Shown here: in pieces, positions 1-64,000 of the stretch | How the letters are laid out: every line of letters starts with the position of its first letter | Numbering within the stretch: position 1 is the stretch's first letter | Assembly: GCA_903847095.1 (NCBI GenBank) | Contig: CAINCQ010000016.1 | Location: 333 to 64,332 of the forward strand | Direction: 5' to 3' | DNA length: 64,000 nt | DNA from: an uncultured bacterium | GTDB taxonomy: Bacteria; Patescibacteriota; Minisyncoccia; Minisyncoccales; UBA5738 | Position numbers and translations under genes: made by a program | Notes under the pieces: generated by a model | Database searches by the model: none | What the model was told of the DNA's origin: nothing | What the model saw: only the letters and a program-made list of their open reading frames with translations

Positions 1-1125
1 TATCTTAAGCTGGGACTTCAGAGAATCCCGGTCAAAAGATTCGCCAACCAGGATATTGGCCCGCCGAAGCTCTTCAAAAAGCTTCAAACTCTTTTTCTTG
101 CCCAAGTATCCAAGTTGCGCCAAAAATACTTTAACCTTCTTTTCGTCATCGATCACGATCCCGGTATCCTTCATCGCCTGTACTACCCGGTCCACGCCCA
201 AGCTTCCTCCTATTGCCGGGGTTTCCTTGCCGCCCAAAAGCTTTACCAGGCAATCGTATCTTCCTCCTCCGCCAAGGGCCGTCTGGGATTGCCCCTCTTT
301 CCCTTCCTGGAATATCTCGAACACTGTCTTGGTGTAATAGTCCAAACCGCGAACAAGATAAGGATTCAAACGATACGGCAATCCGATCTCATCCAAATAC
401 TCCAGAACTTCCTTGAAATGCTGCTTGCATTCTTCGCACAAGTGATCGATCATTTGCGGCGCGTGCGCCCTCACCGCCTGGCATTTTTCATCCTTGCAAT
501 CCAAAATCCTCAAAGGGTTCTCCTTCACCCGCCTTTTGCAATCAACGCATAAAGACGAATCTTTGCTCCTCAAGTAACTGGCAAGCGTTTTCCGGTAATA
601 AGGGCGGCAAAGCTGGTCGCCGATGCAATTCACTTCAACGATCAAATTCGTAAGTTTCAACTCCTTAAGGATGTTGTAATATATCTGAATGGTCTGCGCG
701 TCGATGATCGAATTCTTTTCCCCGATCACTTCAAGCCCCATTTGCCAGAACTGTCGTTGGCGGCCCGCCTGGGGCCTCTCGTAGCGGAAAAACGGCCCGT
801 AATACCACAGCTTCACGGGTTGAGGATAATTAAACATTCCGTGCTCCAAATAAGCCCTCACGACCGGCGGAGTCCCTTCCGGTCGCAAAGTAAGCGAATC
901 CCCTCCCTTGGTCTTAAAGGCATACATTTGCTTTTGCACGATATCGGTGGTCTCCCCTGTTCCCTTTTCGAACAGCTCGCTTGCTTCCAGGATCGGCGTT
1001 TCAATCCTTTGAAAATTATAAAACTCGGCTATCTCTTTGCCGGTCTCTAAAACCTTATCGTAATATTTTTGATCGAGCGGCAAGATGTCATGCATGCCGG
1101 TCGGCGTCTGGAATTTTGTTTTCAT
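1..1125 (-). CDS. hisS: histidine--tRNA ligase, N-terminal 375 aa (3' end of gene lies beyond the left edge)
   Basis: Minus-strand frame is open from ATG (1125-1123) to position 1. It is absent from the ORF track because no stop lies in the window. Own translation: MKTKFQTPTGMHDILPLDQKYY..LTLRPEGTPPVVRAY..YYGPFFRYERPQAGRQRQFWQMG..ALGGGGRYD, class II aaRS motifs in the HisRS arrangement. Confidence 0.9.
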   Translation of the reverse strand, partial: MKTKFQTPTGMHDILPLDQKYYDKVLETGKEIAEFYNFQRIETPILEASELFEKGTGETTDIVQKQMYAFKTKGGDSLTLRPEGTPPVVRAYLEHGMFNYPQPVKLWYYGPFFRYERPQAGRQRQFWQMGLEVIGEKNSIIDAQTIQIYYNILKELKLTNLIVEVNCIGDQLCRPYYRKTLASYLRSKDSSLCVDCKRRVKENPLRILDCKDEKCQAVRAHAPQMIDHLCEECKQHFKEVLEYLDEIGLPYRLNPYLVRGLDYYTKTVFEIFQEGKEGQSQTALGGGGRYDCLVKLLGGKETPAIGGSLGVDRVVQAMKDTGIVIDDEKKVKVFLAQLGYLGKKKSLKLFEELRRANILVGESFDRDSLKSQLKI

Positions 1126-1128
1126 GTA

Positions 1129-1698
1129 TTAATTGGCCGGATAGGTCGGAGATGATATCTTGTCGATGGCGTTGAAAGGCCAGAGCCGAAACGCCACTTT
1201 ACCGATGATATCGTTTGAAGACAACTCTCCCCAATCCTGCGAATCGTAAGAATAAGGCCGGTTATCGCCAAGAACGAAATACTGGCCATCTTTCAAAGTA
1301 AGCGGACTCATGTCCGGAACTTTAAGATCGCTCGTCAGGTAGGTCGACTCGTTCAAGGTAAGCTTTTGGCCATCTTTATTGAAAATGGAAACCGTGCCAT
1401 CTTTTGTTTCAACGGTTTCTCCGGGCAAGCCGATTATCCGCTTAATAAACCTTTTGCTGGTATCCAACGGATACTTGAAAACAATAACGTCGCCGCGTTC
1501 CGGAGCTTTAAACCGGTAACTGAACTCATCAACAATCACATAATCGGCTTGATGAAAATTCGGCTCCATGGAAGAACCCTCGATGACGAAAGGCTGGAAC
1601 AAGTAATATCTTATCGGAACGACTATGGCAAAAGCCAAAACGACGATCTTGGTAACCTCAACGACAAAAATTAAAATATTTTTTACGGTATTGTTCAT
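1129..1698 (-). CDS. lepB: signal peptidase I
   Basis: ORF 1129..1791. Start moved to the internal ATG at 1698 (MNNTVKNILIF.. TM anchor). Motifs GSSMEPNF and GDNRPYSYDSQDWG (S26 boxes B and E). Confidence 0.85.
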   Translation of the reverse strand: MNNTVKNILIFVVEVTKIVVLAFAIVVPIRYYLFQPFVIEGSSMEPNFHQADYVIVDEFSYRFKAPERGDVIVFKYPLDTSKRFIKRIIGLPGETVETKDGTVSIFNKDGQKLTLNESTYLTSDLKVPDMSPLTLKDGQYFVLGDNRPYSYDSQDWGELSSNDIIGKVAFRLWPFNAIDKISSPTYPAN

Positions 1699-1986
1699 TT
1701 TTGGAAAAAAACCGCTTATCCCGCAGGCAAAGCGGTCAATGAGGATTAATTTAAGCTTAACTACTTGATTATAACAAAAAAATACCGCCAAATCAAGCCC
1801 CCTTTTCGTTGGGAATTAACCTTAAAAGCGCTCTGTAAAAATCGGGGTGTTTCTACCCTATCCAAGCTTAAATTCCAAGCACGACATTCAAAGCTCTAAA
1901 TAAATATATAAAGATTAAATTCGAAAGGATGATGGATAATCTTTACGCGGCAAGCCTATCGTTGTAAACTGCTTAAAAGAGTCTTT

Positions 1987-2580
1987 ATGGGAAAAACCTT
2001 TATCATCGCGGGATTAGGAAATCCCGGAGAGGATTATCGCGAGACCCCCCACAACCTGGGTTTTTTGGTTTTGGAAAAACTGGCGGAAACGCTAGGCTCC
2101 AAACCCTTCAAAATGAAAATCGACGGATCGCTTACGACCGAGATCGAGATAGGCCAAAACTTGGCCATCCTGGTAAAACCCCAGACCTTTATGAATAATT
2201 CCGGCCGTGAAATCATAAAGATCCTGGGTAAGTTGAAACTCGGCGGCAAAAAAAGCTATCCAACCCTCTGGGTCGTCAATGACGACCTTGACCTTCCTTT
2301 CGGAAAAATACGGATCGCCAAAAACCGCGGTTCGGCCGGCCATAAAGGCGTCCAGTCCATCATCGACCACCTCAAAACAAAAAACTTTATCCGCTTCCGG
2401 CTTGGCATCCAAAAACCCGAACTCGCCGGAAAAAAAATTGCGACGGAAAAATTCGTCCTAAAGAAATTTTCCAAAAACGACGAGGCCCTATTGGAAACAA
2501 CCATCGAAAGAACGGTCAAAGCAATCACCACTGCCCTCGAGCAGAACCTGGAAAAAGCCATGACCGAATTCAACAATTGA
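1987..2580 (+). CDS. pth: peptidyl-tRNA hydrolase
   Basis: 197-aa ORF. GLGNPGEDYRETPHNLGF and NNSGREI motifs typical of Pth. Confidence 0.9.
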   Translation: MGKTFIIAGLGNPGEDYRETPHNLGFLVLEKLAETLGSKPFKMKIDGSLTTEIEIGQNLAILVKPQTFMNNSGREIIKILGKLKLGGKKSYPTLWVVNDDLDLPFGKIRIAKNRGSAGHKGVQSIIDHLKTKNFIRFRLGIQKPELAGKKIATEKFVLKKFSKNDEALLETTIERTVKAITTALEQNLEKAMTEFNN

Positions 2581-2622
2581 TCCGGCCAAAAGCTGATTTT
2601 GCGCGCCTAAAAACCGCATCGG

Positions 2623-2800
2623 TTTAACCTATGCAGTTTTATTTTTTTATGACCTTCGACGCAATAAAGTCCCGTGTGTTGCGGAGCCGGAACGGTCTTT
2701 AACGTCCGGTCGTCAGGAGCAAAGCTCCCGCTAACTTTTCCCTTCAACCCGGCCAAACCCCTCTCTGTAAGAAGTTAAAAGTAGATCTGCATAGGTTAAA
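2623..2800. other. 178-nt non-coding element closed by a perfect 14-bp inverted repeat (candidate structured RNA or MITE-like element)
   Basis: TTTAACCTATGCAG (2623-2636) and CTGCATAGGTTAAA (2787-2800) are exact reverse complements. The interior has nested hairpins (2687-2709, 2716-2728) and no credible ORF. Confidence 0.3.
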
Positions 2801-2834
2801 ACTTTGCAAAAAGAACATTACTGGAGTATCGCAA

Positions 2835-2860
2835 CAAAAAAAGAGCGGTTTTACGCTCTC
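2835..2860 (-). terminator. intrinsic terminator of the 160-aa gene
   Basis: Minus strand reads AGAGCG-taaaac-CGCTCT followed by TTTTTTTG, directly after the stop at 2865. Confidence 0.7.
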
Positions 2861-2864
2861 GAAA

Positions 2865-3347
2865 TTACAGGAAATCATCCCTGTCCCCTTTTGCTGATTT
2901 GTTTACGGACAATTTAGCCGCTTCCAACGCCGCTTCCAATCTGGCAGCATTAATCACTTGATCGGGATCGACCGCCCTGCCCGCCTCAATCCCGGCCATG
3001 AAATCCTTAATAGCCGCGACACAGTCTTTGATATCGCAATCGATCAAGGAAAGACCCTCTATGCCCCAGGCAAAGCCGTCATAAATAAATATTCCGTCCT
3101 CATCGATTCCGACAAGGAATGAAGCCTTATATTTTTGCGCTAACTTTTCGCCTAGCTCGCGATACCAAGTTTCCGGCTTGTTACTTGATCCCAAACCTCG
3201 CAACCGCGAACGGGCGATCGCGACAATAACGGGATCTTTCGGAAAATAGCCTATGTCGATCCGGAAATCGGAAGCAATGACTTTTTTCAACGCTTCCCTG
3301 AGCTTTTCTTGCATCTCAACCTTTTTTTGTCTTGAAATTACGATCAT
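2865..3347 (-). CDS. hypothetical protein (160 aa)
   Basis: ORF with a strong SD (GGAGGTcattggaATG). No motif recognised. Confidence 0.6.
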   Translation of the reverse strand: MIVISRQKKVEMQEKLREALKKVIASDFRIDIGYFPKDPVIVAIARSRLRGLGSSNKPETWYRELGEKLAQKYKASFLVGIDEDGIFIYDGFAWGIEGLSLIDCDIKDCVAAIKDFMAGIEAGRAVDPDQVINAARLEAALEAAKLSVNKSAKGDRDDFL

Positions 3348-3489
3348 TCCAATGACCTCCTTGTAAACGAACTGACTTTAATTATTTTTAAAATAAAAGC
3401 GAAAATATGTCAAATTTTTTTAATCTTCGAAAAAAATGCTATAGTTTTAAATTCGCGATACTTTTTGCGAATTACAAAAAATACGATTA

Positions 3490-4362
3490 ATGGAAGAAAC
3501 GAAAACAATAAAAATTTCCGACGTGGATTTTCCGGAGGAATTGAAAACAATTCCCCAGCCTCCGAAGGTTATTTATGCTCAAGGCCTACCGGTAAAAAAA
3601 GAAGCCCGGGTCGCGATCGTGGGAACCAGAATGTGCTCCGATTACGGAAAAATGGCCGCTTCCAATATTGCCCAAGGACTGATTGACGCCGGCATTGTTA
3701 TTGTTTCCGGGTTGGCGCCCGGGATCGACACCATCGCCCATACGATAGCCGTGGAAAACAAAGCCCGGACGATCGCGGTTATCGGCTCCGGCCTTGACAA
3801 AAAAAGCATTTATCCCCAGACTAACGTGGTGCTCGCCCAAAAGATTTTGGATTGCGGCGGTCTGCTGATCAGTGAATATCCGGAAGGAACTTCCGGGGCA
3901 AAATTCACTTTTCCCAGGCGTAACCGAATAATTTCCGGTTTGTCGCTCGCCGTAGTGGTAATCGAAGCTAAGGAAAGATCGGGCTCGCTGATAACGGCCG
4001 AATGGGCACGAAAACAAGGAAAAAAGATTTTCGCGGTTCCCGGATCGATCTATTCAGCCAATTCGCGCGGCTGCCATTGTCTAATAGGACAAGGAGCGAT
4101 ACTAGCCCAAAACGCAAAAGATATCCTGGATGAACTCGGAATCGGACATATTAAACCCTTGGTTGGAAAAACGATAATCGAAGGGAGTGAAGAAGAAATT
4201 GCCATATTAAAATCATTACGCGAAGGCGCCCTGGACGTCGATAAGATCATATTAACGACCGGCTTGCCGGCAAAAAAAGTCTTAAGCATCCTCCCTGTCC
4301 TAGAAATTGAGGGAAAGATTAAAGACTTGGGAAAAAACATCTATGCGCTTAGTCATTGTTGA
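3490..4362 (+). CDS. dprA: DNA processing protein DprA/Smf
   Basis: 290-aa ORF. Rossmann-like core VSGLAPGIDTIAHTIAV..GSGLD..FPRRNRIISGLS, typical of DprA. Confidence 0.85.
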   Translation: MEETKTIKISDVDFPEELKTIPQPPKVIYAQGLPVKKEARVAIVGTRMCSDYGKMAASNIAQGLIDAGIVIVSGLAPGIDTIAHTIAVENKARTIAVIGSGLDKKSIYPQTNVVLAQKILDCGGLLISEYPEGTSGAKFTFPRRNRIISGLSLAVVVIEAKERSGSLITAEWARKQGKKIFAVPGSIYSANSRGCHCLIGQGAILAQNAKDILDELGIGHIKPLVGKTIIEGSEEEIAILKSLREGALDVDKIILTTGLPAKKVLSILPVLEIEGKIKDLGKNIYALSHC

Positions 4363-6472
4363 AAGCCCAACCAAAGCAAGGACCTTGCAAGGTTTTTTGG
4401 GCTCCGATTATAAAATTATCTCGTCCTACGGACATGTGAGGGACCTTCCCCAGCACGCTTTTGGCGTTGACTTGGAACACGACTTTGAACCTAAATACAC
4501 CATACCGACCAAAGCCAAAAAAAGGATCCAGGATATAAAAAAAGAGTTGGTAAAAGCCGACTCGGTTTTGATCTCGACCGATCCGGACCGTGAAGGAGAA
4601 GCAATCGCCTGGCATTTGGTACAAGCGTTAAAATTGAAAAATGGCTCGAAAAGCAAAACGGCCAAACCCTATCAACGCGTCGAATTCCACGAGATCACGA
4701 AAACCGCGATCGAGTCTGCCATCAAACACCCGCGCGAAATAAACGAGAATTTGGTTAACGCCCAGCAAGCCCGCCGGATCCTGGATCGTATTGTCGGCTA
4801 CAAACTTTCCCCTTTCCTTTGGAAAAAAGTGGCTAAAGGGCTGTCGGCCGGACGCGTCCAATCCGTAGCCGTACGCTTGGTCGTGGAACGGGAACGGGAG
4901 ATCGAAAAATTTATACCCCAGGATTACTGGGAAATCGTGGCCAACCTGAAAAACACCTTGCGCCAGCCGTTCAAGGAATTTACCGCGCGCCTTAATAAGA
5001 TCGACGGGAAAACCTGCGAAAAAATGGAGATCAAAAACCAGGAACAAGCGGACGCTATCGTCAAAGGACTGGAAAGCGCGAAATACCAAGTAGCGGATCT
5101 TGAAAAAAAGGAAACCAGGCGTAATCCTCTGCCCCCATTCACCACTTCGACCTTACAGCAGGAAGCTTGGAAAAAATACCATTTACAGGCCAAATTCACG
5201 ATGCAACTGGCGCAACAGCTTTACGAAATCGGCCTTATCACCTACCACCGCACCGATTCCCTTAATCTGTCCGATGAGGCGACAGCCAGCGCAAAAGAAT
5301 ATATCGAAAAAAATTACGGAGCGAACTACTGGCCCGGACAATACACGCATTTTAAAACGAAGGCGAAGCTCGCCCAGGAAGCGCATGAAGCAATCCGGCC
5401 CAGCGACCCGAACAACACTCCCGAAACGGTAAAAACCCGGAAAAACCTGAACGGTACGCAATCGAAACTTTACGATCTGATCTGGAAACGCTTTATCGCC
5501 TGCCAGATGAGCCCGGCGATTTTTGATTCGACCAGCATTGACATAACCGCGAAAACCGAAAGCCAAAACTCCGGGGAGTATGGCTTCCGCGCCACCGGCC
5601 AAACATTGAAATTCGACGGATTTTTAAAGATCTATGAAATAAAGTTCGAGCAGGTCGATCTTCCGCTGATGGAAACAGGCGAACCTTTGGAATTTTTGAA
5701 ACTGGACTCGACCAAGCACCAAACCAAGCCGCCGGCCAGATACACGGAAGCAACCCTGATCAAGGTGCTTGAAGAACACGGCATCGGACGTCCTTCAACC
5801 TACGCGCCCACGATTTCCACGATCCAGACCAGGCATTATATTGAAAAAGATGAAAACAAATCGTTTAAGCCCACGGAAATGGGAATCATGGTCAACGATA
5901 TTTTAGTCGAGCATTTTCCCCAGATCGTCGACGCCGGCTTCACCGCCACAATAGAAGAAAGCTTTGACAAGATCGCCGACGGAACCATGGAGTGGGTAAA
6001 GGTTTTACGCGAATTCTACGATCCATTCCAGAAAAATCTGGACGAAAAATACCGGAACGTCGAAAAAAAAGCGATTGTCCAGGAAATGACCGATAAAACC
6101 TGCCCCAAGTGCGGCGCCCTTTTGATAATACGCATGGGACGTTTCGGAAAATTTTACGCCTGTTCCGCTTTTCCCGTCTGCAAATACACCGGAAATATCA
6201 CCTCGGCGAATGGCTCCCCAAAAATCGACGTCAAATGCCCTAAATGCCAGACCGGAAACGTCGCTACCAAGCGGACAAAAAAAGGCAAAATCTTTTACGG
6301 CTGCTCAAACTACCCGGATTGCGACTTCGCCTTGTGGGACGAACCAACTGGTCAAAAATGCCCAAAATGCGGATCTTTGATGGTCAAGCCGTTGCGCGGC
6401 GCGGAAAAATGCTCAAACAAGGAATGCGGGAAAAGCGAAAAACTAAAAGCGCAAAGTGAAAAAACAGTATAG
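4343..6472 (+). CDS. topA: DNA topoisomerase I
   Basis: ORF 4307..6472. Start placed at the ATG at 4343 (MRLVIVESPTKA, Toprim start). Active-site region YHRTDS. C-terminal CPKCG/CPKCQ zinc ribbons. Confidence 0.9.
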   Translation: MRLVIVESPTKARTLQGFLGSDYKIISSYGHVRDLPQHAFGVDLEHDFEPKYTIPTKAKKRIQDIKKELVKADSVLISTDPDREGEAIAWHLVQALKLKNGSKSKTAKPYQRVEFHEITKTAIESAIKHPREINENLVNAQQARRILDRIVGYKLSPFLWKKVAKGLSAGRVQSVAVRLVVEREREIEKFIPQDYWEIVANLKNTLRQPFKEFTARLNKIDGKTCEKMEIKNQEQADAIVKGLESAKYQVADLEKKETRRNPLPPFTTSTLQQEAWKKYHLQAKFTMQLAQQLYEIGLITYHRTDSLNLSDEATASAKEYIEKNYGANYWPGQYTHFKTKAKLAQEAHEAIRPSDPNNTPETVKTRKNLNGTQSKLYDLIWKRFIACQMSPAIFDSTSIDITAKTESQNSGEYGFRATGQTLKFDGFLKIYEIKFEQVDLPLMETGEPLEFLKLDSTKHQTKPPARYTEATLIKVLEEHGIGRPSTYAPTISTIQTRHYIEKDENKSFKPTEMGIMVNDILVEHFPQIVDAGFTATIEESFDKIADGTMEWVKVLREFYDPFQKNLDEKYRNVEKKAIVQEMTDKTCPKCGALLIIRMGRFGKFYACSAFPVCKYTGNITSANGSPKIDVKCPKCQTGNVATKRTKKGKIFYGCSNYPDCDFALWDEPTGQKCPKCGSLMVKPLRGAEKCSNKECGKSEKLKAQSEKTV

Positions 6473-6641
6473 TCCGCTTTGCGAACAGCTTCAAAAACTT
6501 TGATCGTCTTTATACTTGTTCTCCGTTCTTTTGGATTACCCTTGCCAACCCTTCACTTCTTGATATTTTTCAAGAATCAAGATAACCTCAGGCTTAGCAC
6601 GCGCCCATTTTAATTAATATGGGGTTAGCGGAGGTTTGAGA

Positions 6642-7040
6642 ATGGACGAAAAAGACAAGAAGAAAGCTCTTCGACAATTGAGAAAAGAATACAAAACCGC
6701 TTCGACTAAAAAGGAAAAAGAGGAGATCCTCGCTAAATTGGCCGAACTTGCCACAACCTTCAAAAATTGTATCAATATCGCGGTTTTGGCAACGCAGGGA
6801 GAAATTTCGACTCCGAAAGCCGTCATAACAAAAATGAGCGATCTGGCAAAAACCTTTGCTGAATGCAGCCACGCGTTTCGCTTGGCATCGTGGAGCGGCA
6901 ACATCGGCGCGGCCATGACCGCCTTGGGAAAGATAAGCCACATGTGCGAAGAAAGAAAGCTTAAGCCGTCCCAAAAAAAGCTGTATTACGGCATGAGCGC
7001 CTGGGCCGACAGTCTCTCCGGCAAAATGCCGAACGCCTGA
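6642..7040 (+). CDS. hypothetical protein (132 aa)
   Basis: ORF 6636..7040. ATG at 6642 is preceded by GGAGGtttgaga. Lys/Glu-rich N-terminus, no known motif. Confidence 0.55.
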   Translation: MDEKDKKKALRQLRKEYKTASTKKEKEEILAKLAELATTFKNCINIAVLATQGEISTPKAVITKMSDLAKTFAECSHAFRLASWSGNIGAAMTALGKISHMCEERKLKPSQKKLYYGMSAWADSLSGKMPNA

Positions 7041-7067
7041 CCATATTTGAAAATTGGGGTGATAAGA

Positions 7068-7589
7068 ATGAATCTACTGGAATTATTAATCAAATGCCGC
7101 CAAGCTTGGCTCGTGAAGAAATACGTAGCCTTAATGATCACCGATCAGAAAAAAACAACAATTCCCGCCTTAAGCAAGCTGCTCGACATGGATAATCTTA
7201 CTGTTTCACTGGCGGTAACTTATCTCCTATACACCAAGGAAATATCAATTGCCAGCTTCATCGAGACAAAGAAAAGCAACAAGGAAGAATTGCTGCCGGA
7301 ATACTCCAGCCGCGAATACTTGCTTAATAAGGAAGAGCGCCTAAAAGCCGAGAAAAAACGCGTCCTGGAGCGCGTAAGACAGGCGCTTCCCGAAGAAGAA
7401 TTTACCATCACCGCGCTGGCTCGGGAACTGAAAGAAGACGAATACGCTGTCTTGGAAGCGATAGCCGATCTGTCCGTGTTAGGCGAAGTAGCCGATACCG
7501 GCCGGTCCGTACGAGCATCTGACAACTCAAACGTATTTTTTCCAATCTACGTTAAATCAAAAACCGCCCAAACCGCTATCAAATCCTGA
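7068..7589 (+). CDS. hypothetical protein with two winged-helix-like segments
   Basis: ORF 7047..7589. ATG at 7068 follows GGGGTGAtaaga. The segments TIPALSKLLDMDNLTVSLAVTYL and FTITALARELKEDEYAVLEAIADL look like HTH recognition units (weak, by eye). Confidence 0.5.
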   Translation: MNLLELLIKCRQAWLVKKYVALMITDQKKTTIPALSKLLDMDNLTVSLAVTYLLYTKEISIASFIETKKSNKEELLPEYSSREYLLNKEERLKAEKKRVLERVRQALPEEEFTITALARELKEDEYAVLEAIADLSVLGEVADTGRSVRASDNSNVFFPIYVKSKTAQTAIKS

Positions 7590-7614
7590 TAGCTTTTTTA
7601 TTACCTGCTTTTGA

Positions 7615-7642
7615 TTGACAAAAGGCCAAAAAAATCGATAAT
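7615..7642 (+). promoter_or_regulatory. sigma70-like promoter upstream of tRNA-Leu
   Basis: TTGACA (7615-7620), 16-nt spacer, GATAAT (7637-7642). Confidence 0.45.
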
Positions 7643-7720
7643 AGATACTGTTCGCTAACCGCCGAAGTGGTGGTTCGGCGGGCACCGCGTGAACATAAAC
7701 CATCTTTTCCATTAAAATAC

Positions 7721-7804
7721 GCCGAAGTGGTGAAACTGGCATACACGTAGCACTCAAAATGCTATGAGGGCAACCTCGTGTGGGTTCAACTCCCACCTTC
7801 GGCA
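7721..7804 (+). tRNA. tRNA-Leu (anticodon CAA), class II with long variable arm, no encoded CCA
   Basis: Hand-folded. Acceptor GCCGAAG/CTTCGGC. Anticodon stem TAGCA/TGCTA with loop CTCAAAA. Variable arm GAGG-gcaa-CCTC. T arm GTGGG-TTCAACT-CCCAC. Discriminator A. Confidence 0.95.
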
Positions 7805-7810
7805 CAAATT

Positions 7811-7837
7811 AAAAAACGCGCTTACGCGCTTTTTTTA
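7811..7837. terminator. short bidirectional hairpin terminator after tRNA-Leu
   Basis: AAAAAACGCGCTTACGCGCTTTTTTT: a GC stem flanked by an A-run and a T-run. Confidence 0.5.
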
Positions 7838-7988
7838 AATTCGTCCCCCAAACTAATAATTACCCTCCCTCTCCAATCGCCAAATTTTTGCATTTAATCC
7901 TCTCTCATCATTCATTTGGCTTTTCGTTTTCTTCCCCGCGTTAATTGCAAAATATATACTTTATTGTATTGTAAAATTGTGATTTCGA

Positions 7989-8177
7989 ATGATGCTGACT
8001 ACGGTAATCGGACTTATTCTTTGCCTGATCGGAACCGCTCTCGTAGTTTTGGCTTTAGGCTATATTTTCAAACAGGATGAATGGATTTCCGGATGGATTT
8101 CTCTGATAGGACTTTTTTTATGCTGGGCGGGCTTGCTGTTGATAGCGATCCCGGCCCTCGAACAACTGACGCATTAA
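7989..8177 (+). CDS. small membrane protein (62 aa, 2 predicted TM)
   Basis: ORF with two hydrophobic helices, followed by a terminator at 8179-8201. Confidence 0.55.
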   Translation: MMLTTVIGLILCLIGTALVVLALGYIFKQDEWISGWISLIGLFLCWAGLLLIAIPALEQLTH

Positions 8178-8178
8178 T

Positions 8179-8201
8179 AGAGCCCAACAGGCTCTTTTTT
8201 T
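8179..8201 (+). terminator. intrinsic terminator
   Basis: AGAGCC-caaca-GGCTCT followed by T7. Nearly the same hairpin as the purC terminator at 60128. Confidence 0.75.
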
Positions 8202-8249
8202 ATATACACGTTTTAATATTAGATTACCGCCTGCCCTTTTTATTCACTA

Positions 8250-8278
8250 TTGACAAATAAGATATTGTTTATTATGAT
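8250..8278 (+). promoter_or_regulatory. sigma70-like promoter
   Basis: TTGACA (8250-8255), 17-nt spacer, TATGAT (8273-8278). The TTG 'start' of track ORF 8250 is actually the -35 box. Confidence 0.6.
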
Positions 8279-8294
8279 TATCGCGGTGAATGAA

Positions 8295-8639
8295 ATGGCG
8301 ACAAGCCCATTAGATCTATCAACCCTCTTGATAATGCTTATCTCGGGGTTGGCAATAGTAAGCGTTATGACCATTCTGGCTGCAAGATCCGCACCGGAAC
8401 CAACAGGAAAGTTTTTAGCATTCATTGCCGCGGTCGCAATCGCAGCAATGATGTTTGTGGCGATTAATTGGGCTGCGTGGCCGCTTTACCTGGGTAAAGA
8501 GCTCAGCGAAATGGCCTTAGGCATAGCGGCTTCAAGCTCAGTCTCCATAGTCATCGGTATTTCCGTCGTTTACCTGGCGGTTAAGGATAAAATAAATACC
8601 GCCAAACCGGAGATAACCAACAAGCTTTCGTCCGTTTAA
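8295..8639 (+). CDS. membrane protein (114 aa, about 4 TM)
   Basis: ORF 8250..8639 trimmed to the ATG at 8295, downstream of the promoter and after GGTGAatgaa. Hydrophobic throughout. Confidence 0.6.
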   Translation: MATSPLDLSTLLIMLISGLAIVSVMTILAARSAPEPTGKFLAFIAAVAIAAMMFVAINWAAWPLYLGKELSEMALGIAASSSVSIVIGISVVYLAVKDKINTAKPEITNKLSSV

Positions 8640-8666
8640 ACCCCTCAAACCGGGGTTTTTCTTTTT
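8639..8666 (+). terminator. intrinsic terminator
   Basis: AACCCC-tcaaacc-GGGGTT followed by a T-run. A second similar hairpin lies at 8676-8696. Confidence 0.75.
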
Positions 8667-8914
8667 ATAAAGTCGACCCCGCTTTAAAAACGGGGTTTGA
8701 TTTTCTTACAAAGAATCAAACGCCTCCAAGAAGCTCGCCCCGCGCACCTGCGCGGGCCTCAGGTCTCCTATTCTTCCATCGGGCCGTTAAACCGCCCAAT
8801 GAGTCTTGTTTTTTTAGTTAATGAAAATTATTATCGAATTAATCGAAATCTAAATTAAAATACGAAAAAAATCCACTAACAATCTATACGGTCCGCGCCG
8901 GATAACAATTGGAT

Positions 8915-8943
8915 TTGACAAATTTTAATTATTCTCTTATAAA
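8915..8943 (+). promoter_or_regulatory. sigma70-like promoter
   Basis: TTGACA (8915-8920), 17-nt spacer, TATAAA (8938-8943). Confidence 0.6.
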
Positions 8944-8962
8944 GGCGACAGTGGTGAACTCC

Positions 8963-9340
8963 ATGGACCCTGACATATTAAAAGATTTGACCGCCTTGCT
9001 AATGGTGACTGGCGGAGTCACGGCAGTACTCGCCTTGGTTGCCGGAGCTCTAGCATATCGTTATTCGGGCATGACTAAATTTCTGGGAATATTTATTTCC
9101 GTTGGATTCATGTCGGCAGCAATGATGCTTTTCGTCAACTCGGCCGCCTTAACATGCTACGCGTACGGAGAAAAAGTATTTTATCTTTTCTGGTTAGCTT
9201 TTTCCGGCTTAATATCGATCATAACGGGAGCCTTAATAATTTACCGACTGTTCCCGGACGAGAAACAAGCGCCTACTAGACCGGAACAAGAGGAAAAAGA
9301 GGAAAAAGAGGAAAAACAAGATGAAGTACCGCCAATATGA
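8963..9340 (+). CDS. membrane protein (125 aa, about 4 TM) with Glu/Lys-rich tail
   Basis: ORF 8909..9340 trimmed to the ATG at 8963, after the promoter and GGTGAactcc. The tail EQEEKEEKEEKQDE is encoded by a 9-bp tandem repeat at 9291-9317. Confidence 0.6.
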   Translation: MDPDILKDLTALLMVTGGVTAVLALVAGALAYRYSGMTKFLGIFISVGFMSAAMMLFVNSAALTCYAYGEKVFYLFWLAFSGLISIITGALIIYRLFPDEKQAPTRPEQEEKEEKEEKQDEVPPI

Positions 9341-9361
9341 ACCTTTAACAAGGTTCTTTTT
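9339..9361 (+). terminator. intrinsic terminator
   Basis: GAACC-tttaacaa-GGTTC followed by T5, overlapping the stop codon. A second hairpin lies at 9366-9390. Confidence 0.7.
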
Positions 9362-9406
9362 AATAAACCCCTAACCGGGTTTTTTCTTTTACAACAATGG
9401 GTATTT

Positions 9407-10501
9407 TTAATTATCGCTTTCTTGAATCATCAGGTTAGAATCGGACCTCAGGTCTTGGGGATCCATTACCGCCTCCCCTCTTTTGTTGGCAAAATAAGCG
9501 GCAACACCGATCATAGAGGCGTTGTCGGCACAATAATCAACTTTTGGCATCAATAGTTTTAACTTTTGTTTTTTGGCCACCGTTTTCAAAGTCTTTCTTA
9601 GCAATTCATTGGCGGATACGCCGCCGCCGATGATTATCGATTTAGCTTTTAAGTTAGATGCCGCCTTCATGGTTTTAGCGACCAGAACATCCACGATCGC
9701 CTGTTGGATCTCAAAACTCATCGCTTCCAGGTATTCTTTGGAAGCCGCTAATGCCGGTTTTTGTTTTTTATGGTAATAAAGGACGGCGGTCTTTAAACCG
9801 GAAAAACTGAAATCGTAGTTTTTTTGGTTTAACATCGGCCGGGGCATCGAAACTTTAATGGTTTTCTTTTTCCTTTTGGACCATTGCTTGGCTAGTGCGG
9901 AAATTAACGGCCCGCCCGGATAACCGAGACCAAGAATCCGGGCGGTTTTGTCAAAACACTCACCGGCCGCGTCATCGCGCGTCTGGCCGAGCAGTTTATA
10001 TTTGCCGATATCGTTCATTTTAAACAAAACCGTATGACCGCCCGAAACCGCGAGTGCTACCGCGGGCAGATACGTTTTTCTGAACGCGTCCTCCCCGATC
10101 TTTTTTGTCAAAAAATTAGCCAGGATGTGAGCTTCAACATGGTTGACCGGAACCGCCGGCAGTTTATTGCCGGAAAGCATCTCCTGGACAAAGTTTATCC
10201 CGGTCCACAAACACGGATCCAAACCCGGACCAGCCGTAACCGCGACCAGGTCGATCTTTTTAATGTCGAAGTCTTTTGTCGCGGCCTTGAAAACGAGCGG
10301 CAGATTTTTTTTATGCTCCCGTTTGGCCAAAGCCGGATAAACTCCGCCATACCCGGCATGCAGATCGGCTTGAGAAGAAATTTCATTGGAAACAACCTTG
10401 AATTCTTTGAGTTTTTGGCCAAAAACCCGCGCCTGGATTATACCAACCGCCGTGTCGTCACAGGAAGTTTCGATTGCAAGAATATGAATTTTTTTTGTCA
10501 T
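9407..10501 (-). CDS. tsaD: tRNA N6-adenosine threonylcarbamoyltransferase TsaD (Kae1/Gcp family)
   Basis: ORF 9407..10576. Start placed at the ATG at 10501 (MTKKIHILAIETSCDDTAV), which overlaps the upstream stop (ATGA). Motifs VNHVEAH and SGGHT. Confidence 0.9.
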   Translation of the reverse strand: MTKKIHILAIETSCDDTAVGIIQARVFGQKLKEFKVVSNEISSQADLHAGYGGVYPALAKREHKKNLPLVFKAATKDFDIKKIDLVAVTAGPGLDPCLWTGINFVQEMLSGNKLPAVPVNHVEAHILANFLTKKIGEDAFRKTYLPAVALAVSGGHTVLFKMNDIGKYKLLGQTRDDAAGECFDKTARILGLGYPGGPLISALAKQWSKRKKKTIKVSMPRPMLNQKNYDFSFSGLKTAVLYYHKKQKPALAASKEYLEAMSFEIQQAIVDVLVAKTMKAASNLKAKSIIIGGGVSANELLRKTLKTVAKKQKLKLLMPKVDYCADNASMIGVAAYFANKRGEAVMDPQDLRSDSNLMIQESDN

Positions 10502-11433
10502 TTTACGGCCTCTAAAGCTAGTTTTACGGCTCCGATAACAGGCATGTCCGGTTTTGAAATGATGAAATCCAACCATTCTTCCTTTTTTAAATTGACTTCA
10601 AAAGCATAATAAGCCAGCGGCGATTTAAATACTCCTCCGACCGCGACCAAGGGAATTTTAAAACCTATGGAAAAATCGAGTTGCTTTGCCGCCGCCAGGA
10701 CCGAAAGCGCGATCTCCTTACCCGCGTCGTGCAATATTTGGCTTGCTATCCCGTCATTGGCTTTGGCCGCTTCGTTGCAAACCAAAGCAAAGGGCGGTAG
10801 ATTTAAAGTCGGATTTTTATAAACGAAAGCCATCAGACCATCGATGTTTTTCAAACGAAATTCTTTAAAAATCATTTCGGTAAGCATGGTTTTTTCCCCT
10901 CTGCCGTCATAATTTCTAAGAATCGCCAAAAAAACTTTTTTCCCGATCCAAAAAGCCGAGCCCTCGTTTGAAAGCCAACCCCAGCCGCTTACCTTTACTT
11001 CTTTTTGACCGTGCCACCCGCGGACTACGCACCCGGTACCGGCTATCGCCACAATCCCATCTCTGGAATCGTTACCGGCACGGTACGCGACGAACTGGTC
11101 AGAAGCGACATTCACAACTCCCTTGAATATGGCTTTGATCTTCTTGTTTTTGGCCAGCTGTTTTAAAATCTCACCCCCTCTTTTTTTATATTCTTCAGCC
11201 ATGGCCGGGAACCCAATATAAGTCGAAACGACATTGGCTGATTTTTTTGAAACCAGCAATTTCGCGATCGCCGCCGAAACGTTCTCGCAAGCCTTATCTA
11301 TCCCGATGTTCCGCAAGTTCGCCGGTCCACCCTTCTCCTCTTTTAATATTTTTCCGTTTCCATCGGCCAAAACCGCCAAGGTTTTAGTGCCTCCGGCATC
11401 AACTCCGATCACATATTTTCTTTCCTCCTTCAT
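10498..11433 (-). CDS. BadF/BadG/BcrA/BcrD-type ATPase (N-acetylglucosamine kinase-like)
   Basis: 311-aa ORF. N-terminal IGVDAGGTKT phosphate-1 motif and AGTG later on, an ASKHA fold. Confidence 0.65.
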   Translation of the reverse strand: MKEERKYVIGVDAGGTKTLAVLADGNGKILKEEKGGPANLRNIGIDKACENVSAAIAKLLVSKKSANVVSTYIGFPAMAEEYKKRGGEILKQLAKNKKIKAIFKGVVNVASDQFVAYRAGNDSRDGIVAIAGTGCVVRGWHGQKEVKVSGWGWLSNEGSAFWIGKKVFLAILRNYDGRGEKTMLTEMIFKEFRLKNIDGLMAFVYKNPTLNLPPFALVCNEAAKANDGIASQILHDAGKEIALSVLAAAKQLDFSIGFKIPLVAVGGVFKSPLAYYAFEVNLKKEEWLDFIISKPDMPVIGAVKLALEAVK

Positions 11434-11549
11434 TTATTTTTTTGGTTAGTTATTTAATATTATCATAAAAAAGACGAATACGACCCCATTATCAAAAAGG
11501 GTGACGTTGTCCGCCACACTTTAAAAAAATTATGATATCGATGTGCTTG

Positions 11550-11762
11550 TTAGTCCCGATATAGTATGACTATCACCTTTGCCCCTTTAGCAACGAGCTT
11601 TCTCGCCTGCTCATGCCATCCATCACAGGAAAGACCCAAGGCCGAAAGCCTTAAATCTTGCCCTGAATGGATCAGGTGCTTTTTAAAACCGGCTTTTTCC
11701 AAATCGGTTATTTGCGGTTCCAATAAAGAAAGGCTTGGACCGCCGATCACTTCAAAGGGCAT
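11550..11762 (-). CDS. hypothetical protein (70 aa)
   Basis: ORF with SD AAGGGGGAagctatcATG. No motif recognised. Confidence 0.45.
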   Translation of the reverse strand: MPFEVIGGPSLSLLEPQITDLEKAGFKKHLIHSGQDLRLSALGLSCDGWHEQARKLVAKGAKVIVILYRD

Positions 11763-11867
11763 GATAGCTTCCCCCTTTATGCGGCCATATTAATGTTTTG
11801 GGGAAATTTGTCAAACAAAAAACGGCCAAGTGCCGTTCTTTGCCTGCAAACCGATCCGTTAATCAGT

Positions 11868-13142
11868 TCAAAAGATTTTTTGACCGTCTTCCAGGTTGTC
11901 CTTGATCAAAGATTTTGGTCCCATAAAACAATTTTTTCCCACCAAAACCCCGGGCATAAAAGTTGCTCCCACCCCGATCCTGGCCTTCTCCCCGGCAATG
12001 ACGCCAAGCGCCTTCAGGCCGGTTTCCAATTCGACTATTTTCTTGACACCCTCGCTTTCTTTTTTTGTTTTGACCTTGATCTCCCCCCGGTCAAGCCGCA
12101 CATTGGCTGTAATCGTCCCCGCGCCGGAGCGGCAACCGGTTGCAAAAATCGAGTCGCCATAATAACCCGAATGCACATGGACATCCGGTTGAAAGATCAC
12201 CCTCGCCGCTTCGCACAAAGCTCCCACGACGGCCTTATTTTCCAGATTGCAATAATCGCGGACGATCGAATTGTTCCCGATAACGGAATCCGGCCCGACA
12301 TAGCTCGGTCCTTTGACCACCGCCCCTTCAAGCACCTTAACGTTGTCCCCGATGATTACATTTCCCTCGATCACGGCGGTTTTGGCGATCCAAGCGGTTT
12401 TGGCGATAATTTTTTTGGTCAGAAATTTATCGAAAAGGTATTTATTGAGATTGAAGAAATGCCACGGGTATTTCAAGGAAGCAGCTTTGTAATCTTTATC
12501 GATCATTACGATCCTCGCGTCGTTATCCGTCATGTAAAGAGACAGTGTCTTCTCGAAATCATACGAGTCATTGGCTGTTTTCTCGAAATAAGGAATGAGT
12601 AATTCGTCCAACAAATAGGTCCCGACAATACGGATATCGGATGGTTCCTGCCCGGCCTGGGGTTTTTCCACTATCTCTTTTACCAACCCGCCCTCCAGGC
12701 GGGCAATCCCGTATAGCCAGGCCGTTTTCGTAATTTGACCGACAAGCACGGTTTTAGCTCCCGTCTTCGCGCTTTCCTTAATCATGTTCTTAACATTTTC
12801 CCGGCAGTCGATCTGATGAGCCCAAAGTACGAAAAATTGGCCGCGCAAACTTTCCTTGGCGCGAAACAGCGCGTCTCCAATCCCAGCCGGTTCCGGCTGG
12901 ATAACGTATTGGATTTTTTTCGCGGCCAAAGGATGTTTCTTTAACTCCTCTTCTATGTCGCGTTTTTTTCCCTGGATCACGATGATTTCCGCGACCCCGG
13001 CATCATTAAGAGCGCTAATGGTATACCAAATCAGCGGCTTGCCCATTATTTTGAACAAACTCTTGTGAACCGAATTCAGCGGCCAGCACCGGGACGACTC
13101 ACCCGCGGCCAGGATCACGGCTTGCTTTGGAAAATTATCCAT
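11868..13142 (-). CDS. sugar-phosphate nucleotidyltransferase with C-terminal left-handed beta-helix (GlmU-like)
   Basis: 424-aa ORF. N-terminal AVILAAGESSRCWPL (NTP-transferase G-loop). Hexapeptide repeats in the C-terminal third. Confidence 0.75.
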   Translation of the reverse strand: MDNFPKQAVILAAGESSRCWPLNSVHKSLFKIMGKPLIWYTISALNDAGVAEIIVIQGKKRDIEEELKKHPLAAKKIQYVIQPEPAGIGDALFRAKESLRGQFFVLWAHQIDCRENVKNMIKESAKTGAKTVLVGQITKTAWLYGIARLEGGLVKEIVEKPQAGQEPSDIRIVGTYLLDELLIPYFEKTANDSYDFEKTLSLYMTDNDARIVMIDKDYKAASLKYPWHFFNLNKYLFDKFLTKKIIAKTAWIAKTAVIEGNVIIGDNVKVLEGAVVKGPSYVGPDSVIGNNSIVRDYCNLENKAVVGALCEAARVIFQPDVHVHSGYYGDSIFATGCRSGAGTITANVRLDRGEIKVKTKKESEGVKKIVELETGLKALGVIAGEKARIGVGATFMPGVLVGKNCFMGPKSLIKDNLEDGQKIF

Positions 13143-13147
13143 GGTCT

Positions 13148-14161
13148 TTATGATTTTTTAGCGCTTTTGCTTTTTATTAATTTTTTGACCGCTTTTTTGA
13201 TCTTTTGGGGCTCGTAGCCAAATTCCCCGAACGACTTCATAATATCGGTTTTGATGAATTTTTTTGCGTCCAAACCGCCCTTATCCGTTACCGCACCCAT
13301 GATATTTTGGTTTTCCTTTTTCCATTTTGAAACCATTTCGCTCAAAGCCGGAGGATCCTGCATTATGACATGATCAAGCGGACATCCCATGTATTTTTCC
13401 AAAATCGATACAAAATCCTCGATCGTAAATCCATTGGTCTCCCCGTTTTCGGTCACGGTATTGGCGATAAAAACCTTTTTCGCGCGCGAGCGGACCAGAG
13501 CCTTGGAAATTCCGTCGGGCAAAAGGCAAGGAATCAAGCTGGAATAAAAATCGCTGGGCCCAAAAATTATGATCTTTGCTTTGGCGATCTCCGCCAATAA
13601 CGGCCGGAACGCCCGAGCTTTTGGCTCCAAAAAAACTCTTTGGATCTTTAAACTCGGATCATGGGTCATCGGTTCGTCGATCTCATCCTCCCCAATGATC
13701 ACTTCCCCGTTTTCCAATTCCGCGCAAAGCTGGACGTTATCAACCGTTGCCGGATAGGCCCTATGAAAATCTAATTCAAGAAAGAGTTCCGCCTCGCGCA
13801 AGGCTTTCAAAAAACTGCCGGTGATATTCTCGATCCCGGCCAAATAAAGATTGCCGAAGGTATGGCCGATATGCCCGGCCAAAAATTCCTCGCGGCCGAA
13901 CCGCTTCCTCCAAAGCTTGATCTTCCAATCCGGAGCGTCGGACACCGCGGCCAGCTGTTTGACCAGATCCCCGGGGGGCAAGACTCCCAAGTCTTTTCTA
14001 AGCTGGCCGGTAGACATACCGCTATCCGCCATTGAAGTGGTTGCAACGATCCGGAAATCTTTTTTTAGCCAAGCTATCAGGTATTTGGTAATGCCATTGC
14101 CCCCTCCAAAGCAAACAATGCTTTCTTTAACGGTCTTTTTTTGGGATTTATTGTTTGCCAT
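13148..14161 (-). CDS. YvcK/CofD-family protein (UPF0052, gluconeogenesis factor-like)
   Basis: 337-aa ORF. CFGGGNG N-terminal glycine loop and general CofD/YvcK layout (by eye). Confidence 0.6.
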   Translation of the reverse strand: MANNKSQKKTVKESIVCFGGGNGITKYLIAWLKKDFRIVATTSMADSGMSTGQLRKDLGVLPPGDLVKQLAAVSDAPDWKIKLWRKRFGREEFLAGHIGHTFGNLYLAGIENITGSFLKALREAELFLELDFHRAYPATVDNVQLCAELENGEVIIGEDEIDEPMTHDPSLKIQRVFLEPKARAFRPLLAEIAKAKIIIFGPSDFYSSLIPCLLPDGISKALVRSRAKKVFIANTVTENGETNGFTIEDFVSILEKYMGCPLDHVIMQDPPALSEMVSKWKKENQNIMGAVTDKGGLDAKKFIKTDIMKSFGEFGYEPQKIKKAVKKLIKSKSAKKS

Positions 14162-14520
14162 TGTTATTTGACCTCAGTAATCGGCTTTTTGGGATCGGTT
14201 ATAAGTTTTGTTGACATCCCGCTCGGTGGTAGGAACCTGGAAATAACGTTAACGAATAGTTTTCTTGTTTAAAAAAATCGTCCGGTTCGTGGATGTGATT
14301 TCTATATAACTCATTTTACCAAAGATTTCCATTAAACGCCTCGCGGCCGTTGTTGCCCGATATTGCCGTATGTCCCCAAAATACCGCGACGCCGACAATA
14401 AAAAAATAGCCGGGGCATAAATCAATTTCGGAAGTTTAACCCCTAAGATCCATCTACAGGAGTTTGTACGACGATGTCCGCAGGGGTTAGACCTTGGCAA
14501 AATCATATTAATGCTATATT

Positions 14521-14549
14521 TTGACAGTCCCGGTCTTTTTTCGTATCAT
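14521..14549 (+). promoter_or_regulatory. sigma70-like promoter of murA
   Basis: TTGACA (14521-14526), 17-nt spacer, TATCAT (14544-14549), 39 nt upstream of the murA ATG. Confidence 0.65.
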
Positions 14550-14587
14550 TTAGTTAAATTGTGACTTGATACGTCATTCCAACACTT

Positions 14588-15847
14588 ATGGTAAAAAAAT
14601 TTTTAATCCATGGCGGTATTCCCTTGAGAGGAGAGGTTGAGATCTCGGGATATAAAAATACGGCCGGGGCGATCCTGTCGGCGGCCATCCTTTGTGATGA
14701 ACCTTCGGTGATCGAAAACATCCCACTGGTTACGGACGCTCTCGACCAGATCGAAATCATGAAGCAAATGGGGGCAAAGATCGAATGGCTTGAGGAAAAA
14801 AAAATCAAGATCGATCCCAAGAACATGTCCCCGGACAAGATCCCTTACGATCTTTTCGAAAAAATGAGGATATCCGTCCTTTTGATCGGGCCTTTTCTGG
14901 CGCGCTTCAAAAAATTCAAAGTACCGCACCCTGGCGGAGATAAAATAGGCCTTCGTCCGATTAAAATACATTTGGAAGCCCTGAAAAAAATGGGCGTGCT
15001 TATTGAGGAAAATAACGGATTTTACCATTTTGAAGCGCCGAATAATTTCGAGGGCAATAAAATAATTTTGAAAGAATTCTCGGTCACCGCCACGGAAAAT
15101 ATAATGATGCTGGCGGCTTCCATTCCTGTAAAAACAACGATCGAGATCGCGGCCGCCGAGCCCCAAGTCCAGGACCTTGGCTTGATGCTTAAAAATATGG
15201 GCGCAAAAATCTCGGGCTTAGGCACCCACACGATCAAGATCGAAGGATCCGACAAACTGTCGGGCGCGTCGCATTTGATCTGCCCGGACCTTTTGGAAGC
15301 CGGCACATTCTTGATCGCCATCGCCCTCACGGGCGGAGAAGGAACGATTAAAAAAGTCAATCCCGACCATCTCACCTTTTTCTTGGAAAAAATGAAAGAT
15401 ATCGGAGTTAATTTTGAAGCAAGTGAAAATGAGATCTACGTGAAACCGTCGGTAGGATTCATCGCCCAAAAGATCCAGGCCCTGCCTTATCCTGGCTTCC
15501 CCACCGACCTACAGCCTCAAACCGCGGTATTACTCACTCAAGCGCAGGGTAAAAGCCTGATCCACGAACCGCTTTATGAGAACCGTTTTCAGCATCTCCA
15601 AGAATTGCGCAAAATGGGAGCCGACATCGAGATTACCGACCCCCACCGCGCCTTGATCTTCGGCAAAACCGAACTTATAGGAAACAAAGTTGACGCTTCC
15701 GACATCCGCTCCGGAGCGGCTTTGATTCTGGCTGGCCTTGCCGCCAAAGGGGAAACAATCGTGGATAATATCATGCATATCGACCGCGGCTACGAAAAGA
15801 TCGACGAAAAATTGCAAAAAATGGGAGCAAAGATCGAAAGAATCTAA
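14588..15847 (+). CDS. murA: UDP-N-acetylglucosamine 1-carboxyvinyltransferase
   Basis: 419-aa ORF. GGIPLRGEVEISGYKN start, PGGDKIGLRPI active-site loop (Asp replaces the catalytic Cys of many MurA), EPSP-synthase fold repeats. Confidence 0.9.
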   Translation: MVKKFLIHGGIPLRGEVEISGYKNTAGAILSAAILCDEPSVIENIPLVTDALDQIEIMKQMGAKIEWLEEKKIKIDPKNMSPDKIPYDLFEKMRISVLLIGPFLARFKKFKVPHPGGDKIGLRPIKIHLEALKKMGVLIEENNGFYHFEAPNNFEGNKIILKEFSVTATENIMMLAASIPVKTTIEIAAAEPQVQDLGLMLKNMGAKISGLGTHTIKIEGSDKLSGASHLICPDLLEAGTFLIAIALTGGEGTIKKVNPDHLTFFLEKMKDIGVNFEASENEIYVKPSVGFIAQKIQALPYPGFPTDLQPQTAVLLTQAQGKSLIHEPLYENRFQHLQELRKMGADIEITDPHRALIFGKTELIGNKVDASDIRSGAALILAGLAAKGETIVDNIMHIDRGYEKIDEKLQKMGAKIERI

Positions 15848-15861
15848 AACAGTTTAAAACG

Positions 15862-15891
15862 AAAAAAATCCGGCCGTCGCCGGATTTTTTG
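15862..15891. terminator. bidirectional intrinsic terminator between convergent murA and iorB
   Basis: AAAAAAATCCGGCcgtcGCCGGATTTTTT. Confidence 0.8.
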
Positions 15892-15921
15892 GTAAATCTT
15901 TATGGATGAAATAGCAAAAAA

Positions 15922-16551
15922 CTAATTTCCGGCGATCCTCTGCGCCAACTCGAAAGTCTTTATGTTCAGATCCAGGTATTTGGGCGCGACCGATTGTTTG
16001 ATAGCGTTAAGCATTGTTTCGGGCTCCAGCGGAATCATTTTTTTGATTACCGCCAAACTTAGCAGGAATATCCCGGAAACAACGGCTGTTCCAAGCTCCT
16101 TTAAGCAAATTTCGTTGGCATTCACCACTTCTATTTTTTTGGTTAATCTTTTCAAATTCTTGGTTATCTCTTCTTCGCTCAGAGGTTCCCGTCCCGGAAT
16201 CGGCGTTATGTTTTTGTTGATGAGATAGTTGGTTTTAGGACCGGCGAAGTACGCCGCTTTCAAGCACTCTTGCATCTCCAGCCCCAGGATCAGGTCGGCG
16301 GAACCTTTTGTAACCAACGGCGACTGCACTTTGGCGCCGAACCTTATGTGAACCTCGACCGACCCGCCGCGCTGGGACAAACCGTGCAATTCCGAGGTTT
16401 TGGCATCTAATCCCTGGATCTTCGCCGCCCGCGCCAGAATATCGAGCAAAGTTATCAAGCCCTGACCACCCGTTCCGACGATTACGATATTGAAATTTTT
16501 TTGTTCCCCTGCCTTTTTGACCGGTTTTGTTTTTTTCGTTGGTTTTTTCAT
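15922..16551 (-). CDS. iorB: indolepyruvate/2-oxoacid:ferredoxin oxidoreductase, beta (gamma-type) subunit
   Basis: 209-aa ORF. VIVGTGGQGLITLLDILARAA motif of the POR-gamma/IorB family. Confidence 0.75.
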   Translation of the reverse strand: MKKPTKKTKPVKKAGEQKNFNIVIVGTGGQGLITLLDILARAAKIQGLDAKTSELHGLSQRGGSVEVHIRFGAKVQSPLVTKGSADLILGLEMQECLKAAYFAGPKTNYLINKNITPIPGREPLSEEEITKNLKRLTKKIEVVNANEICLKELGTAVVSGIFLLSLAVIKKMIPLEPETMLNAIKQSVAPKYLDLNIKTFELAQRIAGN

Positions 16552-16677
16552 ATGATTTTGGGCTTATATATCTTTGCGGAATCCCCGCTTTAAACGGATT
16601 GCCGCGACAAAAAAGCTTAGCTGTAATATCCTTATCGTATTAAATATTCAAAAAAGTTTCAACCCGCGAAAGGATAG

Positions 16678-16703
16678 AAAGAAAAAACACCAAAAATGGT
16701 GTT
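16678..16703 (-). terminator. intrinsic terminator between the Cys-rich ORF and iorB
   Basis: Minus strand reads AACACC-attttt-GGTGTT followed by TTTTCTTTC. Confidence 0.6.
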
Positions 16704-16738
16704 TTAACGATGAATAGATCGATCCGGGCAATTTATCT

Positions 16739-16945
16739 TTAAATATTCAGTACCTCCTTAATGACTAAAGGAATTACCATTATAAACCCGTCTTCCAATC
16801 GTTTGCATTGATTTACGATCCCGCAGTCGCAGGTGAAGAAACCTTCGCCGGGAAAGTGAACACCGCATTTTTTGCAATCGATGATTTGCTTGGGTTTATT
16901 CAAACGTAATTCCTGTTTGCCAAGTTGTCTCTTTTTTTCAACCAA
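16739..16945 (-). CDS. small Cys-rich protein (68 aa, zinc-ribbon-like)
   Basis: TTG start preceded by GGAGAGatcaaa. Cys pattern CKKC-x11-CDC-x5-C, hydrophobic C-terminus. Confidence 0.45.
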   Translation of the reverse strand: MVEKKRQLGKQELRLNKPKQIIDCKKCGVHFPGEGFFTCDCGIVNQCKRLEDGFIMVIPLVIKEVLNI

Positions 16946-17049
16946 TTTGATCTCTCCATACTGCCCTTTGATTAAAAGAGCCGCCTTTTTTTTACCATTT
17001 TTTTACAATAGTGTCAAAGGCGGCTCCGCGATTTCCCGATAATTACGGC

Positions 17050-18747
17050 TTAACCCTTGTTCACGAATTTGCAAGGCCGGCGGGCAATGATAACGGCCAC
17101 TTCAGGCAGCAAAACCATTTCCTTTACCGCGGAGATGAATTCTTCCTGATTTCCCTGGTCAATGATCTTTATGTGTTTAACACCGCAAGCTTCCACCAAC
17201 TTTTCGATCGGCACGGGATGCTCAGCCCCGAATGAATCAGGATGGGGCTGGTGACCGGTCATAGCCGTGGTCTGATTATTGAGAATAATGATAAGCGGGC
17301 TGGAACCATTGTAAACAGTGTTAAGCAGACCTTCAATTCCGGAATGGAAAAAAGTACCGTCGCCGATGAAAGCGATCACTTTCTGATTGGTCGCTTTCTT
17401 TATCCCATGGGCAATACCGATGGAAGAGCCCATGCAAAACATATAATCATATAAACTGTGCGGCGGCAGAGCGCCCAGCATATAGCAACCGATGTCCCCG
17501 CCAAAAATCACTTCTTTTTCGTCCACTGCCTTTTTAACCGCCGAAAAAGCCAGCCAATAAGGACAACCGGGGCATAACTGAGGCAAGCGGTTAGGCACTT
17601 CGAAGCCCGGCTTGAACACCGGAAGCGGGTAATTCTTGCCGGTGAATTTGGCGATAGCGTATGCCGCGGTTTCCGGCTTCATCTCCCCTATCTGGGAACG
17701 GAAATCCGCGCCATGGATCTTTAATTTACAATTAACGTCTTTAGCTATCATCTGAATTCTTCTTTCCAAATACGGCTCAAGCTCCTCAAGCACCAAAACT
17801 TTTTTCAACGGTTTGATAAACTCTTTTATCTTAAGCTCGGGCAATGGATGGAATGTTCCCAATTTTAATACCGGGATGTTCATTTTCAGTTCTTCCATCG
17901 CTTCCAGTGTGTGCAAATAAGATATCCCGGACGTAATGATACCGATTTTTGATTTTTTTATTTGAGCGCTAATGGCGCCGGGAGTCTGTTTTTTCCCATC
18001 CTTTGAGGCTAAGAAAACATAATTCAAGTTACTTTTTTCAAAGTACGCCTGCAATTTCTCCTCGCGCTCCAGCATTTCTTTTTTCATGCCGTGCAAACGC
18101 GGCATCATGGTCACGAACTTATGTTTGTTTTTGACGAATTCTCCTTTTAGATCTACCTTTCTGGCCGGATCCAGCTCCCCCAAAACTACAAGCGCCCGTT
18201 GATGGGCTATCCGCGTCGTAACTCTTATCATCACGGGTGTTCCGAACTTCTCGGAAATCTTGAACGCCTCAATCACATAGTCCTTGCACTCCTGGGCATC
18301 CGAAGGCTCAATCATCGGAATGTGGGTCAAAACGGCGAATGGGCGCGTATTTTCTTCGCTTTGAGCCGAGCTGTGGCAGGAAGGATCGTCAGCCACGACA
18401 ATCACCATCGGAGCGCGCGTCCCGGTATAGGCCAGCGGCATAACGGCGTCCAAAGCGACATTCAAACCAAAGTTTTTATAAGCGACTAAAGTTTTCAAAC
18501 CGGAAAAATCGGCTCCGATCGCCGCTTCGGTAGCGGTCTTTTCGTTGGTGGAAAATTCAAAATAAAATTTCGGGTCCGCGGCCAGTTCTTTCGATAGCGC
18601 GTAAAAATTATTGCCGATTTCGGATGCCGGCGTCCCCGGATAGGTCGAAACAAACTGGACTCCCGCCTCAAGAGCGCCTCTGATGATCGCTTCGTTACCT
18701 AAAAACATCACCTTTTCGCCTTTTTTATTCAATAAAAGTTCCTTCAT
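17050..18747 (-). CDS. iorA: indolepyruvate:ferredoxin oxidoreductase alpha subunit (TPP-binding), no C-terminal ferredoxin domain
   Basis: 565-aa ORF. N-terminal GNEAIIRGALEAGV..TYPGTPASEI and TPP region GDIGCY..GDGTFFHSG. The protein ends ..ARRPCKFVNKG without CxxCxxCxxxCP motifs. Confidence 0.8.
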   Translation of the reverse strand: MKELLLNKKGEKVMFLGNEAIIRGALEAGVQFVSTYPGTPASEIGNNFYALSKELAADPKFYFEFSTNEKTATEAAIGADFSGLKTLVAYKNFGLNVALDAVMPLAYTGTRAPMVIVVADDPSCHSSAQSEENTRPFAVLTHIPMIEPSDAQECKDYVIEAFKISEKFGTPVMIRVTTRIAHQRALVVLGELDPARKVDLKGEFVKNKHKFVTMMPRLHGMKKEMLEREEKLQAYFEKSNLNYVFLASKDGKKQTPGAISAQIKKSKIGIITSGISYLHTLEAMEELKMNIPVLKLGTFHPLPELKIKEFIKPLKKVLVLEELEPYLERRIQMIAKDVNCKLKIHGADFRSQIGEMKPETAAYAIAKFTGKNYPLPVFKPGFEVPNRLPQLCPGCPYWLAFSAVKKAVDEKEVIFGGDIGCYMLGALPPHSLYDYMFCMGSSIGIAHGIKKATNQKVIAFIGDGTFFHSGIEGLLNTVYNGSSPLIIILNNQTTAMTGHQPHPDSFGAEHPVPIEKLVEACGVKHIKIIDQGNQEEFISAVKEMVLLPEVAVIIARRPCKFVNKG

Positions 18748-18880
18748 GTTTTTTAGTTAGTAACATTAACCCGCCCTTTGGGGCGACTAAATTCTATTGC
18801 CCTAGCTACCGATTTAATGCCAAAGCAACGCTATTTTATCTTAGCATTGAACCATTTTTTTGAAAACGGTTTAGTTGAGA

Positions 18881-20692
18881 TTATTCTACGGTCACGGATT
18901 TGGCGAGATTCCGGGGTTTATCGACATCACTGCCTCGCGCAACCGCGACATGGTAAGCAAATAATTGCAAGGGTATCACGGATAATATCGGCGTGAGCAT
19001 TTCCAGGGTTTTCGGAATATAGATCACATCATCGACGATTTGCGCGATCTCTTCGTTTCCTTCGGTCGCGATCGCCAAAACCTTTGCCCCGCGCGCTTTC
19101 AATTCCATGATATTCGAAATCATTTTTTCGTACACCGAATCCGACGGGCAAATCGCAACCACCGGAAATCCGTCTTCTATAAGAGCTATCGGTCCGTGTT
19201 TCAATTCTCCGGCGGCGACACCCTCGGCATGAATGTAAGCGAGCTCCTTGATCTTAAGGGCTCCTTCCATCGCGATCGGGTAATTATATTTCCTGCCAAG
19301 ATAAATCATGTTATCGCATTTCTTGTATTTTGCGGCCAGTTCCTTGACAAGCGGATCGCATTTCAAAGTTCTTGCCACCAAATCCGGTATCGCGGCCAAT
19401 TCGGCCGCTATGCGCTGGCCCATTACGTTAGAAAGCTGGCGTTGGCGGCCGAGGTATAGCGCCATAAGCGCCAATACTTCCAGTTGCGACGTGAAAGCCT
19501 TGGTCGACGCGACGCCAATCTCCGGACCGGCGTGGTTATAAACTCCGGCATCGGTTTCCCGGGCTTGCGTCGAATCAACGACATTCGTAATTCCTAAAGT
19601 CAGAATTCCTCTCGATTTGGCGTCGCGAAGGGCCGCCAAAGTATCGGCGGTTTCCCCGGATTGCGAAATCGCCAGTACGGCACTCTTCCGGTCCATAGTC
19701 GATTTGCGGTATCGGAATTCCGAAGCCGCGTCAACTTTGGTCGTGATCCCCGCGTATTCCTCGAACATATATTCAGCCACCAATCCGGCATATCGAGCCG
19801 TCCCGCAAGCGACAATATACATCCTGTCGATCTCACGCAATCTTTCTTCGACCGATTTCAGCCCTCCCAACTGAGTCCTCCCCTCCTCGACGACAAGCCG
19901 ACCACGCAAAGAATTTTGCAAACTGTTCGGTTGTTCCATGATCTCTTTAAGCATGAAGTGGGGATACGACCCTTTCTCAACGTCTTCGACGTTCCACTCT
20001 ATTTCATGAGGCTGGCGCTCGGTGAAAATAAAATAATTTTCCGGTGTTATCGTGGCGACCTCCCCTTCGTTCAAATACAAAACTTTTTTGGTGTTGGCGA
20101 TAACGGCCGCGGGATCCGATGCCACCAAAAATTCGTCTTTCCCGACCCCGATCAAAAGCGGGCTTCCCGACCGCGCGGCAACGATCTTGTTGGGATCGTC
20201 TTTTGAGATCACCACGATACCGTAAGTCCCTCTTAAATAACTGATGGCTTTTTTTACGGCGCATTCCAGATTGCCGTCGAAAAATTTTTCGATCAAATGG
20301 GCAATTACTTCCGTATCGGTCTGGGAAACGAACAGATGGCCTTCGCGCCGCAATTCTTCTTTTAAATCCTTGTAATTTTCAATAATGCCGTTATGAACCA
20401 CCGAGATCCCGCCACGACAATCAAGATGGGGATGAGCGTTGCAATCGGTCACGCCGCCGTGAGTGGCCCATCGGGTATGAGCGTGGCCGATATTCCCTTC
20501 CACGTTCATAGTTAAAAGCTCCGGTGCCGCCAGGGAGATCTTTCCGGTTTTTTTATAATAAAAAGGTTCTTTGTTCTGATCCAAAACGCGGAAACCAAAA
20601 CTGTCGTATCCGCGATACTCCATTCTCTTTAATCCCGACAGTAAAATCGGGAAGGCGGGTTTGGCGCCGATATATCCGATGATTCCACACAT
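18881..20692 (-). CDS. glmS: glutamine--fructose-6-phosphate aminotransferase
   Basis: 603-aa ORF. MCGIIGY Ntn start, two SIS domains, C-terminal ..AKSVTVE. Confidence 0.95.
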   Translation of the reverse strand: MCGIIGYIGAKPAFPILLSGLKRMEYRGYDSFGFRVLDQNKEPFYYKKTGKISLAAPELLTMNVEGNIGHAHTRWATHGGVTDCNAHPHLDCRGGISVVHNGIIENYKDLKEELRREGHLFVSQTDTEVIAHLIEKFFDGNLECAVKKAISYLRGTYGIVVISKDDPNKIVAARSGSPLLIGVGKDEFLVASDPAAVIANTKKVLYLNEGEVATITPENYFIFTERQPHEIEWNVEDVEKGSYPHFMLKEIMEQPNSLQNSLRGRLVVEEGRTQLGGLKSVEERLREIDRMYIVACGTARYAGLVAEYMFEEYAGITTKVDAASEFRYRKSTMDRKSAVLAISQSGETADTLAALRDAKSRGILTLGITNVVDSTQARETDAGVYNHAGPEIGVASTKAFTSQLEVLALMALYLGRQRQLSNVMGQRIAAELAAIPDLVARTLKCDPLVKELAAKYKKCDNMIYLGRKYNYPIAMEGALKIKELAYIHAEGVAAGELKHGPIALIEDGFPVVAICPSDSVYEKMISNIMELKARGAKVLAIATEGNEEIAQIVDDVIYIPKTLEMLTPILSVIPLQLFAYHVAVARGSDVDKPRNLAKSVTVE

Positions 20693-20724
20693 AATTTTTT
20701 TAGTACGGACTGTTGTGGCCCGCC

Positions 20725-23202
20725 TTAAAGCTGCGTTACAAAATTAATGAGTTTTCCGGGAACATAAATGGTTTTCGCGATTTCTTTTCCCGCAATCCAT
20801 TTATGCGCTATTTCCGAATTTTTGGCAAGGCCTTTGGCCTCCTCTTCCGATATCCCGGTTTTCATTTCGATCTTGCCCCGGGTTTTTCCGTTCACCTGGA
20901 TAACAAACGATGCCATCTCGTCCTTGATCAGATTTTCATCATAGACAGGCCATTTATTCTTAAAAATGCTTGAAGTTCCGCCAAAAGACTGCCAAAGTTC
21001 TTCACCCAAATGAGGCGCCATCGGCGCCAGCATGATTATAAATTTAAGATAACTTTCTTTTGAAACAGCAAGTTGCCGGTCCAGTTCATTCGCCAATATC
21101 ATCAAAGCCGATATAGCCGTATTGGTCCGGAAATGATCGAGATCCTCGCTCACTTTTTTTATCGTCTTATGAAGAATTTTCGTTATGCCGACGCTATCTT
21201 CAATACTGTCGGACACTTTATATCGAAGATGCCAAGTTTTATGTAAAAACCGATAAACGCCCGCGACTCCATTATCCGACCATTCCGAAGCCTGATCCAT
21301 CGGCCCCATGAACAGCTCATAAAGACGCAGAGTATCGGCACCGTATTGGACCACGATACTGTCGGGACTGATGACATTGCCTTTGGACTTGGACATTTTG
21401 GCGCCCTGATAATAGATCAACCCCTGGCTATACAATTTAGAAAACGGCTCGTCTATTTCAACATAGCCAAAATCCTTCAAGGCCTTGGTAAAAAACCTGG
21501 AATAAAGAAGATGCAGAACGGCGTGCTCCACTCCCCCGACGTAAAGATCGACAGGCAGCCACTTGGAAATCAATTCAGGGGACGCGAACACTGCCTTGTT
21601 TTTGGGATCGGTATAACGGAAATAATACCAAGAGGAACAGACGAACGTATCCATTGTTTCGGTTTCACGCTCGGCTTTCCCCCCACATTTCGGACAAACG
21701 GTTTTTACAAATGCCTTGCTGCGCGCCAACGGCGACTTTCCGTCGCTGGTAGGCTTAAAATCCTTGATGCGGGGCAGCAAAACCGGCAGATCGCGATCTT
21801 CGACCGGCTGCCATCCGCACTTAACGCATTTTACCATCGGGATCGGTGCCCCCCAATAACGCTGCCGCGAAATCAACCAATCGCGCAATCGATAGTGGAT
21901 CGTGGTTTTTCCCTGGCCCCTTTTCGCCAGATATTTGGCGATGTCCGCAGCACCGGCCTCGGAAGTCAAACCCGAAAACACTTCGGAATTCTGCAGTACC
22001 CCATATTCCTCAAAAGCGCGTTCAGGCAAAGTTGTTTCGCCGTTTTTTGGCTTGACCACTTCAATAATGGGCAACCCGTGTTTTTTGGCGAAAAGAAAAT
22101 CGCGCTGGTCGTGGGCCGGTACGGCCATTACCGCCCCGGTCCCGTAGTCCATTAGAACATAATCGGCGATAAATACCGGCAAATCCTTGTTGTTAACCGG
22201 ATTAACGACCCTGACCCCCCTCAACTCCACGCCGGTTTTTTCCCGGTCTTCCGCGGAACGTTCGATCTCGGTTTTCGATAAAGCGCCGGCCATATATGAA
22301 GCCGCTTCTTCCCAATTGGAAACCAACGGCTTCAGCTTTTCCAAGATCGGATGCTCCGGAGCGATAACAACATAAGTGCAGCCGAAAAGGGTGTCGACGC
22401 GAGTGGTAAAAACCTCAAGTTTTTTGTCATCTTCCTCTTTTATCCCGGTAAAAAAAGAAAACTGGATATCCGTGCCGTAAGATTTCCCTATCCAGTTGCG
22501 CTGGATGGTTTTTATCTTTTCGGGCCAATCGATCAGTTCCAAACCTTCAAGCAACCGTTCGGCGTAATCGGTGATCTTGAAGAACCATTGTTCCAGCAAT
22601 TTTTTTGAAACACCGCTACCGCACCGCTCGCATTTTCCTTCAACGACCTGCTCATTGGCCAGCACGGTCTTGCAAGAAGGACAAAAATTGACGGGTGCTT
22701 TTTTCCGGTAAGCCAAACCATTCTTGTATAATTGCAAAAACATCCATTGGGTCCAGCGGTAATAATCCGGACTGCTGGCGATCACTTCCCGGCTCCAGTC
22801 ATAGCCCAAACCGGCCGCTTTAAATTGCCGCCGGATATTTTCGATGGCTTTTTTCGTGGCGGCCGCCGGATGAATCCCGGTTTTTATCGCAAAGTTTTCG
22901 GCCGGCAAGCCGAAAGAATCAAAACCTATCGGCCTCAACACCTCATAGCCTTCCATCATCTTGCGTTTCGCGACCACATCCGACAGCGTGTAACCCTTGA
23001 AATGGCCGACATGCAAACCGTAAGCCGACGGATAAGGAAACATATCCAAACCGTAAAACTTGGGCTTTAAACTTCCGTCATCCGCCCGGAAAGTACCTTG
23101 CTCCTCCCAGATTTTTTGCCATTTTTTTTCGATCGTTTTATGGTTGTATCCCGGATTTTTGGCAACCCGGCCGATTGTTTTTGTTTTTGTTTTTTTTGGC
23201 AT
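20725..23202 (-). CDS. leuS: leucine--tRNA ligase
   Basis: ORF 20725..23259. Start placed at the ATG at 23202 (MPKKTKTK..), which avoids overlap with the upstream gene. HVGH (HIGH) and KMSKS motifs, CP1 editing domain. Confidence 0.95.
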   Translation of the reverse strand: MPKKTKTKTIGRVAKNPGYNHKTIEKKWQKIWEEQGTFRADDGSLKPKFYGLDMFPYPSAYGLHVGHFKGYTLSDVVAKRKMMEGYEVLRPIGFDSFGLPAENFAIKTGIHPAAATKKAIENIRRQFKAAGLGYDWSREVIASSPDYYRWTQWMFLQLYKNGLAYRKKAPVNFCPSCKTVLANEQVVEGKCERCGSGVSKKLLEQWFFKITDYAERLLEGLELIDWPEKIKTIQRNWIGKSYGTDIQFSFFTGIKEEDDKKLEVFTTRVDTLFGCTYVVIAPEHPILEKLKPLVSNWEEAASYMAGALSKTEIERSAEDREKTGVELRGVRVVNPVNNKDLPVFIADYVLMDYGTGAVMAVPAHDQRDFLFAKKHGLPIIEVVKPKNGETTLPERAFEEYGVLQNSEVFSGLTSEAGAADIAKYLAKRGQGKTTIHYRLRDWLISRQRYWGAPIPMVKCVKCGWQPVEDRDLPVLLPRIKDFKPTSDGKSPLARSKAFVKTVCPKCGGKAERETETMDTFVCSSWYYFRYTDPKNKAVFASPELISKWLPVDLYVGGVEHAVLHLLYSRFFTKALKDFGYVEIDEPFSKLYSQGLIYYQGAKMSKSKGNVISPDSIVVQYGADTLRLYELFMGPMDQASEWSDNGVAGVYRFLHKTWHLRYKVSDSIEDSVGITKILHKTIKKVSEDLDHFRTNTAISALMILANELDRQLAVSKESYLKFIIMLAPMAPHLGEELWQSFGGTSSIFKNKWPVYDENLIKDEMASFVIQVNGKTRGKIEMKTGISEEEAKGLAKNSEIAHKWIAGKEIAKTIYVPGKLINFVTQL

Positions 23203-23221
23203 ATTTTTGCCCGCGGATTCT

Positions 23222-23734
23222 CTATCCTTTTTTGGAATAATATTTTTTGACCAGATCATTGAATTCGCGAAGAACGTCGGCTTCGATCAGAATATCCCGG
23301 TCGTCTTCCAAGGCAATCCATTTGAAAACCGGTATCGGCCAACCATCCCGTTTTTCCTTGACAAAATAAGGCGGAATCAAAATCCGAAAATAAGGTTTTT
23401 CCTTGGGTGTCACCAAGACTATTTTGGCAACCCAAAACTTTTCCAGCGGCTCTTTATCCATCAGAAGCTCTTCTTCCAACGATTCCGGATCGGTCCTAAA
23501 CTTGACCTCCAAAAGCTGGGGCTTCCCCAGCGCTCCGATGATCGCAAAATCCGGGATCGAGGAGATCTTTTTTCCGATATCGCTATCCTTGCAAAAATCC
23601 TGCTCTAGCTGGACGATATTCTCAAGCTGGGCGTCGGAACCTAAACGATAGACCCGGTTTCCCGATCTTTTTAGAAGGTCCTCAACCAGGTTTTCCGCTA
23701 TTTTTCCCTTTAAAATGTTTTCCGATACGGCCAT
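23222..23734 (-). CDS. PD-(D/E)xK nuclease-fold protein (hypothetical)
   Basis: 170-aa ORF. N-terminal GKIAENLVEDLL helix, then IPDFAII..x13..LLEVKFR, which matches a PD..(D/E)xK signature (by eye). Confidence 0.45.
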   Translation of the reverse strand: MAVSENILKGKIAENLVEDLLKRSGNRVYRLGSDAQLENIVQLEQDFCKDSDIGKKISSIPDFAIIGALGKPQLLEVKFRTDPESLEEELLMDKEPLEKFWVAKIVLVTPKEKPYFRILIPPYFVKEKRDGWPIPVFKWIALEDDRDILIEADVLREFNDLVKKYYSKKG

Positions 23735-23810
23735 ATCTTTGTAAAATTAACTCTATTCTAACAGAATGGCCGCTCTTTTCAAGGAAAGAAAGACCCAAGC
23801 AGTAGTCAGC

Positions 23811-23836
23811 AAAAAGCAGGGATTTAAATTCCCTGC
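23811..23836 (-). terminator. intrinsic terminator
   Basis: Minus strand reads GCAGGGA-atttaaa-TCCCTGC followed by TTTTTGC. Confidence 0.7.
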
Positions 23837-23848
23837 CTGATATATGTA

Positions 23849-23940
23849 TGCGGCGGCCCGGATTCGCACCGAGGTCGCGCGCGTGGCTTGCGCGCATGCT
23901 GACATTGTCGCGGTGATGTTGCGGCCTACACTACCGCCGT
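23849..23940 (-). ncRNA. 92-nt tRNA-like cloverleaf element (not a canonical tRNA)
   Basis: Minus strand shows a 6-bp closing stem CGGCGG/CCGCCG, a D-like arm GTGT/ACAT, a 6-bp GCGCGC hairpin and a T-arm-like CTCGG-TGCGAAT-CCGGG. There is no 7-nt anticodon loop with U33, and G sits where T-loop U55 should be. Confidence 0.35.
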
Positions 23941-23986
23941 TCCTAAAGGTTTGGATTCTTCCTTTTACCGCGAAAAATTTTTGCTG

Positions 23987-24550
23987 TCAATGTTTTCTGC
24001 CGCACTCGGCCCGATCGGCTAATTCCAAAATCATTTCCTCCGGCTGGTTTCCGAACAGGACTAAAAAATTTTGTCCGGCTACCAAAACCGTACCCGTTTT
24101 TTCCGAAACTTCGCCCTGGAAACAAACCTTTTTCGGTTCGTCGATCGGAAGCGGTTCTCGCGGATGATCCGAGTTTTTAATGAAATCCCTGACTCCGCAA
24201 ATAGACCCGGATCCCCAGTGAACCAGAAGAACGGTCGGATTTTCCGATTGCCAGACTTTTCCTTCGGTCAAAAGCAGCTCCAGCTCGGTTGAACCATAAC
24301 AGCAGAAACAACGGTACTGATGGTGCCAATCCATTTCTTTTGTTTTTGCCAAGACCCAGCCGTTAAGGGCGATTATTCCGATCTGGGTGCCAAAAAATTG
24401 CCTTGTTTCCACAACCTTGAAATTGGAAAACTCCCCGATCTGGTCGATACAATCGGGATAAATCCCGATCTCTTCGCAAATTTCGGGCAATATCGGGTCT
24501 TCTCCGGTGCCGGGTTCCTCTTGCCCCATTTCTTCTTTTTTTTGCTCCAT
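23987..24550 (-). CDS. hypothetical protein (187 aa)
   Basis: ORF with a strong SD (AAGGAGGcagggtATG). Acidic N-terminus, no motif recognised. Confidence 0.6.
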   Translation of the reverse strand: MEQKKEEMGQEEPGTGEDPILPEICEEIGIYPDCIDQIGEFSNFKVVETRQFFGTQIGIIALNGWVLAKTKEMDWHHQYRCFCCYGSTELELLLTEGKVWQSENPTVLLVHWGSGSICGVRDFIKNSDHPREPLPIDEPKKVCFQGEVSEKTGTVLVAGQNFLVLFGNQPEEMILELADRAECGRKH

Positions 24551-24643
24551 ACCCTGCCTCCTTTAACAATGAGCTCTTTTGCCTGCTGATTTTAGCTAAT
24601 TTGCCGGACCTGTCAAGAAAAAAAACGGAAAGGAATCCCGTTC

Positions 24644-25015
24644 TTAAGCTGCCCGGAACATCGATACACTTGCGTTTTTTTGTTTGCGCTGCCGGTCATG
24701 AACGAGCTTCAGATCAAGCAGTTGCAATAAAAATTCATTTATCGAATAGCGGAATGGGCGCTCTTTTTCCCGGCAAACGAAACATGCGGCCAACAACCAG
24801 CTTAAATGAACAGAGGTTTGGTTGTTACCCGCGCCCACGCTTAACTCCGCTCTCGTCATCGGGCCGTTGTCTTTAAGCGCTAGGATAATCTTCCGGCGCT
24901 CTTCGTGTTTCAAAATGCTGTGCATTCGGCGGCATAAACGGCTAAGATCTTCAAGGTTTTCGGCAGTGATAGCCATCGCCTCCTCTTTCGTTGGTAATCG
25001 AAATTTTTCGGCCAT
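24644..25015 (-). CDS. ArsR/SmtB-family winged-helix transcriptional regulator
   Basis: 123-aa ORF. LKHEERRKIILALKDNGPMTRAELSVGAGNNQTSVHLSWLL fits the ArsR HTH pattern. Confidence 0.65.
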   Translation of the reverse strand: MAEKFRLPTKEEAMAITAENLEDLSRLCRRMHSILKHEERRKIILALKDNGPMTRAELSVGAGNNQTSVHLSWLLAACFVCREKERPFRYSINEFLLQLLDLKLVHDRQRKQKNASVSMFRAA

Positions 25016-25120
25016 TATCCAAACGTCTCCATTGGTTTTTAAAGTACGATATTGATTATAATGATTTTTTTTAATCCGTCAATAAAAAAACAGGAGATCT
25101 TCCTGTTTTAAACACACTCA

Positions 25121-25480
25121 TTAAGGGTAGTGACCCTCTTTCTTGCCGAATTTCTGGCATTCGTCTTTACGAAACTTCAGCCACTCGGCCAGCATTCTTC
25201 CCCAGACATAATTCGTTTGGTAGAGAATCACTTCTTTTTTACCCGTACAAGTCCTTACCAAGCCGGATTTTTCCAGTAAAGCGAGATGGATTTCCGCCTG
25301 GTCAATACCCGTTATTTTGATAATATCGGGTAAGGAATAACCGCCATGCGGAGAACAATTAGCCAACAGGGCGAAAATCGCCTGCCTTTCCGCGCTATTC
25401 AGCGCCTCTACGACCCGGCAAAAGCTCTTTACCTTCCTGCCTGCGTTCGTCTGAAAGATTTTATCGGTTTCTTCCGTCAC
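25121..25480 (-). CDS. ArsR-like winged-helix regulator (paralog of the neighbouring gene)
   Basis: 119-aa ORF. GTG start after AGGAGGaatggt. LNSAERQAIFALLAN..YSLPDIIKITGIDQAEIHLALLEKSGLV. Confidence 0.55.
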   Translation of the reverse strand: MTEETDKIFQTNAGRKVKSFCRVVEALNSAERQAIFALLANCSPHGGYSLPDIIKITGIDQAEIHLALLEKSGLVRTCTGKKEVILYQTNYVWGRMLAEWLKFRKDECQKFGKKEGHYP

Positions 25481-25543
25481 ACCATTCCTCCTGATTCTTA
25501 AATTGCTTTTTTGATTATAATCAATTATATAAATTAGTCAAGG

Positions 25544-26446
25544 CTATTTCAACGTGTCGATGAATGCTTCCAAGCGCGTCTGGTATCCGGCCTCGCCGGT
25601 CTGCTCGTCGATGATCAAGTATAAAAACGGTATTTTTTTGGTCCGGAACGCCTTTTCCACGAATTCCTTGATCACGGCGTCGCAACCGCATTGGAATGAC
25701 GAAATCTCGATCGCGCCCGCCAAGCCGTATTCGATCGCCAGTCCGATCTTTTCCAGCATTTCTTCGCCGAATTCCCAGTGGAATTTCGGTATTTCAAAAC
25801 CAAGTTTATCTCCGATGGTCAAGCCTTTAAGCGGAACCTCGTCCAGAAAAATGGGCTCCGCTCCCAGATGGCGAAGTTTTTCTTCGATCTGCAAATTGGA
25901 ATATTCGTCGAACAAATTATAAGGATGGGAGACCAAAAGGATCTTTTTGGTTTTCGACGCCATTTTCCGGGCGAATTTTTCTTCTCTTTCCTTTTTTAAT
26001 TCCTGCTCCTTGACCAGGCCCTTGTTCATCGCCCTTTCGATCAAATAAATATCGGACTCGATCTTCCGGCCAAGACGCTGGATGGTCTTTTCGAAAGGTT
26101 CTTTCCGCTGGTCGAAACTTTCGGACAGGATCGGGGTTTTAACAATAATCTTGGCAATATCGGGCAAACCAAAAAATTTAGGACAGTATTCCAATCCCTT
26201 GATATCGGTTTTCATCCGCGGAACGAAAATCTTGTCGCATTTCCCTTCCAGCCATAAAAGATGACCCCAGAAAATTTTGCTGGAAAAACAAGTTTCCGGA
26301 TCGGCAACGCGCACGCCCATATCGACGATCTCCTTATTGCTTTTAGGGGAAAGCACCACCTTGCATCCCATTTCCTCAAAAAAAACCTCCCAGAATTGGG
26401 GTTTTTTCCAGTAAATCAAGGATCTTGGAATTCCGATTGTTGTCAT
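25544..26446 (-). CDS. acyl-CoA dehydratase activase-related protein (DUF2229-like)
   Basis: 300-aa ORF. The N-terminus IGIPRSLIYWKKPQFWEVFFEEMGCKVVLSP resembles the uncharacterised CoA-enzyme-activase domain family (from memory). Confidence 0.5.
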   Translation of the reverse strand: MTTIGIPRSLIYWKKPQFWEVFFEEMGCKVVLSPKSNKEIVDMGVRVADPETCFSSKIFWGHLLWLEGKCDKIFVPRMKTDIKGLEYCPKFFGLPDIAKIIVKTPILSESFDQRKEPFEKTIQRLGRKIESDIYLIERAMNKGLVKEQELKKEREEKFARKMASKTKKILLVSHPYNLFDEYSNLQIEEKLRHLGAEPIFLDEVPLKGLTIGDKLGFEIPKFHWEFGEEMLEKIGLAIEYGLAGAIEISSFQCGCDAVIKEFVEKAFRTKKIPFLYLIIDEQTGEAGYQTRLEAFIDTLK

Positions 26447-26460
26447 TGTAATAGTTTTTT

Positions 26461-27711
26461 CTAGAAAAGCTTTTTTTGCTTACCGGTTGCTTTTGCCACG
26501 ATTTCATCGTCAAAAATTTTAATTTTGCCGTAAACACCATCGTAACCGGGAACAACGGAAACTCTTCCTTCTCTTACTCTTATAACGCCTTCGGCGATTT
26601 CTGGCAAGCTGACTTTTTCCAAATCGGCGCGGGAGGGGCCAAGCAGCACGGCAAATTCCGAACCGAAGTTTTTGACCAGATTATCATATTCCATCTGGAC
26701 TTGTTTTGAAGCCGTCATTACCTTCAGGGCATCGGATATTATTTCTTGCAAAGGAACAAAATGTTTGAAAGGTATCGCTCCCGGAGGCTTATAACCTTCG
26801 GGCCGGTCAGCCAATTCTTCGATCCTGTTGACGACGCCGATCGTCAGCTCCCTTCCGCAAACCGGACAATTACCGTTGTATCTTTTCGATTCCTGAGGCG
26901 AAAAACTGGCATTGCACGCCCTATGGCCGTCAAAATGATATTTCCCTTCCGCGGGAAAAAATTCGATCGTGTATAAGAACTTTTCCGGGTCTTTGTTTTT
27001 TATCGCTTCGATGATTTCGAAATAATCGATCCCGGTGTCGAAGATATTGGCTTCGCGGGCAAGTTTTTGGGGCGAGTGAGCGTCCGAATTGGAAATCAGC
27101 GCTACTCTTCGGCCATCCGGGATCCGCCAAAGCATCTCCGGATCGGCCGACAAACCGGTTTCGATGGCATAAATGTATTTCGTATAATCCTCAAAACATT
27201 CTTGGAGCGAGTCAAATCCGGATTTTGATCCGAAGATCCCAAACCATGGCGTCATCGCATGAGCCGGAACGACCAGACACTGTTCGGAAGCGTCAAGAAC
27301 GATCTTGACAAGCTCTTTGGCGTCGAGTCCGAGGATCGGGCGTCCGTCGCTCGCCAAATTGCCAATTCGGGAAAGCCGGGCGTTGATCTTTTCTACAACC
27401 TCGATCGTTGGGGCATAAACAACGATATGGATTTTTCTTACTTGCCCGTTTTTTGAATAAATACAGCTAACCTCGGCCGAAAGCAAAAAACGGGTCGGGC
27501 TGTTTTTTCCTTTTAATTTAAAAAGTCCGGGCTCGGCCGGTTCCAAGTCGCGATTCAGTTCCGACAACCACTCCGGATGGGTAAAATCACCGGTACCAAG
27601 GATCTTGATACCTTTGATGCGCGCCCAAGCATCAAGCGCCCGGATATTCATGTTGATCGACGTTGCCCTGGAAAATCTTGAGTGCAAATGAAGATCAGCC
27701 GCGAATTTCAT
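26461..27711 (-). CDS. PHP-domain protein, endonuclease Q-like
   Basis: 416-aa ORF. DLHLHSRFSRATS PHP start, later HAMTPW and SDAHS metal ligands, and a CPVCGRELTIGV zinc finger. This layout matches my recollection of EndoQ. Confidence 0.55.
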   Translation of the reverse strand: MKFAADLHLHSRFSRATSINMNIRALDAWARIKGIKILGTGDFTHPEWLSELNRDLEPAEPGLFKLKGKNSPTRFLLSAEVSCIYSKNGQVRKIHIVVYAPTIEVVEKINARLSRIGNLASDGRPILGLDAKELVKIVLDASEQCLVVPAHAMTPWFGIFGSKSGFDSLQECFEDYTKYIYAIETGLSADPEMLWRIPDGRRVALISNSDAHSPQKLAREANIFDTGIDYFEIIEAIKNKDPEKFLYTIEFFPAEGKYHFDGHRACNASFSPQESKRYNGNCPVCGRELTIGVVNRIEELADRPEGYKPPGAIPFKHFVPLQEIISDALKVMTASKQVQMEYDNLVKNFGSEFAVLLGPSRADLEKVSLPEIAEGVIRVREGRVSVVPGYDGVYGKIKIFDDEIVAKATGKQKKLF

Positions 27712-27734
27712 ATATTTGGGTTAACCGCGTCCTC

Positions 27735-27870
27735 TTGTAAATTTATTTATTTTCTTAATGTGTTTCGACGCCGCAGGGCATTAACCCTGCGGATCGACCA
27801 AAGGAGTACCTCCTTTGGAATCCTCAAAATTCGCAACCCCGAGGCAAGACCTCAGGAAGTTGCGAATTTT
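27735..27870. repeat. dispersed structured repeat, copy A
   Basis: An AT-rich head TTGTAAATTTATTTATTTTCTTAATGT is followed by three perfect hairpins (27771-27792, 27798-27818, 27826-27870). Homologous to 60149-60310 (same orientation) and 29111-29255 (inverted). Confidence 0.7.
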
Positions 27871-27878
27871 AAAAACCC

Positions 27879-28310
27879 TTATCCTTTGTCAAAAACCCTT
27901 CTTTCAAGAAAACCGAAAACCACCAGGACGAAAAGAGTGAGCAAAGTGCTGGCTACGGCTTCCACGTAGAGTTCCATGGCTACGGCAATGCCTATTGCCG
28001 AAACGACCCATAAGCCCGCGGCGGTCGTAAGTCCTTCAATGTGCTTCTCTCCCCTAAAAACAACCCCGGCTCCGATAAAACCGATCCCGGTCGCCACTGC
28101 CTGGATCAAATGAGTGGGATCAATCGATCCCCCGGCGGCATCACCGCGCAAATGGAATGTAAGAACTGCAAAAAGAGCGGAGCCCAGGCCAACCAGGCTA
28201 TAAGTTTGAAGACCCGCTCCTCTTTTTTTCATCTCTCTTTCAAAACCGATCAAACCGCATAAAAGAACGGTTAAAAAAAGTTGAAGAATTATTTTAAACT
28301 CCGCATCCAT
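27879..28310 (-). CDS. MgtC/SapB-family membrane protein
   Basis: 143-aa ORF. GFEREMKKRGAGLQTYSLVGLGSALF and TGIGFIGAG are typical of the MgtC N-domain. Confidence 0.75.
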   Translation of the reverse strand: MDAEFKIILQLFLTVLLCGLIGFEREMKKRGAGLQTYSLVGLGSALFAVLTFHLRGDAAGGSIDPTHLIQAVATGIGFIGAGVVFRGEKHIEGLTTAAGLWVVSAIGIAVAMELYVEAVASTLLTLFVLVVFGFLERRVFDKG

Positions 28311-28346
28311 TGATTATTGATCGCTGATTATCGATACCCGCCTTGG

Positions 28347-28931
28347 TCAAATATCCGTTTTTTGCTTTTCTTTCTTGATCGCCGCCAAAACCCTCTCCAC
28401 AAGCTTCAAAGGATCCCGATCGTAGATTATCCTTTTTGAAACCCGGTAAGGCCCGTTGGCTATAGAACGAATCTTGTCGGCCGTCCCGCCCGAACCCTCC
28501 AAAACCCCGATGATCTTCCGGCACTCAAAAGCGGTCGCGAATTCATGCAAAGTTCCGATACGGCCGCAAATTATGATCACGGCATCGGAAGATTTGGTCA
28601 TAATAATATCCCTTCCCACGTAATCGGATCCGGTATAGACCATTACGTCGAACGGTTCGACCGGCAAGCGGTATGTTTTAACATGGGCGGCTTCCGAGGT
28701 CGCGGGAGAAAAACCAACGTTGAACCCTCCGGCTTCCCGGCAACCCTCGGCGCAAAAATAAGGAACCCCGGTAGTCGCTCCGGTGACCAGGGTGCATCCC
28801 TGGCGGGCTATCTCCCGCCCGATCGTCCTTGAAAGCAGTATTACCTTATCGCAACAATGGGAAATCTCCGCCGCTCCCGATACGGCAATTTCATACTGCA
28901 TATTATTTCTATTACTTGACTGATTCGGCAT
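28347..28931 (-). CDS. TIGR00725/SLOG-type Rossmann protein (LOG/DprA-like superfamily)
   Basis: 194-aa ORF. IAVSGAAE..GCTLVTGATTGVP..VIIICGRIGTLHEF pattern. The start is uncertain (alternative ATG at 28901). Confidence 0.5.
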   Translation of the reverse strand: MPNQSSNRNNMQYEIAVSGAAEISHCCDKVILLSRTIGREIARQGCTLVTGATTGVPYFCAEGCREAGGFNVGFSPATSEAAHVKTYRLPVEPFDVMVYTGSDYVGRDIIMTKSSDAVIIICGRIGTLHEFATAFECRKIIGVLEGSGGTADKIRSIANGPYRVSKRIIYDRDPLKLVERVLAAIKKEKQKTDI

Positions 28932-29110
28932 TTCCGCGGCTATTTTAAATTGTCCGAGTGAAGCTGCTTCAAACCAGCGCTATCTTACGCGTAAAAATAT
29001 TTTTTCTTTTTTTGATCCGGCAAATTACCCCGCGTTCCACGCAAGGCAGTTCATTCTTACTTTAAAGCTATTTTATCAAAACGGGAAGCAAAAGTAAAAA
29101 AGTTTCTTGT

Positions 29111-29255
29111 GATATTTTTTATTAGCTAAATACCCCGCATGCTATGCATCGGGGTATTGAGTTAAGAGGATTCCGAAGGGGTGCCCCCTTTGGCTGCAAG
29201 ATCGGGGTTTAATACCCCGATCGCGGAATCAATTTAAAAATATAATATTTATTGG
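29111..29255. repeat. dispersed structured repeat, copy C (inverted relative to A and B)
   Basis: Hairpins at 29129-29158, 29173-29193 and 29200-29222, plus an AT-rich end at 29230-29255. The reverse complement aligns with copy B over its 3' two-thirds. Confidence 0.7.
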
Positions 29256-29538
29256 ATTTAGCCGAACACCGCCGGAAACAAAAACCGCCGGAGATCCGAC
29301 GGGCTTTGGTGAGGGGAAAGCGTTCAGCATGAAATCAGTTAAGGTTTTAACTACAGCCTGGCAGAGGCTATTAGGCCTACTTAACCTCCTTCACGGAAGA
29401 ACATTCTGCCTATTGGGTAAAAACCCTCATCCCCTCAAATACATTCTAGCCGTAAATACTTTTATGTCAAGCGAACCCAAAAGAGGTCCTGAATGCAGCG
29501 AAAATCAAAAATACCGGGTCTTTTTTTACGCCATTTCC

Positions 29539-30609
29539 TCAATCTTTGGTCAATGGATCTTTGTTCATTTTCACCTCCAAACCGTCCTTTCTTCCGTCGC
29601 CGTCGGTATCGGGATTCTTGGGATTGGTGTGATAAATCTGCGTCTCCTGATAGTCGTTCAAGCCATCGCCGTCGGTATCGGGATTTCCGGGATCGGTCCC
29701 AAGAATCAGCCATTCGTTTCCGTCGCCAAGTCTGTCGCCGTCGGTATCGGGATTCTTGGGATCGAGGTTCATGAACAATTCGTTGCCATCGGCAATCCCA
29801 TCCTTATCGGTATCGATCCTGCGCGCTTCCATAAGACCCAATTCCGCGACCTTCAAGCAAAGGTCCTTATAGTCGGGATTGACCACCACATCGCAGTCCT
29901 TGGCTTCCTTGGCTGTGATCATCGCGTCTTCGTCAATGCAGTACTGCCGGAATTCCACAGGCACCTTGGAACAGTCACCTCCATATTTTGACCCGAAGGA
30001 ATTAAGCAGGCACAGGTGGGCGTATTCTTCCGTTCCAAGCTTGGCGCATTCTTTGATGTCGTCCTTTTTACCGCTGGAAGCGATCGCGAAAGACGTTGCG
30101 ACATCCTGGCATTCTTTCAACTCGAAAGATTCGCTGAATACGGTGGCGCAGATACTGGGATCCCTTGAGGCTATCGCCACATCACTCACACATGTTTCTT
30201 TTTTCTTGATATCGGGTATTTTCAAACAAAGATCGACGTCTTTTAAATTATCGGCGACCCGATTCATGCAATCGTTCCTCGTCTCTTCAACTACGATCCC
30301 CCCGCAGGCCAAAAAATTATCCCTATCGATGGCGTCACTAAGGATTATCCCGTCAAGACAAGCCTGGATCTTATCCTTGCCTTCAAGTACCAAACAATCT
30401 TCTTTCGTCATTGGCATCACATCGTAAACATCTTCAACGACGGCCGGACTCTCGCCCTTCCCCACAACCGCTTCATTTTTTTTCGGGGACGGCTTATAAA
30501 AGAAAACTACGTAAAGGATCACAAAACAAAGAACCATGCAAGCGATGCCGCCGTAATAAAAAAGCTGCCTTCTTTTATCGAGCTCTTCGATGAAATTATC
30601 TTCTTCCAT
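29539..30609 (-). CDS. membrane-anchored Cys-rich protein with C-terminal thrombospondin type-3-like calcium-binding repeats
   Basis: 356-aa ORF. N-terminal TM (YYGGIACMVLCFVILYVVFFY), repeated Cys modules, then DTDKDGIADGNE / NPDTDGDRLGDGNE / NPDTDGDGLNDYQE / NPDTDGDGRKDGLE. Confidence 0.7.
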   Translation of the reverse strand: MEEDNFIEELDKRRQLFYYGGIACMVLCFVILYVVFFYKPSPKKNEAVVGKGESPAVVEDVYDVMPMTKEDCLVLEGKDKIQACLDGIILSDAIDRDNFLACGGIVVEETRNDCMNRVADNLKDVDLCLKIPDIKKKETCVSDVAIASRDPSICATVFSESFELKECQDVATSFAIASSGKKDDIKECAKLGTEEYAHLCLLNSFGSKYGGDCSKVPVEFRQYCIDEDAMITAKEAKDCDVVVNPDYKDLCLKVAELGLMEARRIDTDKDGIADGNELFMNLDPKNPDTDGDRLGDGNEWLILGTDPGNPDTDGDGLNDYQETQIYHTNPKNPDTDGDGRKDGLEVKMNKDPLTKD

Positions 30610-30627
30610 TTGATATATTCGAAAAGA

Positions 30628-31995
30628 CTATTTACAATAACATGCGGTCTCGCCCACGCTGAATTGAGATCCGCTTCCTTTGAAATAAATGCGGGCCCAT
30701 GGATCCCATAAAGTTACATTGGGATCACAGCAGGGCTTGAGATTATCCTTGCATTCCCCTCCCTCGCAACAAACGGCCGTGGTCAGGCAATATTTCGCGC
30801 GACAATCATTGGTAACCAGATTTTGGCTTAAACTGCAATCTCCCTGTACGTGATGCACTACGCTTACGCATTTACTTTTTTGCCAATTTGCCAAACCAAC
30901 CCCGATGCACACCTGTCCTTTTTTTGCGCAAACCGAGTCGCAATCAATGGCCTGGCTCTCACAGGGAACCATCATGTTATTGATCTGCCCGCCGCTACCA
31001 TCCCCCAATTTCACGAAATCACGGATCCTGACGATATCAAACGACGTAGTATCAAGATTATCTCCCCGGTTAAAACAGCATTCATCGACCAATTTAGGGG
31101 TGAGGGGCTTACAAACGACCTTATTGTAGGTTGGGGAATCGGCCTCGGTATCACAAATATATTTTCCCCTCTGGCAGTATTTTTCCCGGTCGGTCATATC
31201 GTTGGTAAGCCAACAACCCTTGCCAACCTTCGCCTTATCCACTCCTTCGCAAGCCGCGACCACGATTATTTTACATTTCTGGTCGCACATATTTTTAAAA
31301 TCTATACATTGCTGGTCGGTACTGGCCGGATTCCTTATTTTGCACGCCGCCAGCGATTCGTTATAATCGCATTTCTCATCGCCGTCCACAACACCATTGC
31401 CGCAATATTGAGACTTGCAAGTAAGAGGATCGCAATGTGCGATTATCTCATTACACATCGCGATGGAATAACCGCCTCTCGCCTGGCAAGCCTCGACCGT
31501 CATGTTCGGATCGCACCCCTCCTTAACCTGCCAAATGCCGTCGCCGCATTCCGCGCTTATTTCATCGTGCTGGGAACATTTGGTACTGATCTTCCACCAA
31601 CTTTCGTTCAATTTGAAACCGTCCCAATCGGCAATCCCCAATGCCATAAACATCGTATTGACAAAAACCCAACCGACGAAAATGACCAAAAAACCGATCA
31701 CCGCCACCGTTATTACATTCTTGGCACTCACCAAAGCGCCGGGATCGCCCTTGCTCCAAACCAAATATCCCCCTCCGAGCAAAAGGAAAAAAGCCGTAAG
31801 AACCGGAATCACTCCAAAGATGATGTAATTCGTAACGCGCCGGGTCATCTCAAAAAAATCGCAAATAGTGCAGGAATGCTGGCCGGGAGCGCCGCAAGGA
31901 ACCAGCGGATCGGCGGCTGCGACAACAACAAAACCGGACAGGAAAAGAATTACCACCAAGAAAAACGAGGCAAAAAATCTTTTTTTCGAAAACAT
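30628..31995 (-). CDS. TrbC/VirB2-like pilin-domain protein fused to a Cys-rich extracellular region
   Basis: 455-aa ORF. Signal peptide, then LVPCGAPGQHSCTICDFF, two TM helices and ..ADWDGFKLNESWWK. These are followed by CGDG..CDP and CGNGVVDGDEKCD repeats and a Cys-dense C-terminus. Confidence 0.65.
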   Translation of the reverse strand: MFSKKRFFASFFLVVILFLSGFVVVAAADPLVPCGAPGQHSCTICDFFEMTRRVTNYIIFGVIPVLTAFFLLLGGGYLVWSKGDPGALVSAKNVITVAVIGFLVIFVGWVFVNTMFMALGIADWDGFKLNESWWKISTKCSQHDEISAECGDGIWQVKEGCDPNMTVEACQARGGYSIAMCNEIIAHCDPLTCKSQYCGNGVVDGDEKCDYNESLAACKIRNPASTDQQCIDFKNMCDQKCKIIVVAACEGVDKAKVGKGCWLTNDMTDREKYCQRGKYICDTEADSPTYNKVVCKPLTPKLVDECCFNRGDNLDTTSFDIVRIRDFVKLGDGSGGQINNMMVPCESQAIDCDSVCAKKGQVCIGVGLANWQKSKCVSVVHHVQGDCSLSQNLVTNDCRAKYCLTTAVCCEGGECKDNLKPCCDPNVTLWDPWARIYFKGSGSQFSVGETACYCK

Positions 31996-32279
31996 CGGGA
32001 GTAATATGGCAACCGTTTTTTTTAAAGACCGATTGTCATTTTTTCTTATTGTATCTCTATCAATTATATCTCAAAAAATTTATTCCACAACATCGAGTTT
32101 TAAAACTTCACGCTAATTACCGTAAATCCGGGCCACGGGTAATTTCGCAGTTTTGATTTGTGTTTTGGAAGGTATTTTGTATTTAGGGAAATTTTGCTTT
32201 CTGTATTATATAATCCTTTCTTTTCTCCAATTGCTAACTACAAATTACCAATTACTGCAAATTTTGTTCGCGAAATTTG

Positions 32280-32355
32280 TGGTGCGCCCGACTGGAATCG
32301 AACCAGTAGTCACCAGCTTCGGAGGCCGGAATTTTATCCGTTAAACTACGGGCGC
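32280..32355 (-). tRNA. tRNA-Arg (anticodon CCG), CCA encoded
   Basis: Hand-folded from the reverse complement. Acceptor GCGCCCG/CGGGCGC. Anticodon stem CCGGC/GCTGG with loop CTCCGAA. T arm ACTGG-TTCGATT-CCAGT, then ACCA. Confidence 0.95.
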
Positions 32356-32367
32356 TTATTAGACTTG

Positions 32368-33408
32368 CTACTTTGTTCCGTAAAGCTCTACTTTTTCATT
32401 CAAAGATTCAACGTTAACCCCCGCCTCCTCCAGCATTTCCCTGGCTTCTTTGGCGGCTTGATATCGATTTTCACAAACAACCCTTTTTATCCCCGCGCTT
32501 ATCAAAAGCTTGGTACAGTCCAGACAAGGTTCAATTTTACAGTAAAGCGTTGCCCCGTCAATACTGATACCGTATTTCGCGGCCTGCGCGATCGCGTTCG
32601 CCTCGGCGTGCACGGTCCTGATACAGTGCTGGGTAATGCTTCCGTCTTCGTGGATGGTTTTCTTGAACCAATGGCCCACGTCATCGCAATGCGCCAATTT
32701 TGGGGGTGCCCCGACATAACCGGTAGCAATTATTCTTTTGTCTTTCACGATCAAACATCCCGCCCGCCCCCGGTTACATGTTCCTCTTTCTCCGACGGAG
32801 CGGACCAACTCCATAAAATAACGATCCCAATCGGGTCTTACGTGAAACGCTTCTTTTTCGAGGTGAGGCATCAAATCGTCGATTTTTTTGAAGTAGGTAT
32901 CCACGTCGCTGTCGTTTACGATCGTAAACTTGGCCATATTCATGCAAGCTCTTATTTGTTGGCTTGATTTATTATCCGACATCATTTCCCTGGCCTCTAT
33001 TTCTTTGAACTCTTCGAAGGTTTTGGCGTCTTTTTCATTCCGGCCGCGGTCAATTATTCTTTTGAACCTAAGCTCCGCCGGCGCGTCAACCGACAGCAAA
33101 ACAAACTTTCCCGAACCAGCCAGTGTTTTGACTTCCAAGGGATTTCTGACGCTGGTAACGACATAATTCTTTTCCTCGTTCATCCGCTCGATCGCTCTTT
33201 TTGCCAATACTCCATTCCCTTCTCTCTCCCTCATTTCATTTCCCTCTTTCACTAAATTATCCCTGGTAATTTCCTGATTGTTTTTTTTGAGCTCTTCCCT
33301 GATCAGGTCGGACAAAGAAATATGTTCGAATCCCTTTAAGATAAGATAGGCGGCGAGTGTATCTTTTCCGGATCCCAAAGTGCCGGTAACTCCAATTTTT
33401 ATCATCAT
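32368..33408 (-). CDS. fusion protein: P-loop nucleoside/nucleotide kinase-like domain + deoxycytidylate (dCMP) deaminase domain
   Basis: 346-aa ORF. N-terminal GVTGTLGSGKDT Walker A. C-terminal HAEANAI..PCLDCTKLL zinc motif (ComEB/dCMP deaminase type). Confidence 0.75.
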   Translation of the reverse strand: MMIKIGVTGTLGSGKDTLAAYLILKGFEHISLSDLIREELKKNNQEITRDNLVKEGNEMREREGNGVLAKRAIERMNEEKNYVVTSVRNPLEVKTLAGSGKFVLLSVDAPAELRFKRIIDRGRNEKDAKTFEEFKEIEAREMMSDNKSSQQIRACMNMAKFTIVNDSDVDTYFKKIDDLMPHLEKEAFHVRPDWDRYFMELVRSVGERGTCNRGRAGCLIVKDKRIIATGYVGAPPKLAHCDDVGHWFKKTIHEDGSITQHCIRTVHAEANAIAQAAKYGISIDGATLYCKIEPCLDCTKLLISAGIKRVVCENRYQAAKEAREMLEEAGVNVESLNEKVELYGTK

Positions 33409-33440
33409 GATGGTTGGTTTAGGGCCTCAAGGGCATTTTT

Positions 33441-34163
33441 CTAATTCTGCCGCTTTTGGGCCACAATGTAAAGATTCCCTTCGTGCGACGCGCGCCCCGC
33501 AATACCCGCTTCAATAATCTTCAATCCGGCGCCAACCGCCAAATCTTTCAATTCGTTCAAGGAAAAACCATGAACGTAGCGCTGGCAGGACTGACGCCAG
33601 GGAATGAAAAAATCCCCGAAATCAAGCTGAGACCTTCCGACCGCCACCAGTATCTGGCTTTTTAAAAAAACGGCCATCCGGCGCCAATTACGGGAAGCCA
33701 AAATCTTTACCGGGCGCAAATCCCAGGCGGTCGCTACGATGATCCCGTCCTTTTTTAAAACCCGGCCGACTTCAAAAAAAAATTTTTGCCGCACCTTTCG
33801 CGACGGCAGGTGGTGCAGAACGGCCAAGCAAAAAACCTTATCAAAATCACCCGCGGGATAAGGAAGGTCGGTCGCGTTACCGACGATAAACTGTTCTCTC
33901 GGGTATTTAATTTTCGCTATTTCGACAAGCTCTCTTGAGAAATCCTGGCCGATATACTTCGCGCCTTTATCCAGGAATTTTGGAACATAACGGCCGTTTC
34001 CGCAGCCAAGGTCCAAAATTTTATCCCCGATCTTTAGATAACGGTCGAATAAAAAACCCAATTGTTCCAATGGCCGCGTTCTGGTAATCGAAAAATTGTC
34101 CGCTATCAAATCAAAATCGCGCTTTGTTTTTTCCATTAATTCTTTCGCGTCCTTTTCTTTCAT
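33441..34163 (-). CDS. class I SAM-dependent methyltransferase
   Basis: 240-aa ORF. ILDLGCGNGRY motif I, then the DKVFCLAVLHHL region. Confidence 0.75.
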   Translation of the reverse strand: MKEKDAKELMEKTKRDFDLIADNFSITRTRPLEQLGFLFDRYLKIGDKILDLGCGNGRYVPKFLDKGAKYIGQDFSRELVEIAKIKYPREQFIVGNATDLPYPAGDFDKVFCLAVLHHLPSRKVRQKFFFEVGRVLKKDGIIVATAWDLRPVKILASRNWRRMAVFLKSQILVAVGRSQLDFGDFFIPWRQSCQRYVHGFSLNELKDLAVGAGLKIIEAGIAGRASHEGNLYIVAQKRQN

Positions 34164-34744
34164 TTTTTTGCGGATTGATTTTTTTCCTCGTATCTTTCCA
34201 ATTCCGGAACCAGGCTTTTGGGATCATTGTCGATCCAGGCCACTCGCATCATCAGCCTGAACCAGGGTGTGTAAATCCCCGGCTTTTCCCGGATATCCGC
34301 CACCAGCTCGTCGCGGCCGATCCATTTCCAGGCATCCGCTTCCTCTTTGTTGATCTGCGGCTCCCCGTCGAACGCGGCAAACAGCACATGGTCGTATTCA
34401 TTCTCGGTAAGCTCCCCAACTTTTACTTTATAAATAAACTCCAGTTGCGGGACATCCCCGCCGCGCCGGCCCCAATTGTAATCAATACCCATTTCTTCTT
34501 TTAAACGGCGCTTCGCCGCGTCATATAAATTTTCTCCCGGCCGCGGATGGGAACAACACGCGTTGCTCCACAAACCCGGACAGTGGTATTTTTTAGACGC
34601 TCTTTTTTGCAACAACTGTTCGCCTTTGGAATTATAGACGCAAATGGAAAAAGCTCGGTGAAGCAATCCCGCGCGATGAACAGCCATTTTCTCTCCCGTT
34701 CCGGTCTGGTTATCGCCATCGTCAACTAAAATTATATCTTCCAT
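34160..34744 (-). CDS. idi: isopentenyl-diphosphate delta-isomerase, type 1 (Nudix)
   Basis: 194-aa ORF. HRAFSICVYNSKGEQLLQKRA..KYHCPGLWSNACCSHP..E motifs of IDI-1. Confidence 0.85.
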   Translation of the reverse strand: MEDIILVDDGDNQTGTGEKMAVHRAGLLHRAFSICVYNSKGEQLLQKRASKKYHCPGLWSNACCSHPRPGENLYDAAKRRLKEEMGIDYNWGRRGGDVPQLEFIYKVKVGELTENEYDHVLFAAFDGEPQINKEEADAWKWIGRDELVADIREKPGIYTPWFRLMMRVAWIDNDPKSLVPELERYEEKNQSAKK

Positions 34745-34753
34745 AAGATTGAT

Positions 34754-34981
34754 CTAATTCAGATCGGCTATTTCAAAGATCTTATTCTGCTGATGGCCGC
34801 CGTGAACAAGCTTCACTTTGCTTTCGAGCAAGCCGAAATAAACCGCCAGAAGCTGGCGGGCGCGATCGTTGGCCATATTCATTTCCGGCTTTTCGTTCAC
34901 CATGATCTCGTATTTATCTTCGGCCAATTTCGTGACCCCTTCCTCTTTTGAACAAGGATATACTTTTACTTTAACCAGCAT
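34754..34981 (-). CDS. DUF167 (YggU-like) protein
   Basis: 75-aa ORF. VKVYPCSKEEGV....EKPEMNMANDRARQLLAVYFG pattern of UPF0235. Confidence 0.6.
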   Translation of the reverse strand: MLVKVKVYPCSKEEGVTKLAEDKYEIMVNEKPEMNMANDRARQLLAVYFGLLESKVKLVHGGHQQNKIFEIADLN

Positions 34982-35032
34982 AAAATTATTTCAAAATCCC
35001 GGATGACGCGGCTCATATCTCTTGGATATCAG

Positions 35033-36070
35033 CTATGGTCTTTGGATTTTTGTCTTATCGTTCACGTCCCGATTGGCCAGTTGTCCGCAAGCGGCTTTTA
35101 TTTCCCGGCCGAACCGATAGCGCTCGGTAGTTTCAACGTTTTCCTGATCGATTATTTCCCTGAATTTTTTGACTCTGTCGCGGTTCGACGGCTTAAAATC
35201 CCCCGTCGGATTATAAGTAATCAAATTGACGAACGCTAATTTCAAAGAAAGCCTTTTTTTGATCAGGGCCGCCAATTCACGCGCGTTATCGTCGGAGTCG
35301 TTTACTCCATCGATCATGATGTATTCGAACATCACGCGGCGGTTGGTTTTTTTAACATACCCGTAAACCGCCCAGAGGATATTGTTAATTGGATATTTTT
35401 TGTTCGCCGGAACGATCCGGGAACGCAACGCGTCGTTGGGCGCATGCAAAGAAATCGCCAAATTTACTTGGATTGGTTCATCCGCCAGTTTTTCTATCCC
35501 CTCAACGACACCAACGGTTGAAATAGAAATATGGCGGGCGCCGATATTGAATCCGTCCTTTGAATTGATCAGCCTTACCGCTTCCATCACCGCGTCGTAA
35601 TTCAGGAAAGGCTCACCCATTCCCATGAAAACCACATTGTCTATTCTTTCACCTGTTATTTTAAGCCGGCGCGCGAAAAACAATATCTGCCAAACGATCT
35701 CGGAAGCGGACAGATTCCTTTTAAACCCTCCCTTGCCGGTAGCGCAAAAAACGCACCCCATCGGACAACCGGCCTGGGAAGAAACACAAATCGTGTTGCG
35801 GCCGTCTTTGTGGCGCATCAATACCGTTTCGACTTTAACGCCATCGGAAAAAGAAATCACCGCTTTGACCGTGTCCTTTGATTCCAGGAATTTAACAGCC
35901 GATTCCGTCGATAACGGGAAATCGTTCTTCAATTTTTGGCGCAACGCCACCGGCAAACTTTGAGCTTCCGACCAATCTTCGATGAGCTGCTTAAAAATCA
36001 ACTCCTCGGCCTGTCTTAGGCGGTAAGCCGGCTCGTCTTTAAGCACCATCTTGAGTTTATTCAAATCCAT
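35033..36070 (-). CDS. rlmN: 23S rRNA/tRNA (adenine-C2)-methyltransferase RlmN (radical SAM)
   Basis: 345-aa ORF. CVSSQAGCPMGCVFCATG cluster motif, MGMGEP, C-terminal ..AACGQL. Confidence 0.9.
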   Translation of the reverse strand: MDLNKLKMVLKDEPAYRLRQAEELIFKQLIEDWSEAQSLPVALRQKLKNDFPLSTESAVKFLESKDTVKAVISFSDGVKVETVLMRHKDGRNTICVSSQAGCPMGCVFCATGKGGFKRNLSASEIVWQILFFARRLKITGERIDNVVFMGMGEPFLNYDAVMEAVRLINSKDGFNIGARHISISTVGVVEGIEKLADEPIQVNLAISLHAPNDALRSRIVPANKKYPINNILWAVYGYVKKTNRRVMFEYIMIDGVNDSDDNARELAALIKKRLSLKLAFVNLITYNPTGDFKPSNRDRVKKFREIIDQENVETTERYRFGREIKAACGQLANRDVNDKTKIQRP

Positions 36071-36615
36071 TGCTTTTTTTCGAACGTAAAGATTTCGCCA
36101 TGGCCCGGATATACCACTGTCCCCGGATCGATCAAAACGTTAAGTTTTTCGAGCGACATTCTTAAATCATTGAGAGAGCCTCCCGGCAAATCCCACCGGC
36201 CAACGCCGCCAGCCTCAAAAATCGTATCCCCTGAAAAAACCAGGCCCGGAGCGAACAAACAAATGCTTCCCGCGGTATGGCCGGGCGTCAGCACAACCTT
36301 CAAAGAACATTCCCCTACCGCGATCTTTTCGCCATCCCTTAAAAACCGATCCGGCGTGAAATCCAAATAATCTTTTTCGTTTTCATGGATCAAGACCGGA
36401 ACATTGAATTTCTTTTTCAATCCGGCATTGCTTAAAGTATGGTCAAAATGACAATGGGTATTGATAATGAATTTTACTTCCGCCCGGGTTTTTTCAATTT
36501 CACGAACAATTCTTTCCTCTTCTCCTCCGGGATCAATGACAGCCAGTTTATTGCCGCAAACAAACAAAAAACAGTTTGTCTGGATTTCGCCAACTATAAT
36601 CCGGATTATCTCCAT
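36061..36615 (-). CDS. MBL-fold metallo-hydrolase
   Basis: 184-aa ORF. INTHCHFDH motif, TPGHTAGS. Confidence 0.8.
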   Translation of the reverse strand: MEIIRIIVGEIQTNCFLFVCGNKLAVIDPGGEEERIVREIEKTRAEVKFIINTHCHFDHTLSNAGLKKKFNVPVLIHENEKDYLDFTPDRFLRDGEKIAVGECSLKVVLTPGHTAGSICLFAPGLVFSGDTIFEAGGVGRWDLPGGSLNDLRMSLEKLNVLIDPGTVVYPGHGEIFTFEKKQWI

Positions 36616-36631
36616 ATAATCTAATTCCTCC

Positions 36632-36889
36632 TTAAAACCCCAGTCCTCCCATAGCCTGCATCTTTTGCGCCACGGTCATTTGGATTTTCTTCATCGCTTC
36701 ATTCAGCGCTTCCTTTAAAAGCTTTTCCTGCTGGTCTATCGGTAATGTCGGGTTAAGCTTGATATCTTCAAATTCCAGTTTGCCGTTAAGCGTTACTTTT
36801 ATGCCCTGTTTCTCGTAATCAAGCCGTTCGTTTTTCAAAGCATTCTGGATCTCCTGCAATTTCTTCAATTGTTTTAATTGTTCAAACAT
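36632..36889 (-). CDS. ybaB: YbaB/EbfC-family nucleoid-associated protein
   Basis: 85-aa ORF. The coiled N-terminus, the (V/I)TLNGK core and the C-terminal MGG..GF tail are typical of YbaB. Confidence 0.7.
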   Translation of the reverse strand: MFEQLKQLKKLQEIQNALKNERLDYEKQGIKVTLNGKLEFEDIKLNPTLPIDQQEKLLKEALNEAMKKIQMTVAQKMQAMGGLGF

Positions 36890-37112
36890 TGGTTTATTTC
36901 AAATCGCGCGCCGGATATTGAATCCTTAAAGGATAGAATTATCGAGCTTGATTGTGAAAATTTGTTTATGCGACAAAGGTCATTATACTTAATTGCCCTG
37001 ATTAAATCAAAAAAATGGCGCCGGATCTTAACGCCGCTAAAACCGTTTCCTACATATATATTATCACGGAATGGTCGAATATCCTTAAGAAGCGAACCCG
37101 GACAAAACCGTT

Positions 37113-37139
37113 AAAAAGACTGACCACGAAAGTGGTCAG
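37113..37139 (-). terminator. intrinsic terminator of a short minus-strand transcript
   Basis: Minus strand reads CTGACCAC-tttc-GTGGTCAG followed by TCTTTTT. No annotated minus-strand gene lies upstream of it. Confidence 0.7.
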
Positions 37140-37288
37140 ATATAAAATAACCGGCTGAAATGCTCACTAGAGATATCCTGCCGTACTCTAGTTTGGCGCC
37201 GGACGGCCTTATCCTATCTACTCTGCTAGGCTAAGACGAGCATAGAGGTAAGAACTAGACACATAAACCCGTTTACACCTCCGGCATC

Positions 37289-37316
37289 ATATTATCAGAA
37301 AAAATAGTATAAGCAA
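37289..37316 (-). promoter_or_regulatory. sigma70-like promoter (extended -10) of the short minus-strand transcript
   Basis: Minus strand reads TTGCTT (37316-37311), 16-nt spacer, TGaTAATAT (37297-37289). Confidence 0.5.
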
Positions 37317-37374
37317 ATCAACCGCCTTTTGACTTTATCCAAAAATCCTATAATTTTAAAGTACGTGTACGAAC

Positions 37375-37399
37375 GAAAAAATCTGGCTTGGTTGCCAGA
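37375..37399 (-). terminator. intrinsic terminator of a second short minus-strand transcript divergent from elp3
   Basis: Minus strand reads TCTGGC-aaccaa-GCCAGA followed by TTTTTTCG. Confidence 0.65.
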
Positions 37400-37554
37400 C
37401 TTTAAAGGATGATTATTGGAAGAACCGCTATATTGACCAGTTGATCCGAGGTTCAGATCCTAGAAACCTTCCCATTTTTCATAGACGGTCTAAGTCAGGG
37501 ACATAGAAACGAATATAATCTTCATTCCTCATTCTCACCCCCCTATAAAGCATT

Positions 37555-39177
37555 ATGATAAAAAGGTTATCAGAAAAAAACGGTAAGTCAATGGAACGTC
37601 AAATTACAATCGCGGAAAAACTGATCCAAGACGACCCGAAAACAAAAACGGAATTAGACGCGTTCAAACGGAAAATTTGCGTGGAATTAAAAATTCCCTA
37701 TCCGGGTAATATCTCCCTGCTTTCGGCCTTAAACAAACTTGGCGGCGGAAAATCCGCCGAACAATCCCGCCGCGAACTTTATAACCTGTTGCGCGTCCGG
37801 CCGGTCCGGTCGCTTTCGGGCATCGTCAATGTTTCGGTTCTGACCAAGCCCTATCCCTGTCCCGGAATCTGCCTTTACTGCCCGCAGGAAACCGGTTTTC
37901 CGAAAAGCTATCTGTCGGGCGAACCGGCAGCGGAACGGGCCAGCCGCCTGAAATTCGATCCCGGAAAACAAGTCTCCGGCCGCCTTCGCACCCTGGCCGA
38001 AGAAGCCCACCCAATAGACAAGATCGAAATGCGGGTCATCGGAGGAACTTGGAGTTTCTATAAAAAAGCTTACCAAGAATCGTTTATCAAGAAATGTTTT
38101 TTTAGCTGTAATAATTTTAACGCCCCGCGTTCCAGAAAAATCGGCTCCCTGAAACAAGAGCAAAAAATCAATGAATCGGCTAAATGCCGGATCATCGGAC
38201 TGTCGGTCGAAACCCGGCCGGATTTTATCAGCGGAAAAGAAATCATCCATTTAAGGAATCTTGGCGTAACCAAAGTGGAATTGGGAATCCAAAGCATTTA
38301 CGATGACGTGCTCGATTTAAATCAAAGAGGCCATAAAGTCGATTCTACGATAAAAGCAACGCGGCTTTTAAAAAACTCCGGCTTCAAAATAGCCTACCAG
38401 ATAATGCTTAATCTCTATGGCTCTTCGCCTCAAAAAGATATTGAAATGATGAAAACAATCTTTAACGACGAACGTTTCCAGCCCGATACGCTCAAAATTT
38501 ATCCCTGCGCCGTCTTGCGCGAAGCCCCGCTTTATGAATTATACGAAAAAGGCTTGTTTAAACCTTATCCGGATAAAAAACTGATCGAGGTTATCAAAGA
38601 AATAAAAAAGAACATCCCGCCCTATCTAAGGATCGAGCGGATCATCCGCGACATCCCCTCCCCCCGGATCGCCGAAGGCACCAAAACCGTTTCCAATCTC
38701 CGCCAGATCATCGCGGCGGATATGGTAAAAGAAAATTGGCGCTGCCAATGCATCCGTTGCCGCGAAATAAAAGGAGACTATGACCCAAAGGAAAAAGTAT
38801 ATATGGCGCGCCGCGAATACAAAGCTTCGGGCGGACAGGAGATTTTTTTAAGCTTTGAGAACAAAGAACAAACCAAAATCTTCAGCCTGTTGCGTCTGCG
38901 CATCAGCCAAAACCCGGATCCCGCAATTCCGGCACTGAAAAATTCCGCGTTAATAAGAGAGATTCATACTTATGGTTTCCAGCTTGCCGTGGCGGAAAAA
39001 ACGTCGGCCGTCCAACACCAAGGCTTAGGAAAAAAATTGATCCTGGAAGCGGAAAAAATCGCGAAAAAAGAATTCGGATACGAAAAAATCGCGGCCATCT
39101 CCGGAATCGGAGCGCGCGAATACTGGCGCAAATCCGGCTACAAATTAAAAGCTACCTACATGATAAAGAACCTTTGA
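37555..39177 (+). CDS. elp3: Elp3-type radical SAM/GNAT tRNA uridine(34) modification enzyme homolog
   Basis: 540-aa ORF. Radical-SAM cluster region PYPCPGICLYCP, central TIM-like domain, C-terminal GNAT motif QHQGLGKKLILEAEKIA. The start is uncertain (alternative ATG at 37591). Confidence 0.8.
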   Translation: MIKRLSEKNGKSMERQITIAEKLIQDDPKTKTELDAFKRKICVELKIPYPGNISLLSALNKLGGGKSAEQSRRELYNLLRVRPVRSLSGIVNVSVLTKPYPCPGICLYCPQETGFPKSYLSGEPAAERASRLKFDPGKQVSGRLRTLAEEAHPIDKIEMRVIGGTWSFYKKAYQESFIKKCFFSCNNFNAPRSRKIGSLKQEQKINESAKCRIIGLSVETRPDFISGKEIIHLRNLGVTKVELGIQSIYDDVLDLNQRGHKVDSTIKATRLLKNSGFKIAYQIMLNLYGSSPQKDIEMMKTIFNDERFQPDTLKIYPCAVLREAPLYELYEKGLFKPYPDKKLIEVIKEIKKNIPPYLRIERIIRDIPSPRIAEGTKTVSNLRQIIAADMVKENWRCQCIRCREIKGDYDPKEKVYMARREYKASGGQEIFLSFENKEQTKIFSLLRLRISQNPDPAIPALKNSALIREIHTYGFQLAVAEKTSAVQHQGLGKKLILEAEKIAKKEFGYEKIAAISGIGAREYWRKSGYKLKATYMIKNL

Positions 39178-39206
39178 TTGAACAAAAAAAACGAGGCTTC
39201 TCCTCG

Positions 39207-39509
39207 TTATTCTTTATTGACCTTAAAGACGGTAATACTTCCGCTAGCTTCTTCTAAAGCCTTTTTGACCGCTATGGCCCTTATTGTCGTGAGCGTCCCG
39301 GGCGCCAAACCGATTTCCTTCTCGATTAACGCCAGATCTTTGCTGGTAACCAACGGGATCAACCCGGCCAATTGTTCTTTTACTTCTTCTTGTGAAAGGT
39401 CAAAGCCTTCGGCTCCGGCCGCAAGCTCCTTAACAAGGATCTTTAAAACCTCGTACTCGCGGGGTTCCAAAGCAACTTCCTTTACCTCAATTACCTCTAT
39501 CCGATCCAT
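39207..39509 (-). CDS. hypothetical protein (100 aa)
   Basis: Acidic ORF, no recognised motif. Confidence 0.5.
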   Translation of the reverse strand: MDRIEVIEVKEVALEPREYEVLKILVKELAAGAEGFDLSQEEVKEQLAGLIPLVTSKDLALIEKEIGLAPGTLTTIRAIAVKKALEEASGSITVFKVNKE

Positions 39510-39645
39510 CGCCTTTCCTCTTCTTAATTTTAAGTATTGCTATCATCATAAACTTTTTTTAGAATATGTCAAACGAAGTCCGCAAATCACGGCAAGCCTA
39601 TCGTCCTATTTAAATCATATAAAAACTTTTAATACTTGAGCAATT

Positions 39646-40011
39646 TTAAAATTTAAGCCTACCGGCTTTTGCCCGCCATCTTTTTTCCAAGAGGCGTACT
39701 TCTTTTTCGTCAAAACCGAAATGATGGGCGATCTCATGCCAAACAACCACCTTTACGACCTCTCTAATATCCTCGGGGCTATTGGCGGTACGCTCGATAT
39801 TCTCTTTAAAAATCGTGATCTTGTCGGGCAAAGTCATTCCCATCCCCTTCCCCCAAACGTTTTCCGGAACCCCTTCGTATAAACCAAGTAAGTTACGGCG
39901 CGGCGATTTTTCCTCCACCACGATCGCGGTATTATTTATGGCTTTTTTAATATGGTCGGGCAAACCTTCGATTGCCTCGGACACCAATTTTTCAAATTCG
40001 TTGATTTCCAT
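39646..40011 (-). CDS. zincin-like metallopeptidase-family protein (DUF1025-like)
   Basis: 121-aa ORF. C-terminal VVWHEIAHHFGFDE (HExxH). Confidence 0.7.
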   Translation of the reverse strand: MEINEFEKLVSEAIEGLPDHIKKAINNTAIVVEEKSPRRNLLGLYEGVPENVWGKGMGMTLPDKITIFKENIERTANSPEDIREVVKVVVWHEIAHHFGFDEKEVRLLEKRWRAKAGRLKF

Positions 40012-40064
40012 TTAAATTATCTAAAAAGTAAAGGCTAAGTTAGTTAGCCTTTGATCGGTGAGAC

Positions 40065-40283
40065 TTAAAACAACGGCGGTACCAAGATTTCGCGATATTG
40101 TTGCAGACCGGCTTTGCTTCTTTGCCACGACCGCGAAACCGCTCGCAGGTCCCGGTAATAATCATGCCAAGGTCTTCCAAGATTATTGCAAATCCAAATT
40201 TCTTCGCCCGACTGACTTTGAGCCTTGACTGCCCAAGCATTACAAACCGGACAGAGTTCCAAACTGTATCGATATTTCCTCAC
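40065..40283 (-). CDS. small CxxC protein (72 aa), tentative
   Basis: GTG start. Contains CPVC. A minus-strand terminator hairpin (40022-40052, AAAGGCTA/TAGCCTTT followed by a T-run) follows its stop. A competing frame exists at 40040..40240. Confidence 0.35.
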   Translation of the reverse strand: MRKYRYSLELCPVCNAWAVKAQSQSGEEIWICNNLGRPWHDYYRDLRAVSRSWQRSKAGLQQYREILVPPLF

Positions 40284-40335
40284 CGTTCAAACACTTCCTG
40301 TTCTTACAGAATTCAACCACGAAATCGACCTTGAG

Positions 40336-40902
40336 TCAATTTTTTTCGTTACCGCGAACCAGATTTTTGAAATCATGTTCCAGGATCTTTTTGAATTTTT
40401 GGAACCGGATGCCGGCGGCCGGATGGTAGCTGATAAAATATTTCCGTCCCCCGCTCTCGCGCCATTTACCGCGCCAGTCTGAAAATTTTTCTTTTTTGAA
40501 AAATTCTTTGAAAGCCACATCTCCCAGCAGAATAATTTTTTTAGCACCGAACAGCTCTATCTGGCGCGCCAGATAATCATGGCAAGCCGCGATTTCGTCA
40601 GGCTTGGGCTTCCGGTTAAGCGGCGGCGTAGGCAAGCATTTTACGATCGACGTGATAAAAGTTTCTTTATAACGGTCGAGGCCCGCCAGCGCCAGCAATT
40701 CGGTAAGCAGCTTTCCGGCCCGGCCGATAAACGGCCGTCCGGTTTTGTCTTCATTGGCTCCCGGACCCTGCCCAACGATAAAATATTCCGCGTCGAGCGG
40801 TCCCTCGCCCGGAACAGATTTAATCCTTGTTTTTGACAAACGGCATTTTGCGCATGAACCAATCTCTTTATTAAGTTCTTCCATCTGATTCATTTTATCC
40901 AT
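40336..40902 (-). CDS. uracil-DNA glycosylase, family 4
   Basis: 188-aa ORF. CAKCRLSKTR, VPGEGPLDAEYFIVGQGPGANED..GRPFIGRAG, typical of the family 4 (Fe-S) UDG. Confidence 0.85.
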   Translation of the reverse strand: MDKMNQMEELNKEIGSCAKCRLSKTRIKSVPGEGPLDAEYFIVGQGPGANEDKTGRPFIGRAGKLLTELLALAGLDRYKETFITSIVKCLPTPPLNRKPKPDEIAACHDYLARQIELFGAKKIILLGDVAFKEFFKKEKFSDWRGKWRESGGRKYFISYHPAAGIRFQKFKKILEHDFKNLVRGNEKN

Positions 40903-42522
40903 TTACTTTTTCTCCACCAGCCCGCCCCACTCCACCGCGGTAAATCCCTGTCTTTGCGGGGTTTCGATCAGCGGCTCAAGCGTTTCAATCCGGCTATCCA
41001 AAGGCGTGAACAAAAATCTAATCCTGATCACCGTATCGGGTTTAGGATCTATGGTCATCGGCTCGATATTCTCAATGGTATTTCTGTCCAGCAATCTAAT
41101 CAAATAAAATTTGGCGGGGGTTAAACGGCCATCGAGCCACCAGTTTTTGAAATCGATTATCTCCTGTCCCTGCAATCCAACCTCGGGAAGAATCCCGTCA
41201 AAAAATTCCGCTAACCCGTCGTAAGAGACGAGAAAACCTTGCAACGGCATATAAATTTCAGCAGCAGGAATTTCGGTTTCATAAAATAGATAACCGTATT
41301 TTCCGTCGATTGAACCACTTGGTTTGACATTAACATTCCACCCATTCCCGTAAGCCGGAATACTGGCTGTCATTCTTCCCTTCGGACTAAGCTTGACGGT
41401 TACGCTCGTCTGTTTTTCCGGATAAAGATAAATAACCGGCTTGGTATCATCCATCAACGATCCCTCTTGGCCCATTTGTTTAAAGACTTTCTCTCCCTCG
41501 GGTGTGGCATAAACATCAAACAACCTTTTGCCTGCGTCAACAAGAACATATTTGAATTTTTCCGGATACGCGCACGTATCGAAACACATGCAGATCTTTT
41601 CGCCGTTGGGGCCTTTTTTTTCGATTGGGCTTAAAGCCGAGTCATGGTAAGAACCCGGAGCCACGTAAAAATTCTTAACAATCAGCTTATAACCATCCAA
41701 GCCGGTATGTAAATCATTGCAATCCGGCGAATGGGCCCCGGAAACATGGTCAAGGCAACGGCCTTCCACATAAGGACCGTCGTCATCTTTGGGAGGAATT
41801 ATCTCTTCAAGTTTGCATTTTTCGGTACATTGATCGTGGAGTTTTACGCATTCCGCCATCGTCTTTCCTCCGTTTTTAGTGCAGTCCTTGACGCTCATTT
41901 GAGGATCGCAATCTTCACCATTATCTATTTTCCCGTTTCCGCAAAAAAACGAAACGCACGTTTTCGGATCGCAATTCGAAATCAACTCACCGCATGTTTC
42001 TTTGGTAAAACCGGTCCTTCCCTGACAGCCGTCGATCGTTTCCATCGGGTCGCAGCTTTCCGTTTCTCGCTGAACAACGCCGTCGCCGCAAATAGCTTGC
42101 GTATCGGCAGGTTTGTCGCAATCCATACTGATCTTCCACCAGCCTTTGGTCAGGCTGTATCCGTCCCATTCCGCGGCTCCCGCGGAAATGAAATAAGTAT
42201 TCACGCCAACCCAGCCGGCGAAAATAATGATCAAACCCAGAGCCGTCACGCCCATGACCGTTTTTACTTTTGAAACCACTTTGGCGTTTCCGCGATTTGC
42301 CATCAGGTTAAGGCCGCAAAGGATGAATATCAAGGCAGAAATAGACAGCGTTAAAGCCAAAGTATAATAAAGAACATCCTTGGTAAGCAAAAACAAATGG
42401 CAAATCGTACACTCCCCCTGACCCGGCCCACCGCAAGGAACAAAACCGGAAGCGGCCACCGATCCCGCAAAAGCCAGCGCCAGTAAACCGCAAACAGCTG
42501 TCAAAAAACTCGATTTATCCAT
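40903..42522 (-). CDS. TrbC/VirB2-like pilin-domain protein fused to Cys-rich repeats and a distinct C-terminal domain (paralog of 30628..31995)
   Basis: 539-aa ORF. Signal peptide, FVPCGGPGQGECTICHLFLL, two TM helices, ..AEWDGYSLTKGWWK, CGDGVVQRETESCDP, CGNGKIDNGEDCD, then about 300 aa of unrelated Cys-poor sequence. Confidence 0.65.
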   Translation of the reverse strand: MDKSSFLTAVCGLLALAFAGSVAASGFVPCGGPGQGECTICHLFLLTKDVLYYTLALTLSISALIFILCGLNLMANRGNAKVVSKVKTVMGVTALGLIIIFAGWVGVNTYFISAGAAEWDGYSLTKGWWKISMDCDKPADTQAICGDGVVQRETESCDPMETIDGCQGRTGFTKETCGELISNCDPKTCVSFFCGNGKIDNGEDCDPQMSVKDCTKNGGKTMAECVKLHDQCTEKCKLEEIIPPKDDDGPYVEGRCLDHVSGAHSPDCNDLHTGLDGYKLIVKNFYVAPGSYHDSALSPIEKKGPNGEKICMCFDTCAYPEKFKYVLVDAGKRLFDVYATPEGEKVFKQMGQEGSLMDDTKPVIYLYPEKQTSVTVKLSPKGRMTASIPAYGNGWNVNVKPSGSIDGKYGYLFYETEIPAAEIYMPLQGFLVSYDGLAEFFDGILPEVGLQGQEIIDFKNWWLDGRLTPAKFYLIRLLDRNTIENIEPMTIDPKPDTVIRIRFLFTPLDSRIETLEPLIETPQRQGFTAVEWGGLVEKK

Positions 42523-42544
42523 GTTTTTTATAAATGACTTACTG

Positions 42545-43486
42545 TTAATTATTGATATTATTCAAAAGCAAGACGACGGCATATCCTACCAATGAAAAAA
42601 AAGCGATCGGCGGCAAGGCCGGTATCGGCCGGCGCGTTCTTTGATTGAAAAATTGATATAAACTGGCGCAAAAGCCCGCGGTCGCGAAAATCGCGGTGAT
42701 CATCGCCCCGGCAGTCCCGTAATGCCCGGCCATCGATACGCAAAAGAACAGGGGAAAAACGATATCCCCTCCTCCAAGGATCAGGAATTTCTCCCCTCCG
42801 GTCACAACCCTGTTTATATCGACCTTCAATCCCGATAAATCCATTGGGATGAAAACCGCCGCCAAGGCCCCGCTGGCAATCATCTCTTTGGCCATTACCA
42901 CCATGTGTTTCGTTACATAAACAGCCACCAGGTCGTAAACGGAGAAGATCAGCAAAAGAAACGCGGCAGAACCGGGTAAAAAAGCATTTCCCAAAAAAAT
43001 CCCCGCCCCTAACATTGAAAATAAAAGACAGATATTTTGGACCACTACCCTATGATATAGCCACCACGCCGCCGATAGGCCCGCCCCGGCCAGGACGGCA
43101 AAAATCCCACCGATCCATATCTTAAAAAAGATTGTCGAACCGCAAAAAACAACCAAGGCGAATATTATTTTGAATATCGTCCTCTTGATCTTTTTTAATT
43201 TCAGGAAATAGATCAGGGATATGAAAAATAAAGTAGCCAAAATAAAAATAACCAAAAAATTCGGCACGCTGACCTCTGACGCTCCAAAACTTTTAACGCT
43301 GGCCGCCCCCGCCAAATGATCCGATGATATTATCCCCACCGCCATTAACGCCGCGAAAAAAACGGCGGTCATGGCCAAAACCAGCCCCGTTTTCCTTGCC
43401 GCTGTTTTTTGGCTTGTCTTTATGCCATCCACGCTTATATTTTTTTTCCCTTCTTCTTTGATATTGTCTGGTTGGCTTTGAGGCAT
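42545..43486 (-). CDS. presenilin/signal-peptide-peptidase-like GxGD intramembrane aspartyl protease (A22 family-like)
   Basis: 313-aa polytopic ORF. It carries the three signature motifs in order: FSVYDLVAVY (YD), LILGGGDIVFP (GxGD) and RRPIPALPPIAF (PAL). Confidence 0.6.
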   Translation of the reverse strand: MPQSQPDNIKEEGKKNISVDGIKTSQKTAARKTGLVLAMTAVFFAALMAVGIISSDHLAGAASVKSFGASEVSVPNFLVIFILATLFFISLIYFLKLKKIKRTIFKIIFALVVFCGSTIFFKIWIGGIFAVLAGAGLSAAWWLYHRVVVQNICLLFSMLGAGIFLGNAFLPGSAAFLLLIFSVYDLVAVYVTKHMVVMAKEMIASGALAAVFIPMDLSGLKVDINRVVTGGEKFLILGGGDIVFPLFFCVSMAGHYGTAGAMITAIFATAGFCASLYQFFNQRTRRPIPALPPIAFFSLVGYAVVLLLNNINN

Positions 43487-43559
43487 TTTTGATAAATGAA
43501 CCGGCTTGGCGTCCGGTAAGCTAATTTTCCCTTGGTTGCCCTTTTGGAAGCGTAGTTTT

Positions 43560-44744
43560 TCACTTTGCCGCAGTTTTACTCTTTACGGACTTTTGTTCGA
43601 TTTGTTTTAAAATTTGTTTAACCTTATCCTTCCTCTCCCAGATAAAATCCGCATCCTCGCGTCCAAAATGTCCATAACAGCAAGCTTTTCTATAAATAGG
43701 GCGCAAAAGCTTCAACTGCCTGATAATGCCGCCCGGCGATAAATCAAAAATCTTGGGAATCATTTTTTCGATCCTCTCTTCATCTATTTTTTCGGTTCCG
43801 AATGTTTCCACGCTTACTTCGGTCGGCCTAGTCCCCCCGATCACGTAAGCAATCCTCAAAAAACACTCTTCGGCTATTCCGGCTGCCACGATATTTTTAG
43901 CTATGTAGCGCGCCATGTACGCGCCGGACCGGTCTACCTTGGTCGGATCCTTGCCGGAAAAACTTCCGCCTCCGACCGGTACCGTGCCCCCATAAGTATC
44001 AACGATGATCTTTCGGCCCGTGGCACCCGTGTCCGAAACCGGCCCTCCGATCACGAAGCGGCCTGTGTTGTTGATAAAAAATTTTGTACCGCGATCGATA
44101 TATTTGACGCAAACCGGTTTAATCACTTTTTCGATAATGTCCTTCTGGATTTTTAAGGTCGGCACATCGGGATCGTGTTGCGCGGCGATCACTACATTTT
44201 CAAGTCTTTTGGCAATCCCGTCCTGATATTCCAAAGTAATCTGGCTTTTCCCGTCCGGGCGGAGATAAGCAAGAATCTTCTTTTTTCGTACTTCGGCCAA
44301 ACGCGCCGAAAGGCCGTGCGCCATCATGATCGTTAGCGGCATCAGCTCGGGCGTTTCCGTCGAAGCGTACCCGGTGGCGAATCCCTGATCCCCCGCTCCC
44401 TGTTTCTTTGATCCCGCTTTCCTGATACCCCTGGCAATATCCGGGGACTGGCGGTTTACCGCGTTCAAAATTGTAACATTTTCGCAGTAAAATCCGTAAT
44501 CTTCTTTATTGTAACCGATATCGCGAATCACTTTCCTTATCAACGTATTGAAATCAACCCACGCCAAAGTCGAGATCTCGCCTCCAATGATCGCGTAACT
44601 ATTGCCAACCATCACTTCACAGGCAACACGCCCGTATTTGTCCTGCCTGATAACTTCATCGAGGATAGCGTCGGCGATCTGGTCAGCTACTTTGTCGGGA
44701 TGCCCCTCGGTCACGGATTCGGATGTAATAAATGTTTTTCTCAT
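43560..44744 (-). CDS. metK: S-adenosylmethionine synthase
   Basis: 394-aa [38 protein letters not shown] motifs. Confidence 0.95.
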
Positions 44745-44766
44745 GATTTCGTGGTTATGTTGTTTT

Positions 44767-45900
44767 TTAAAGTGTTTTGGCCAGTCTTCTTTGCGCCTCC
44801 AAACGCTCCCTTTGGGTTATTTTACTATGTCTTATCCCTTTTTCAATAATATCTATCGTTTTATCGTAGGTTACCCGGTCGACAGCATAAGGAGTACCGT
44901 CTTTTCCGCCTACGGTGAAAGAATAACGCGCCGGATCCTCATAAGAAGGCTTAGCCCCGTAAATAAGCTCCGAAACCAACGATAACGCCCGGATAGTTTT
45001 TGGACCGACACCTTCGGTTTTAAGCAAGGCTTCAAATCCCTCAGGCTCAAGAAAATGAGCTTTTTCGATGGTTTTTTTCAAACGTTTGACGTTGAATTTT
45101 TCCGATAAAACTTCGTGCCAGTGGAATTCCACGTTGTTCAGTTCCATATCGACGAAACCCGGCAAACATTGTTGTCTGGCCGATCCTTCTTGGTTTTGCG
45201 CAAGTGTCAGGAAATCTTTTAAAAAGGTTTTTGGCTCTTCTTTGACCAAATCCGTTGATATTTCCTTGTTTTTTTTGCTGTCGCGGGCCGTAAGATTCAA
45301 AGGCGACAAGATAATGTCGCTGGCAATGCCCGAATGGGGCTCTTCACAAAAATCCTGGACCTTTTCCGACAGCCAATGATATCGACGTGCCTTCTGAATC
45401 TCCACGTTCATTCCCTGCTGGACCACGCTCCAATTACCGGCATCCGTAAAGATCAGATTGTGGGCATAGATCGAGAAGCCATCCTGGACCAAAGCCGAAT
45501 CTACCTTGGCCGCCATCCGGCTCGCGTTGACCAGCGATTCCGTTTTTTGATCGCTCCATCCTAAAAATTCACCCCACTTTCTGGTTTCAATGGGCGTATT
45601 GCGCGAAACTTTTTTTCCGCCACACACGTAAAATCCCGTTTCTTTTTCGATACCCCGCATCGCTTCCTTCAAGGCTCCCATGGTTGTAACGGTAAGGCCC
45701 GAAGAATTCCAGTCAAAACCCAGAACACAGCCAAAGCTTTGAAACCAAACCGGATCGGCCAGCCTTTTTAACATTTCTTCCGCCCCAAATTCCTCGATAA
45801 CGGCAATCGTAATACTCTGGGCCAGCCTTTTCATTCTTTGAAAAAGCCAAGCCGGACAATGGCCCCAATCCAGCGGTACTGTCGCGATCCCGGTCCTCAT
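44767..45900 (-). CDS. DUF763-family protein
   Basis: 377-aa ORF. The N-terminus [39 protein letters not shown] matches my recollection of the mainly archaeal DUF763 family. Confidence 0.6.
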
Positions 45901-47216
45901 TGGTTTTTGGTGGAATAATTACGACGAAGCCAAGCTAGAATTTTTAAGGTTTCGCTTTTCAAATTACCGTCCATCGTCTGCCAATGCGGGGCCCCCAGGA
46001 TAATAATGGCTACCCGCCTGCTTCCCCCTTCCGCGGCTGGAAGACTGAAAACGAATAAACCGTTATATTTTGATTCTATGATATAACCGGTCTTTCCACC
46101 AATGAAACCCGGCTCATCGATAAATAAGTTTTTATTTTTCGGGGACAAAAAAACCGGCGAAGAAAAACCGGAAGGCTTGACCCCTTTGGTAATTTCGAAA
46201 ATTTCCGGATTGTTTTGGGCGACATGCCTTGCCAGATAAAAAAGATCTCTGGCAGTCGCCTGATTGGCAACATCGATACCATGGGCGTCAACGAACCCGG
46301 TCTTTTCCATCATGATCGACTTCGCTCTTTGGTTCATCGCGTAGATAGCGCTTCCACCCGGAATCGCGCTGCTCAAAACTTCGGCCGCATCATTGGACGA
46401 TTCCTGCAAAAGCGGAGAATAGAGCTGTTCCAAAGAATAGGTCAAGCCCGCCATAAGGCCCTCCGTTTCGCCATAAGGCCTCAACATCCAGTTTTTGACC
46501 AAAATCGTGTTTTTCAAATTCGTCTGTTCTTTGACAACTACGGCGGTCATCAATTTCGTAAGCGAAGCGATAGGCAAAGGGATATCGGAATTTTTTTCCG
46601 CGATAACCAATCCGGAATCGATATTGGCGACTAAAAAACTTCGGGCCGTAATTTCCGGGAAGTCGGCAACCGATGTTGTTTCGGGAATTTCGCGCTTTTC
46701 CTCGCCTATCGCAAGCACCGGCAAACCAACCTCAACCGATCCATAAAGAATCTTGGCATCGCGATCGCTTAAAGCCAAGCATTCCGCCTTTTGGTAAACG
46801 CCATTCTCTTTAGGTAATATTGCGTATGACTCTCCATGAATCCGGCAGGAACCATAATAATTCAAAGCATAAGGCAAATATGTACCCGTATCCATGGAAA
46901 AGTCCAGCCCTTTTTTCGATTGAATGAAAAAAAATCCGGTCGGCAAGCCGTCTTTTTTATTTAAAATCGGGAAGGTGTTCTCGATCTCCCCGAATTTATA
47001 GATCCTCACTTTATTTTCCGGAATATTGATTTCCAAAAAATCCTTTTTTGAAAAGATAAACTCTTCGCGCAAATCCTGGTATCCCCCCAGGTATGTTTGG
47101 CCGGCTTTCACGATCACCGGCCGGGCAATATCGCTTACGGCAAAAACCCGGCTAACGCCAAAAAAAACAGATATATATAGAAGGAAAGACAATAATGGTA
47201 GAAATCTCGTTTTCAT
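45897..47216 (-). CDS. D-alanyl-D-alanine carboxypeptidase (serine peptidase S11-like) with N-terminal extension
   Basis: ORF 45897..47270. Start placed at the ATG at 47216 (MKTRFLPLLSFLLY signal/anchor). SxxK = ASLTK, SxN = SSND, KTG = GKTGY. Confidence 0.8.
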   Translation of the reverse strand: MKTRFLPLLSFLLYISVFFGVSRVFAVSDIARPVIVKAGQTYLGGYQDLREEFIFSKKDFLEINIPENKVRIYKFGEIENTFPILNKKDGLPTGFFFIQSKKGLDFSMDTGTYLPYALNYYGSCRIHGESYAILPKENGVYQKAECLALSDRDAKILYGSVEVGLPVLAIGEEKREIPETTSVADFPEITARSFLVANIDSGLVIAEKNSDIPLPIASLTKLMTAVVVKEQTNLKNTILVKNWMLRPYGETEGLMAGLTYSLEQLYSPLLQESSNDAAEVLSSAIPGGSAIYAMNQRAKSIMMEKTGFVDAHGIDVANQATARDLFYLARHVAQNNPEIFEITKGVKPSGFSSPVFLSPKNKNLFIDEPGFIGGKTGYIIESKYNGLFVFSLPAAEGGSRRVAIIILGAPHWQTMDGNLKSETLKILAWLRRNYSTKNQ

Positions 47217-47330
47217 GGATAATGGGCTAGAATCAAAATCCCCGCCGTATCGGAATCGGACGACGGACAAATCAGATCAAATCCATTCTAACCAAAAACC
47301 GGCCTTTCGGCCAGTTTTTAATTTTTTGGA

Positions 47331-48275
47331 TTAAACGCGGCTCACTCTTGTAAGCCCGGAGCACGGAATGATCTCGACACCCTGTCTTTGCAGCTCGTCA
47401 AGAAACAAGTTAACGCCCAGAGAATCGGAGCTTATATGTCCGGCGATCACCACATTGATATTCGCGGCTTCGGCTTCCTTCCGATATTCCTCGGAAACAT
47501 GCATTCCGACCGTCGTCCCGATCCCGGCCATCGCCATTTTCGCGTAAAGCTTGGCTGAACCTGCCGTCCCGCCCGTTATTTCCGAAAGGATGATCTTTCC
47601 GCAATGACTTTCCGGATTGCCAACAAAGATCTTGGGCCCGACCCCGATCTTAGCCGCTTCCCTGTATTCCGGGATCTGGCTCAAAATATCCATCAAGTCG
47701 CTTAGCCTTTCGGGCGCGGCCTCCCCGATCTTTTCCCGCAAAAAATTAGCGGCCAGGTTGTCACACGGCGTATGGCAACAAATAAGATTAAATCCCATCA
47801 GTCTGGCCGTATCGACCGTACGTTGGTGGTTTTTGGCATTCAAACCGCGGGCAACCTCGGAAATCCTTTCCCGCATCAATCCTTCGGCCACGTTGATCGG
47901 CACACCATATAAATTCAAAACCTCGGCTTGGAGCTCCATCACATCGGATAGATTGGCTAATCCCTTGCCGATCGGATGGTGGGAAAAGATCAGGTCGATA
48001 TCCCCGAGGAATTTTGCCATCAAAATCTCGGCCGGATCGATATCGATCCCGGCCAAAACCTTTTTGACTTCAATGTCGTTTTTAACGTAAAGCAGCTGGC
48101 TGTCCGCATAAGGATTGGTCAGCTTGGTCGTATCAAAATCCGCTTTCTCCTGATTGGACAAGCGGTCGTAGTTTTGGCGGCGGCGAGCCAGCGTTTTTTC
48201 CACCGCGGCCCGCCCGCGAAGATCGGCATCGATCCCTTTATTTAGCGCTAGGTTGTAAATTTCGGATACCTTCAT
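47331..48275 (-). CDS. NIF3 (DUF34)-like dinuclear metal-centre protein
   Basis: 314-aa ORF. LIFSHHPIG, CCHTPCDN and AGHISSDS correspond to the conserved His/Asp ligand blocks of NIF3 proteins (by eye). Confidence 0.55.
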   Translation of the reverse strand: MKVSEIYNLALNKGIDADLRGRAAVEKTLARRRQNYDRLSNQEKADFDTTKLTNPYADSQLLYVKNDIEVKKVLAGIDIDPAEILMAKFLGDIDLIFSHHPIGKGLANLSDVMELQAEVLNLYGVPINVAEGLMRERISEVARGLNAKNHQRTVDTARLMGFNLICCHTPCDNLAANFLREKIGEAAPERLSDLMDILSQIPEYREAAKIGVGPKIFVGNPESHCGKIILSEITGGTAGSAKLYAKMAMAGIGTTVGMHVSEEYRKEAEAANINVVIAGHISSDSLGVNLFLDELQRQGVEIIPCSGLTRVSRV

Positions 48276-48553
48276 TTCTGTTTGAATATTTTTGCGTAAG
48301 CTCGCCTATTAATTTCTTCTGCTGATCCAAATCCAATACTTGCCGGCGGATCCGGGCTTTTTCGTTTCGAATATGTTTCCTGGTACTTGCTGGAATTGTG
48401 TTCATTATGATTTACTGCTTTATACTTCGCGCAACCTTTAGTCCAATCTTAAATTTATACTACAAAACACCTTAATTATCAAGCCAAACTAAATCTGCGC
48501 CGGATGTAACTTAAATCCGGCTTAAGCAATTTGTTCAAAAAAATCCGTTTTTT

Positions 48554-49093
48554 TTAACGGATTTGAAGCACTCTGTTTGATTGGTAAAAACTTTCCACGC
48601 TTCCTTTTTTCCACCAGCCCTTCAATTCAGGTTGTCCGATAAGATCCGGCCGGTGGAATGGCACGTTCCCCGGAGATAAAACCCGGCCCAAACAATGCCC
48701 ATCGGCTTTTGAACGGATCTGAATCAGTTCCCTACCCTTAAACCACCGACCCATACGCAACAAACAGCGCCGGATCGCTATGTCCTGGATATGGGTTCGG
48801 GCTGTTTCCTGGTGCTTGTAATCGAACCCCGACTCGACATTGGTTGGATTGTCGTCATAGACATTGCAAGCGTCATAAATGAGCTGGCCAACGATATGAG
48901 AATTCTTTATCAGGAAATAATAATATCCATCCTCATAAAGAGCGCAAGCGCCCAAAAAATCCACCAAAGTCCTGTTGACCGTCCAAACCAGACGCCAGTT
49001 CCCTTCTCCGTATATCTCGTTCCATTCTTTAAATCTAAAGTCCCGCTCCGCTCCCAAATACCCCGGCGTCCCGATAGTTATCCAATTTTCCAT
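48554..49093 (-). CDS. hypothetical protein (179 aa)
   Basis: ORF preceded by GGAGGaaatATG. Trp/Tyr-rich, no motif recognised. Confidence 0.6.
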   Translation of the reverse strand: MENWITIGTPGYLGAERDFRFKEWNEIYGEGNWRLVWTVNRTLVDFLGACALYEDGYYYFLIKNSHIVGQLIYDACNVYDDNPTNVESGFDYKHQETARTHIQDIAIRRCLLRMGRWFKGRELIQIRSKADGHCLGRVLSPGNVPFHRPDLIGQPELKGWWKKGSVESFYQSNRVLQIR

Positions 49094-49181
49094 ATTTCCT
49101 CCAATGGCTTGTTAACGATCTTTAATTTTTGAAAACGGCTATATTGTACCTTAATCCGTTTAAGCGTCAAGGATGCCTAAT

Positions 49182-49207
49182 AAAAAAGCTGGCTTTTAAA
49201 AACCAGC
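49182..49207 (-). terminator. intrinsic terminator after the 21-aa ORF
   Basis: Minus strand reads GCTGG-tttttaaaag-CCAGC followed by TTTTTTATT. Confidence 0.65.
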
Positions 49208-49253
49208 GTCTAATTTGTGTCAGTGAAGGACGGCACCATAAAGCTTCAAGCGT

Positions 49254-49319
49254 TCAAGCGCCAGCCAACCCGACTACGGCCATCGCGATAATGACCAGTA
49301 CGGCAATGAGTTTCCTCAT
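49254..49319 (-). CDS. 21-aa hydrophobic micro-protein (MRKLIAVLVIIAMAVVGLAGA), tentative
   Basis: ATG at 49319 lies 11 nt downstream of GGGAGGT (49336-49330). TGA at 49256-49254, terminator 47 nt further on. Below the ORF-track size cut-off. Confidence 0.4.
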   Translation of the reverse strand: MRKLIAVLVIIAMAVVGLAGA

Positions 49320-49888
49320 AGTTAGGGGGACCTCCCTATACCCTTCCCGCCTTTTTATGCCGGGGCAGAAAAGCAGGAACAAAACTGCGCTAGGCTCTTT
49401 TCACCAAGTTGTACCGCACGCGACACCGGCGTACTTTTCGTAGGCCTATCCGCCGGATCCGCCACAAGAACTGGCTAGTTTTTTCATTAGCAGTATATCC
49501 TCCAAGGTTTCGTTTTTGAAACCAGAACGTTAACTGGAATAGCTGGGTATTTACAATCGATCGTTTGTCCTTTCGGACAGCCAGGTTCACCATTACTCTA
49601 TGTACCCTAAGCATCCGGTACTAGCTCGTCCTCGGTATGGCGTGGCTGCTGGAAAAAATATGCCTCATTGTTTCCGTTTCACCTCCCGAAAAACCATGTC
49701 TTACTTCTCTGCTTACGCAAAACCGGAGCCTTGCGGAGTCCCAGCCTTACCGCTCCTTAATGGAACACGTCTGTCGAGCCCTGTTCGGGACCCTAGGTAA
49801 ACCAGGATGTAGTTTCAGACGATAATGATTGTTGCTACCATAACTGGCGATCGATCGATCCTCACCTCCTTTTTAAGTTGCTGAAGCT

Positions 49889-49916
49889 ATTTTACCCGAA
49901 ACGCGCTATTTGTCAA
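49889..49916 (-). promoter_or_regulatory. near-consensus sigma70 promoter inside the non-coding region
   Basis: Minus strand reads TTGACA (49916-49911), 16-nt spacer, TAAAAT (49894-49889). Confidence 0.6.
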
Positions 49917-50065
49917 AAGTCCGGGCTAAAATAAAAGGGCGGTTATCCGTCCTTTAATTAAATATCAGCATACGCTGGGGTTTCGGTCGTTTCGAAATCG
50001 GTTAAATCGGTTAAATCGGTTGGCGTTGGGCGCGAATAATTTTTAACCCGTCCGCATTGTCTGCT

Positions 50066-50350
50066 TCATGGTCCGGGGTTAAAGGGCAGATACATAACAG
50101 AAGCGCCGTTGTCGGTAGAAACATTGGTTCGAGAAACTCCCAAGGAGCCAGCTTCGGATACCGGTGGTCCGGGACCAAGTGCCAGACACATTGCCGCGAT
50201 CAGGAACAATACAAGCAATGGCTCAGCAAAGATACCTTGAAGTCCTGCACCGGATTCGCTGGGCAAATCGCCCGAGTCAGTGGAAGTCGTTATTTTGGCC
50301 AGCAGGATCGCTCCCAAAAACAGCACTGCTATCGTAAGCACGTTGAGCAT
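50066..50350 (-). CDS. 94-aa protein with two hydrophobic segments
   Basis: ATG at 50350 lies 7 nt after the exact SD GGAGGTGA (50364-50357). MLNVLTIAVLFLGAILLA.. and ..IFAEPLLVLFLIAAMCLALG. Confidence 0.6.
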   Translation of the reverse strand: MLNVLTIAVLFLGAILLAKITTSTDSGDLPSESGAGLQGIFAEPLLVLFLIAAMCLALGPGPPVSEAGSLGVSRTNVSTDNGASVMYLPFNPGP

Positions 50351-50428
50351 ATTTTTTCACCTCCTTTTCGCTCTTCGACGTTATTCCACCTTCGGAACAA
50401 ACCGTCGGCAATCCGTGACCACCTAAGG

Positions 50429-50626
50429 TCAAATGATCACCGCCAAATCGGGCGGGCCGGTTCCGGCATGTAACAACCTCGGCCGCAAGACCGACTTTAC
50501 CGTTATTTTCCGCCCCCTGGCGGGAAAAATCAGACAGTCGCCCAAACCGCTCGGTATAACGCATTGCTTCTTAGCTATTCCCGTCATAACGGCGCGGCGC
50601 AGAAAGGCGCATGCTCCCTTAATCAA
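50429..50626 (-). CDS. 65-aa basic protein, tentative
   Basis: TTG at 50626 lies 1 nt after GGAGGTGA (50635-50628). The sequence is not informative. Confidence 0.3.
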   Translation of the reverse strand: MIKGACAFLRRAVMTGIAKKQCVIPSGLGDCLIFPARGRKITVKSVLRPRLLHAGTGPPDLAVII

Positions 50627-50692
50627 ATCACCTCCTTACGGGATACGACTGGAGTGTTCACAATCCTGGTTTAAAAAATTCAGGACATCCCT

Positions 50693-50746
50693 TTAGAAAG
50701 CCATCCACAATCCGCCGAGCTTCCGCTTAACGGATTTTGCACTCAT
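50693..50746 (-). CDS. 17-aa micro-ORF MSAKSVKRKLGGLWMAF, tentative
   Basis: ATG at 50746 lies 6 nt after GAGGT (50757-50753). It shares K(F/L)GGLWM..AF-stop with the micro-ORF at 50833..50922, with synonymous codon differences. Confidence 0.35.
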   Translation of the reverse strand: MSAKSVKRKLGGLWMAF

Positions 50747-50832
50747 TCAGATACCTCGAAGCGTTGTTCAGCAGGACATTCCAGGCTGGGTAGCGCAGCA
50801 ACATAGGTTGACGCTTAGCCGGCCGCGGGAAG

Positions 50833-50922
50833 CTAAAAAGCATTCCCAATTAAAAATGTCCGCATCCTGCGCTCCATCCAAAGGCCTCCGAACTTCCACA
50901 CAAGAAGCTGGCTTTTTCTGAT
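50833..50922 (-). CDS. 29-codon micro-ORF (..SQLLVWKFGGLWMERRMRTFLIGNAF), start codon unclear
   Basis: The frame opens 4 nt after the 8-mer GGAGGTGA (50934-50927), i.e. 7 nt after its GGAGG core, at a non-canonical ATC (50922). The first canonical in-frame start is GTG at 50901. Paralogous to 50693..50746. Confidence 0.25.
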   Translation of the reverse strand: MRKSQLLVWKFGGLWMERRMRTFLIGNAF

Positions 50923-50998
50923 GCTTTCACCTCCTACCGCTTTATCGATTATGATTGTTAAGGAACTGTTAAAATGAATTTATCGGATTTAGGGTTTT

Positions 50999-51027
50999 TT
51001 GTCAAAGGGTTGCCTGTTTGCTAATAT
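50999..51027 (+). promoter_or_regulatory. sigma70-like promoter of purB
   Basis: TTGTCA (50999-51004), 17-nt spacer, TAATAT (51022-51027). Confidence 0.65.
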
Positions 51028-51079
51028 TATAAGTTGATGTTAGTATTTCCCATTGTTCCTTAACAAAAGGAGGAAAAAA

Positions 51080-52492
51080 ATGACCGAAAAAGAGAAGGTA
51101 AGGTTTTTTGACGGCGTATCGCCTTTGGATCACAGATGGCATCCGGAAATCACACCCGTACTCCCATATATATCGGAAAGGGCCCGGGTTAAATTTCAGG
51201 CCTGGGTAGAACTCGCTTTGTTCAAATATTACGTACACATCGGAAAAATAACTAGGCCGGGAGCAATCCAAGAGGCGGAAACTGCCTACAAAAATCTGGA
51301 CATTGATCGAGTCTACTATATAGAAGACAACGTCACCGACCATGATATGCGGGCATTGGTAGAAGCCTTCAGGGAGCTGATCAGCGAAGAACTCCGGCCT
51401 TGGATACATTTTGGCGCTACGTCCTACAATATCATCAATAGTGCCGACGCCATCCGCCGCAAACTCCTGATCCTGGAAGTGATCATTCCGGCAATGAAGG
51501 ATCTGCAGAGAGAAATGATAAGAATAGCTTTGCAGGAAAAAGATACGCCCCAAGCCGGACGAACCCACGGCCAGCACGCCGTTCCCATCACCGCCGGGTT
51601 CGCTATGGCCCAAATCATTGACCGCCTGGGCGAATCGATCCTGCGCCTGGAAAATCTAGCAAAAGATTTGCCGGGAAGCTTTGCCGGAATGTGCGGAGCT
51701 TACAATGCCACCGCCCTGCTCTTGCCCGATCCGCTCGACTTTGAAAGGAAAGTCCTTGCCGAAGTCGGCATCATCGCGGCCCGGATCTCGACCCAGATCG
51801 TTCCGCCCGAACCAACCCAACGCCTTTTCGAGGAAATCAAGCATGCCTCGACAGCCCTCGCCACCCTGGCCGATAATATGCGAAATCTGCAACGGCCGGA
51901 GATTGCCGAGTACGGAGAGTTTTTCGGTAAAACACAGGTTGGATCTTCCACCTCGCCTCATAAACAAAATCCCAAGAATTGGGAAAACATCAAAGGCGTA
52001 TGGAAGATCATTGTCGGAAGAATGCTGACCCTCGACCTGAACGCGATCAGCGAGCATGAACGAGACCTCACCAACTCCCAAGGAATGCGCCAGGACGACG
52101 AGATCATCGCCCTCTTCTATATGCAAATAAAGCGGGCAACCAAGATCCTGAAGAAAATGCATATCGACCGGGAACGCATGGAACAAAATCTGTTCCTTAC
52201 CGGCGACCAGATGCTTTCGGAAGCCGCCCAACTGGTCTTAAGCTACCTCGGCTATCCCAATGCCCATGAGAAAGTGAGGGTTTTGGCTAAAAAGATCCGC
52301 GATTCCGGAAAAATCAAGGAACGTCATGCTCTGCTTTCACTGATGCAATCCGATCCGGAGCTTGCTCCGTATATGGCACGGATGACCGAAAACCAATTCT
52401 CCGCGCTATCCGACCCACGCGATTACATCGGCATCGCGCCCCAAAAAACCGAATCTGTTTGTGCCTACTGGAAGGAAAAACTTAATCTTTAA
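51080..52492 (+). CDS. purB: adenylosuccinate lyase
   Basis: ORF 51053..52492. ATG at 51080 follows AAAGGAGGaaaaaa. Fumarate-lyase signature GSSTSPHKQNP. Confidence 0.9.
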   Translation: MTEKEKVRFFDGVSPLDHRWHPEITPVLPYISERARVKFQAWVELALFKYYVHIGKITRPGAIQEAETAYKNLDIDRVYYIEDNVTDHDMRALVEAFRELISEELRPWIHFGATSYNIINSADAIRRKLLILEVIIPAMKDLQREMIRIALQEKDTPQAGRTHGQHAVPITAGFAMAQIIDRLGESILRLENLAKDLPGSFAGMCGAYNATALLLPDPLDFERKVLAEVGIIAARISTQIVPPEPTQRLFEEIKHASTALATLADNMRNLQRPEIAEYGEFFGKTQVGSSTSPHKQNPKNWENIKGVWKIIVGRMLTLDLNAISEHERDLTNSQGMRQDDEIIALFYMQIKRATKILKKMHIDRERMEQNLFLTGDQMLSEAAQLVLSYLGYPNAHEKVRVLAKKIRDSGKIKERHALLSLMQSDPELAPYMARMTENQFSALSDPRDYIGIAPQKTESVCAYWKEKLNL

Positions 52493-52494
52493 AC

Positions 52495-52520
52495 AAAAAG
52501 CCGCTATAACGGCTTTTTTC
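52495..52520. terminator. bidirectional intrinsic terminator between convergent purB and mltG
   Basis: AAAAAGCCGctataaCGGCTTTTTTC. Confidence 0.8.
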
Positions 52521-52541
52521 TTTAACCTTATACAACCCGCT

Positions 52542-53543
52542 TCAATTATCCAGATATTTCGCTTTGTTGACCAAATGCTCCGCGTACGTTTTGGAAAAAA
52601 TCGTTTTTCCGTCCCTGGCACTTAAATAAAAAAGATAGTCGGATGCCGTCGGCTCGATCGCCGCTTCAATGCTTTCGATCCCGGGATTGCAGATCGGCCC
52701 CTTGGGCAATCCTCCGTATTTATAAGTATTGTAGGGCGAGTCAACATATTTATCATCCATGCTCGGATGATCGCTCACCAGAAAATAAAGCAGAGTACTA
52801 TCCACCTGCAGAGGCCAGCCCTTGCCGGTCCTCTTCCAAAGAATACCGGCAACGATCTTTTTATCTTCCTTGGTCCTCACCTCTTTTTCCAGCAGCGAAG
52901 CCATCACTACGATATCGAAAACTTTTTTATCCTGTTTTTTAATTTCTTCCCGGATTTGAGGCGTCAATTTTTCTCCGAAATTCTCCAGCATCTGTTGGGC
53001 GATATCCCGGGATTCGGGATTGGCCGCGATATAATACGTATCCGGAAAAAGATAACCTTCAAGACTCGCTCCATCGGGAGCATCCTGTAAGAAATCGAAC
53101 TCATCCCTAAAACCGTCCGGTATCCCATTAAGAACCGCGGCCAAGAAATCGGTTTTCGCGGCTATTTTTTTTGTTTCAAGATTTTTGGCGATATCTCCGA
53201 CTGACCAGCCCGGGATCACGGTAAACTCTATCGGTACCGTTTGGCCCCGGGATAATTTCTTGATTATTTGAGAAGTATCCTGGTTTTTAAGATTATAAAT
53301 TCCGGCCTTGAGTTTTTTTAAATTTCCGGAAAAAACCGTTTCAAAAATAAAAAAAATCTTGCTTTTTATGTAACCTTCCGCTTTAAGATTGTCGGCTATT
53401 TTCAGAAAATTTTCTCCGGGAAGAACAACGAAATTTTCCTGTTGGGACCTCGGCTGCCGGTTGGACTCGAAAAAGGCGGCTCCCGCCGCTACCACCACGA
53501 CCATTACGGCCGATATCAATATTCCCCACTTCTTTTTTTCCAT
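52542..53543 (-). CDS. mltG: endolytic murein transglycosylase MltG (YceG-like)
   Basis: 333-aa ORF. N-terminal TM and YceG-family core ..ASLLEKEV..GILWKR..PLQVDSTLLY..SPYNTYKYGGLPKGPICNPG. Confidence 0.85.
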   Translation of the reverse strand: MEKKKWGILISAVMVVVVAAGAAFFESNRQPRSQQENFVVLPGENFLKIADNLKAEGYIKSKIFFIFETVFSGNLKKLKAGIYNLKNQDTSQIIKKLSRGQTVPIEFTVIPGWSVGDIAKNLETKKIAAKTDFLAAVLNGIPDGFRDEFDFLQDAPDGASLEGYLFPDTYYIAANPESRDIAQQMLENFGEKLTPQIREEIKKQDKKVFDIVVMASLLEKEVRTKEDKKIVAGILWKRTGKGWPLQVDSTLLYFLVSDHPSMDDKYVDSPYNTYKYGGLPKGPICNPGIESIEAAIEPTASDYLFYLSARDGKTIFSKTYAEHLVNKAKYLDN

Positions 53544-53676
53544 ATTTTTAGCCGGTCATTGAGCTTGTTTTCATGATAACCGGATTTATTTAACGGACAC
53601 AACAGCTATGGTCCCTTAAAAAACAGCCGGTAAACGAAAAATGGCTTCCGCCACCCGATCATCCCTTTCTCTTTCT

Positions 53677-54246
53677 TTACTTTAAAGCCTTTTCTTTCCC
53701 GATCAAATTTTCGTAATCCTCCACTATCGGATCATTTAATGTTTCTTTAAAGATCGCGAGCATTTCTTCTTCGAAGTTTATTTTTTGTTCGCGAGGAGCG
53801 TTAAACCGTGGCCAAACCGCGGTTCCTTGTTTCTTATACGCATCCAGCAAATTTTCGATATTCACTATTCTATCGGCTATGGCCACCAATTTAACGCCAA
53901 GCGATCCATTCTTGATTTTTTTGGCGTAATTTTTTTTCTTTTCCGCCCAAGGAAGCCCATTATCGGAAGTTAGCGCTTTAACGATCCCGACAACCCCCTC
54001 CCCCAGTTCTTCCCTTAATTTTTCTTCCGAATAACCCGTATCTTCGAACACGTCGTGCACCAGCGCCGCCGCGATCGTAGTTTCGTCGGAAATTCCCGCG
54101 CACGCCAACTTTTGCGCCACTGCCATCGGATGAAAAATATAGGGAGTGCCGTCCAACTTCCTCTTCTGGTCGCGGTGCGCGAAAGCGGCAATGCTTGCCG
54201 CAACCATCACAAGGTTTGTTTTTTGTTTTTGTTTTTCGTTAGCCAT
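53677..54246 (-). CDS. HD-domain protein, RelA/SpoT-type (p)ppGpp-hydrolase-like
   Basis: ORF 53677..54291. ATG at 54246 (MANEKQKQK). AHRDQKRKLDGTPYIFHPMAVA..ALVHDVFEDT pattern of the HD hydrolase domain. Confidence 0.6.
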   Translation of the reverse strand: MANEKQKQKTNLVMVAASIAAFAHRDQKRKLDGTPYIFHPMAVAQKLACAGISDETTIAAALVHDVFEDTGYSEEKLREELGEGVVGIVKALTSDNGLPWAEKKKNYAKKIKNGSLGVKLVAIADRIVNIENLLDAYKKQGTAVWPRFNAPREQKINFEEEMLAIFKETLNDPIVEDYENLIGKEKALK

Positions 54247-54331
54247 AGTGTTCGGGCACCGCCTTTGTTTACCGCCGTATCCTGGAACCATTCGTTATCC
54301 CCGATGGCGACTTTAGTGGGACAACCGCAGC

Positions 54332-54769
54332 CTACTTCGCCAATTGAGAGATCAGCCACCAATTATAACCGATGATAATGGTCGAAAAGATCATACCCAG
54401 GACCGCCGACTTTGCTTTAACAGATCGCAAACCGATCAAGGAAAAAACAAAGTTAAGGATCGCGAGCCCGATAAAAAACCAAGCGAATTTCCCGGTAAAG
54501 AAAGACCGGAAGAATTCTTCAAGCACCGGCCCGGACGCGCTCATCGCGCTGTTCATTCCTTGTATCAGCCCGTTGATCATGCCGTCGATGATATTGTTGC
54601 CGGCCCATCCGCTTTCCAGCGGTATGCTGATCCCGTATAAATAATGACCGAAATATTTTACCAGATAAGCCAATAATATCCCTATGATCACCACTAAGCT
54701 TATCGAAAGCGACGTGGTCGCGGCCCATTCGTGGTTTTTTACTTCTTTTTCTTCTTCGTAATAATCCAT
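54332..54769 (-). CDS. membrane protein (145 aa)
   Basis: ORF with 3-4 hydrophobic helices. Confidence 0.55.
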   Translation of the reverse strand: MDYYEEEKEVKNHEWAATTSLSISLVVIIGILLAYLVKYFGHYLYGISIPLESGWAGNNIIDGMINGLIQGMNSAMSASGPVLEEFFRSFFTGKFAWFFIGLAILNFVFSLIGLRSVKAKSAVLGMIFSTIIIGYNWWLISQLAK

Positions 54770-54943
54770 GAATTATCTTGCTTTAATCCGGCAGGATATC
54801 GTTCCGCGGAAGGCGGGAAATGCTAGTTTGTTTTTTCCTTTTTAAGCATTTTACCCTTTGCTTTAGTATATCAAAGATAAATTTTGTTTGTAAGGCATTT
54901 CCTGAAGAACAAAAAAGCTGCATTGGAATGCAGCAGATACGGA

Positions 54944-55432
54944 TCATTTAGGGCACAAAGGACCCAGCAATTCAGAAACGCTCACTTTAAAATTCTTGGT
55001 AGAAAAGACGAAAGATCTCATTTTTTTGGTCTCCCTTTCGAAACCGACCTCGGTAAGAGAATCGGGCGGCAAATCTTTTAAAAACTTTCCGAACTCCCGG
55101 CTTTTAACAAGTAATTCTCCCGTCGTTTTCCACGACACCGGGTGAGGAATGATCAATTGATTTCCGGCCGCGAAGATAACCCACTTTTCCTTGGAATTCT
55201 TTATGGATGCGTTCCATAAAGACAATAATCTCAATATATCGGGCGCGTAATCAATCGGCACCGCCGCCCAAGGCCAGCCGGTGCTCTGAATGATGCTGGG
55301 GAGAATCCCCCATTCGGCATAACCATAAGCCAGGTCGGATATTTCGGGATCTATTCTTTCGGGTAAAAAAAACAAAGTTTTTATGCTGCCTACTTTTTCA
55401 CATTTGTAATGCAGGAAAATTCCTCCTATCAT
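54944..55432 (-). CDS. hypothetical protein (162 aa), paralog of 55660..56094
   Basis: Shares the pattern W..VP..Y.P......WN..I....W.I..A....P.S......LV...EFG.FL...P.D with the neighbouring ORF. Confidence 0.55.
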   Translation of the reverse strand: MIGGIFLHYKCEKVGSIKTLFFLPERIDPEISDLAYGYAEWGILPSIIQSTGWPWAAVPIDYAPDILRLLSLWNASIKNSKEKWVIFAAGNQLIIPHPVSWKTTGELLVKSREFGKFLKDLPPDSLTEVGFERETKKMRSFVFSTKNFKVSVSELLGPLCPK

Positions 55433-55573
55433 TTAGAATCAATGAACTTCTAAGAGTATATAACATTACTGATTTTTGTCAATATCGATTAACGGAACCT
55501 TAACAACCAGTTTAAATATAATATTGGCAAGCTGACTTGCCTAGCCGATAAACCCCCGAGAGACCCGCTCAAT

Positions 55574-55604
55574 AAAAAACCGCCGGATGGGTTTAAGGCG
55601 GGTT
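55574..55604 (-). terminator. intrinsic terminator
   Basis: Minus strand reads AACCCGCC-ttaaacccatcc-GGCGGTT followed by TTTTATT, after the stop at 55660. Confidence 0.6.
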
Positions 55605-55659
55605 ATTTTAGTCAAAATACAAAAAAATTTGCAATCGCTTTTTTGGCGCTTTTTTTAAT

Positions 55660-56094
55660 CTAGGTTTCATCGTACGTCAAATCATCTTTGAATAATTCTT
55701 TAGGCAACCATTCAAAATCAGCGGGACACGAAAGCAGAAAATTCCCGAATTCAATCATGCTTACAAGATTTTTACTTTCGTCTCCGAATAGGAAAGAAAC
55801 AGGATAAATATGGTGGTAATTGGCGGAAATAATGACCCAAGATACTTGTTCTGCTTGGCCTGATTCATATATATGCCTGTTCCAAGCCGCGACAACCGCC
55901 TGAAGCTCGGGCCCGTACCTAAATGGAACCGTAAACCAATCCTTGCCTTCGGACCATCCATCTTTAGAAAGCTTCGCGTCGATACCCCAAACATTAAGAC
56001 CCAATATCAGCGCGCATAGTCCTGGATTTTCGGCCCAGCCTGGCTGGCAACATTTTGCGTACTCCAAACCCAAATTTTTCAAACTAACCTGCAT
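55660..56094 (-). CDS. hypothetical protein (144 aa), paralog of 54944..55432
   Basis: Strong SD AAGGAGGttggataaATG. See the paralog pattern above. Confidence 0.6.
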   Translation of the reverse strand: MQVSLKNLGLEYAKCCQPGWAENPGLCALILGLNVWGIDAKLSKDGWSEGKDWFTVPFRYGPELQAVVAAWNRHIYESGQAEQVSWVIISANYHHIYPVSFLFGDESKNLVSMIEFGNFLLSCPADFEWLPKELFKDDLTYDET

Positions 56095-56232
56095 TTATCC
56101 AACCTCCTTTGTTAAGAAACTATTTTCTTAGAGATTATTGGATTTTCCTGATTTGTCAACTCGTGAATATTAAAAAGCAGCCCGCCCCGGCTGTTTTCTT
56201 CCTCCCGCCATATGAGCCGGCAACCCAAATCT

Positions 56233-57081
56233 TTATGTTATTTCTTTCAATAAATCGTTTACGCACTCCATCGAACCGTCGTTTAAAATAATGATGTCGT
56301 AGCTTGCTTTGTAGCAATCGAGATTTTCCTCGATCCGCTCATTAAGAAAACCGATCTTCAAAAGGTTTTCGTAGGCGAATCCTTTAATCATCTCCACATC
56401 GGAAACATTGTCACCCAGAAGAATGACATTTTTTCTGTTTTTGACTTTTTTAAACACGTCCGGAAAATCCAGGACCAGGGTAGCGTCTTTGTTCATTCCG
56501 TAAATGATCGGCTGTTTCACGCCAAGCGCCTTACCGTCCGGCGCCCACTCGAATTCATTCGAAATTATCCCTATGTTGTCAAAAAGGGAACCGGCTCTTT
56601 TCAGAAAGATCGATATCCCTTCTCGGCCTACTCCGCTGGAAGACATGATGACAAGAGGTATTTTTTTGTTTTGTAAATTAGCCAGGAATTCTTCGCACCC
56701 AAAACGGAGTTTGACCATTCCGGAATCCGCGATTCCTTCCAAATCGCCGAGCTTTAATCCCGAATCGATCAACAACTTAAAATGCGCGATCCACCACTCT
56801 TTCATCGCCTGTCTTTTTTCCGGCAATGGTACGGAATCATCGATCTCAATCCGGTGGTAATGGTCGAATAGCGCTTGGGCTTTGGCGGCATAATCGGACT
56901 TAAGATATCCACCCCCCCTCAGCACGGCTACCAACGAAGATACGTAAACCTTGCCGTTATAAGCTTGGGTGAGCGTACGGTCGAAATCGGCGAGAATATG
57001 CAAATTATCCGCTCCGCCGTCGGCCATCGCTTTTTTGATCGTCGCCAGTTTTTCCCGATCGGTTATTATAATATCTTCCAT
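56233..57081 (-). CDS. HAD-superfamily pyrimidine 5'-nucleotidase (UMPH-1-like)
   Basis: ORF 56233..57255. ATG at 57081 (MEDIIITD), just after the upstream stop at 57107. ADFDRTLT motif I, later SSGVG and GDNVSD motifs. The layout matches the eukaryote-type UMPH-1 family as I recall it. Confidence 0.6.
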   Translation of the reverse strand: MEDIIITDREKLATIKKAMADGGADNLHILADFDRTLTQAYNGKVYVSSLVAVLRGGGYLKSDYAAKAQALFDHYHRIEIDDSVPLPEKRQAMKEWWIAHFKLLIDSGLKLGDLEGIADSGMVKLRFGCEEFLANLQNKKIPLVIMSSSGVGREGISIFLKRAGSLFDNIGIISNEFEWAPDGKALGVKQPIIYGMNKDATLVLDFPDVFKKVKNRKNVILLGDNVSDVEMIKGFAYENLLKIGFLNERIEENLDCYKASYDIIILNDGSMECVNDLLKEIT

Positions 57082-57106
57082 TGTATGCCTACCATCCTGC
57101 TTACTA

Positions 57107-57478
57107 TTAAATTTTGAGAACTTCAAGTCCGATATAAGGGTCGTCGTACTTCTCGCCCTTGGGCGTAAGATCGATTGCCTGCTCAAAGAATATTTTGGCG
57201 CTTGCCTTCTCCCCTGTCTGAGCGAAAAGCAAGCCCATATTATTGGAAATAACACAGGCTCGTTTGTCTTTTTTCAGATATTCGTTGAATTTTTCCAAAT
57301 ATTTTTTTGAAACCTTTTTCTTTTCGGCATCCGTAAACATGGCCTCCGATCCTTTGGCGTATTCGGCCGCCTCGGCCACAAGCAAATCTAAAGCCTCGCT
57401 GTACCTTTTCAGCAAGTCTTTGTTTTTCCCGTCGTTTTTCGAATAATATGCTTGGTCCAAAAATTTTTTGATTCCCAT
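57107..57478 (-). CDS. TPR-like repeat protein (123 aa)
   Basis: ORF. NNMGLLFAQTGEKASAKIFFEQAIDLTP is a TPR-type helix pair. Confidence 0.5.
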   Translation of the reverse strand: MGIKKFLDQAYYSKNDGKNKDLLKRYSEALDLLVAEAAEYAKGSEAMFTDAEKKKVSKKYLEKFNEYLKKDKRACVISNNMGLLFAQTGEKASAKIFFEQAIDLTPKGEKYDDPYIGLEVLKI

Positions 57479-57560
57479 TTTTTTGGCTATACTTATTGTA
57501 TAAATTTTTTAGCTGATGTTTGTCAAATCCACGCCCGCGACCGGGCAAAGAAAAAGCTCT

Positions 57561-58274
57561 TCAAAAGAAGAGCATAAAGGGCTGTTTTGTTTCGGTTATG
57601 CGTTCCGGAGCACTCCTATTTATAAGTTCGATAACGGCGTCCGCGGATACGCCCTCGTTGAGCTTTCTGGCAACGAAGAGCTCGATCGCCATACCGTCGA
57701 TCTCGGCCGCAAACCATTCGGAATGCCCCTGCGCTTCCAATTGGTTTTTGATCTTAACCGAAATAACACCCAGACCCCAGAGAATCAAACGCAGATCATT
57801 ATCTTTTTCGTAGGCAAAATCCGTGGTTTGAAACGGCTCGATCATCTTTCGCTTAAGCATGAGCGACCGCACCGTGCGCGCTACCATAGCCAGCATTCTC
57901 GTCTTTTCCGAAATCACGACGCCGTGAACCTCAGCCTCTTTTGTCTTTAATTTTACCGCCTCACAAATTCCCGCGGTGTAAAAACCGAAGCCGTCCTTAT
58001 TGCTTTTGTCGTTCATGATTACGCCAAGGCATTGGGAAAGATTCGTCCTTTTTTGAAAAAATGACAAATAGATGTCCGTATCCCGGGGAAAGATATCTTC
58101 GATCAATCCAACAAGACACATTGCCATTCTTTTAGCGCAAACAATATCTTTGTCAGACGCGCCGCTTTTCATCAGATCATTTTTAAGCTGGTCAAAGCCT
58201 GCCAGCTTAACACTCCCTCTCTCCTCGAAATAATTGAAAATCTTGTCTCCGCTTGGAGCCGAATATTTATCCAT
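57561..58274 (-). CDS. hypothetical protein (237 aa), distant paralog of 58386..59048
   Basis: Strong SD AAGGAGGttttttATG. Shares blocks A.C.VGL...D..Y and E...LA..A..V..R..LLK with its neighbour. Confidence 0.6.
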   Translation of the reverse strand: MDKYSAPSGDKIFNYFEERGSVKLAGFDQLKNDLMKSGASDKDIVCAKRMAMCLVGLIEDIFPRDTDIYLSFFQKRTNLSQCLGVIMNDKSNKDGFGFYTAGICEAVKLKTKEAEVHGVVISEKTRMLAMVARTVRSLMLKRKMIEPFQTTDFAYEKDNDLRLILWGLGVISVKIKNQLEAQGHSEWFAAEIDGMAIELFVARKLNEGVSADAVIELINRSAPERITETKQPFMLFF

Positions 58275-58385
58275 AAAAAACCTCCTTTATAAAGGACTAT
58301 CCATATTCTAGATATCTATTTTAAATTGTCAACAGACAGAGATCATTGGTTAAAACAAAAAGCCCTCTATTCCGGGCTCATTTTT

Positions 58386-59048
58386 TTATTTTATTTCCAA
58401 TTTCACCAAACACACCAATTCATCCAGACTCATTCCCCACTCGATCTGCCCGATTACCAGATTATCGATGACCGTGACATCAAACTCGATCTTCAGGGAC
58501 TGTCCGTCCACATCCGGAATTTGTTCCAGAGGATCAAAATTTTCATCAAATAGTTTTATGGTCTCTTTCAATACCGGATCGAGAGTTTTCAGATGATCCG
58601 ATCTTTTGATCGCCTTTACCTCTCCAACCTTCAACAACTGGCGCCGGATCAAACAAACCGCTTGAGCGACCAAATAGGCCTCTTGAGTGATCATCCGGTC
58701 GTAATCAAGCAATTCCATGAGTTCTGCTCTGACGGTTTCTTGCAGGTTCTTGGCATAAATGACGTACCCGTCAACCGGACCAGGCAAACAATCGGCTATT
58801 TGGCCTTTTATCCGGCCTCGGGTTAAAAAATATACCTGCGTGTCTTTGTAGCGATCATGGAACGGAACATATAGATGCAAGCCGACAATACAATTTGCGA
58901 ATTCCAAGGCTAATTTTATTTCCGCCTCATCCAACCCCGCGTCTCCCAGGACTTCAGCTGCCGCGGCCAATTCTTCGAGATAAGGACTGCCGTTGTTGAC
59001 CAAAAAACCGTATAGTTCCGTTCCTGTAAGCAATTTTTCGGTATCCAT
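58386..59048 (-). CDS. hypothetical protein (220 aa)
   Basis: ORF 58386..59069 trimmed to the ATG at 59048, preceded by AGAGGAGGatgat. Confidence 0.6.
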   Translation of the reverse strand: MDTEKLLTGTELYGFLVNNGSPYLEELAAAAEVLGDAGLDEAEIKLALEFANCIVGLHLYVPFHDRYKDTQVYFLTRGRIKGQIADCLPGPVDGYVIYAKNLQETVRAELMELLDYDRMITQEAYLVAQAVCLIRRQLLKVGEVKAIKRSDHLKTLDPVLKETIKLFDENFDPLEQIPDVDGQSLKIEFDVTVIDNLVIGQIEWGMSLDELVCLVKLEIK

Positions 59049-59198
59049 ATCATCCTCCTCTTTGGTCAAATACTGGTTTTTAAATGAACTCTCTGTAATT
59101 CTAAACGAATCCTTTTCAAAGTCAAACCTTGACTATAGCCTGATTAAATTATAATTTGTACGATAAACCAGAACCTTAAAAAAACGGAGGAAAAAAGA

Positions 59199-60116
59199 AT
59201 GGATTTGATTAAAGCCGTAAAAGAAATGGATGAGTTTTTGCCAAGGTTTGGCTCTAAAAACAAAATTCGGATTGTTTATGACGTGAGCGCTTTTTTCGAT
59301 GGAGATGTGCTGATGATCATCACTACCGACGCCATCTCGGCCTTCGATTTTGTGATGCTTAACGACATCCCGGACAAAGGAATTGTCTTAAACGAAATAT
59401 CGGCCTGGTGGTTCCAAAAAACTTCCCACGTCTGTAAAAATCACTTCATTACCAACGATCTGGATTTTATCCCCAGCGAGATCAATCATCCGCAGTTGGC
59501 GGGCCAATTCAGGCAGTTGCTCTCGGACTACCTGGATGTACTTAAGGGACGTGTAATGCTGGTCAGAAAAGCCAAACCCCTGCCGGCCGAATTCATCGTC
59601 AGGCGGTACCTATTGGGATCGGCTTTCGACAGCTACGAAAAGACCGGCATGGTCTGCGGTATAAGACTAAGAAAGGGACTCAAAAAGGGCGACCGGCTTG
59701 ACCGGTTGATCTTTACGCCATCCACTAAAGCCGGTTTTGGCGAACATGACTCAAACATCACCTACCAACAGTTGAAGGAAATGATCGGCGTAAAACCGGC
59801 CCGCGAAGTAAAGAAAAAATCCCTGGCTCTGTTCGAATACGCCGAACACCTGGCAAGCGCGAAAGGCCTCACCCTGCAAGACACAAAGTTCGAGTTCGCC
59901 CTGCTGCCCGACGGCACCGTTATTTTGATCGACGAACTCTTCACGCCCGACAATTCCCGCTGGGCACCCGACTACACCAAACAGCCGTTCCGCGACGCTT
60001 TGATCCGCTTGGGCTATAACAAAAAAGGGCCGATCTATGTCGGCACCCCCCTCATCAGGGAAACCCAGCAAAACTACGCCAAAGCGCTTCAAATGATCAC
60101 CGGCAAAACGCTATAA
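59199..60116 (+). CDS. purC: phosphoribosylaminoimidazole-succinocarboxamide (SAICAR) synthase
   Basis: 305-aa ORF preceded by ACGGAGGaaaaaaga. IITTDAISAFD and ..LQDTKFEF..LIDELFTPDNSR motifs of PurC. Confidence 0.85.
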   Translation: MDLIKAVKEMDEFLPRFGSKNKIRIVYDVSAFFDGDVLMIITTDAISAFDFVMLNDIPDKGIVLNEISAWWFQKTSHVCKNHFITNDLDFIPSEINHPQLAGQFRQLLSDYLDVLKGRVMLVRKAKPLPAEFIVRRYLLGSAFDSYEKTGMVCGIRLRKGLKKGDRLDRLIFTPSTKAGFGEHDSNITYQQLKEMIGVKPAREVKKKSLALFEYAEHLASAKGLTLQDTKFEFALLPDGTVILIDELFTPDNSRWAPDYTKQPFRDALIRLGYNKKGPIYVGTPLIRETQQNYAKALQMITGKTL

Positions 60117-60127
60117 ATTTAAATGAT

Positions 60128-60150
60128 AGAGCCCATAACGGCTCTTTTTT
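60128..60150 (+). terminator. intrinsic terminator of purC
   Basis: AGAGCC-cataac-GGCTCT followed by T6. Confidence 0.75.
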
Positions 60151-60310
60151 GTAAATTTATTTATTTTCTTAATGTATTTCGACACCGCAGTGCATTAACC
60201 CCCCGATCTTGCGACCAAAGGGACCCCCTTGAAGCATATTAATGCTTTCGGATTACTTAAGAAATCCTTTTAACTCAATACCTCGATGCATAGCATATGA
60301 AGTATTTCGC
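60149..60310. repeat. dispersed structured repeat, copy B (chimeric/degenerate)
   Basis: The first ~50 nt are nearly identical to copy A (TTGTAAATTTATTTATTTTCTTAATGT[A/G]TTTCGAC[A/G]CCGCAG). The remainder aligns with the reverse complement of copy C, with extra hairpins and mismatches. Confidence 0.7.
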
Positions 60311-60343
60311 CAATAAAAAAAGGAGTTTGCCTCCCTTTTTCGC

Positions 60344-60514
60344 TCACTCGAGTATTTTCCTTAAAGAATCTCTCAAGGATTCCGCTTGCATTTCTAAAAA
60401 ATCCGCTATGGTTTCAGGATAAACTTCGCCGCATACCATTACGAAAGTATTTTGGTCGCGAAATTTCTTAAAGTCTTTCCAGTTGATATCTCCGCCGATG
60501 GTCATGTCGCTCAT
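60344..60514 (-). CDS. 56-aa hypothetical protein (below ORF-track cut-off)
   Basis: Own translation MSDMTIGGDINWKDFKKFRDQNTFVMVCGEVYPETIADFLEMQAESLRDSLRKILE. ATG at 60514 lies 8 nt after GAGGAG. A stop-proximal hairpin lies at 60315-60340. Confidence 0.5.
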   Translation of the reverse strand: MSDMTIGGDINWKDFKKFRDQNTFVMVCGEVYPETIADFLEMQAESLRDSLRKILE

Positions 60515-60846
60515 TACCTTTTCTCCTCTGCTTTTAAAGTACTAACTCCGGTTAATTATGTTTTGTCGCTCGGCTTCCCCAGGAAAATAAACACCCGATC
60601 CTTCCGGCAACAAACAATCATTTTTTTGCGTATTATACAAACGATAAAGAATGCGGATAAACGATTTTTACTTCTTGACTTGCCCTGAAAATCGTCTATC
60701 GAAATGTCCGGCTTATCGGCCTAATCCCGCGACCTTATACCCTCTTTTTTCCTTATCTGGTTTGAAAATAATTTAAAAATAAGAGAAAGTCAAGCATTGA
60801 AAAAACAGAGGTTAGACCTCCAAAACCGATCGAACTAAATGCCAAA

Positions 60847-61452
60847 CTAGATTATTTGATAATTCGCTCCGCCGTTAATATAAACCGCCTGGTCATCGGT
60901 AATCTCAACAACAGGATAGTCGGCTTTTTTCTTAAACTGATCCACCTCGTCTTTTTCCTCTTCCCAAAAATGCGGATAGATCGCGATGTCCGTAAATCCC
61001 AAACCGGAAAGATCAGCCAAGCCGATTTCGTTTTCATCACCTTCGCTCCCCCACCCGGCAATCTCGATACTTTGCCCAGCGATAATACTGCCGGCGCTGA
61101 TACCCGCATAGATTGCCTCTTCTTTAACCGCTTTTTTTACGAAATCGAAAAAACCGGTTTTTTTCATCCGGTCAAGGATCGCGAAGGTATTTCCGCCAGA
61201 CACGTAAATTACGTCAAACTTATTTTCTGTTCCGCTAAAAACTTTATCCGCCAAATTAAAAATCGTGATCTTGGAAATACCGGCGGTCCTCAATTCCCCC
61301 TGGGCCGCGATTGTGTGTTCTATATCCTCGGCGGTTTGGTCATAGGCAGCCATCAGAACCGCGCAGCCTTTCGGTTCTTTTGGCAAAATCGAAACAAAAA
61401 AATCGCTCAATTTTTTATTCACCAAACCGGATGAGGTTAAAAATAATTTCAT
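60847..61452 (-). CDS. peptidase E-like (S51 family) dipeptidase
   Basis: 201-aa ORF. MKLFLTSSG start, VSGGNTF and GISAGS (nucleophile Ser) motifs. Confidence 0.75.
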   Translation of the reverse strand: MKLFLTSSGLVNKKLSDFFVSILPKEPKGCAVLMAAYDQTAEDIEHTIAAQGELRTAGISKITIFNLADKVFSGTENKFDVIYVSGGNTFAILDRMKKTGFFDFVKKAVKEEAIYAGISAGSIIAGQSIEIAGWGSEGDENEIGLADLSGLGFTDIAIYPHFWEEEKDEVDQFKKKADYPVVEITDDQAVYINGGANYQII

Positions 61453-61482
61453 CGTTCAAATTTTAATTTGTTCTTTCCGGAC

Positions 61483-61519
61483 AAAAAAAATCCGGCAGCA
61501 AAGTCTTTTTGCTGCCGGA
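61483..61519 (-). terminator. intrinsic terminator
   Basis: 12-bp stem TCCGGCAGCAAA/TTTGCTGCCGGA, followed by T8 on the minus strand. Confidence 0.8.
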
Positions 61520-61524
61520 TGGCC

Positions 61525-61872
61525 CTAGAACCTCCGTTCGGCCGGAGCGGCCTCGTCTTTTTGCAAACCCCTACCCTCGCGTGCCGATACGCCGCGCTTC
61601 TTTGGATAAGAATTAAAAGCTTCGATGGCCGTGCCCGTCTTTGCCTGGCCCGCGCGCCTTGAAGCCGAGTTTTTGATCTCCTCCTTCTCTTGGATCGATA
61701 ATGACGTCATCCAGATTATGAACGGCCGGCGCAGTTTTTCGACCGACCAGTCATTGTCCTTGAAAACCACCGCTTTTTCCGCCCGGAACCGCGAAAGCAT
61801 TTCTTCGGACGCCAGCAGGCTCGCCGGAGACAGCCGGTTGTGTTCCAATAAAAATTCTTCTTTTGTGGTCAT
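61525..61872 (-). CDS. hypothetical protein (115 aa)
   Basis: ORF followed by a strong terminator. No motif recognised. Confidence 0.5.
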   Translation of the reverse strand: MTTKEEFLLEHNRLSPASLLASEEMLSRFRAEKAVVFKDNDWSVEKLRRPFIIWMTSLSIQEKEEIKNSASRRAGQAKTGTAIEAFNSYPKKRGVSAREGRGLQKDEAAPAERRF

Positions 61873-62071
61873 ATTATTTATATGTAATTTCCCCCGCAGG
61901 CCGGGAATTTACAAAATGATTAAAAAAAAGCAACCCCCTATATAAAACGAGTCGCAAATGAAAGTTGTCTCCCCCCTACAAACATATTCACTTGTAATCC
62001 TAACTCTATTTTTAATCTTACGCTTTATTCCAGAAAAAGCAAGCCGACAGCTCCGTTTCGCGCCCATTCGG

Positions 62072-62629
62072 TCAGATATCGCCTCTTAAGTTTTCTTCAT
62101 AAACCACCCGGTCTTCCTGGCTAAATAGCGCGAAAACCACCTCCTCGAAAGCATCCGGATGATCCTTTGTATAGCTTTTTACCGTTTTAACGGCGATTTT
62201 CGCCGCTTCTTCCTTTGGATAGCCGTAAGCCCCGGTCGAGATCGCACAGAAAGCGATTGACTTGATGCCGTTTTCTCTAGCCAGCTTGAGGCAGCTCATA
62301 TAACAACTCTCCAGTAATTTATTCTCCCGGCCCCCGGCCTGTCCGTAAATCGGACCAACCGTATGAATAACAAACTTGGCCGGCAAGTTGTACCCTTTCG
62401 TTATTTTGGCTTCCCCGGTACGGCAGCCTCCGAGGGCCCTGCATTCTTTTAATAAATCCGTACCGGCCGCGGCATGGATCGCCCCGTCCACTCCTTTACC
62501 CGTCAAAAGCTCTCCGGGAAGAAGGGTGTAGGAGAATCCACTTAAAAGCAAAGATTCATTGGCCGCGTTCACGATCGCGTCGACTTTCAGTTTCGTAATA
62601 TCTTTTTTTATCGCGCAAATCTTGGTCAT
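62072..62629 (-). CDS. macro-domain protein (ADP-ribose / O-acetyl-ADP-ribose hydrolase family) with an insertion in the Gly-rich loop
   Basis: 185-aa [43 protein letters not shown]. Confidence 0.8.
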
Positions 62630-62709
62630 ATCGAATGATTTTTAGTATATTCTCATTTTATCAAATTTTACAAAAAAAAGAGGTTTTAACCTCTCTTACG
62701 ATACAAATA

Positions 62710-63009
62710 CTAGTTAACCGGCTTGCTGGCCTGCTCCATTGCCGTAAACTCCTTGGCCGCAAAACCAACAATCTTCTTAAATTTCAGCCAGAGACGCACT
62801 TCTTTTGGCTTATTTAAATCAAACGTTATGCTTACTTTTTTTGCGTCTTCCTCTGCCAAGAATAAAGCCTTACATATTTTTTGCCGAAGAAGCTCAAGAA
62901 TTTCGCCCGTTTCTCCGCCGCCGGCACTCCTTCTTTCCGCGACAATTAACGCGATCACGGCCTCAAATATCGTAGTATGTTGCTCGACACCGATAATGTT
63001 TTCGGACAT
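62710..63009 (-). CDS. hypothetical protein (99 aa)
   Basis: ORF with SD AGGAGGcagaaaATG. Confidence 0.55.
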   Translation of the reverse strand: MSENIIGVEQHTTIFEAVIALIVAERRSAGGGETGEILELLRQKICKALFLAEEDAKKVSITFDLNKPKEVRLWLKFKKIVGFAAKEFTAMEQASKPVN

Positions 63010-63137
63010 TTTCTGCCTCCTGAAAGTTCTTGGATAAATATATGTTATTTCCTGGTTTTGTCAAGAATAACCGAGTCGCGATACAAAAAAACAGCGCGCT
63101 GCCAACGCCCTGTTTTTTGTTCGATAATTCCTGGTTT

Positions 63138-63686
63138 CTAAGCCAGGCTGGTCAATTTTTGCGAGAATATCCGTCCGTATTCACCTTGGGCTTCTCCGAT
63201 CTCTGCCAATATGGCGAGCTTAACGTCTTCCCAGGCGACCAACCGGAAGTTTTTTCTAAAATATTGCTCCAAGTCTTTGATGAAAAAATCGGAAAACTCG
63301 GTGAACTTTTCTTCCGTTTCCGCCAAAGTAATCCAGCGGTCCGTTCGCACGGAGCGACCAAATATGATCCAGGGGTTTTCCCGGCTCCAGCCGATATCCA
63401 TTCTGGGATATCCGGTCGCTTTTTGGAACTGCGGATAAACGGTTTGGAAATTTTTAAACATCGCCTTATCGAGCACAATCATATACCCAAGGGCCGACAA
63501 GAAATAAACGAGGTTATCCCTGTCTATGTTTTCCAAGGCATCATAGCCCTCGCCTTTTAGAAAACTGGTTAATTTGATATACCCTGGCCCGCGCAAAGCC
63601 TTGCCCCAAAAATTTTGGAAATCGGCGTAAAACTGTGAATAATAATACTCTTTCGCGGTCGAAAAATGATCCATAGGATAAGTCAT
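63138..63686 (-). CDS. hypothetical protein (182 aa)
   Basis: ORF 63138..63692 trimmed to the first ATG (63686). Aromatic-rich, no motif recognised. Confidence 0.5.
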   Translation of the reverse strand: MTYPMDHFSTAKEYYYSQFYADFQNFWGKALRGPGYIKLTSFLKGEGYDALENIDRDNLVYFLSALGYMIVLDKAMFKNFQTVYPQFQKATGYPRMDIGWSRENPWIIFGRSVRTDRWITLAETEEKFTEFSDFFIKDLEQYFRKNFRLVAWEDVKLAILAEIGEAQGEYGRIFSQKLTSLA

Positions 63687-63770
63687 AGGCAAAATCGTTC
63701 AAGTTTAATTATATATTTTATAATACTTATTCAATTTTGTCAAGACTATCGTAGGTGTCAGCCGCCTCTT

Positions 63771-63923
63771 TTACCGCCAAAATATTTCAAATAACACGTA
63801 TTCAACGAACATAATCAGTATTCCGCCGACGATCGAAATGATGAACATCAAGAAAACCAGCTTTTTTAGCTTCCTTAATTTTTCTTTTTCCTTTAAGAGC
63901 TCTGTTTCTATTTGATTCCCCAT
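63771..63923 (-). CDS. small membrane protein (50 aa), tentative
   Basis: ORF 63771..63965 trimmed to the ATG at 63923, which lies 4 nt after the stop of the partial upstream ORF. Single TM LVFLMFIISIVGGILIMFV. Confidence 0.35.
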   Translation of the reverse strand: MGNQIETELLKEKEKLRKLKKLVFLMFIISIVGGILIMFVEYVLFEIFWR

Positions 63924-63927
63924 GTCG

Positions 63928-64000
63928 TTAAAAAACCGCTTCCGGCGCGTTCTTTTCTGAAGCACCTACCGCGATAAAATCCATTGTCTTCACATCGAGC
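63928..64000 (-). CDS. C-terminal end of an unidentified protein entering from the right edge
   Basis: Minus-strand frame reads ..LDVKTMDFIAVGASEKNAPEAVF-stop (TAA at 63930-63928). Too short to identify. Confidence 0.25.
   Translation of the reverse strand, partial: LDVKTMDFIAVGASEKNAPEAVF

Follow-up and report, generated by a model that had tools for sequence, protein, structure and literature searches.

The stretch of DNA analysed here, a window of 64,000 nt from an uncultured bacterium, carries an mgtC-family gene and an endonuclease Q-family gene (endoQ) side by side on the minus strand, and the spacer that separates them holds a hairpin-rich repeat, copy A, which recurs in the window as copies B and C (Table 1). 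Database proteins near-identical or related to the EndoQ of the window are named Candidatus Nealsonbacteria and Paceibacterota, and the host is a Patescibacteria (CPR) bacterium; the window is part of a metagenome scaffold of 180.8 kb. The initial annotation had described the three copies as a dispersed, structured and entirely intergenic repeat family. The gene tables place all three copies between genes, the hairpins follow one another in a common order and spacing, and further copies were found in other Patescibacteria MAGs, so that this description holds.

Table 1. Coordinates of the three repeat copies, their modules and the genes on either side of copy A.
Feature	Position	Strand	Details
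endonuclease Q-family gene (endoQ)	26461-27711	-	416 aa
mgtC-endoQ spacer	27712-27878		167 nt; between two minus-strand genes
copy A, whole inserted element	27737..27869	+	A-type short form; GTAAATTT to GCGAATTT
AT-rich head, copy A	27737..27764	+	GTAAATTTATTTATTTTCTTAATGTGTT
H1, copy A	27765..27797	+	outer TCGA/TCGA; inner 27771-27792
H2, copy A	27798..27818	+	CCAAAGGAG-tac-CTCCTTTGG
single-stranded linker AATCCTC, copy A	27819..27825	+	near-invariant across all copies
H3, copy A	27826..27870	+	AAAATTCGCAAC...GTTGCGAATTTT; loop CAAGA
TAAAA flank	27870..27874	+	right boundary (target side) of copy A insertion
mgtC-family gene	27879-28310	-	stop codon 27879-27881
copy C	29122..29252	-	C-type short form
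copy B	60151..60313	+	fusion; H1 broken
extra hairpin H2b, copy B	60224..60242	+	GAAGCAT-ATTA-ATGCTTTC

All three hairpins of copy A lie where the initial annotation had put them. The inner hairpin of H1 is CCGCAGGG-cattaa-CCCTGCGG, and H3 consists of a 12-bp outer and a 7-bp inner stem (CCCGAGG/CCTCAGG); read on the minus strand, H3 begins 8 nt past the mgtC stop, the distance annotated, and is followed by UUUUGAGG. Copy C, which is flanked on one side by a conserved small RNA with its terminator and on the other by the SLOG/LDcluster4 promoter, has the same hairpin order, spacing and length from H1 to the end as copy A (117 nt). On the minus strand its H1 is GATCGGGG-tattaaa-CCCCGATC, its H2 is CCAAAGGGG-gca-CCCCTTCGG and its H3 is built around ATACCCCG/CGGGGTAT. 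These hairpins are present with the pairing annotated, except that H2 contains one A.C mismatch and H3 extends over 16 bp. Both copies fold far better than shuffled sequences as RNA (z = -6.3 on the plus strand and -8.9 on the minus strand for copy A, and -5.3 and -6.2 for copy C), with none of 200 shuffles as good, and also as DNA (z = -8.4/-9.8 for copy A and -5.9/-6.9 for copy C), in which case both strands fold equally well.

The plan of the family comprises an AT-rich head, H1, H2 (CCAAAGGRG/CYCCTTTGG), an optional hairpin H2b, the linker AATCCTC, a long H3 and an A-rich end. The consensus, given here for the C-type, is ATAAATTTTATATTTTCCATTTGAGT-CCGC-GATCGGGG-TATTAA-CCCCGATC-TT-GCGG-CCAAAGGGG-GCA-CCCCTTTGG-AATCCTCTTGG-[H3]-TCAA, followed by TAAAA. 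The family divides into at least two subfamilies; the A-type and the C-type have a common architecture and wholly different H1 and H3 stems, and they occur together within the same genomes. The A-type includes copy A, positions 4247-4386 of L028 (from the MAG labelled 'Saccharibacteria') and a copy in L039, and L039c represents a more divergent third type. Heads have the form ATAAATTTTATATTTTCC or GTAAATTTATTT, and tails end in ...YYAA or ...AATTT; the head of copy A has 27 nt that are the same in copy B and L039a and is homologous to the C-type head ATAAATTTTATATTTTCC. Both subfamilies include short forms, which span 114-118 nt between a point immediately ahead of H1 and the element's end, and long forms, which carry H2b within the 3' arm of H2. 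The loop of H2b is kept (ATTA/AATA) while its stems differ between copies (GCAAG/CTTGC in L019, L021 and L028, AAGCAT/ATGCTT in copy B, and ACGATTT/AAATCGT in L039a). The most conserved module is H2, in which the C-type has GGGG/CCCC, so that one pair covaries between the subfamilies; the linkers TTGCGG and AATCCTC are likewise conserved. The (C/T)ATTAA loop of H1, which the initial annotation regarded as retained, is common but not universal: L026 has TTCTTGA, L028b has GTTAAT, L039c has TATGAAA, and L014 lacks it.

A search of GTDB species genomes with a pattern spanning the H1-H2 junction yielded 19 matches, of which 8 were true copies, all in Patescibacteria MAGs (4 in one MAG labelled Saccharibacteria, others in Paceibacterota), and 11 were chance matches inside genes. 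A pattern for the H3 junction had no match in the GTDB genomes and, without its last three positions, a single match on a JGI metagenome contig (L014); viral contigs contained no match to either the shortened H3-junction pattern or the H1 pattern. A profile search of the flanks fetched around these matches recovered more copies, truncated copies and solo H3-like hairpins, for a sample of about 20 distinct copies from several genomes that share module order, spacing and linkers (nhmmer E down to 1e-54; 1e-37 for copy A). The core of copy C is 83-90% identical to copies of other Patescibacteria MAGs, among which L019 is the single MAG that could be compared with the window, with one shared protein that is 37% identical. 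With nhmmer, no copies beyond A, B and C were found in the 64-kb window and none in about 90 kb from sister species. Rfam models gave nothing at the gathering score across the window and only chance-level matches (E ≥ 0.2) over 27600-29600 when the cut-off was relaxed locally to E ≤ 5-10. In the searches made, the family occurs in Patescibacteria MAGs only, and no report of such repeats in CPR/Patescibacteria was found in the searchable literature; the family is apparently undescribed, though of a familiar kind of bacterial repeat.

Solo H3-like hairpins with the core CCCCGGGGCAAAGCCCCGAGG and variable outer stems lie in the 'Saccharibacteria' MAG (L031 2513-2556, 2606-2640, 425-467 and 520-550; L019 7100-7130; L028 4642-4683), and L028a resembles a copy with a swapped 3' arm of H3. 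Such arrangements suggest that modules of the element circulate independently, as in a BIME-like mosaic. We also noted direct repeats of about 50 nt in the window (25033-25082, 25492-25541, 3382-3431 and 58283-58332), 60-72% identical, which lie upstream of small genes and contain a TTGATTATAAT-like promoter sequence; their likeness probably reflects related promoter sequences and not a mobile repeat.

GC-rich hairpins in intergenic DNA could simply be unrelated intrinsic terminators or chance palindromes that look alike, and UUUU does follow H3 of copy A on the mgtC strand. Most copies, however, have no U tract past any hairpin, a terminator scan calls none of them, and the real terminators of this genome are short canonical hairpins with T runs. 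Absence of shared order and spacing would be expected of generic terminators; the outcome was the opposite, and since the architecture is common to about 20 copies of several genomes this explanation is refuted and retains hardly any probability. The narrower suggestion that H3 of copy A doubles as the mgtC terminator is plausible, but the consensus scan does not call this hairpin and only four U follow its stem, partly inside it.

We next consider whether the stems themselves are maintained. Among 13 C-type copies, 90.6% of the cells of 28 named pairs are standard-paired and 9 pairs have changed on both sides, which none of 500 shuffles reached; with slid partners as controls, pairing falls to 32-48%. 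Among 4 A-type copies, 93.1% of the cells of 40 pairs are paired and four pairs show double changes, all from the distant L028b. Three of these compensatory pairs distinguish its H3 outer stem from that of copy A, and the fourth is an A-T to G-C change in H1. Between the subfamilies most positions of H1 differ, and pairing is perfect in both. The compensatory stem changes proposed from the window copies are thus recovered in a larger sample, and the hairpins are maintained by such changes across subfamilies and hosts. Mismatched cells on the element strand include 34 A.C (which would be G.U on the reverse strand) and 18 G.U, but after collapsing shared or register-forced positions these amount to about 22 vs. 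16 events, which is not significant, and there is no convincing strand bias. The covariation is compatible with either RNA or single-stranded DNA as the relevant molecule.

Several candidate features of individual copies were discarded. The similarity of the H1 3' arm to the H3 5' arm in the window copies (CCCTGCGG~CCCTGAGG and ACCCCGAT~ACCCCGAT) is ambiguous in other hosts. A mimic of the 16S rRNA 3' end (a helix-45-like H1 plus ACCTCCTTT), scored against reference 3' ends, reached z = 1.6-2.6 in copy A and was seen nowhere else. The small ORFs that can be read from the sequence past the SD-like 5' arm of H2 are not kept between copies, nor is the tRNA-like closing stem GATTCC/GGAATC of copy C (a weak mascRNA match, E 0.37).

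Comparison of orthologous loci shows that the copies are lineage-specific insertions, with differences even among close strains and species. The spacer that parts mgtC from endoQ measures 28-33 nt in L007, L009, L012 and L013, relatives with EndoQ 74-84% identical, and 34 nt in L037/L038, a strain with 97% identical EndoQ, vs. 167 nt in the window and in L034/L036, a 98% strain; copy A is present in the latter two and absent from the 34-nt spacer of L037/L038. Copy A is a recent insertion of about 133 nt. In L037 the empty allele might have arisen by precise loss and not be ancestral, but the four more distant relatives are also empty. Copy C is present in L034 and L037 and absent from the orthologous TSP3-SLOG spacer in L007, L009 and L012, where the adjoining small RNA is conserved. 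Past a murA gene that is 83% identical to that of the window, L014 has a copy where the window has none, in a comparison in which gene order downstream of murA differs, so that this is not a clean empty site.

In element orientation, the empty mgtC-endoQ site reads CGTCTCTT|TAAAAAATATTTACCC and the occupied site CGTCCTCTT|GTAAATT...GCGAATTT|TAAAAATATTTACCC. A second, independent A-type site past the purC terminator has the same flanks as copy A: GGCTC-T8-AAAAC in the empty relative L041, and GGCTC-T6-[GTAAATTT...AATTT]-TAAAAAC in the occupied L039 and the window. At both sites the A-type element, which starts with G, sits between a T run and TAAAA, and, whatever the genome, almost every copy is followed by TAA(A) in element orientation. 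No terminal inverted repeats are present, the left end being GTAAATTTATT or ATAAATTTTAT and the right end ...GCGAATTT or ...CACTCAA, with only TTG/CAA complementary. Neither of the two empty/occupied comparisons reveals a clean target duplication: to read 'TAAA' as a repeat, one would have to allow an additional G separating it from the flank at each of the two sites, and the orientation of TAAA relative to the element is always the same, although the homopolymer flanks blur the exact boundaries and a 4-bp TAAA duplication stays a small ambiguity. Integron attC-like cores were not seen when the element sequence was read for them. The places in which copies insert are AT-rich and close to the ends of genes, and both orientations occur.

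The relations among strains are themselves mosaic over 26461-29540. Around copy C the window differs by 0-1.4% from L037 and by 5-7% from L034, and in mgtC and endoQ it is about equally far from both (3.6-6%); copy A is common to the window and L034 but not L037, and the fused copy B is common to the L037 lineage but not L034/L039. Such a pattern implies either that strains have exchanged DNA by homologous recombination or that copy A has been lost precisely.

Copy B, at the purC locus, records what can happen to neighbouring elements. Its head is 86% identical to copy A and its tail 86% identical to copy C: the A-type head and H1 5' arm extend to about 60198, and from the H1 3' arm onward the sequence is that of a C-type long form. 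On the contig that also carries L034, L039 has a purC 90% identical to that of the window, and past it lies an intact tandem of an A-type long form (6958-7136), a 40-nt spacer and a C-type long form (7164-7336). Copy B is exactly the product expected of a deletion between the two H1 loops of this tandem (…ATTAA-CCC…), and is a deletion fusion of the tandem A-type and C-type pair that is intact in the sister strain. Such a deletion accounts for the chimeric H1 (CCGCAGTG … CCCCCCGATC), whose arms cannot pair. This comparison shows that family members recombine across short H1-loop homology, and the fact that a copy with a broken H1 is retained speaks against the idea that every copy serves the host. 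L039 further contains a third copy that has no counterpart in the window. This copy (7579-7713) is a divergent short form with H1 GGCGTGG/CCACACC and loop TATGAAA; an unrelated sequence of about 290 nt lies at the corresponding place in the window (about 60550-60835), and homology resumes at AATAAGA-AAGTCAAGC.

We compared the divergence of resident copies with that of their surroundings. Between the window and L034, copy C differs by 7.0% and copy A by 4.5%, vs. 2.7-5.6% for flanking genes and 5-17% for other spacers, whereas the small RNA that adjoins copy C differs by 0.5% from L034 and 0.0% from L037. At the B locus, copy B diverges by 1.7% and its flanks by 0-0.2%. Resident copies thus drift about as fast as their flanks, and the consensus is conserved between hosts. 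Taken together, these two observations indicate that copies derive from active sources or are exchanged between hosts, rather than representing a conserved host RNA. The neighbours of the copies are unrelated to one another (EndoQ, MgtC, PurC, an MFS transporter, a hydrolase, RecG, ribosomal protein L21 and tRNAs) and copies occur in both orientations relative to them; for about 9 of 12 copies, the H3 side is the one that adjoins a gene 3' end. A consensus scan detected neither a sigma-70-like promoter nor an intrinsic terminator inside copies A or C, and no sigma-70 consensus in the AT-rich head of copy A; the same scan detected the real promoter and terminator of the adjoining small RNA. An outward promoter on the reverse strand, considered for 4-5 copies in which the AT-rich end lies upstream of endoQ, tRNA or rplU starts, was rejected: no -35/-10 consensus is present and as many copies face gene ends.

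The small RNA just mentioned is a candidate in its own right. It lies on the minus strand at 29285-29470, with a length of about 150-165 nt, a strong promoter (TTGACA-16-TAGAAT, 11/12) and an intrinsic terminator, CCGTCGG-atct-CCGGCGG-TTTTTGTTT. Its predicted fold is a long irregular hairpin with the closing stem GAGGGGA/TCCCCTC. It diverges by 0-0.5% between strains and is highly conserved in relatives with 77-84% EndoQ identity, where its flanks diverge; no Rfam model matches it even at E ≤ 10. A divergent 6S-like RNA, or some other RNA specific to CPR, is a possible identity. The neighbouring gene for a bacterial TSP3-repeat protein (29539-30609) contains three 69-nt tandem coding repeats (29593-29762) that are 84-97% identical. 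Elsewhere in the window, ARAGORN predicts a 90-nt tRNA-Asp (GTC) on the minus strand at 39164-39253, where the Rfam tRNA model is silent at the gathering score; a 2026 paper on Patescibacteria describes tRNA-Asp and tRNA-Asn genes that standard tools miss owing to introns.

The covarying stems could also be explained by selection at the RNA level, the copies being used by the host either as genes for structured small RNAs or as cis-acting RNA modules that, for instance, stabilise 3' ends or act as insulators. Conserved single-stranded loops and linkers, together with stems of variable length inserted at a fixed internal position under conserved ATTA loops, would also be expected of a functional RNA; the conserved overall length, the placement of the H3 side at gene 3' ends and the somewhat better folding of the reverse-strand RNA agree with it, and the raw excess of A.C over G.U cells on the element strand would favour a reverse-strand RNA. 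That excess, however, disappears into the non-significant event counts given above, and several observations speak against a host RNA: the copies diverge at least as much as their flanks, in contrast to the invariant real sRNA only 30 nt distant, their presence varies between strains 97-98% identical, copy B is kept despite its destroyed H1, orientation to neighbours is mixed, and neither promoter or terminator consensus nor an Rfam family was matched. We therefore regard a host-used RNA as unlikely. The initial annotation had argued for selection on structure; the stems are indeed kept, but drift, presence/absence and mixed orientation give no pointer to a conserved RNA gene or regulator. Because copies are polymorphic, drift like their flanks, occur in mixed orientation and lack a promoter or terminator consensus, selection on structure is best placed on the propagation of the element itself, and not on what the single copies might do for the host.

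Known repeats provide the frame for this reading. BOX of Streptococcus pneumoniae (boxA-boxB(n)-boxC) and ERIC/IRU of enterobacteria are intergenic repeats of 100-200 nt with stable hairpins; they have modular short and long forms, occur in both orientations and often downstream of genes, have no transposase of their own and are polymorphic between strains. The present family resembles them in size class, intergenic hairpins, optional modules, both orientations, a frequent location past gene ends, strain polymorphism and the lack of its own transposase, but has no sequence similarity to them, a Patescibacteria host, three different hairpins with an AT-rich head, no terminal inverted repeats that we could see, and two subfamilies with different H1 and H3 stems. 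Classical MITEs, derivatives of DDE elements such as Correia and RUP, are likewise small, non-coding, dispersed and insertion-polymorphic, with possible effects on neighbouring transcription, but the terminal inverted repeats and target-site duplications that define MITEs are absent here.

Closer in its ends is PATE, a non-autonomous IS200/IS605 derivative moved as single-stranded DNA by an HUH Y1 transposase. Both lack terminal inverted repeats and a clean target duplication, insert beside a fixed AT-rich oligonucleotide (here T-run|TAAAA at two sites), leave an apparently precise empty allele and have subterminal hairpins, the left end and H1 being separated by about 21-28 nt, and H3 and the right end by 0-8 nt. 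In PATE, however, the end hairpins are similar and served by one TnpA, whereas H1 and H3 differ in sequence, length and loop; the present element has a third conserved hairpin, H2, in its middle, and shows no replication-orientation bias (the neighbouring copies A and C are opposed). Neither TnpA/TnpB nor a full-length element with matching ends was found in the scanned parts of the window or the fetched flanks, which are a minor part of each genome. More broadly, Pfam scans and gene tables of copy neighbours in other MAGs, of the genes flanking the window copies, and of window parts 1-16.5 kb and 37.5-44.7 kb revealed housekeeping genes only, with no transposase or other candidate gene for mobilisation.

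REP/BIME repeats with their RAYT enzymes share with this family a hairpin-based mosaic build, clusters and tandems, placement at gene ends and structure kept despite drift. A domesticated version of such a system, in which a RAYT-type enzyme spreads the hairpins and the host exploits them (for example in mRNA 3'-end protection, transcription punctuation or nucleoid protein binding), would account for the modular copies in both orientations, the tandem pairs, the solo H3-like hairpins scattered in the CAZUST MAG, the preference for positions just past gene ends and the absence of terminal inverted repeats and target duplications. It is at odds with a much longer, composite unit of 120-180 nt with three different hairpins instead of a 20-40-nt palindrome with a conserved GTAG-type head, with the modest copy number (3 in 64 kb) and with the lack of a RAYT or Y1 transposase gene in the parts scanned. 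We consider the domesticated version rather improbable; such a host-exploited REP-like role is a variant of the mobile-repeat reading.

The reading that we favour, and hold to be probable, is a non-autonomous, structure-dependent mobile repeat like REP/BIME, BOX or PATE. The hairpins would then be signals needed to copy or move the element, probably in single-stranded DNA form and through a trans-acting enzyme, for which an HUH/Y1 transposase of the IS200/IS605-RAYT type is one candidate and some other site-specific enzyme another. Selection would act on active source copies and not on each resident copy. Once in place, copies change about as quickly as their flanks and undergo recombination among themselves, as in copy B. 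At mgtC-endoQ, insertion of copy A would have the side effect of parting two genes that are presumably co-transcribed in relatives by three stable hairpins, and the hairpin met first on the gene strand, followed by UUUU, may attenuate read-through from mgtC to endoQ. Mobilisation specifically as hairpin single-stranded DNA in the manner of IS200/IS605/RAYT is more doubtful, with a chance of about one in three in our estimate: the end hairpins H1 and H3 are unlike, no such enzyme was found in the parts scanned, and the opposite orientation of adjacent copies A (+) and C (-), 1.3 kb apart, argues against strict strand-specific insertion.

A mobile repeat of familiar kind is not the only possible reading of the same features. 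The family might instead belong to a new structure-dependent, CPR-specific class, either a non-autonomous element with an unrecognised enzyme or a multi-copy functional RNA, although we think this improbable. As an element, such a class could be characterised by the absence of inverted repeats and duplication, the T-run|TAAAA target and three obligatory hairpins; as an RNA, the core of H2 and AATCCTC could bind a CPR-specific factor, the DNA copies spreading between distant lineages.

The genomes of CPR/Patescibacteria are small and streamlined, and little is known of their mobile DNA. A repeat family common to Nealsonbacteria/Paceibacterota and a 'Saccharibacteria'-labelled MAG would mark DNA exchange between episymbionts, and would supply strain-level variation, such as the uncoupling of mgtC from endoQ. 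It would also serve as a warning for the search for RNA motifs, in that the covariation observed here would reflect selection on a selfish element and not on a host RNA, and as a handle for finding the enzyme that moves hairpin DNA in CPR.

Follow-up and report, generated by a model that had tools for sequence, protein, structure and literature searches.

A lineage-restricted pair of probable small-protein operons with putative non-AUG starts beside purB in a CPR bacterium

The interval of about 2 kb that adjoins purB in the 64-kb window (the whole stretch of DNA analysed) consists of two conserved, predicted transcription units on the minus strand, each extending from a promoter to a terminator (Table 1). 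The first, TU1, spans approximately 50970 to 49928 and is polycistronic, with pepA, pepA', pepB and p94. The second, TU2, runs from approximately 49882 to 49180 and would correspond to an RNA of about 700 nt, in which a conserved leader of 560 nt is followed by a 21-aa ORF (pep21) at the 3' end. The features listed in an earlier note on this DNA, namely four small ORFs led by SDs, a perfect triple 9-bp repeat, a hairpin with a T tail, a near-consensus promoter, three micro-ORFs and a 21-aa hydrophobic ORF with a terminator (49207-49182), were all found again in place on the minus strand. Its statement that no ORF with any recognisable feature exceeds 94 aa holds for the conserved ORFs but not for mechanical ones, which reach 104 and 138 aa on the plus strand and 95 aa on the minus strand; the two on the plus strand carry in-frame stops in relatives. 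Its ranking of the interval as the largest gap of the window was not reproduced. The public gene calls include the 94-aa ORF, so that 729 and 972 nt remain as gaps, and a naive scan with a minimum ORF length of 100 aa yields other gaps, of 939, 730, 660 and 607 nt.

Table 1. Features of the interval, in the order in which they are read on the minus strand
Feature	Span	Strand	ORF	Remarks
Promoter P1 of TU1	50977..51005	-		TTGACA-N17-TAAATT; promoter scan, 10/12 positions
5'-UTR motif GTTCCTTAACAA	50955..50966	-		Inverted repeat I5; in all species, conserved within the 5'-UTR of TU1
Extended SD GGAGGTGA (50934-50927) and pepA IRKSQLLVWKFGGLWMERRMRTFLIGNAF	50833..50934	-	50922-50833	29 codons; putative ATC start at 50922
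pepA' MSAKSVKRKLGGLWMAF	50693..50746	-	50746-50693	17 aa; start ATG, ACG in L022 and L025
Extended SD (50635-50628) and pepB	50429..50635	-	50626-50429 (65 aa)	64-65 aa; putative ATT start at 50623
Extended SD (50364-50357) and p94	50066..50364	-	50350-50066	94 aa; called by public annotations
Perfect 9-bp tandem repeat AAATCGGTT, 3x	49995..50021			p94 3'-UTR
Intrinsic terminator T1	49928..49955	-		GGACGG...CCGCCC then TTTTATTTT; read from sequence
Promoter P2 of TU2	49889..49916	-		TTGACA-N16-TAAAAT; promoter scan, 11/12 positions
Extended SD (49869-49862) and micro-ORF 1, MVATIIIV	49815..49869	-	49841-49815	8 codons
Extended SD (49686-49679) and micro-ORF 2 MRHIFSSSHAIPRTS	49621..49686	-	49668-49621	15 codons
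SD GGAGGA and micro-ORF 3 MKKLASSCGGSGG	49446..49503	-	49487-49446	13 codons
SD GGGAGGT (49336-49330) and pep21 MRKLIAVLVIIAMAVVGLAGA	49254..49336	-	49319-49254	21 aa; signal-peptide-like
Intrinsic terminator T2	49176..49207	-		Terminator scan; 8-bp stem, then TTTTTTATTA

The locus is single-copy and strictly syntenic, and the neighbours at every locus include purB, NIF3, a peptidase S11 and a 179-aa hypothetical protein that many CPR bacteria share. The 179-aa protein matched no family in Pfam, NCBIfam, PHROGs, PADLOC or PDB sequences. Syntenic relatives share 73-79% identity across approximately 1.9 kb, whereas four-fold (neutral) sites are only 48-56% identical. For the four more distant relatives, identity with the window is 0.70-0.87 in the segments outside the ORFs, 0.48-0.56 at the four-fold sites of the flanking genes and 0.38-0.61 in the stretch that follows the terminator. 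Moreover, 9 promoter-like sites were observed, versus 3.5 ± 1.8 in shuffles. As we read it, the interval is neither empty, nor decayed, nor a single large structured RNA.

Coding potential was assessed as a frame-specific excess of synonymous substitutions. This test supports translation of pepA, pepA', pepB, p94 and pep21, and the other two frames are never significant for these five ORFs. All five are open in 6-10 related species, which supports the earlier suggestion of an array of micro-protein genes. These small-protein genes look real, some with putative AUC or AUU starts, and are overlooked by the usual gene finders, partly because two of them would start at AUC or AUU. The pepA frame contains 18 synonymous and 12 non-synonymous changes (p = 7e-5), with no excess in the other two frames. 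Its putative start is ATC, 7 nt after GGAGG, in 7/8 species, the eighth (L023) having GTC, which is implausible as a start codon at this position. An upstream canonical in-frame start is absent in 5/8 of the species with pepA, and an in-frame GTG or ATG is found in L013, L019 and L023. The small pepA' ORF shows 9 synonymous versus 8 non-synonymous changes, an excess that is significant in its own frame alone (p = 0.007), and has a Leu codon that alternates between TTG, CTA and TTA; its SD is weak (GAGG or GGGG). In pepB (31 synonymous and 49 non-synonymous changes, p = 0.0065), a TTG at 50626 is present in the window and L025 only, while ATT, ATC or ATA follows GGAGG by 7 nt in 7/7 species; an in-frame stop lies 12 nt upstream in 5 of the 7, leaving this ATH as the sole consistent start.

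The last ORF of TU1, p94, belongs to a family of 14 clusters (coding test p = 0.0003), with two predicted hydrophobic (membrane-type) helices and a Ser/Gly-rich tail. AlphaFold2 places the helices at residues 2-24 and 37-57 and predicts the tail to be disordered. The motif GPGPP is invariant, and most members have LALGPGPP. Neither p94 nor pepB nor pepA has a match in Pfam, NCBIfam, PHROGs, PADLOC or PDB. In the p94 3'-UTR, the repeat AAATCGGTT is present only twice in strains L005 and L008; other species carry two diverged copies. The T1 stem (GGACGG/CCGTCC) and its T-tract are conserved in all species, with one A.C mismatch in the window copy. At the other end of TU1, the promoter P1 has an invariant -35 TTGACA and a -10 of the form TA[AG][AG]TT in relatives. 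The motif GTTCCTTAACAA of the 5'-UTR has a further copy in the purB 5'-UTR (51055-51066, plus strand) and is enriched within the window, with 9 matches versus 1.6 expected. Gene content varies along TU1: pepA is missing in L017, and pepB is absent in L013, L019 and L023. We regard pepA and p94 as the core of TU1, because both alone remain in the most divergent relatives.

The earlier note had also proposed a decayed operon, and one may further think of chance ORFs in a fast-evolving spacer. The lack of Pfam and NCBIfam matches, the loss of pepB in L013 and of pepA in L017, and the TU1 leader, in which several overlapping frames are open and frame relations vary between species, would all agree with decay or chance. 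However, conservation lies far above the neutral level, five ORFs show a frame-specific synonymous excess, up to 10 species retain the starts and stops, and the plus-strand ORFs are interrupted in relatives. A pseudogene was also sought as a collinear, longer intact gene and none was found: no frame on either strand matches a Pfam family, and pepB returned only itself, with no longer relative, among 5.8 billion proteins. With divergence below neutral, the interval is under purifying selection and its ORFs are kept, so that decay is largely refuted and we give it next to no weight.

The SDs of the interval include unusually strong ones of 8 nt. Both strands of the 64-kb window together have 7 copies of the box GGAGGTGA, and 5 of the 7 lie in these 2 kb, all on the minus strand; the boxes are 165-197 nt apart in every species, regardless of module number. 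With the exception of pepA' and micro-ORF 1, the ORFs have GGAGG 7-13 nt upstream of ATG/ATH, the range given for the ORFs as a whole being 5-13 nt, and the AUH positions of pepA and pepB are both 7 nt after the GGAGG of GGAGGTGA or GGAGGTGG. In Staphylococcus aureus, small ORFs with conserved AUU/AUA starts, for example cvfC1, ccpN and infC, always have extended SDs and reach approximately 10% of AUG output, and the same study describes uORF-type leader peptides in long 5' leaders (PMC13009471). By their conserved AUH, extended SD and fixed spacing, pepA and pepB would fit starts of this type, although variation among ATT, ATC and ATA is equally expected from a translated internal Ile codon. 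The likeness thus concerns small ORFs with a species-conserved AUH start, an unusually long SD and fixed spacing (PMC13009471). The present locus differs in belonging to another phylum, in having no sequence homology, in carrying two or three such candidate ORFs per operon and in its preference for AUC.

The TU2 leader always opens with an extended SD and a hydrophobic micro-ORF of 8-9 codons, downstream of which lie local hairpins. Promoter P2 has, in the main group (the window, L013, L022, L017, L009 and L011), an invariant -35 and a -10 of the form TA[AGC]AAT, its equivalent in L023 being TTGACA-N17-TATAAA. Main-group leaders contain two further SD-led micro-ORF modules; L019, L020 and L023 lack these middle modules. 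Micro-ORF 1 is an ATG...TGA ORF of 8-9 codons in 10/10 species and encodes exclusively hydrophobic or small residues in every species despite varying nucleotides; its coding test is borderline (p = 0.07), and its SD-to-ATG spacing differs between species, from 10 nt up to the 23 nt seen in the window. Micro-ORF 2 is retained in 7 main-group species, with a conserved N-terminal half and a C-terminal half that tolerates a 1-nt frame change. Micro-ORF 3 (12-13 codons) has an aligned stop in 7 species, and its 3' end lies within a hairpin showing compensatory changes. The coding test was not significant for micro-ORF 2 or micro-ORF 3. Approximately 440 nt of the leader lie outside any ORF and are still 0.70-0.80 identical, which coding does not explain.

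This non-ORF conservation, compared with 0.48-0.56 at neutral sites, raises the question of whether TU2, and perhaps also the leader of TU1, functions chiefly as RNA. RNAs with a dual function form an established class (PMC12612679, PMC12310071), and in a reading modelled on S. aureus RNAIII the peptides would be secondary, the conserved non-ORF sequence and the repeated boxes, perfectly complementary to the anti-SD, acting by base-pairing, ribosome loading or titration, or protein binding. The strong enrichment and regular spacing of the GGAGGTGA boxes in every species would agree with this, as would local hairpins that recur in divergent species and 15 predicted pairs with compensatory changes, some of them in the stem that surrounds the micro-ORF 3 stop and in a hairpin of the first module. 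However, the folding energy equals that of shuffles, with z-scores of +0.14 for the TU2 leader (563 nt) and -0.73 for the TU1 leader (333 nt); the stable helices mentioned in the earlier note are therefore not borne out, the minimum free energy not being below that of dinucleotide shuffles. The RNAalifold covariation term, which has little power with 5-6 sequences, gives a weak signal of -3.45 for TU2 and an unfavourable +2.96 for the TU1 leader, and a predicted long-range helix is broken in L017. The absence of the middle modules in L019, L020 and L023 implies that most of the TU2 RNA is dispensable, and the peptides themselves are under purifying selection.

Database searches point in the same direction. 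Rfam 15, whose families include OLE, GOLLD, ROOL, HEARO, raiA, tmRNA, RNase P, SRP and 6S as well as group I/II introns and riboswitches, gave only two tRNAs above gathering thresholds in the whole window. No family was assigned to 48900-51200 even at E ≤ 10, where the sole match was twister-P3 (16.3 bits versus a gathering threshold of 39.9), and ARAGORN found no tRNA or tmRNA gene there. A large structured non-coding RNA is not supported, given the missing Rfam match, the shuffle-like folding energy and the weak covariation. As for the suggestion of long structured RNAs carrying small ORFs, the two units and the conservation of their non-ORF parts above neutral stand, but a global fold like those of known large structured RNAs is unsupported and only local hairpins are predicted.

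Large structured non-coding RNAs beside small membrane-protein genes are represented by OLE with OapA, and by ROOL and GOLLD. TU2 resembles them in that a conserved non-coding stretch, 0.5-0.7 kb long, adjoins the gene of a predicted small membrane protein within a compact genome; unlike them, it has no Rfam match and no thermodynamic or strong covariation signal, and its RNA is full of SD-led ORFs. The resemblance to RNAIII/hld of S. aureus and SR1/SR1P of Bacillus subtilis lies in a promoter-to-terminator unit of 0.3-0.7 kb that is mostly non-coding yet conserved and encodes a peptide of at most ~26 aa (PMC12612679, PMC12310071), whereas TU2 has no supported global fold or base-pairing target, carries several ORFs and has its peptide at the 3' end. 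On balance, we consider a mainly RNA-based function rather unlikely. A more specific version appears improbable, in which TU2 would be a modular ribosome-engaging RNA of one to three units of ~180 nt, with RNA rather than peptides as main effector. Each unit would open with GGAGGTGA, perfectly complementary to the 16S 3' end, plus a micro-ORF, and TU2 together with the AUH ORFs of TU1 might sense or buffer initiation capacity or fidelity (free 30S, IF3), which would couple the state of translation initiation to production of small membrane peptides in reduced-genome CPR bacteria.

The end product of TU2, pep21, shows 10 synonymous versus 5 non-synonymous changes (p = 0.0006). The peptide varies from 10 to 21 aa in length, and its C-terminal GMAGA and stop are conserved in 10/10 species. 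Its sequence reads as an n/h/c pattern (MRK / LIAVLVIIAMAVVGL / AGA), but a Sec-type signal peptide with a mature domain was rejected: the stop follows the c-region directly in all 10 species, so that no mature domain is left. Profile searches gave only sub-threshold matches (LPAM_1 of Pfam, E = 0.55; SE2200_fam, E = 0.053). Divergent species again show a hairpin immediately 5' of the pep21 SD, together with a GGG/CCC clamp enclosing this SD, and terminator T2 is conserved in relatives.

Such a peptide, and possibly that of micro-ORF 1, could be the precursor of an exported hydrophobic signal, comparable to streptococcal SHP and to enterococcal pheromone or inhibitor precursors. These documented systems rely on signal-peptide-like ORFs of 21-23 aa whose C-terminal 7-8 residues are active (PMC3150281, PMC7564271). 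The similar length of pep21, its basic N-terminus (MRK), hydrophobic core and small-residue end (AGA), and the fact that the hydrophobic C-terminal GMAGA is the most conserved part even in 10-aa versions, would be consistent with such a role. Some micro-ORF 1 peptides (MATIIIIA, MAIAMVVGA) also have what we take to be a resemblance to mature SHP-type peptides. However, no gene for an Rgg/RRNPP-type receptor, a PptAB-type exporter or Opp lies next to it, none of the loci has an HTH/TPR regulator among its neighbours, there is no sequence homology (LPAM_1 and the NCBIfam match being sub-threshold), the organisms are CPR bacteria rather than Firmicutes, and shp genes have no counterpart of the long 560-nt leader; this role is quite improbable. 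It is still harder to see pep21 or p94 as the membrane-damaging toxin of a type I toxin-antitoxin pair, its translation limited by a structured 5'-UTR and an antisense RNA, and we hold this to be very unlikely. The small hydrophobic peptide, the long 5' leader and an SD within or adjoining hairpins are reminiscent of such systems, and the sole plus-strand promoter-like site inside TU2 (49530-49557) might drive an antisense RNA. That site is, however, not conserved: its -10 region differs in L011 and L009. PADLOC gave no match, and the strict synteny and single copy of the locus also speak against a toxin-antitoxin pair. Many type I toxins typically carry a charged tail, which pep21 lacks.

Taken together, the locus is probably a lineage-restricted small-ORF locus of Paceibacteria/Nealsonbacteria-like CPR bacteria, built as a pair of small-protein operons in which leader peptides may control translation. 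The extended SD-anti-SD helix would let ribosomes start at weak AUH codons, and such starts would hold output low and sensitive to initiation fidelity (IF3), as reported for small ORFs of S. aureus. By analogy with known leaders, the ORFs nearest the 5' ends (pepA, micro-ORF 1 and the additional modules), as leader peptides, and the conserved leader sequence outside the ORFs, through local RNA structures, may together control in cis how far the downstream membrane peptides are translated. These end products are presumably small membrane-embedded or exported peptides. A comparable layout is found in the mgtCBR leader of Salmonella, which contains several short ORFs (mgtM, mgtP) in an operon that also encodes the small membrane peptide MgtR. 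Both have a leader of several hundred nt with two or more short ORFs preceded by SDs, alternative hairpins of local extent, and a very small hydrophobic peptide among the operon products. Unlike mgtCBR, the 560-nt leader here precedes a 21-aa ORF only, with no large downstream gene, no attenuator terminator was identified in it, and none of the micro-ORFs contains a series of one diagnostic codon.

The genomes of CPR/Patescibacteria are small, and their annotation is poor; here an apparent 2-kb gap appears to hold five or more conserved small ORFs, perhaps as many as nine, which makes the locus a concrete case for the annotation of small ORFs and non-AUG starts in uncultured lineages. It defines several families of small proteins that are new, namely p94, pepA, pepB and the peptide ending in GMAGA, and, with its conserved leader RNA, a candidate translational control element. 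The pairing of an extended SD with a weak start, recently shown in S. aureus, would seem to operate in a very distant phylum too.

The ~2-kb interval adjoining purB, which seems to lack conventional genes, contains on its minus strand two promoter-to-terminator units (TU1 and TU2) according to a promoter and terminator scan. Reading both strands and listing all ORFs returned each of the minus-strand ORFs of 29 codons, 17 aa, 65 aa and 94 aa described in the earlier note, which make up TU1 as pepA, pepA', pepB and p94. The perfect threefold 9-bp repeat and the hairpin with a T tail were likewise recovered, the reported promoter matches at 11 of 12 positions, and the ~700-nt TU2 carries, on the minus strand, the micro-ORFs of 8, 15 and 13 codons, the 21-aa hydrophobic ORF (pep21) and the terminator. 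Of the seven copies of the 8-nt extended Shine-Dalgarno (SD) box GGAGGTGA that the 64-kb window has on its two strands together, five fall within this interval and all five are minus-strand copies, far more than expected by chance. The rank given to the interval among the gaps of the window varies with gene calling, as public calls take in the 94-aa ORF and leave gaps of 729 and 972 nt, and a naive ORF scan gives other gaps of 939 and 730 nt. Three further stretches of the window lack any ORF of at least 100 aa (36616-37554, 60117-60846 and 7590-8249; 939, 730 and 660 nt), the last adjoining a tRNA at 7721-7804, and similar small-ORF units might be present there.

Features of the two-unit locus and its surroundings, with codon changes counted across species in the coding test
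Feature	Position	Strand	Synonymous / non-synonymous	p
pepA (TU1)	50922-50833	-	18 / 12	7e-5
'pepX'	50840-50772			0.03
pepA' (TU1)	50746-50693	-	9 / 8	0.007
pepB (TU1)	50626/50623-50429	-	31 / 49	0.0065
p94 (TU1)	50350-50066	-	53 / 75	0.0003
9-bp repeat AAATCGGTT, p94 3'-UTR	49995-50021			
Hairpin with T tail	49928-49955			
Promoter	49916-49889			
Micro-ORF 1, with extended SD (TU2)	49841-49815	-		0.07
Micro-ORF 2, after conserved hairpins (TU2)	49668-49621	-		
Micro-ORF 3 (TU2)	49487-49446	-		
pep21 (TU2)	49319-49254	-	10 / 5	0.0006
Terminator	49207-49182			
179-aa neighbour	48554-49093	-		
GTTCNTTAACAA copy	50955-50966	-		
GTTCNTTAACAA copy	51055-51066	+		
GTTCNTTAACAA copy	49109-49120	-		
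GTTCNTTAACAA copy	3361-3372	-		
GTTCNTTAACAA copy	56109-56120	-		

By exact look-ups, the window falls in a MAG from a lake metagenome that is annotated as Nealsonbacteria/Paceibacterota, a lineage of the CPR. With p94 and the flanking 179-aa protein as anchors, syntenic loci were obtained from nine further species-level relatives, six of them closely related to the window (L013, L011, L009, L022, L017 and L025) and three more divergent (L020, L019 and L023). A purB-based search of genome contigs gave no relative, and searches of metagenome contigs and of genome contigs with the p94 alignment each recovered no contig beyond the known one of L009/L010. An alignment of the whole interval extends over ~1.9 kb with 73-79% identity. 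The neutral yardstick was provided by 4-fold degenerate sites (in purB, the 179-aa gene, NIF3 and yceG), at which L011, L009, L022 and L017 are only 0.48-0.56 identical to the window; in the same four comparisons, identity is 0.60-0.88 for each segment of the interval, TU1 promoter and TU2 terminator included, and mostly 0.70-0.87 for the pieces outside ORFs. Just past the second terminator, identity falls to 0.38-0.61. Conservation above the 4-fold sites indicates purifying selection throughout the interval and excludes a decaying spacer. The signals that delimit the units are also kept: both -35 hexamers are invariant or nearly so across relatives, variation in the -10 hexamers is confined to TA[AGC][AG][AT]T, and both terminator hairpins are conserved.

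The surroundings show some features of their own. Divergence from L013 is mosaic over 47331-53543, with high nucleotide identity in NIF3 (95%), yceG (93%), pepA and the TU2 leader (96-99%) and less in purB (74%), the 179-aa gene (76%) and p94 (69%); the pattern is suggestive of recombination, and the evolution of p94 itself seems unusually rapid. No Pfam domain is present in the 179-aa neighbour, whose widespread hypothetical family comprises more than 200 clusters in Parcubacteria/Patescibacteria at 50-75% identity; this gene is missing beside the locus in L019. In four relatives (L011 6690-7829, L012 3729-4886, L022 4028-5161 and L009 5767-7853), the TU2 terminator is separated from the 179-aa gene by one or two inserted extra genes, with weak Pfam matches to Eco57I or N6_Mtase in the first three and no Pfam match for the two in L009; this site may be an insertion hotspot.

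Translation of the ORFs was assessed from single-nucleotide codon changes across species, comparing the synonymous fraction with expectation in all three frames. All four TU1 ORFs and pep21 are significant in their own frame, and significance was never reached in the other two. The apparent synonymous excess in antisense frames is due to the usual mirror effect of the sense frame, and plus-strand ORFs of 104, 138 and 87 aa are interrupted by in-frame stops in relatives. The idea that pepA, 'pepX' and pepA' are pieces of one long frameshifted protein was discarded, as the frame relations vary by species and the frame overlapping pepA carries no coding signal; 'pepX' itself may be coding (p = 0.03). 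A 61-aa gene called upstream of p94 in L019 was also discarded, its frame not being conserved. Pfam gave no match for the ten longest mechanical ORFs of both strands, and a homologue search among 5.8 billion proteins returned pepB alone, with no longer relative. Together with the plus-strand stops, these results reject a pseudogene. The decayed operon considered in the earlier note is hardly conceivable given purifying selection over the whole interval and the same lack of Pfam matches and of a longer pepB relative.

The predicted start codons are unusual. In seven of eight species, pepA starts with ATC exactly 7 nt after GGAGG (L023 has GTC, which is not a credible start), and in five of these eight no canonical start lies upstream in frame. 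All seven species having pepB start it with ATT, ATC or ATA, again 7 nt after GGAGG, and an in-frame stop 12 nt upstream in five of them leaves no alternative start possible there; the TTG start of pepB used in the ORF listing is present only in the window and L025. Four species start pepA' with ATG and two with ACG. Conserved AUU/AUA starts in S. aureus, one of them on a 61-aa small protein, always occur with extended SD motifs and yield ~10% of AUG output (PMC13009471); this is a direct precedent for the combination seen here, an extended SD followed by a weak start codon. The ATT/ATC/ATA variation would, however, also be expected of a translated Ile codon.

Micro-ORF 1 is borderline in the coding test, and is kept in ten of ten species as ATG...TGA with 8-9 codons specifying hydrophobic or small residues only, despite ~40% nucleotide divergence. 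Micro-ORFs 2 and 3 are kept in the seven main-group species with no statistical support for coding, and the 3' part of micro-ORF 3 also lies within a hairpin showing compensatory changes. In the divergent L019 and L023, TU1 is reduced to pepA and p94; TU2 of L023 (~300 nt) retains only micro-ORF 1, the hairpins and the final peptide, and that of L019 and L020 keeps one further module. In our reading, the core of the locus consists of pepA, p94, the final peptide and micro-ORF 1. The distance from one SD box of TU2 to the next is 154-197 nt (mostly 165-197) in all species and with any number of micro-ORF modules from one to three (49869-49330 in the window, and TU2 of L013, L025, L011, L009, L022, L017, L020, L019 and L023). 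A repeat search showed that these ~180-nt SD-to-SD units have no mutual sequence similarity, so they are not internal repeats. L019 has an extra unit upstream of pepA (3985-4300), composed of a promoter, GGAGGTGA and a 26-aa ORF (MPGPPAVAITGISTIAVCIASRSFML) whose GPP motif is in common with p94 and pepB.

About 440 nt of the TU2 leader are conserved with no coding explanation, and an RNA-level role, cis-regulatory or dual-function, is therefore still likely. The main rival reading goes further and makes TU2 chiefly a functional, dual-function RNA. This conservation speaks for it, but a cmscan-type search of Rfam, as proposed in the earlier note, found no family in the interval at gathering thresholds or at E <= 10, and the helices described there as stable fold no better than shuffled sequence (z = +0.14 and -0.73). 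With at most ten sequences and hence low power, RNAalifold gives a weak covariation term for TU2 (-3.45, compensatory change in 15 of 138 pairs) and an unfavourable one for the TU1 leader. We consider this reading rather unlikely. ARAGORN found no gene in the interval, a predicted long-range helix (GACUCCGCAAGGC/GCCUUGCGCAGUU) is disrupted in both L013 and L017, and a global fold of the known large-structured-RNA type is not supported. Some local elements are nevertheless recurrent: a bulged hairpin around CCCGAAYAGGG, 3' of micro-ORF 1, and near the pep21 SD a hairpin just upstream and a GGG/CCC clamp, predicted to place this SD in a loop. In L013, a 30-nt insertion (7860-7900, aligned to window ~49350) duplicates AAAAGGCGGG within the loop of this upstream hairpin, which fits the hairpin-loop nature of the region.

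Two other sequence motifs were observed. The 9-bp repeat differs in copy number among near-identical strains, with three copies in the window and two in L005 and L008. The motif GTTCNTTAACAA is over-represented in the window (9 matches at <=1 mismatch versus 1.6 expected), lies directly upstream of the SD or start codon for TU1, purB, the 179-aa gene and ORF 2865-3347, and its TU1 copy is kept by most relatives as GGTTC[ACT]TTAACAAT; the motif may act throughout the lineage as an operator or 5'-UTR element.

No match above threshold was obtained for p94, pepA, pepB, pep21 or the 179-aa neighbour in Pfam, NCBIfam, PHROGs, PADLOC or PDB sequences. The p94 family is narrow (7 representatives at 50% identity, 14 clusters at 90%); the motif GPGPP is invariant, extended to LALGPGPP in most of its members, and the tail is rich in Ser and Gly, with TNVSTDNGASVMYLPFNPGP as one p94 tail peptide. 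AlphaFold2 gives a low-confidence helical hairpin (2-24, 37-57) and disordered tail (pLDDT 62.7). pep21 resembles a bare signal peptide (MRK, hydrophobic core, AGA, then stop), and its C-terminal GMAGA is kept even where the peptide has only 10-16 aa. We regard a pheromone precursor as improbable and a type I toxin-antitoxin system as very improbable.

The interval probably represents two small-protein operons. Extended SDs would drive initiation, including at weak AUH (AUC/AUU/AUA) codons, and the 5'-proximal short ORFs and leader hairpins would control whether the small membrane or exported peptides encoded downstream are translated. The locus belongs to known kinds, namely small-ORF operons, leader peptides and extended-SD non-AUG starts, here in the setting of an under-annotated phylum.

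Follow-up and report, generated by a model that had tools for sequence, protein, structure and literature searches.

Five conserved Shine-Dalgarno-like motifs and candidate AUC/AUU starts at a small-ORF locus of an uncultured Patescibacterium

Why should five exact copies of one 8-mer, GGAGGTGA, be packed into 1.26 kb of a bacterial genome if most of them lack a canonical start codon at the usual distance? The question concerns a 64,000-nucleotide stretch of DNA of an uncultured member of the Patescibacteriota (the whole of it is called the window here), for which three readings had originally been proposed: non-canonical starts or long spacers, relics, and ribosome docking sites in a non-coding RNA. 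To our knowledge, very few bacterial genes starting at AUU, AUA or AUC have been validated, and the translation signals of Patescibacteria are essentially unstudied. We believe, on the sequence comparisons given below, that the five 8-mers are probably selectively maintained extended Shine-Dalgarno sequences (SDs) on two minus-strand transcripts, T1 and T2, and that two of the ORFs, sORF1 and ORF2, appear to initiate at AUC or AUU.

An exact search recovers the five copies where they had been reported (49679-49686, 49862-49869, 50357-50364, 50628-50635 and 50927-50934, all on the minus strand). The window contains seven copies in total, on the minus strand only; the two outside the cluster (29571-29578 and 29975-29982) lie within one 356-codon gene, where they are read as ..YGGD.. 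and ..LEVKM.., so that all non-coding copies of the window sit in the 1.26-kb region. In shuffles that preserve dinucleotides, the two strands of a window together contain 1.17 copies, and 0 of 100 reach seven. From the minus-strand frequency of the 8-mer in the window itself, 1,256 nt should contain 0.137 copies, and the probability of at least five is 3.6e-7 (about 2e-5 for the cluster after correction for 51 windows).

The copies show perfect complementarity over 8-11 nt to the canonical bacterial 16S tail ..GAUCACCUCCUUU, which is a consensus and may differ from that of the host. GGAGG followed by UGA, an extension toward the start codon, is present at all five sites and absent before about 60 ordinary genes (ORFs of at least 110 codons) of the window; none of these has GGAGGTGA before its start, and their longest SD matches are of the AAAGGAGG(T) type. 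The flanks have nothing in common past (A)GGAGGTGA, so the five are not copies of one repeat, and a repeat or mobile element was rejected, no repeat family being found. We also rejected the idea that the TGA within the 8-mer terminates a coupled ORF lying upstream, since the frames there, checked by eye, are without start codons. Recoding or an alternative genetic code was rejected too: each of the three stop codons is found in every frame of the region, hence there is no single-stop pattern.

Four related lineages have kept four or five copies in the same arrangement as in the window (five in the orthologous region of L004, L010 and L011; four in L012/L013 and L014/L015), and none is found in about 55 kb of the relatives' flanking DNA on either strand. 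The identity of the locus, 75-92%, equals or exceeds that of the neighbouring genes. One may propose that decayed gene starts left these copies behind in degenerating intergenic DNA, or that base composition or chance produced the cluster; most of the 1.9 kb is indeed without long ORFs, and GGAGG is common on the minus strand of the window (85 against 10 on the plus strand). However, the 8-mers are invariant though the flanking proteins are just 67-76% identical and the flanking genes 68-80% identical at the nucleotide level, and the shuffles and the cluster probability point the same way. We abandon the relic reading, and consider it and the chance version very improbable.

The features are arranged in two minus-strand units. 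T1 includes sORF1, sORF1b, ORF2 and ORF3:

50977-51005, minus strand: predicted T1 promoter, -35 TTGACA (51005-51000), 17-nt spacer, -10 TAAATT (50982-50977)
50927-50935, minus strand: SD1, AGGAGGTGA, containing the 8-mer copy 50927-50934, about 36 nt from the predicted 5' end
50833-50922, minus strand: sORF1, 29 codons from the ATC 4 nt past SD1, IRKSQLLVWKFGGLWMERRMRTFLIGNAF and stop
50772-50849, minus strand: conserved block after sORF1, 90-95% nucleotide identity, predicted hairpins at 50847-50827 and 50824-50784
50693-50746, minus strand: sORF1b, 17 codons from ATG, weak SD (GAGGT), MSAKSVKRKLGGLWMAF and stop
50628-50637, minus strand: SD2, AAGGAGGTGA, containing the 8-mer copy 50628-50635
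50429-50623, minus strand: ORF2, 64 codons from the ATT 4 nt past SD2, IKGA.AFLRR...RPRLLYAGTGPP
50357-50367, minus strand: SD3, AAAGGAGGTGA, containing the 8-mer copy 50357-50364, 6 nt before ATG
50066-50350, minus strand: ORF3, 94-codon predicted membrane protein with the conserved motifs LALGPGPP and SSGVS.T.VSSDNGAS
49928-49955, minus strand: putative T1 terminator, GGACGG/CCGYCC stem and then a T run, read in sequence

T2, about 690 nt, contains tiny ORFs with a 21-codon ORF at its end:

49889-49916, minus strand: predicted T2 promoter, -35 TTGACA (49916-49911), 16-nt spacer, -10 TAAAAT (49894-49889)
49862-49872, minus strand: SD4, AAAGGAGGTGA, containing the 8-mer copy 49862-49869, about 13 nt from the predicted 5' end
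49815-49841, minus strand: sORF4, 8-9 hydrophobic codons, MVATIIIV (MAIAMVVGA in relatives) and stop
49679-49687, minus strand: SD5, GGGAGGTGA, containing the 8-mer copy 49679-49686
49621-49668, minus strand: sORF5, 15-16 codons, M[RK]H[IF].SSS..
49446-49504, minus strand: GGAGG, 11-nt spacer and sORF6 (49487-49446), 13 codons, MKKLAS..GG..G and stop
49254-49336, minus strand: GGGAGGT, 10-nt spacer and sORF7 (49319-49254), 21 codons, MRKLIAVLVIIAMAVVGLAGA and stop
49179-49207, minus strand: putative T2 terminator from a terminator scan, GCTGGTTTTTAAAAGCCAGC and then a T run

The T1 promoter agrees with the consensus at 10 of 12 positions (consensus scan; predicted transcription start near 50970), and that of T2 at 11 of 12 (start near 49882). 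Both T1 hexamers are kept in L004, L010 and L012, and in L014 the T1 promoter and leader directly precede unit 2; the T2 -10 reads TAAAAT, TAGAAT or TACAAT across lineages, all of which fit TAnAAT. The T1 terminator stem is perfect in L004, L010, L012 and L014, and the T2 terminator is conserved in L004, L010 and L014. Read on the plus strand, as had originally been pointed out, the copies resemble the 16S 3' tail; one may suppose that the plus strand is the functional one, an RNA with five TCACCTCC mimicking that tail and titrating SDs. TCACCTCC is the canonical anti-SD, and weak promoter-like matches do occur on that strand; but the best promoter matches, both terminators, all conserved SD-ORF pairs and the codon-position signal belong to the minus strand, L004, L010 and L014 have not kept the plus-strand -10 at 49552-49557, and sense frames contain fewer stops than antisense frames. 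We give this suggestion almost no credence.

SD1 is invariant in the window, L004, L010 and L012 (the L006 contig begins within it), SD2 in the window, L004, L010, L014 and L006, SD3 in six of six lineages, and SD4 and the SD5 8-mer in five of five. A canonical codon (ATG, GTG or TTG) about 5-10 nt past GGAGG is present at SD3 only, as had originally been noted: there ATG follows GGAGG by 9 nt (7 nt in L010). At SD1 and SD2 it is ATC or ATT that follows, by 7 nt; ATG comes 13-23 nt after GGAGG at SD4 and 13 nt at SD5. The spacings first reported stand with one correction, the ATG after the 50364 copy being 6 nt away and not 7 (8-mer end 50357, ATG 50350).

Coding was assessed from synonymous and non-synonymous events in frame and in other frames; the comparisons rest on five or six related lineages, where such events are few and phylogenetically non-independent. 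They support translation of five ORFs. For sORF1 codons 1-21 the ratio is 6/7 against 3/25 in the other two frames (p=0.018), for sORF1b 9/7 against 4/28 (p=0.002), for ORF2 codons 1-20 10/11 against 5/39 (p=0.002), for ORF3 59/97 against 54/256 (p<1e-4) and for sORF7 8/4 against 2/20 (p=0.0009); pairwise differences in sORF7 at codon positions 1, 2 and 3 number 17, 0 and 47. One antisense frame imitates the synonymous signal, as expected.

In sORF1, the ATC is kept in five of five lineages, codons 1-21 are conserved and the tail is variable; upstream there is no canonical start, and the downstream ones are not conserved. ORF2 begins with ATT in the window and ATC in four other lineages, always 4 nt past the 8-mer. 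It can be objected that these ORFs start elsewhere (at the TTG at 50626, at a GTG within the SD or at a downstream ATG, GTG or TTG), with ATC/ATT being ordinary Ile codons or untranslated. The TTG of the window, 1 nt past SD2, is used by public gene calls (P0003), CTG occupies that position in L004 and L010, and downstream canonical codons exist in every lineage. However, the codon before ATT/ATC varies across lineages (TTG, CTG, TCG in L014, TTA in L006) and thus is not a conserved start. The downstream candidates fall at codon 7, 9, 12 or 19 depending on the lineage (for ORF2, the first of them differs between lineages), and the residues preceding these variable codons are conserved with synonymous changes in both sORF1 and ORF2. 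The frame of the SD-internal GTG has stops and hardly any synonymous changes (1 vs 13). A start elsewhere is, in our opinion, quite unlikely. Of the original readings, that of non-canonical starts or long spacers is the best supported. At the 50934 and 50635 copies, the ATC/ATT 4 nt on is conserved in five lineages, opens a frame with synonymous excess and is without a conserved canonical competitor; as for the 49686 and 49869 copies, the long-spacer ATGs (10 nt and 10-20 nt away) are also conserved, and the coding evidence for the tiny ORFs there is weak.

SD3 is the canonical start site of the set, for ORF3, judging from its ATG 4-6 nt past the 8-mer. Public assemblies annotate ORF3 as a gene, labelled "hypothetical protein" in one Candidatus Nealsonbacteria MAG, and it matches nothing in Pfam or NCBIfam. 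Protein searches with ORF3 and ORF2 reached the clade only (P0124 and P0125 are partial, repetitive matches). No homologues of sORF1 and ORF2 were found outside the clade, nor of ORF2 beyond itself in 5.8e9 clusters or 1.84e9 representatives, and its AlphaFold2 model is uninformative (pLDDT 43). Distant homologues of the 179-residue neighbour (P0009, P0010, P0013, P0014, P0015, P0017) do not have the locus next to them in a synteny walk; a metagenome DNA scan with a 20-nt conserved block found only L007, apparently the same genome as L004, besides chance matches L008 and L009, and viral contig scans gave a single chance match (L019). The locus is probably specific to a lineage of Nealsonbacteria-like Patescibacteria.

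The block after sORF1 exceeds every ORF of the locus in conservation. It includes the invariant GCU UUU UAG C at the end of sORF1, and its folding z-scores in three lineages range from -2.1 to -2.6, hairpin 1 being retained via register-shifted changes. The +1 frame there, SFPRPAKRQPMLLRYPAWNVL, is open for at least 21 codons in five of five lineages; its 5 synonymous and 5 non-synonymous events are no different from other frames. sORF1b, which follows, is present in all five lineages having unit 1, with an invariant C-terminus LGGLWMAF-stop and one Leu codon varying among TTG, CTA and TTA. The GGLWM of this C-terminus recurs within sORF1.

In T2, the ATG and TGA of sORF4 are conserved, the ATG lying in a predicted hairpin 10-20 nt past SD4 with a spacer of varying length; helix 2 of the T2 fold has three pairs changed on both sides, and single-sequence folds are not significant. 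The ATG of sORF5, 10 nt past SD5 in each lineage, is also in a hairpin; codons 6-10 belong to a helix closing a variable insert, and the C-terminal frame differs between lineages through a 1-nt indel. With 3 synonymous and 5 non-synonymous events, the counts are uninformative as to frame, and the ORF overlaps helices 11-13, which have compensatory pairs. sORF6, kept in five of five lineages, is weakly supported (5/9 in frame against 6/22). The SD of sORF7 is partly paired with the upstream UUCCUGC..UUUCUGCC; helices 21-22 pair completely (100%), and L012 has a 30-nt insertion that lands in the loop.

A rival reading is that the SDs dock 30S subunits (via the anti-SD) on a structured non-coding RNA and so sponge up ribosomes, offer a standby platform or stabilise the 5' end as STAB-SD does; the ORFs would be incidental or regulatory. 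SD4 and SD5 have no start codon at the canonical distance, the AUGs of sORF4 and sORF5 are hidden in hairpins, the sORF5 C-terminal frame is not conserved, and the block after sORF1 forms its two hairpins. The T2 consensus fold pairs 93% of cells. In it both sides have changed at 10 of 170 pairs, where shuffles give 6.2 +/- 1.8, and 1 of 500 shuffles reaches as many doubly changed cells (15); these controls are lenient because the fold was derived from the same five sequences. CCUCC able to mask the SDs is absent from both transcripts, and STAB-SD provides a precedent (PMC4113751). Within T2 there is no conserved anti-SD partner, the best duplex partners varying by lineage; a long-range T2 helix (150-164 with 511-525) was rejected, being broken in three lineages without compensation.

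Against docking as the sole role stand the frame-specific synonymous excess in sORF1, sORF1b, ORF2, ORF3 and sORF7 and the 5' part of T1, with 0 compensatory pairs and a folding z of -1.0. Rfam 15 offers no match at E<=10 in 48900-51200 except a chance one to twister-P3 (16 bits), and in the window only two tRNAs reach the gathering score. Moreover, units were lost independently, unit 1 from L014 and unit 2 (deleted entirely) from L012, which argues for separate genes. The lack of an Rfam match and of T1 covariation, together with the loss of units one by one, speaks against the locus as a whole being a single non-coding RNA. We regard the docking RNA as unlikely, though worth keeping in mind; it could hold for T2 alone (SD4, SD5) with T1 coding. 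What survives of the original docking proposal is a reduced form, two T2 copies as possible standby or stabiliser sites.

Returning to extended SDs serving translation, we presume the following mechanism. Strong promoters would produce T1 and T2 from the minus strand, and the 8-mers with their preceding A residues would pair over 8-11 nt with the 16S 3' tail, including the start-proximal UCA, provided that the tail of this clade is complementary to GGAGGUGA. SD1 and SD2 would position 30S on the AUC/AUU 4 nt past the 8-mer (7 nt past GGAGG) for sORF1 and ORF2, the unusually long SD offsetting the weak start codon; with such a combination, output is expected to be low and sensitive to initiation fidelity (IF3). 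SD3 would be an ordinary strong site driving ORF3. SD4, near the T2 5' end, and SD5, deeper, are both predicted single-stranded before tiny ORFs whose AUGs are 10-20 nt away and partly buried in hairpins. They are probably upstream-ORF, standby or 5' stabiliser sites: most likely they would load ribosomes on short upstream ORFs, or else retain a 30S subunit, as standby sites or to protect the 5' end. The setting would be a structured leader some 560 nt long that ends in the well-supported sORF7.

It is tempting to go further and propose a translational sensing device. Two AUC/AUU starts would report initiation fidelity (IF3), sORF1b would be an arrest-type leader peptide with its invariant C-terminus, and the hairpin-embedded GCU UUU UAG C would permit a +1 shift into SFPRPAKRQPMLLRYPAWNVL, so that, in an episymbiont with a reduced genome, synthesis of ORF2, ORF3 and the T2 peptides would follow the state of the ribosome or of the release factors. 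In a variant of this idea, five perfect SDs would turn abundant transcripts into a 30S-binding reservoir. We offer both as long shots.

If our reading is correct, the locus presents two adjacent conserved non-AUG candidates, AUC in most cases, and a perfect extended SD precedes each. It contains up to eight candidate ORFs, five of them well supported. Of these, annotation picks up only ORF3 and, in the present species, ORF2, the latter from a non-conserved TTG. Gene callers thus miss most of a conserved gene set, so that the small-protein content of candidate phyla radiation (CPR) genomes would be under-counted. Conserved "orphan" exact extended SD motifs could serve as beacons for unannotated sORFs and non-AUG starts, and both the conserved block behind sORF1 and the structured leader of T2 may be new cis-regulatory RNA elements.

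The locus can be compared with several known systems. In RF2 (prfB), a +1 programmed frameshift occurs at a shifty stop. GCU UUU UAG C likewise joins a five-U run to a stop and has an open, conserved +1 frame, which has no start codon of its own in L010 and L006. In contrast to RF2, there is no SD-like stimulator 3 nt upstream (just UGGGA, UAGGA in L006, 4-5 nt upstream, and no GGAGG), the +1 synonymous signal is not significant, and an RNA hairpin explains the same conservation. In a type I toxin-antitoxin system a hydrophobic peptide is expected, and sORF7 with its 21 hydrophobic residues is well supported as coding; as for an antitoxin RNA, the sole plus-strand promoter-like match in T2 (49530-49557) is not conserved in L004, L010 and L014 (alignment by eye).

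The psm-alpha operon of S. aureus has a separate SD for each of its four peptides, which are about 21 residues long. The present locus similarly has several very short ORFs with their own SDs on one short transcript, and leader-peptide uORFs have been mapped in S. aureus (PMC13009471). sORF1b resembles regulatory leader peptides in its amino-acid-conserved C-terminus just before the next gene. Unlike psm-alpha and the uORF leaders, to which there is no sequence similarity, the peptides here are unlike each other: basic/Trp-rich, hydrophobic or Ser/Gly-rich.

In STAB-SD, described for Bacillus thuringiensis cry3A (Agaisse and Lereclus 1996, reviewed in PMC4113751), a non-initiating SD near the 5' end can stabilise mRNA by binding 30S. 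SD4 is likewise close to a predicted 5' end, with its ATG 10-20 nt off and within a hairpin; in distinction from STAB-SD, a conserved tiny ORF of 8-9 codons follows, and the 5' ends here are predicted from hexamers. RNase J, the 5'-to-3' exoribonuclease that a STAB-SD element presupposes, was not found among ten large window ORFs scanned with Pfam.

The closest likeness is to genes with near-cognate starts. E. coli infC and pcnB start at AUU. In E. coli, initiation from AUC and AUU reaches about 1-2% of that from AUG and yields an N-terminal Met (bioRxiv 10.1101/063800), and in S. aureus every conserved non-canonical start (CvfC1 AUU, 61 residues; ccpN and infC AUA) has a very strong extended, start-proximal SD (PMC13009471). 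The combination of a weak AUH codon with an unusually long SD extended on the start side (GGAGG-UGA here) is common to both; SD1 and SD2 have a conserved near-cognate AUH at optimal spacing, sORF1 and ORF2 have no conserved upstream in-frame ATG, GTG or TTG, and ORF2 is similar in size to CvfC1. The differences are that the candidate starts here are mostly AUC, which is absent from the cited validated natural cases; that the host is a reduced-genome Patescibacterium; and that one transcript carries two candidate near-cognate starts, accompanied by three more identical 8-mers.

We believe that the copies of the 8-mer GGAGGTGA considered here function as extended SDs in a conserved small-ORF locus that is not annotated and for which we infer transcription and initiation from sequence. 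An exact search of the 64-kb window finds seven copies, all on the minus strand; the shuffle expectation is 1.17 copies (both strands), and seven were reached in 0 of 100 shuffles. Five of them fall within 1,256 nt, for which P(≥5) = 3.6e-7 at the window's own minus-strand rate, and the cluster described in the original prediction is present exactly where it was placed:

50927-50934, minus: SD1
50628-50635, minus: SD2
50357-50364, minus: SD3
49862-49869, minus: SD4
49679-49686, minus: SD5

The five-copy cluster is real and non-random. The spacings to the following codons were also given correctly, except that the ATG after SD3 follows at 6 nt, not 7. The naming of SDs refers to the canonical bacterial 16S 3' tail, the host's own 16S 3' end lying outside the window.

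The two other copies, at 29571 and 29975, are within a 356-codon gene and encode YGGD and LEVKM; this gene (29539-30609, minus) has repeated NPDTDGDG motifs that resemble thrombospondin type 3 calcium-binding repeats. None of the ~60 ordinary ORFs in the window has GGAGGTGA before its start, their SDs being of the type AAAGGAGG(T). GGAGG occurs in 85 copies on the minus strand vs 10 on the other, because most genes of the window are on the minus strand. Strong SD-like motifs on this strand were also seen elsewhere: AAGGAGGT at 16752-16759, with no usable ORF after it; AAGGAGGT at 27808-27815, inside the palindrome CCAAAGGAGGTACTCCTTTGG and with no obvious gene behind; and CGGAGGTG at 37276-37283, with a 12-codon ATG ORF beginning 11 nt downstream and again no obvious gene behind.

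The five copies sit in a 1.96-kb stretch (49094-51052) that is almost without long ORFs and is bounded by two genes:

48554-49093, minus: 179-codon gene of unknown function
51053-52492, plus: adenylosuccinate-lyase-like gene

All three stop codons occur in every frame of this stretch; neither an Rfam match (even at E<=10) nor a repeat family was found in it. The rest of the window carries ordinary housekeeping genes (e.g., topoisomerase I, LeuRS, GlmS). At 39164-39253 (minus) ARAGORN calls a 90-nt tRNA-Asp(GTC), on which the Rfam tRNA model is silent at the gathering score. The call may be spurious or may reflect a tRNA that carries an insertion or intron. The 179-residue product of the bounding gene matches no Pfam or NCBIfam family and has >200 homologues at 50-75% identity in Patescibacteria and some DPANN archaea; it represents a widespread, uncharacterised protein family.

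Orthologous loci were reached via this protein and via ORF3, a predicted membrane protein that follows SD3 and is listed in public records among the hypothetical proteins of a Candidatus Nealsonbacteria MAG (the closest genome match is “Patescibacteria group bacterium”).

Related sequences with the orthologous locus
L004 (L007 is apparently the same genome): 179-residue protein 75% identical
L010/L011: 179-residue protein 74% identical
L012/L013: 179-residue protein 70% identical
L014/L015: 179-residue protein 67% identical
L006: 981-nt contig

More distant homologues of the 179-residue protein (<=65% identity) are in other contexts without the locus, and scanning metagenomes with a conserved 20-mer brought no further loci; the locus is therefore restricted to a narrow clade. 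Its region contains five copies of the 8-mer in L004, L010 and L011 and four in L012 and L014, and not one was found on either strand in ~55 kb of the relatives' flanks. At the nucleotide level the relatives are 75-82% identical to the window in the locus (90-95% in one block) vs 68-81% in the flanking protein genes of the same lineage pairs, which points to purifying selection on the locus that is no weaker than on the neighbouring genes. This contradicts the earlier suggestion that some of the copies are relics. The divergence between the window and L012 is a mosaic, with 95% nucleotide identity in the NIF3-like gene and 93.5% in YceG, 72.5% in ORF3 and 78% in the 179-codon gene, a pattern suggestive of local recombination, or of rapid evolution, in the latter two.

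The architecture was read from the alignment of the orthologous loci. Two minus-strand units are each delimited by conserved signals, the transcription starts being predicted: T1, with sORF1, sORF1b, ORF2 and ORF3, and T2, a putative structured RNA of ~690 nt with sORF4 to sORF7.

51005-50977, minus: T1 promoter TTGACA-17-TAAATT, conserved in all lineages
49955-49928, minus: T1 terminator, a conserved signal
49916-49889, minus: T2 promoter TTGACA-16-TAAAAT, its -10 varying solely within TAnAAT
49207-49179, minus: T2 terminator, a conserved signal

Parts of T1 can be lost: SD2 with ORF2 is missing in L012, and the SD1 part (sORF1 and sORF1b) in L014, where the T1 promoter and leader are joined straight to SD2. 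The locus stays whole in relatives whose neighbouring genes change. Upstream, L004 and L014 have the lyase gene inverted; on the other side, three relatives have genes of restriction-modification type (a weak Pfam match to Eco57I) inserted after T2, ahead of the 179-codon gene (L004, 3767-5853; L010, 6690-7829; L011, 3729-4886). The modular loss and the changing neighbours argue that the units behave as separate genes rather than as a single integrated RNA. Tandem repeats were noted as well: the 9-nt AACCGATTT is present three times in the ORF3 3' UTR (49995-50021, minus) and twice in other lineages, with two copies also in the near-identical strain L002 (L002 vs L003 comparison); L004 has a (CCTAAG)x4 array after sORF1b.

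The coding signal was evaluated by counts of synonymous/non-synonymous substitution events, which are few for such tiny ORFs in only five or six related lineages.

Coding signal of the small ORFs (“other frames” are the other two sense frames combined)
sORF1 (29 codons; codons 1-21 counted): SD1, 4 nt, ATC; in frame 6/7, other frames 3/25; p=0.018
sORF1b (17 codons): weak SD, ATG; in frame 9/7, other frames 4/28; p=0.002
ORF2 (64-67 codons; codons 1-20 counted): SD2, 4 nt, ATT or ATC; in frame 10/11, other frames 5/39; p=0.002
ORF3 (90-97 codons): SD3, 4-6 nt, ATG; in frame 59/97, other frames 54/256; p<1e-4
sORF7 (21 codons): GGGAGGT, 10 nt, ATG; in frame 8/4, other frames 2/20; p=0.0009

One antisense frame partly mimics the synonymous ratios because third positions are shared; this frame lacks expression signals and is richer in stop columns. 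The ATC of sORF1 is kept in 5/5 lineages, and from the upstream stop to this ATC the only canonical start is a GTG within the SD of L012; downstream, the first canonical codon varies among lineages (codon 7, 9 or 19). ORF2 starts with ATT in the window and with ATC in four other lineages; the preceding codon is TTG, CTG, CTG, TCG or TTA in the five lineages, and an internal ATG is missing in L014. Synonymous variation includes a Val codon of sORF1 (GTG/GTT/GTC) and a Leu codon of sORF1b (TTG/CTA/TTA); sORF7 has zero second-position differences. The C-terminus of sORF1b, LGGLWMAF-stop, is invariant in amino acids. Its motif [FL]GGLWM is common to sORF1 (50833-50922) and sORF1b (50693-50746), both minus; in sORF1b it lies ~55 nt before SD2 and resembles an arrest or leader peptide. 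No relatives or domains of ORF2 and ORF3 were detected outside the clade, and the structure model of ORF2 was unusable.

Conservation within the locus is highest in the block 50849-50772 (minus; 90-95% nucleotide identity), which has two predicted hairpins (folding z-scores -2.1 to -2.6), the first of which is kept in three lineages via register-shifted changes and holds the sORF1 stop codon inside the invariant GCU UUU UAG C. The +1 frame at this stop, SFPRPAKRQPMLLRYPAWNVL, is open and conserved in 5/5 lineages and is without its own start codon in L010 and L006; at 5 synonymous vs 5 non-synonymous events it cannot be told apart from the other frames. The block is possibly a structured regulatory element or an RF2-like +1 shift, for which GGGAAUGCUUUUUAGCUUCCC is a possible frameshift stretch.

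In T2, SD4 is ~13 nt from the predicted 5' end and is followed by a spacer variable in length (10-20 nt) and sequence, then by a conserved ATG with 8-9 hydrophobic codons. In this species the distance is 20 nt, and the spacer contains a self-complementary GATCGATCGATC (49848-49859, minus), absent in relatives, which could shorten the effective distance to the AUG. After SD5 an ATG follows at a constant 10 nt and opens 15-16 codons, the C-terminal frame varying by lineage. The synonymous counts of sORF5 and sORF6 are not discriminating. In the consensus fold of T2, 93% of cells are paired, the structure being derived from the same five sequences; 10 pairs are changed on both sides vs 6.2 +/- 1.8 in shuffles (reached in 16/500), and 15 cells are changed on both sides (reached in 1/500). 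Compensatory pairs occur in the predicted hairpins holding the sORF4 and sORF5 AUGs and in a predicted helix that closes a variable insert over sORF5 codons 6-10. Another predicted hairpin, with a loop that takes a 30-nt insertion in L012, partly pairs the sORF7 SD with a pyrimidine tract upstream of it. We consider the support for this fold no more than suggestive. A search of T2 for a conserved anti-SD partner of SD4 or SD5 gave none. From the fold, spacer and coding results we read T2 as a putative structured leader that carries tiny upstream ORFs and has sORF7 at its end. In this reading SD4 and SD5 would be open to binding by the 30S subunit; they may serve initiation at the distant AUGs, keep a ribosome on standby or shield the 5' end in the manner of a STAB-SD, a non-initiating SD.

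Among known systems, SD3 belongs to the canonical sites. The spacing of SD4 and SD5 was tested and is not canonical; they are best likened to upstream-ORF, standby and STAB-SD sites, the last of which protect the mRNA 5' end (PMC4113751). For SD1 and SD2 the closest precedent is the extended-SD starts of S. aureus, where extended start-proximal SD pairing governs start selection; the conserved non-canonical starts of this species (among them the AUU of the 61-residue CvfC1 and the AUA of ccpN and infC) all have very strong extended SDs and reach ~10% of AUG-level output (PMC13009471). In E. coli, initiation at AUC and AUU is ~1-2% of that at AUG, with N-terminal Met, and the confirmed natural cases are only infC and pcnB (bioRxiv 10.1101/063800); the discrimination against such starts is due to IF3 (PMC9723500). 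SD1 and SD2 have all the sequence-level features of the S. aureus class, to which they are assigned here from sequence alone, and they probably drive AUC/AUU initiation.
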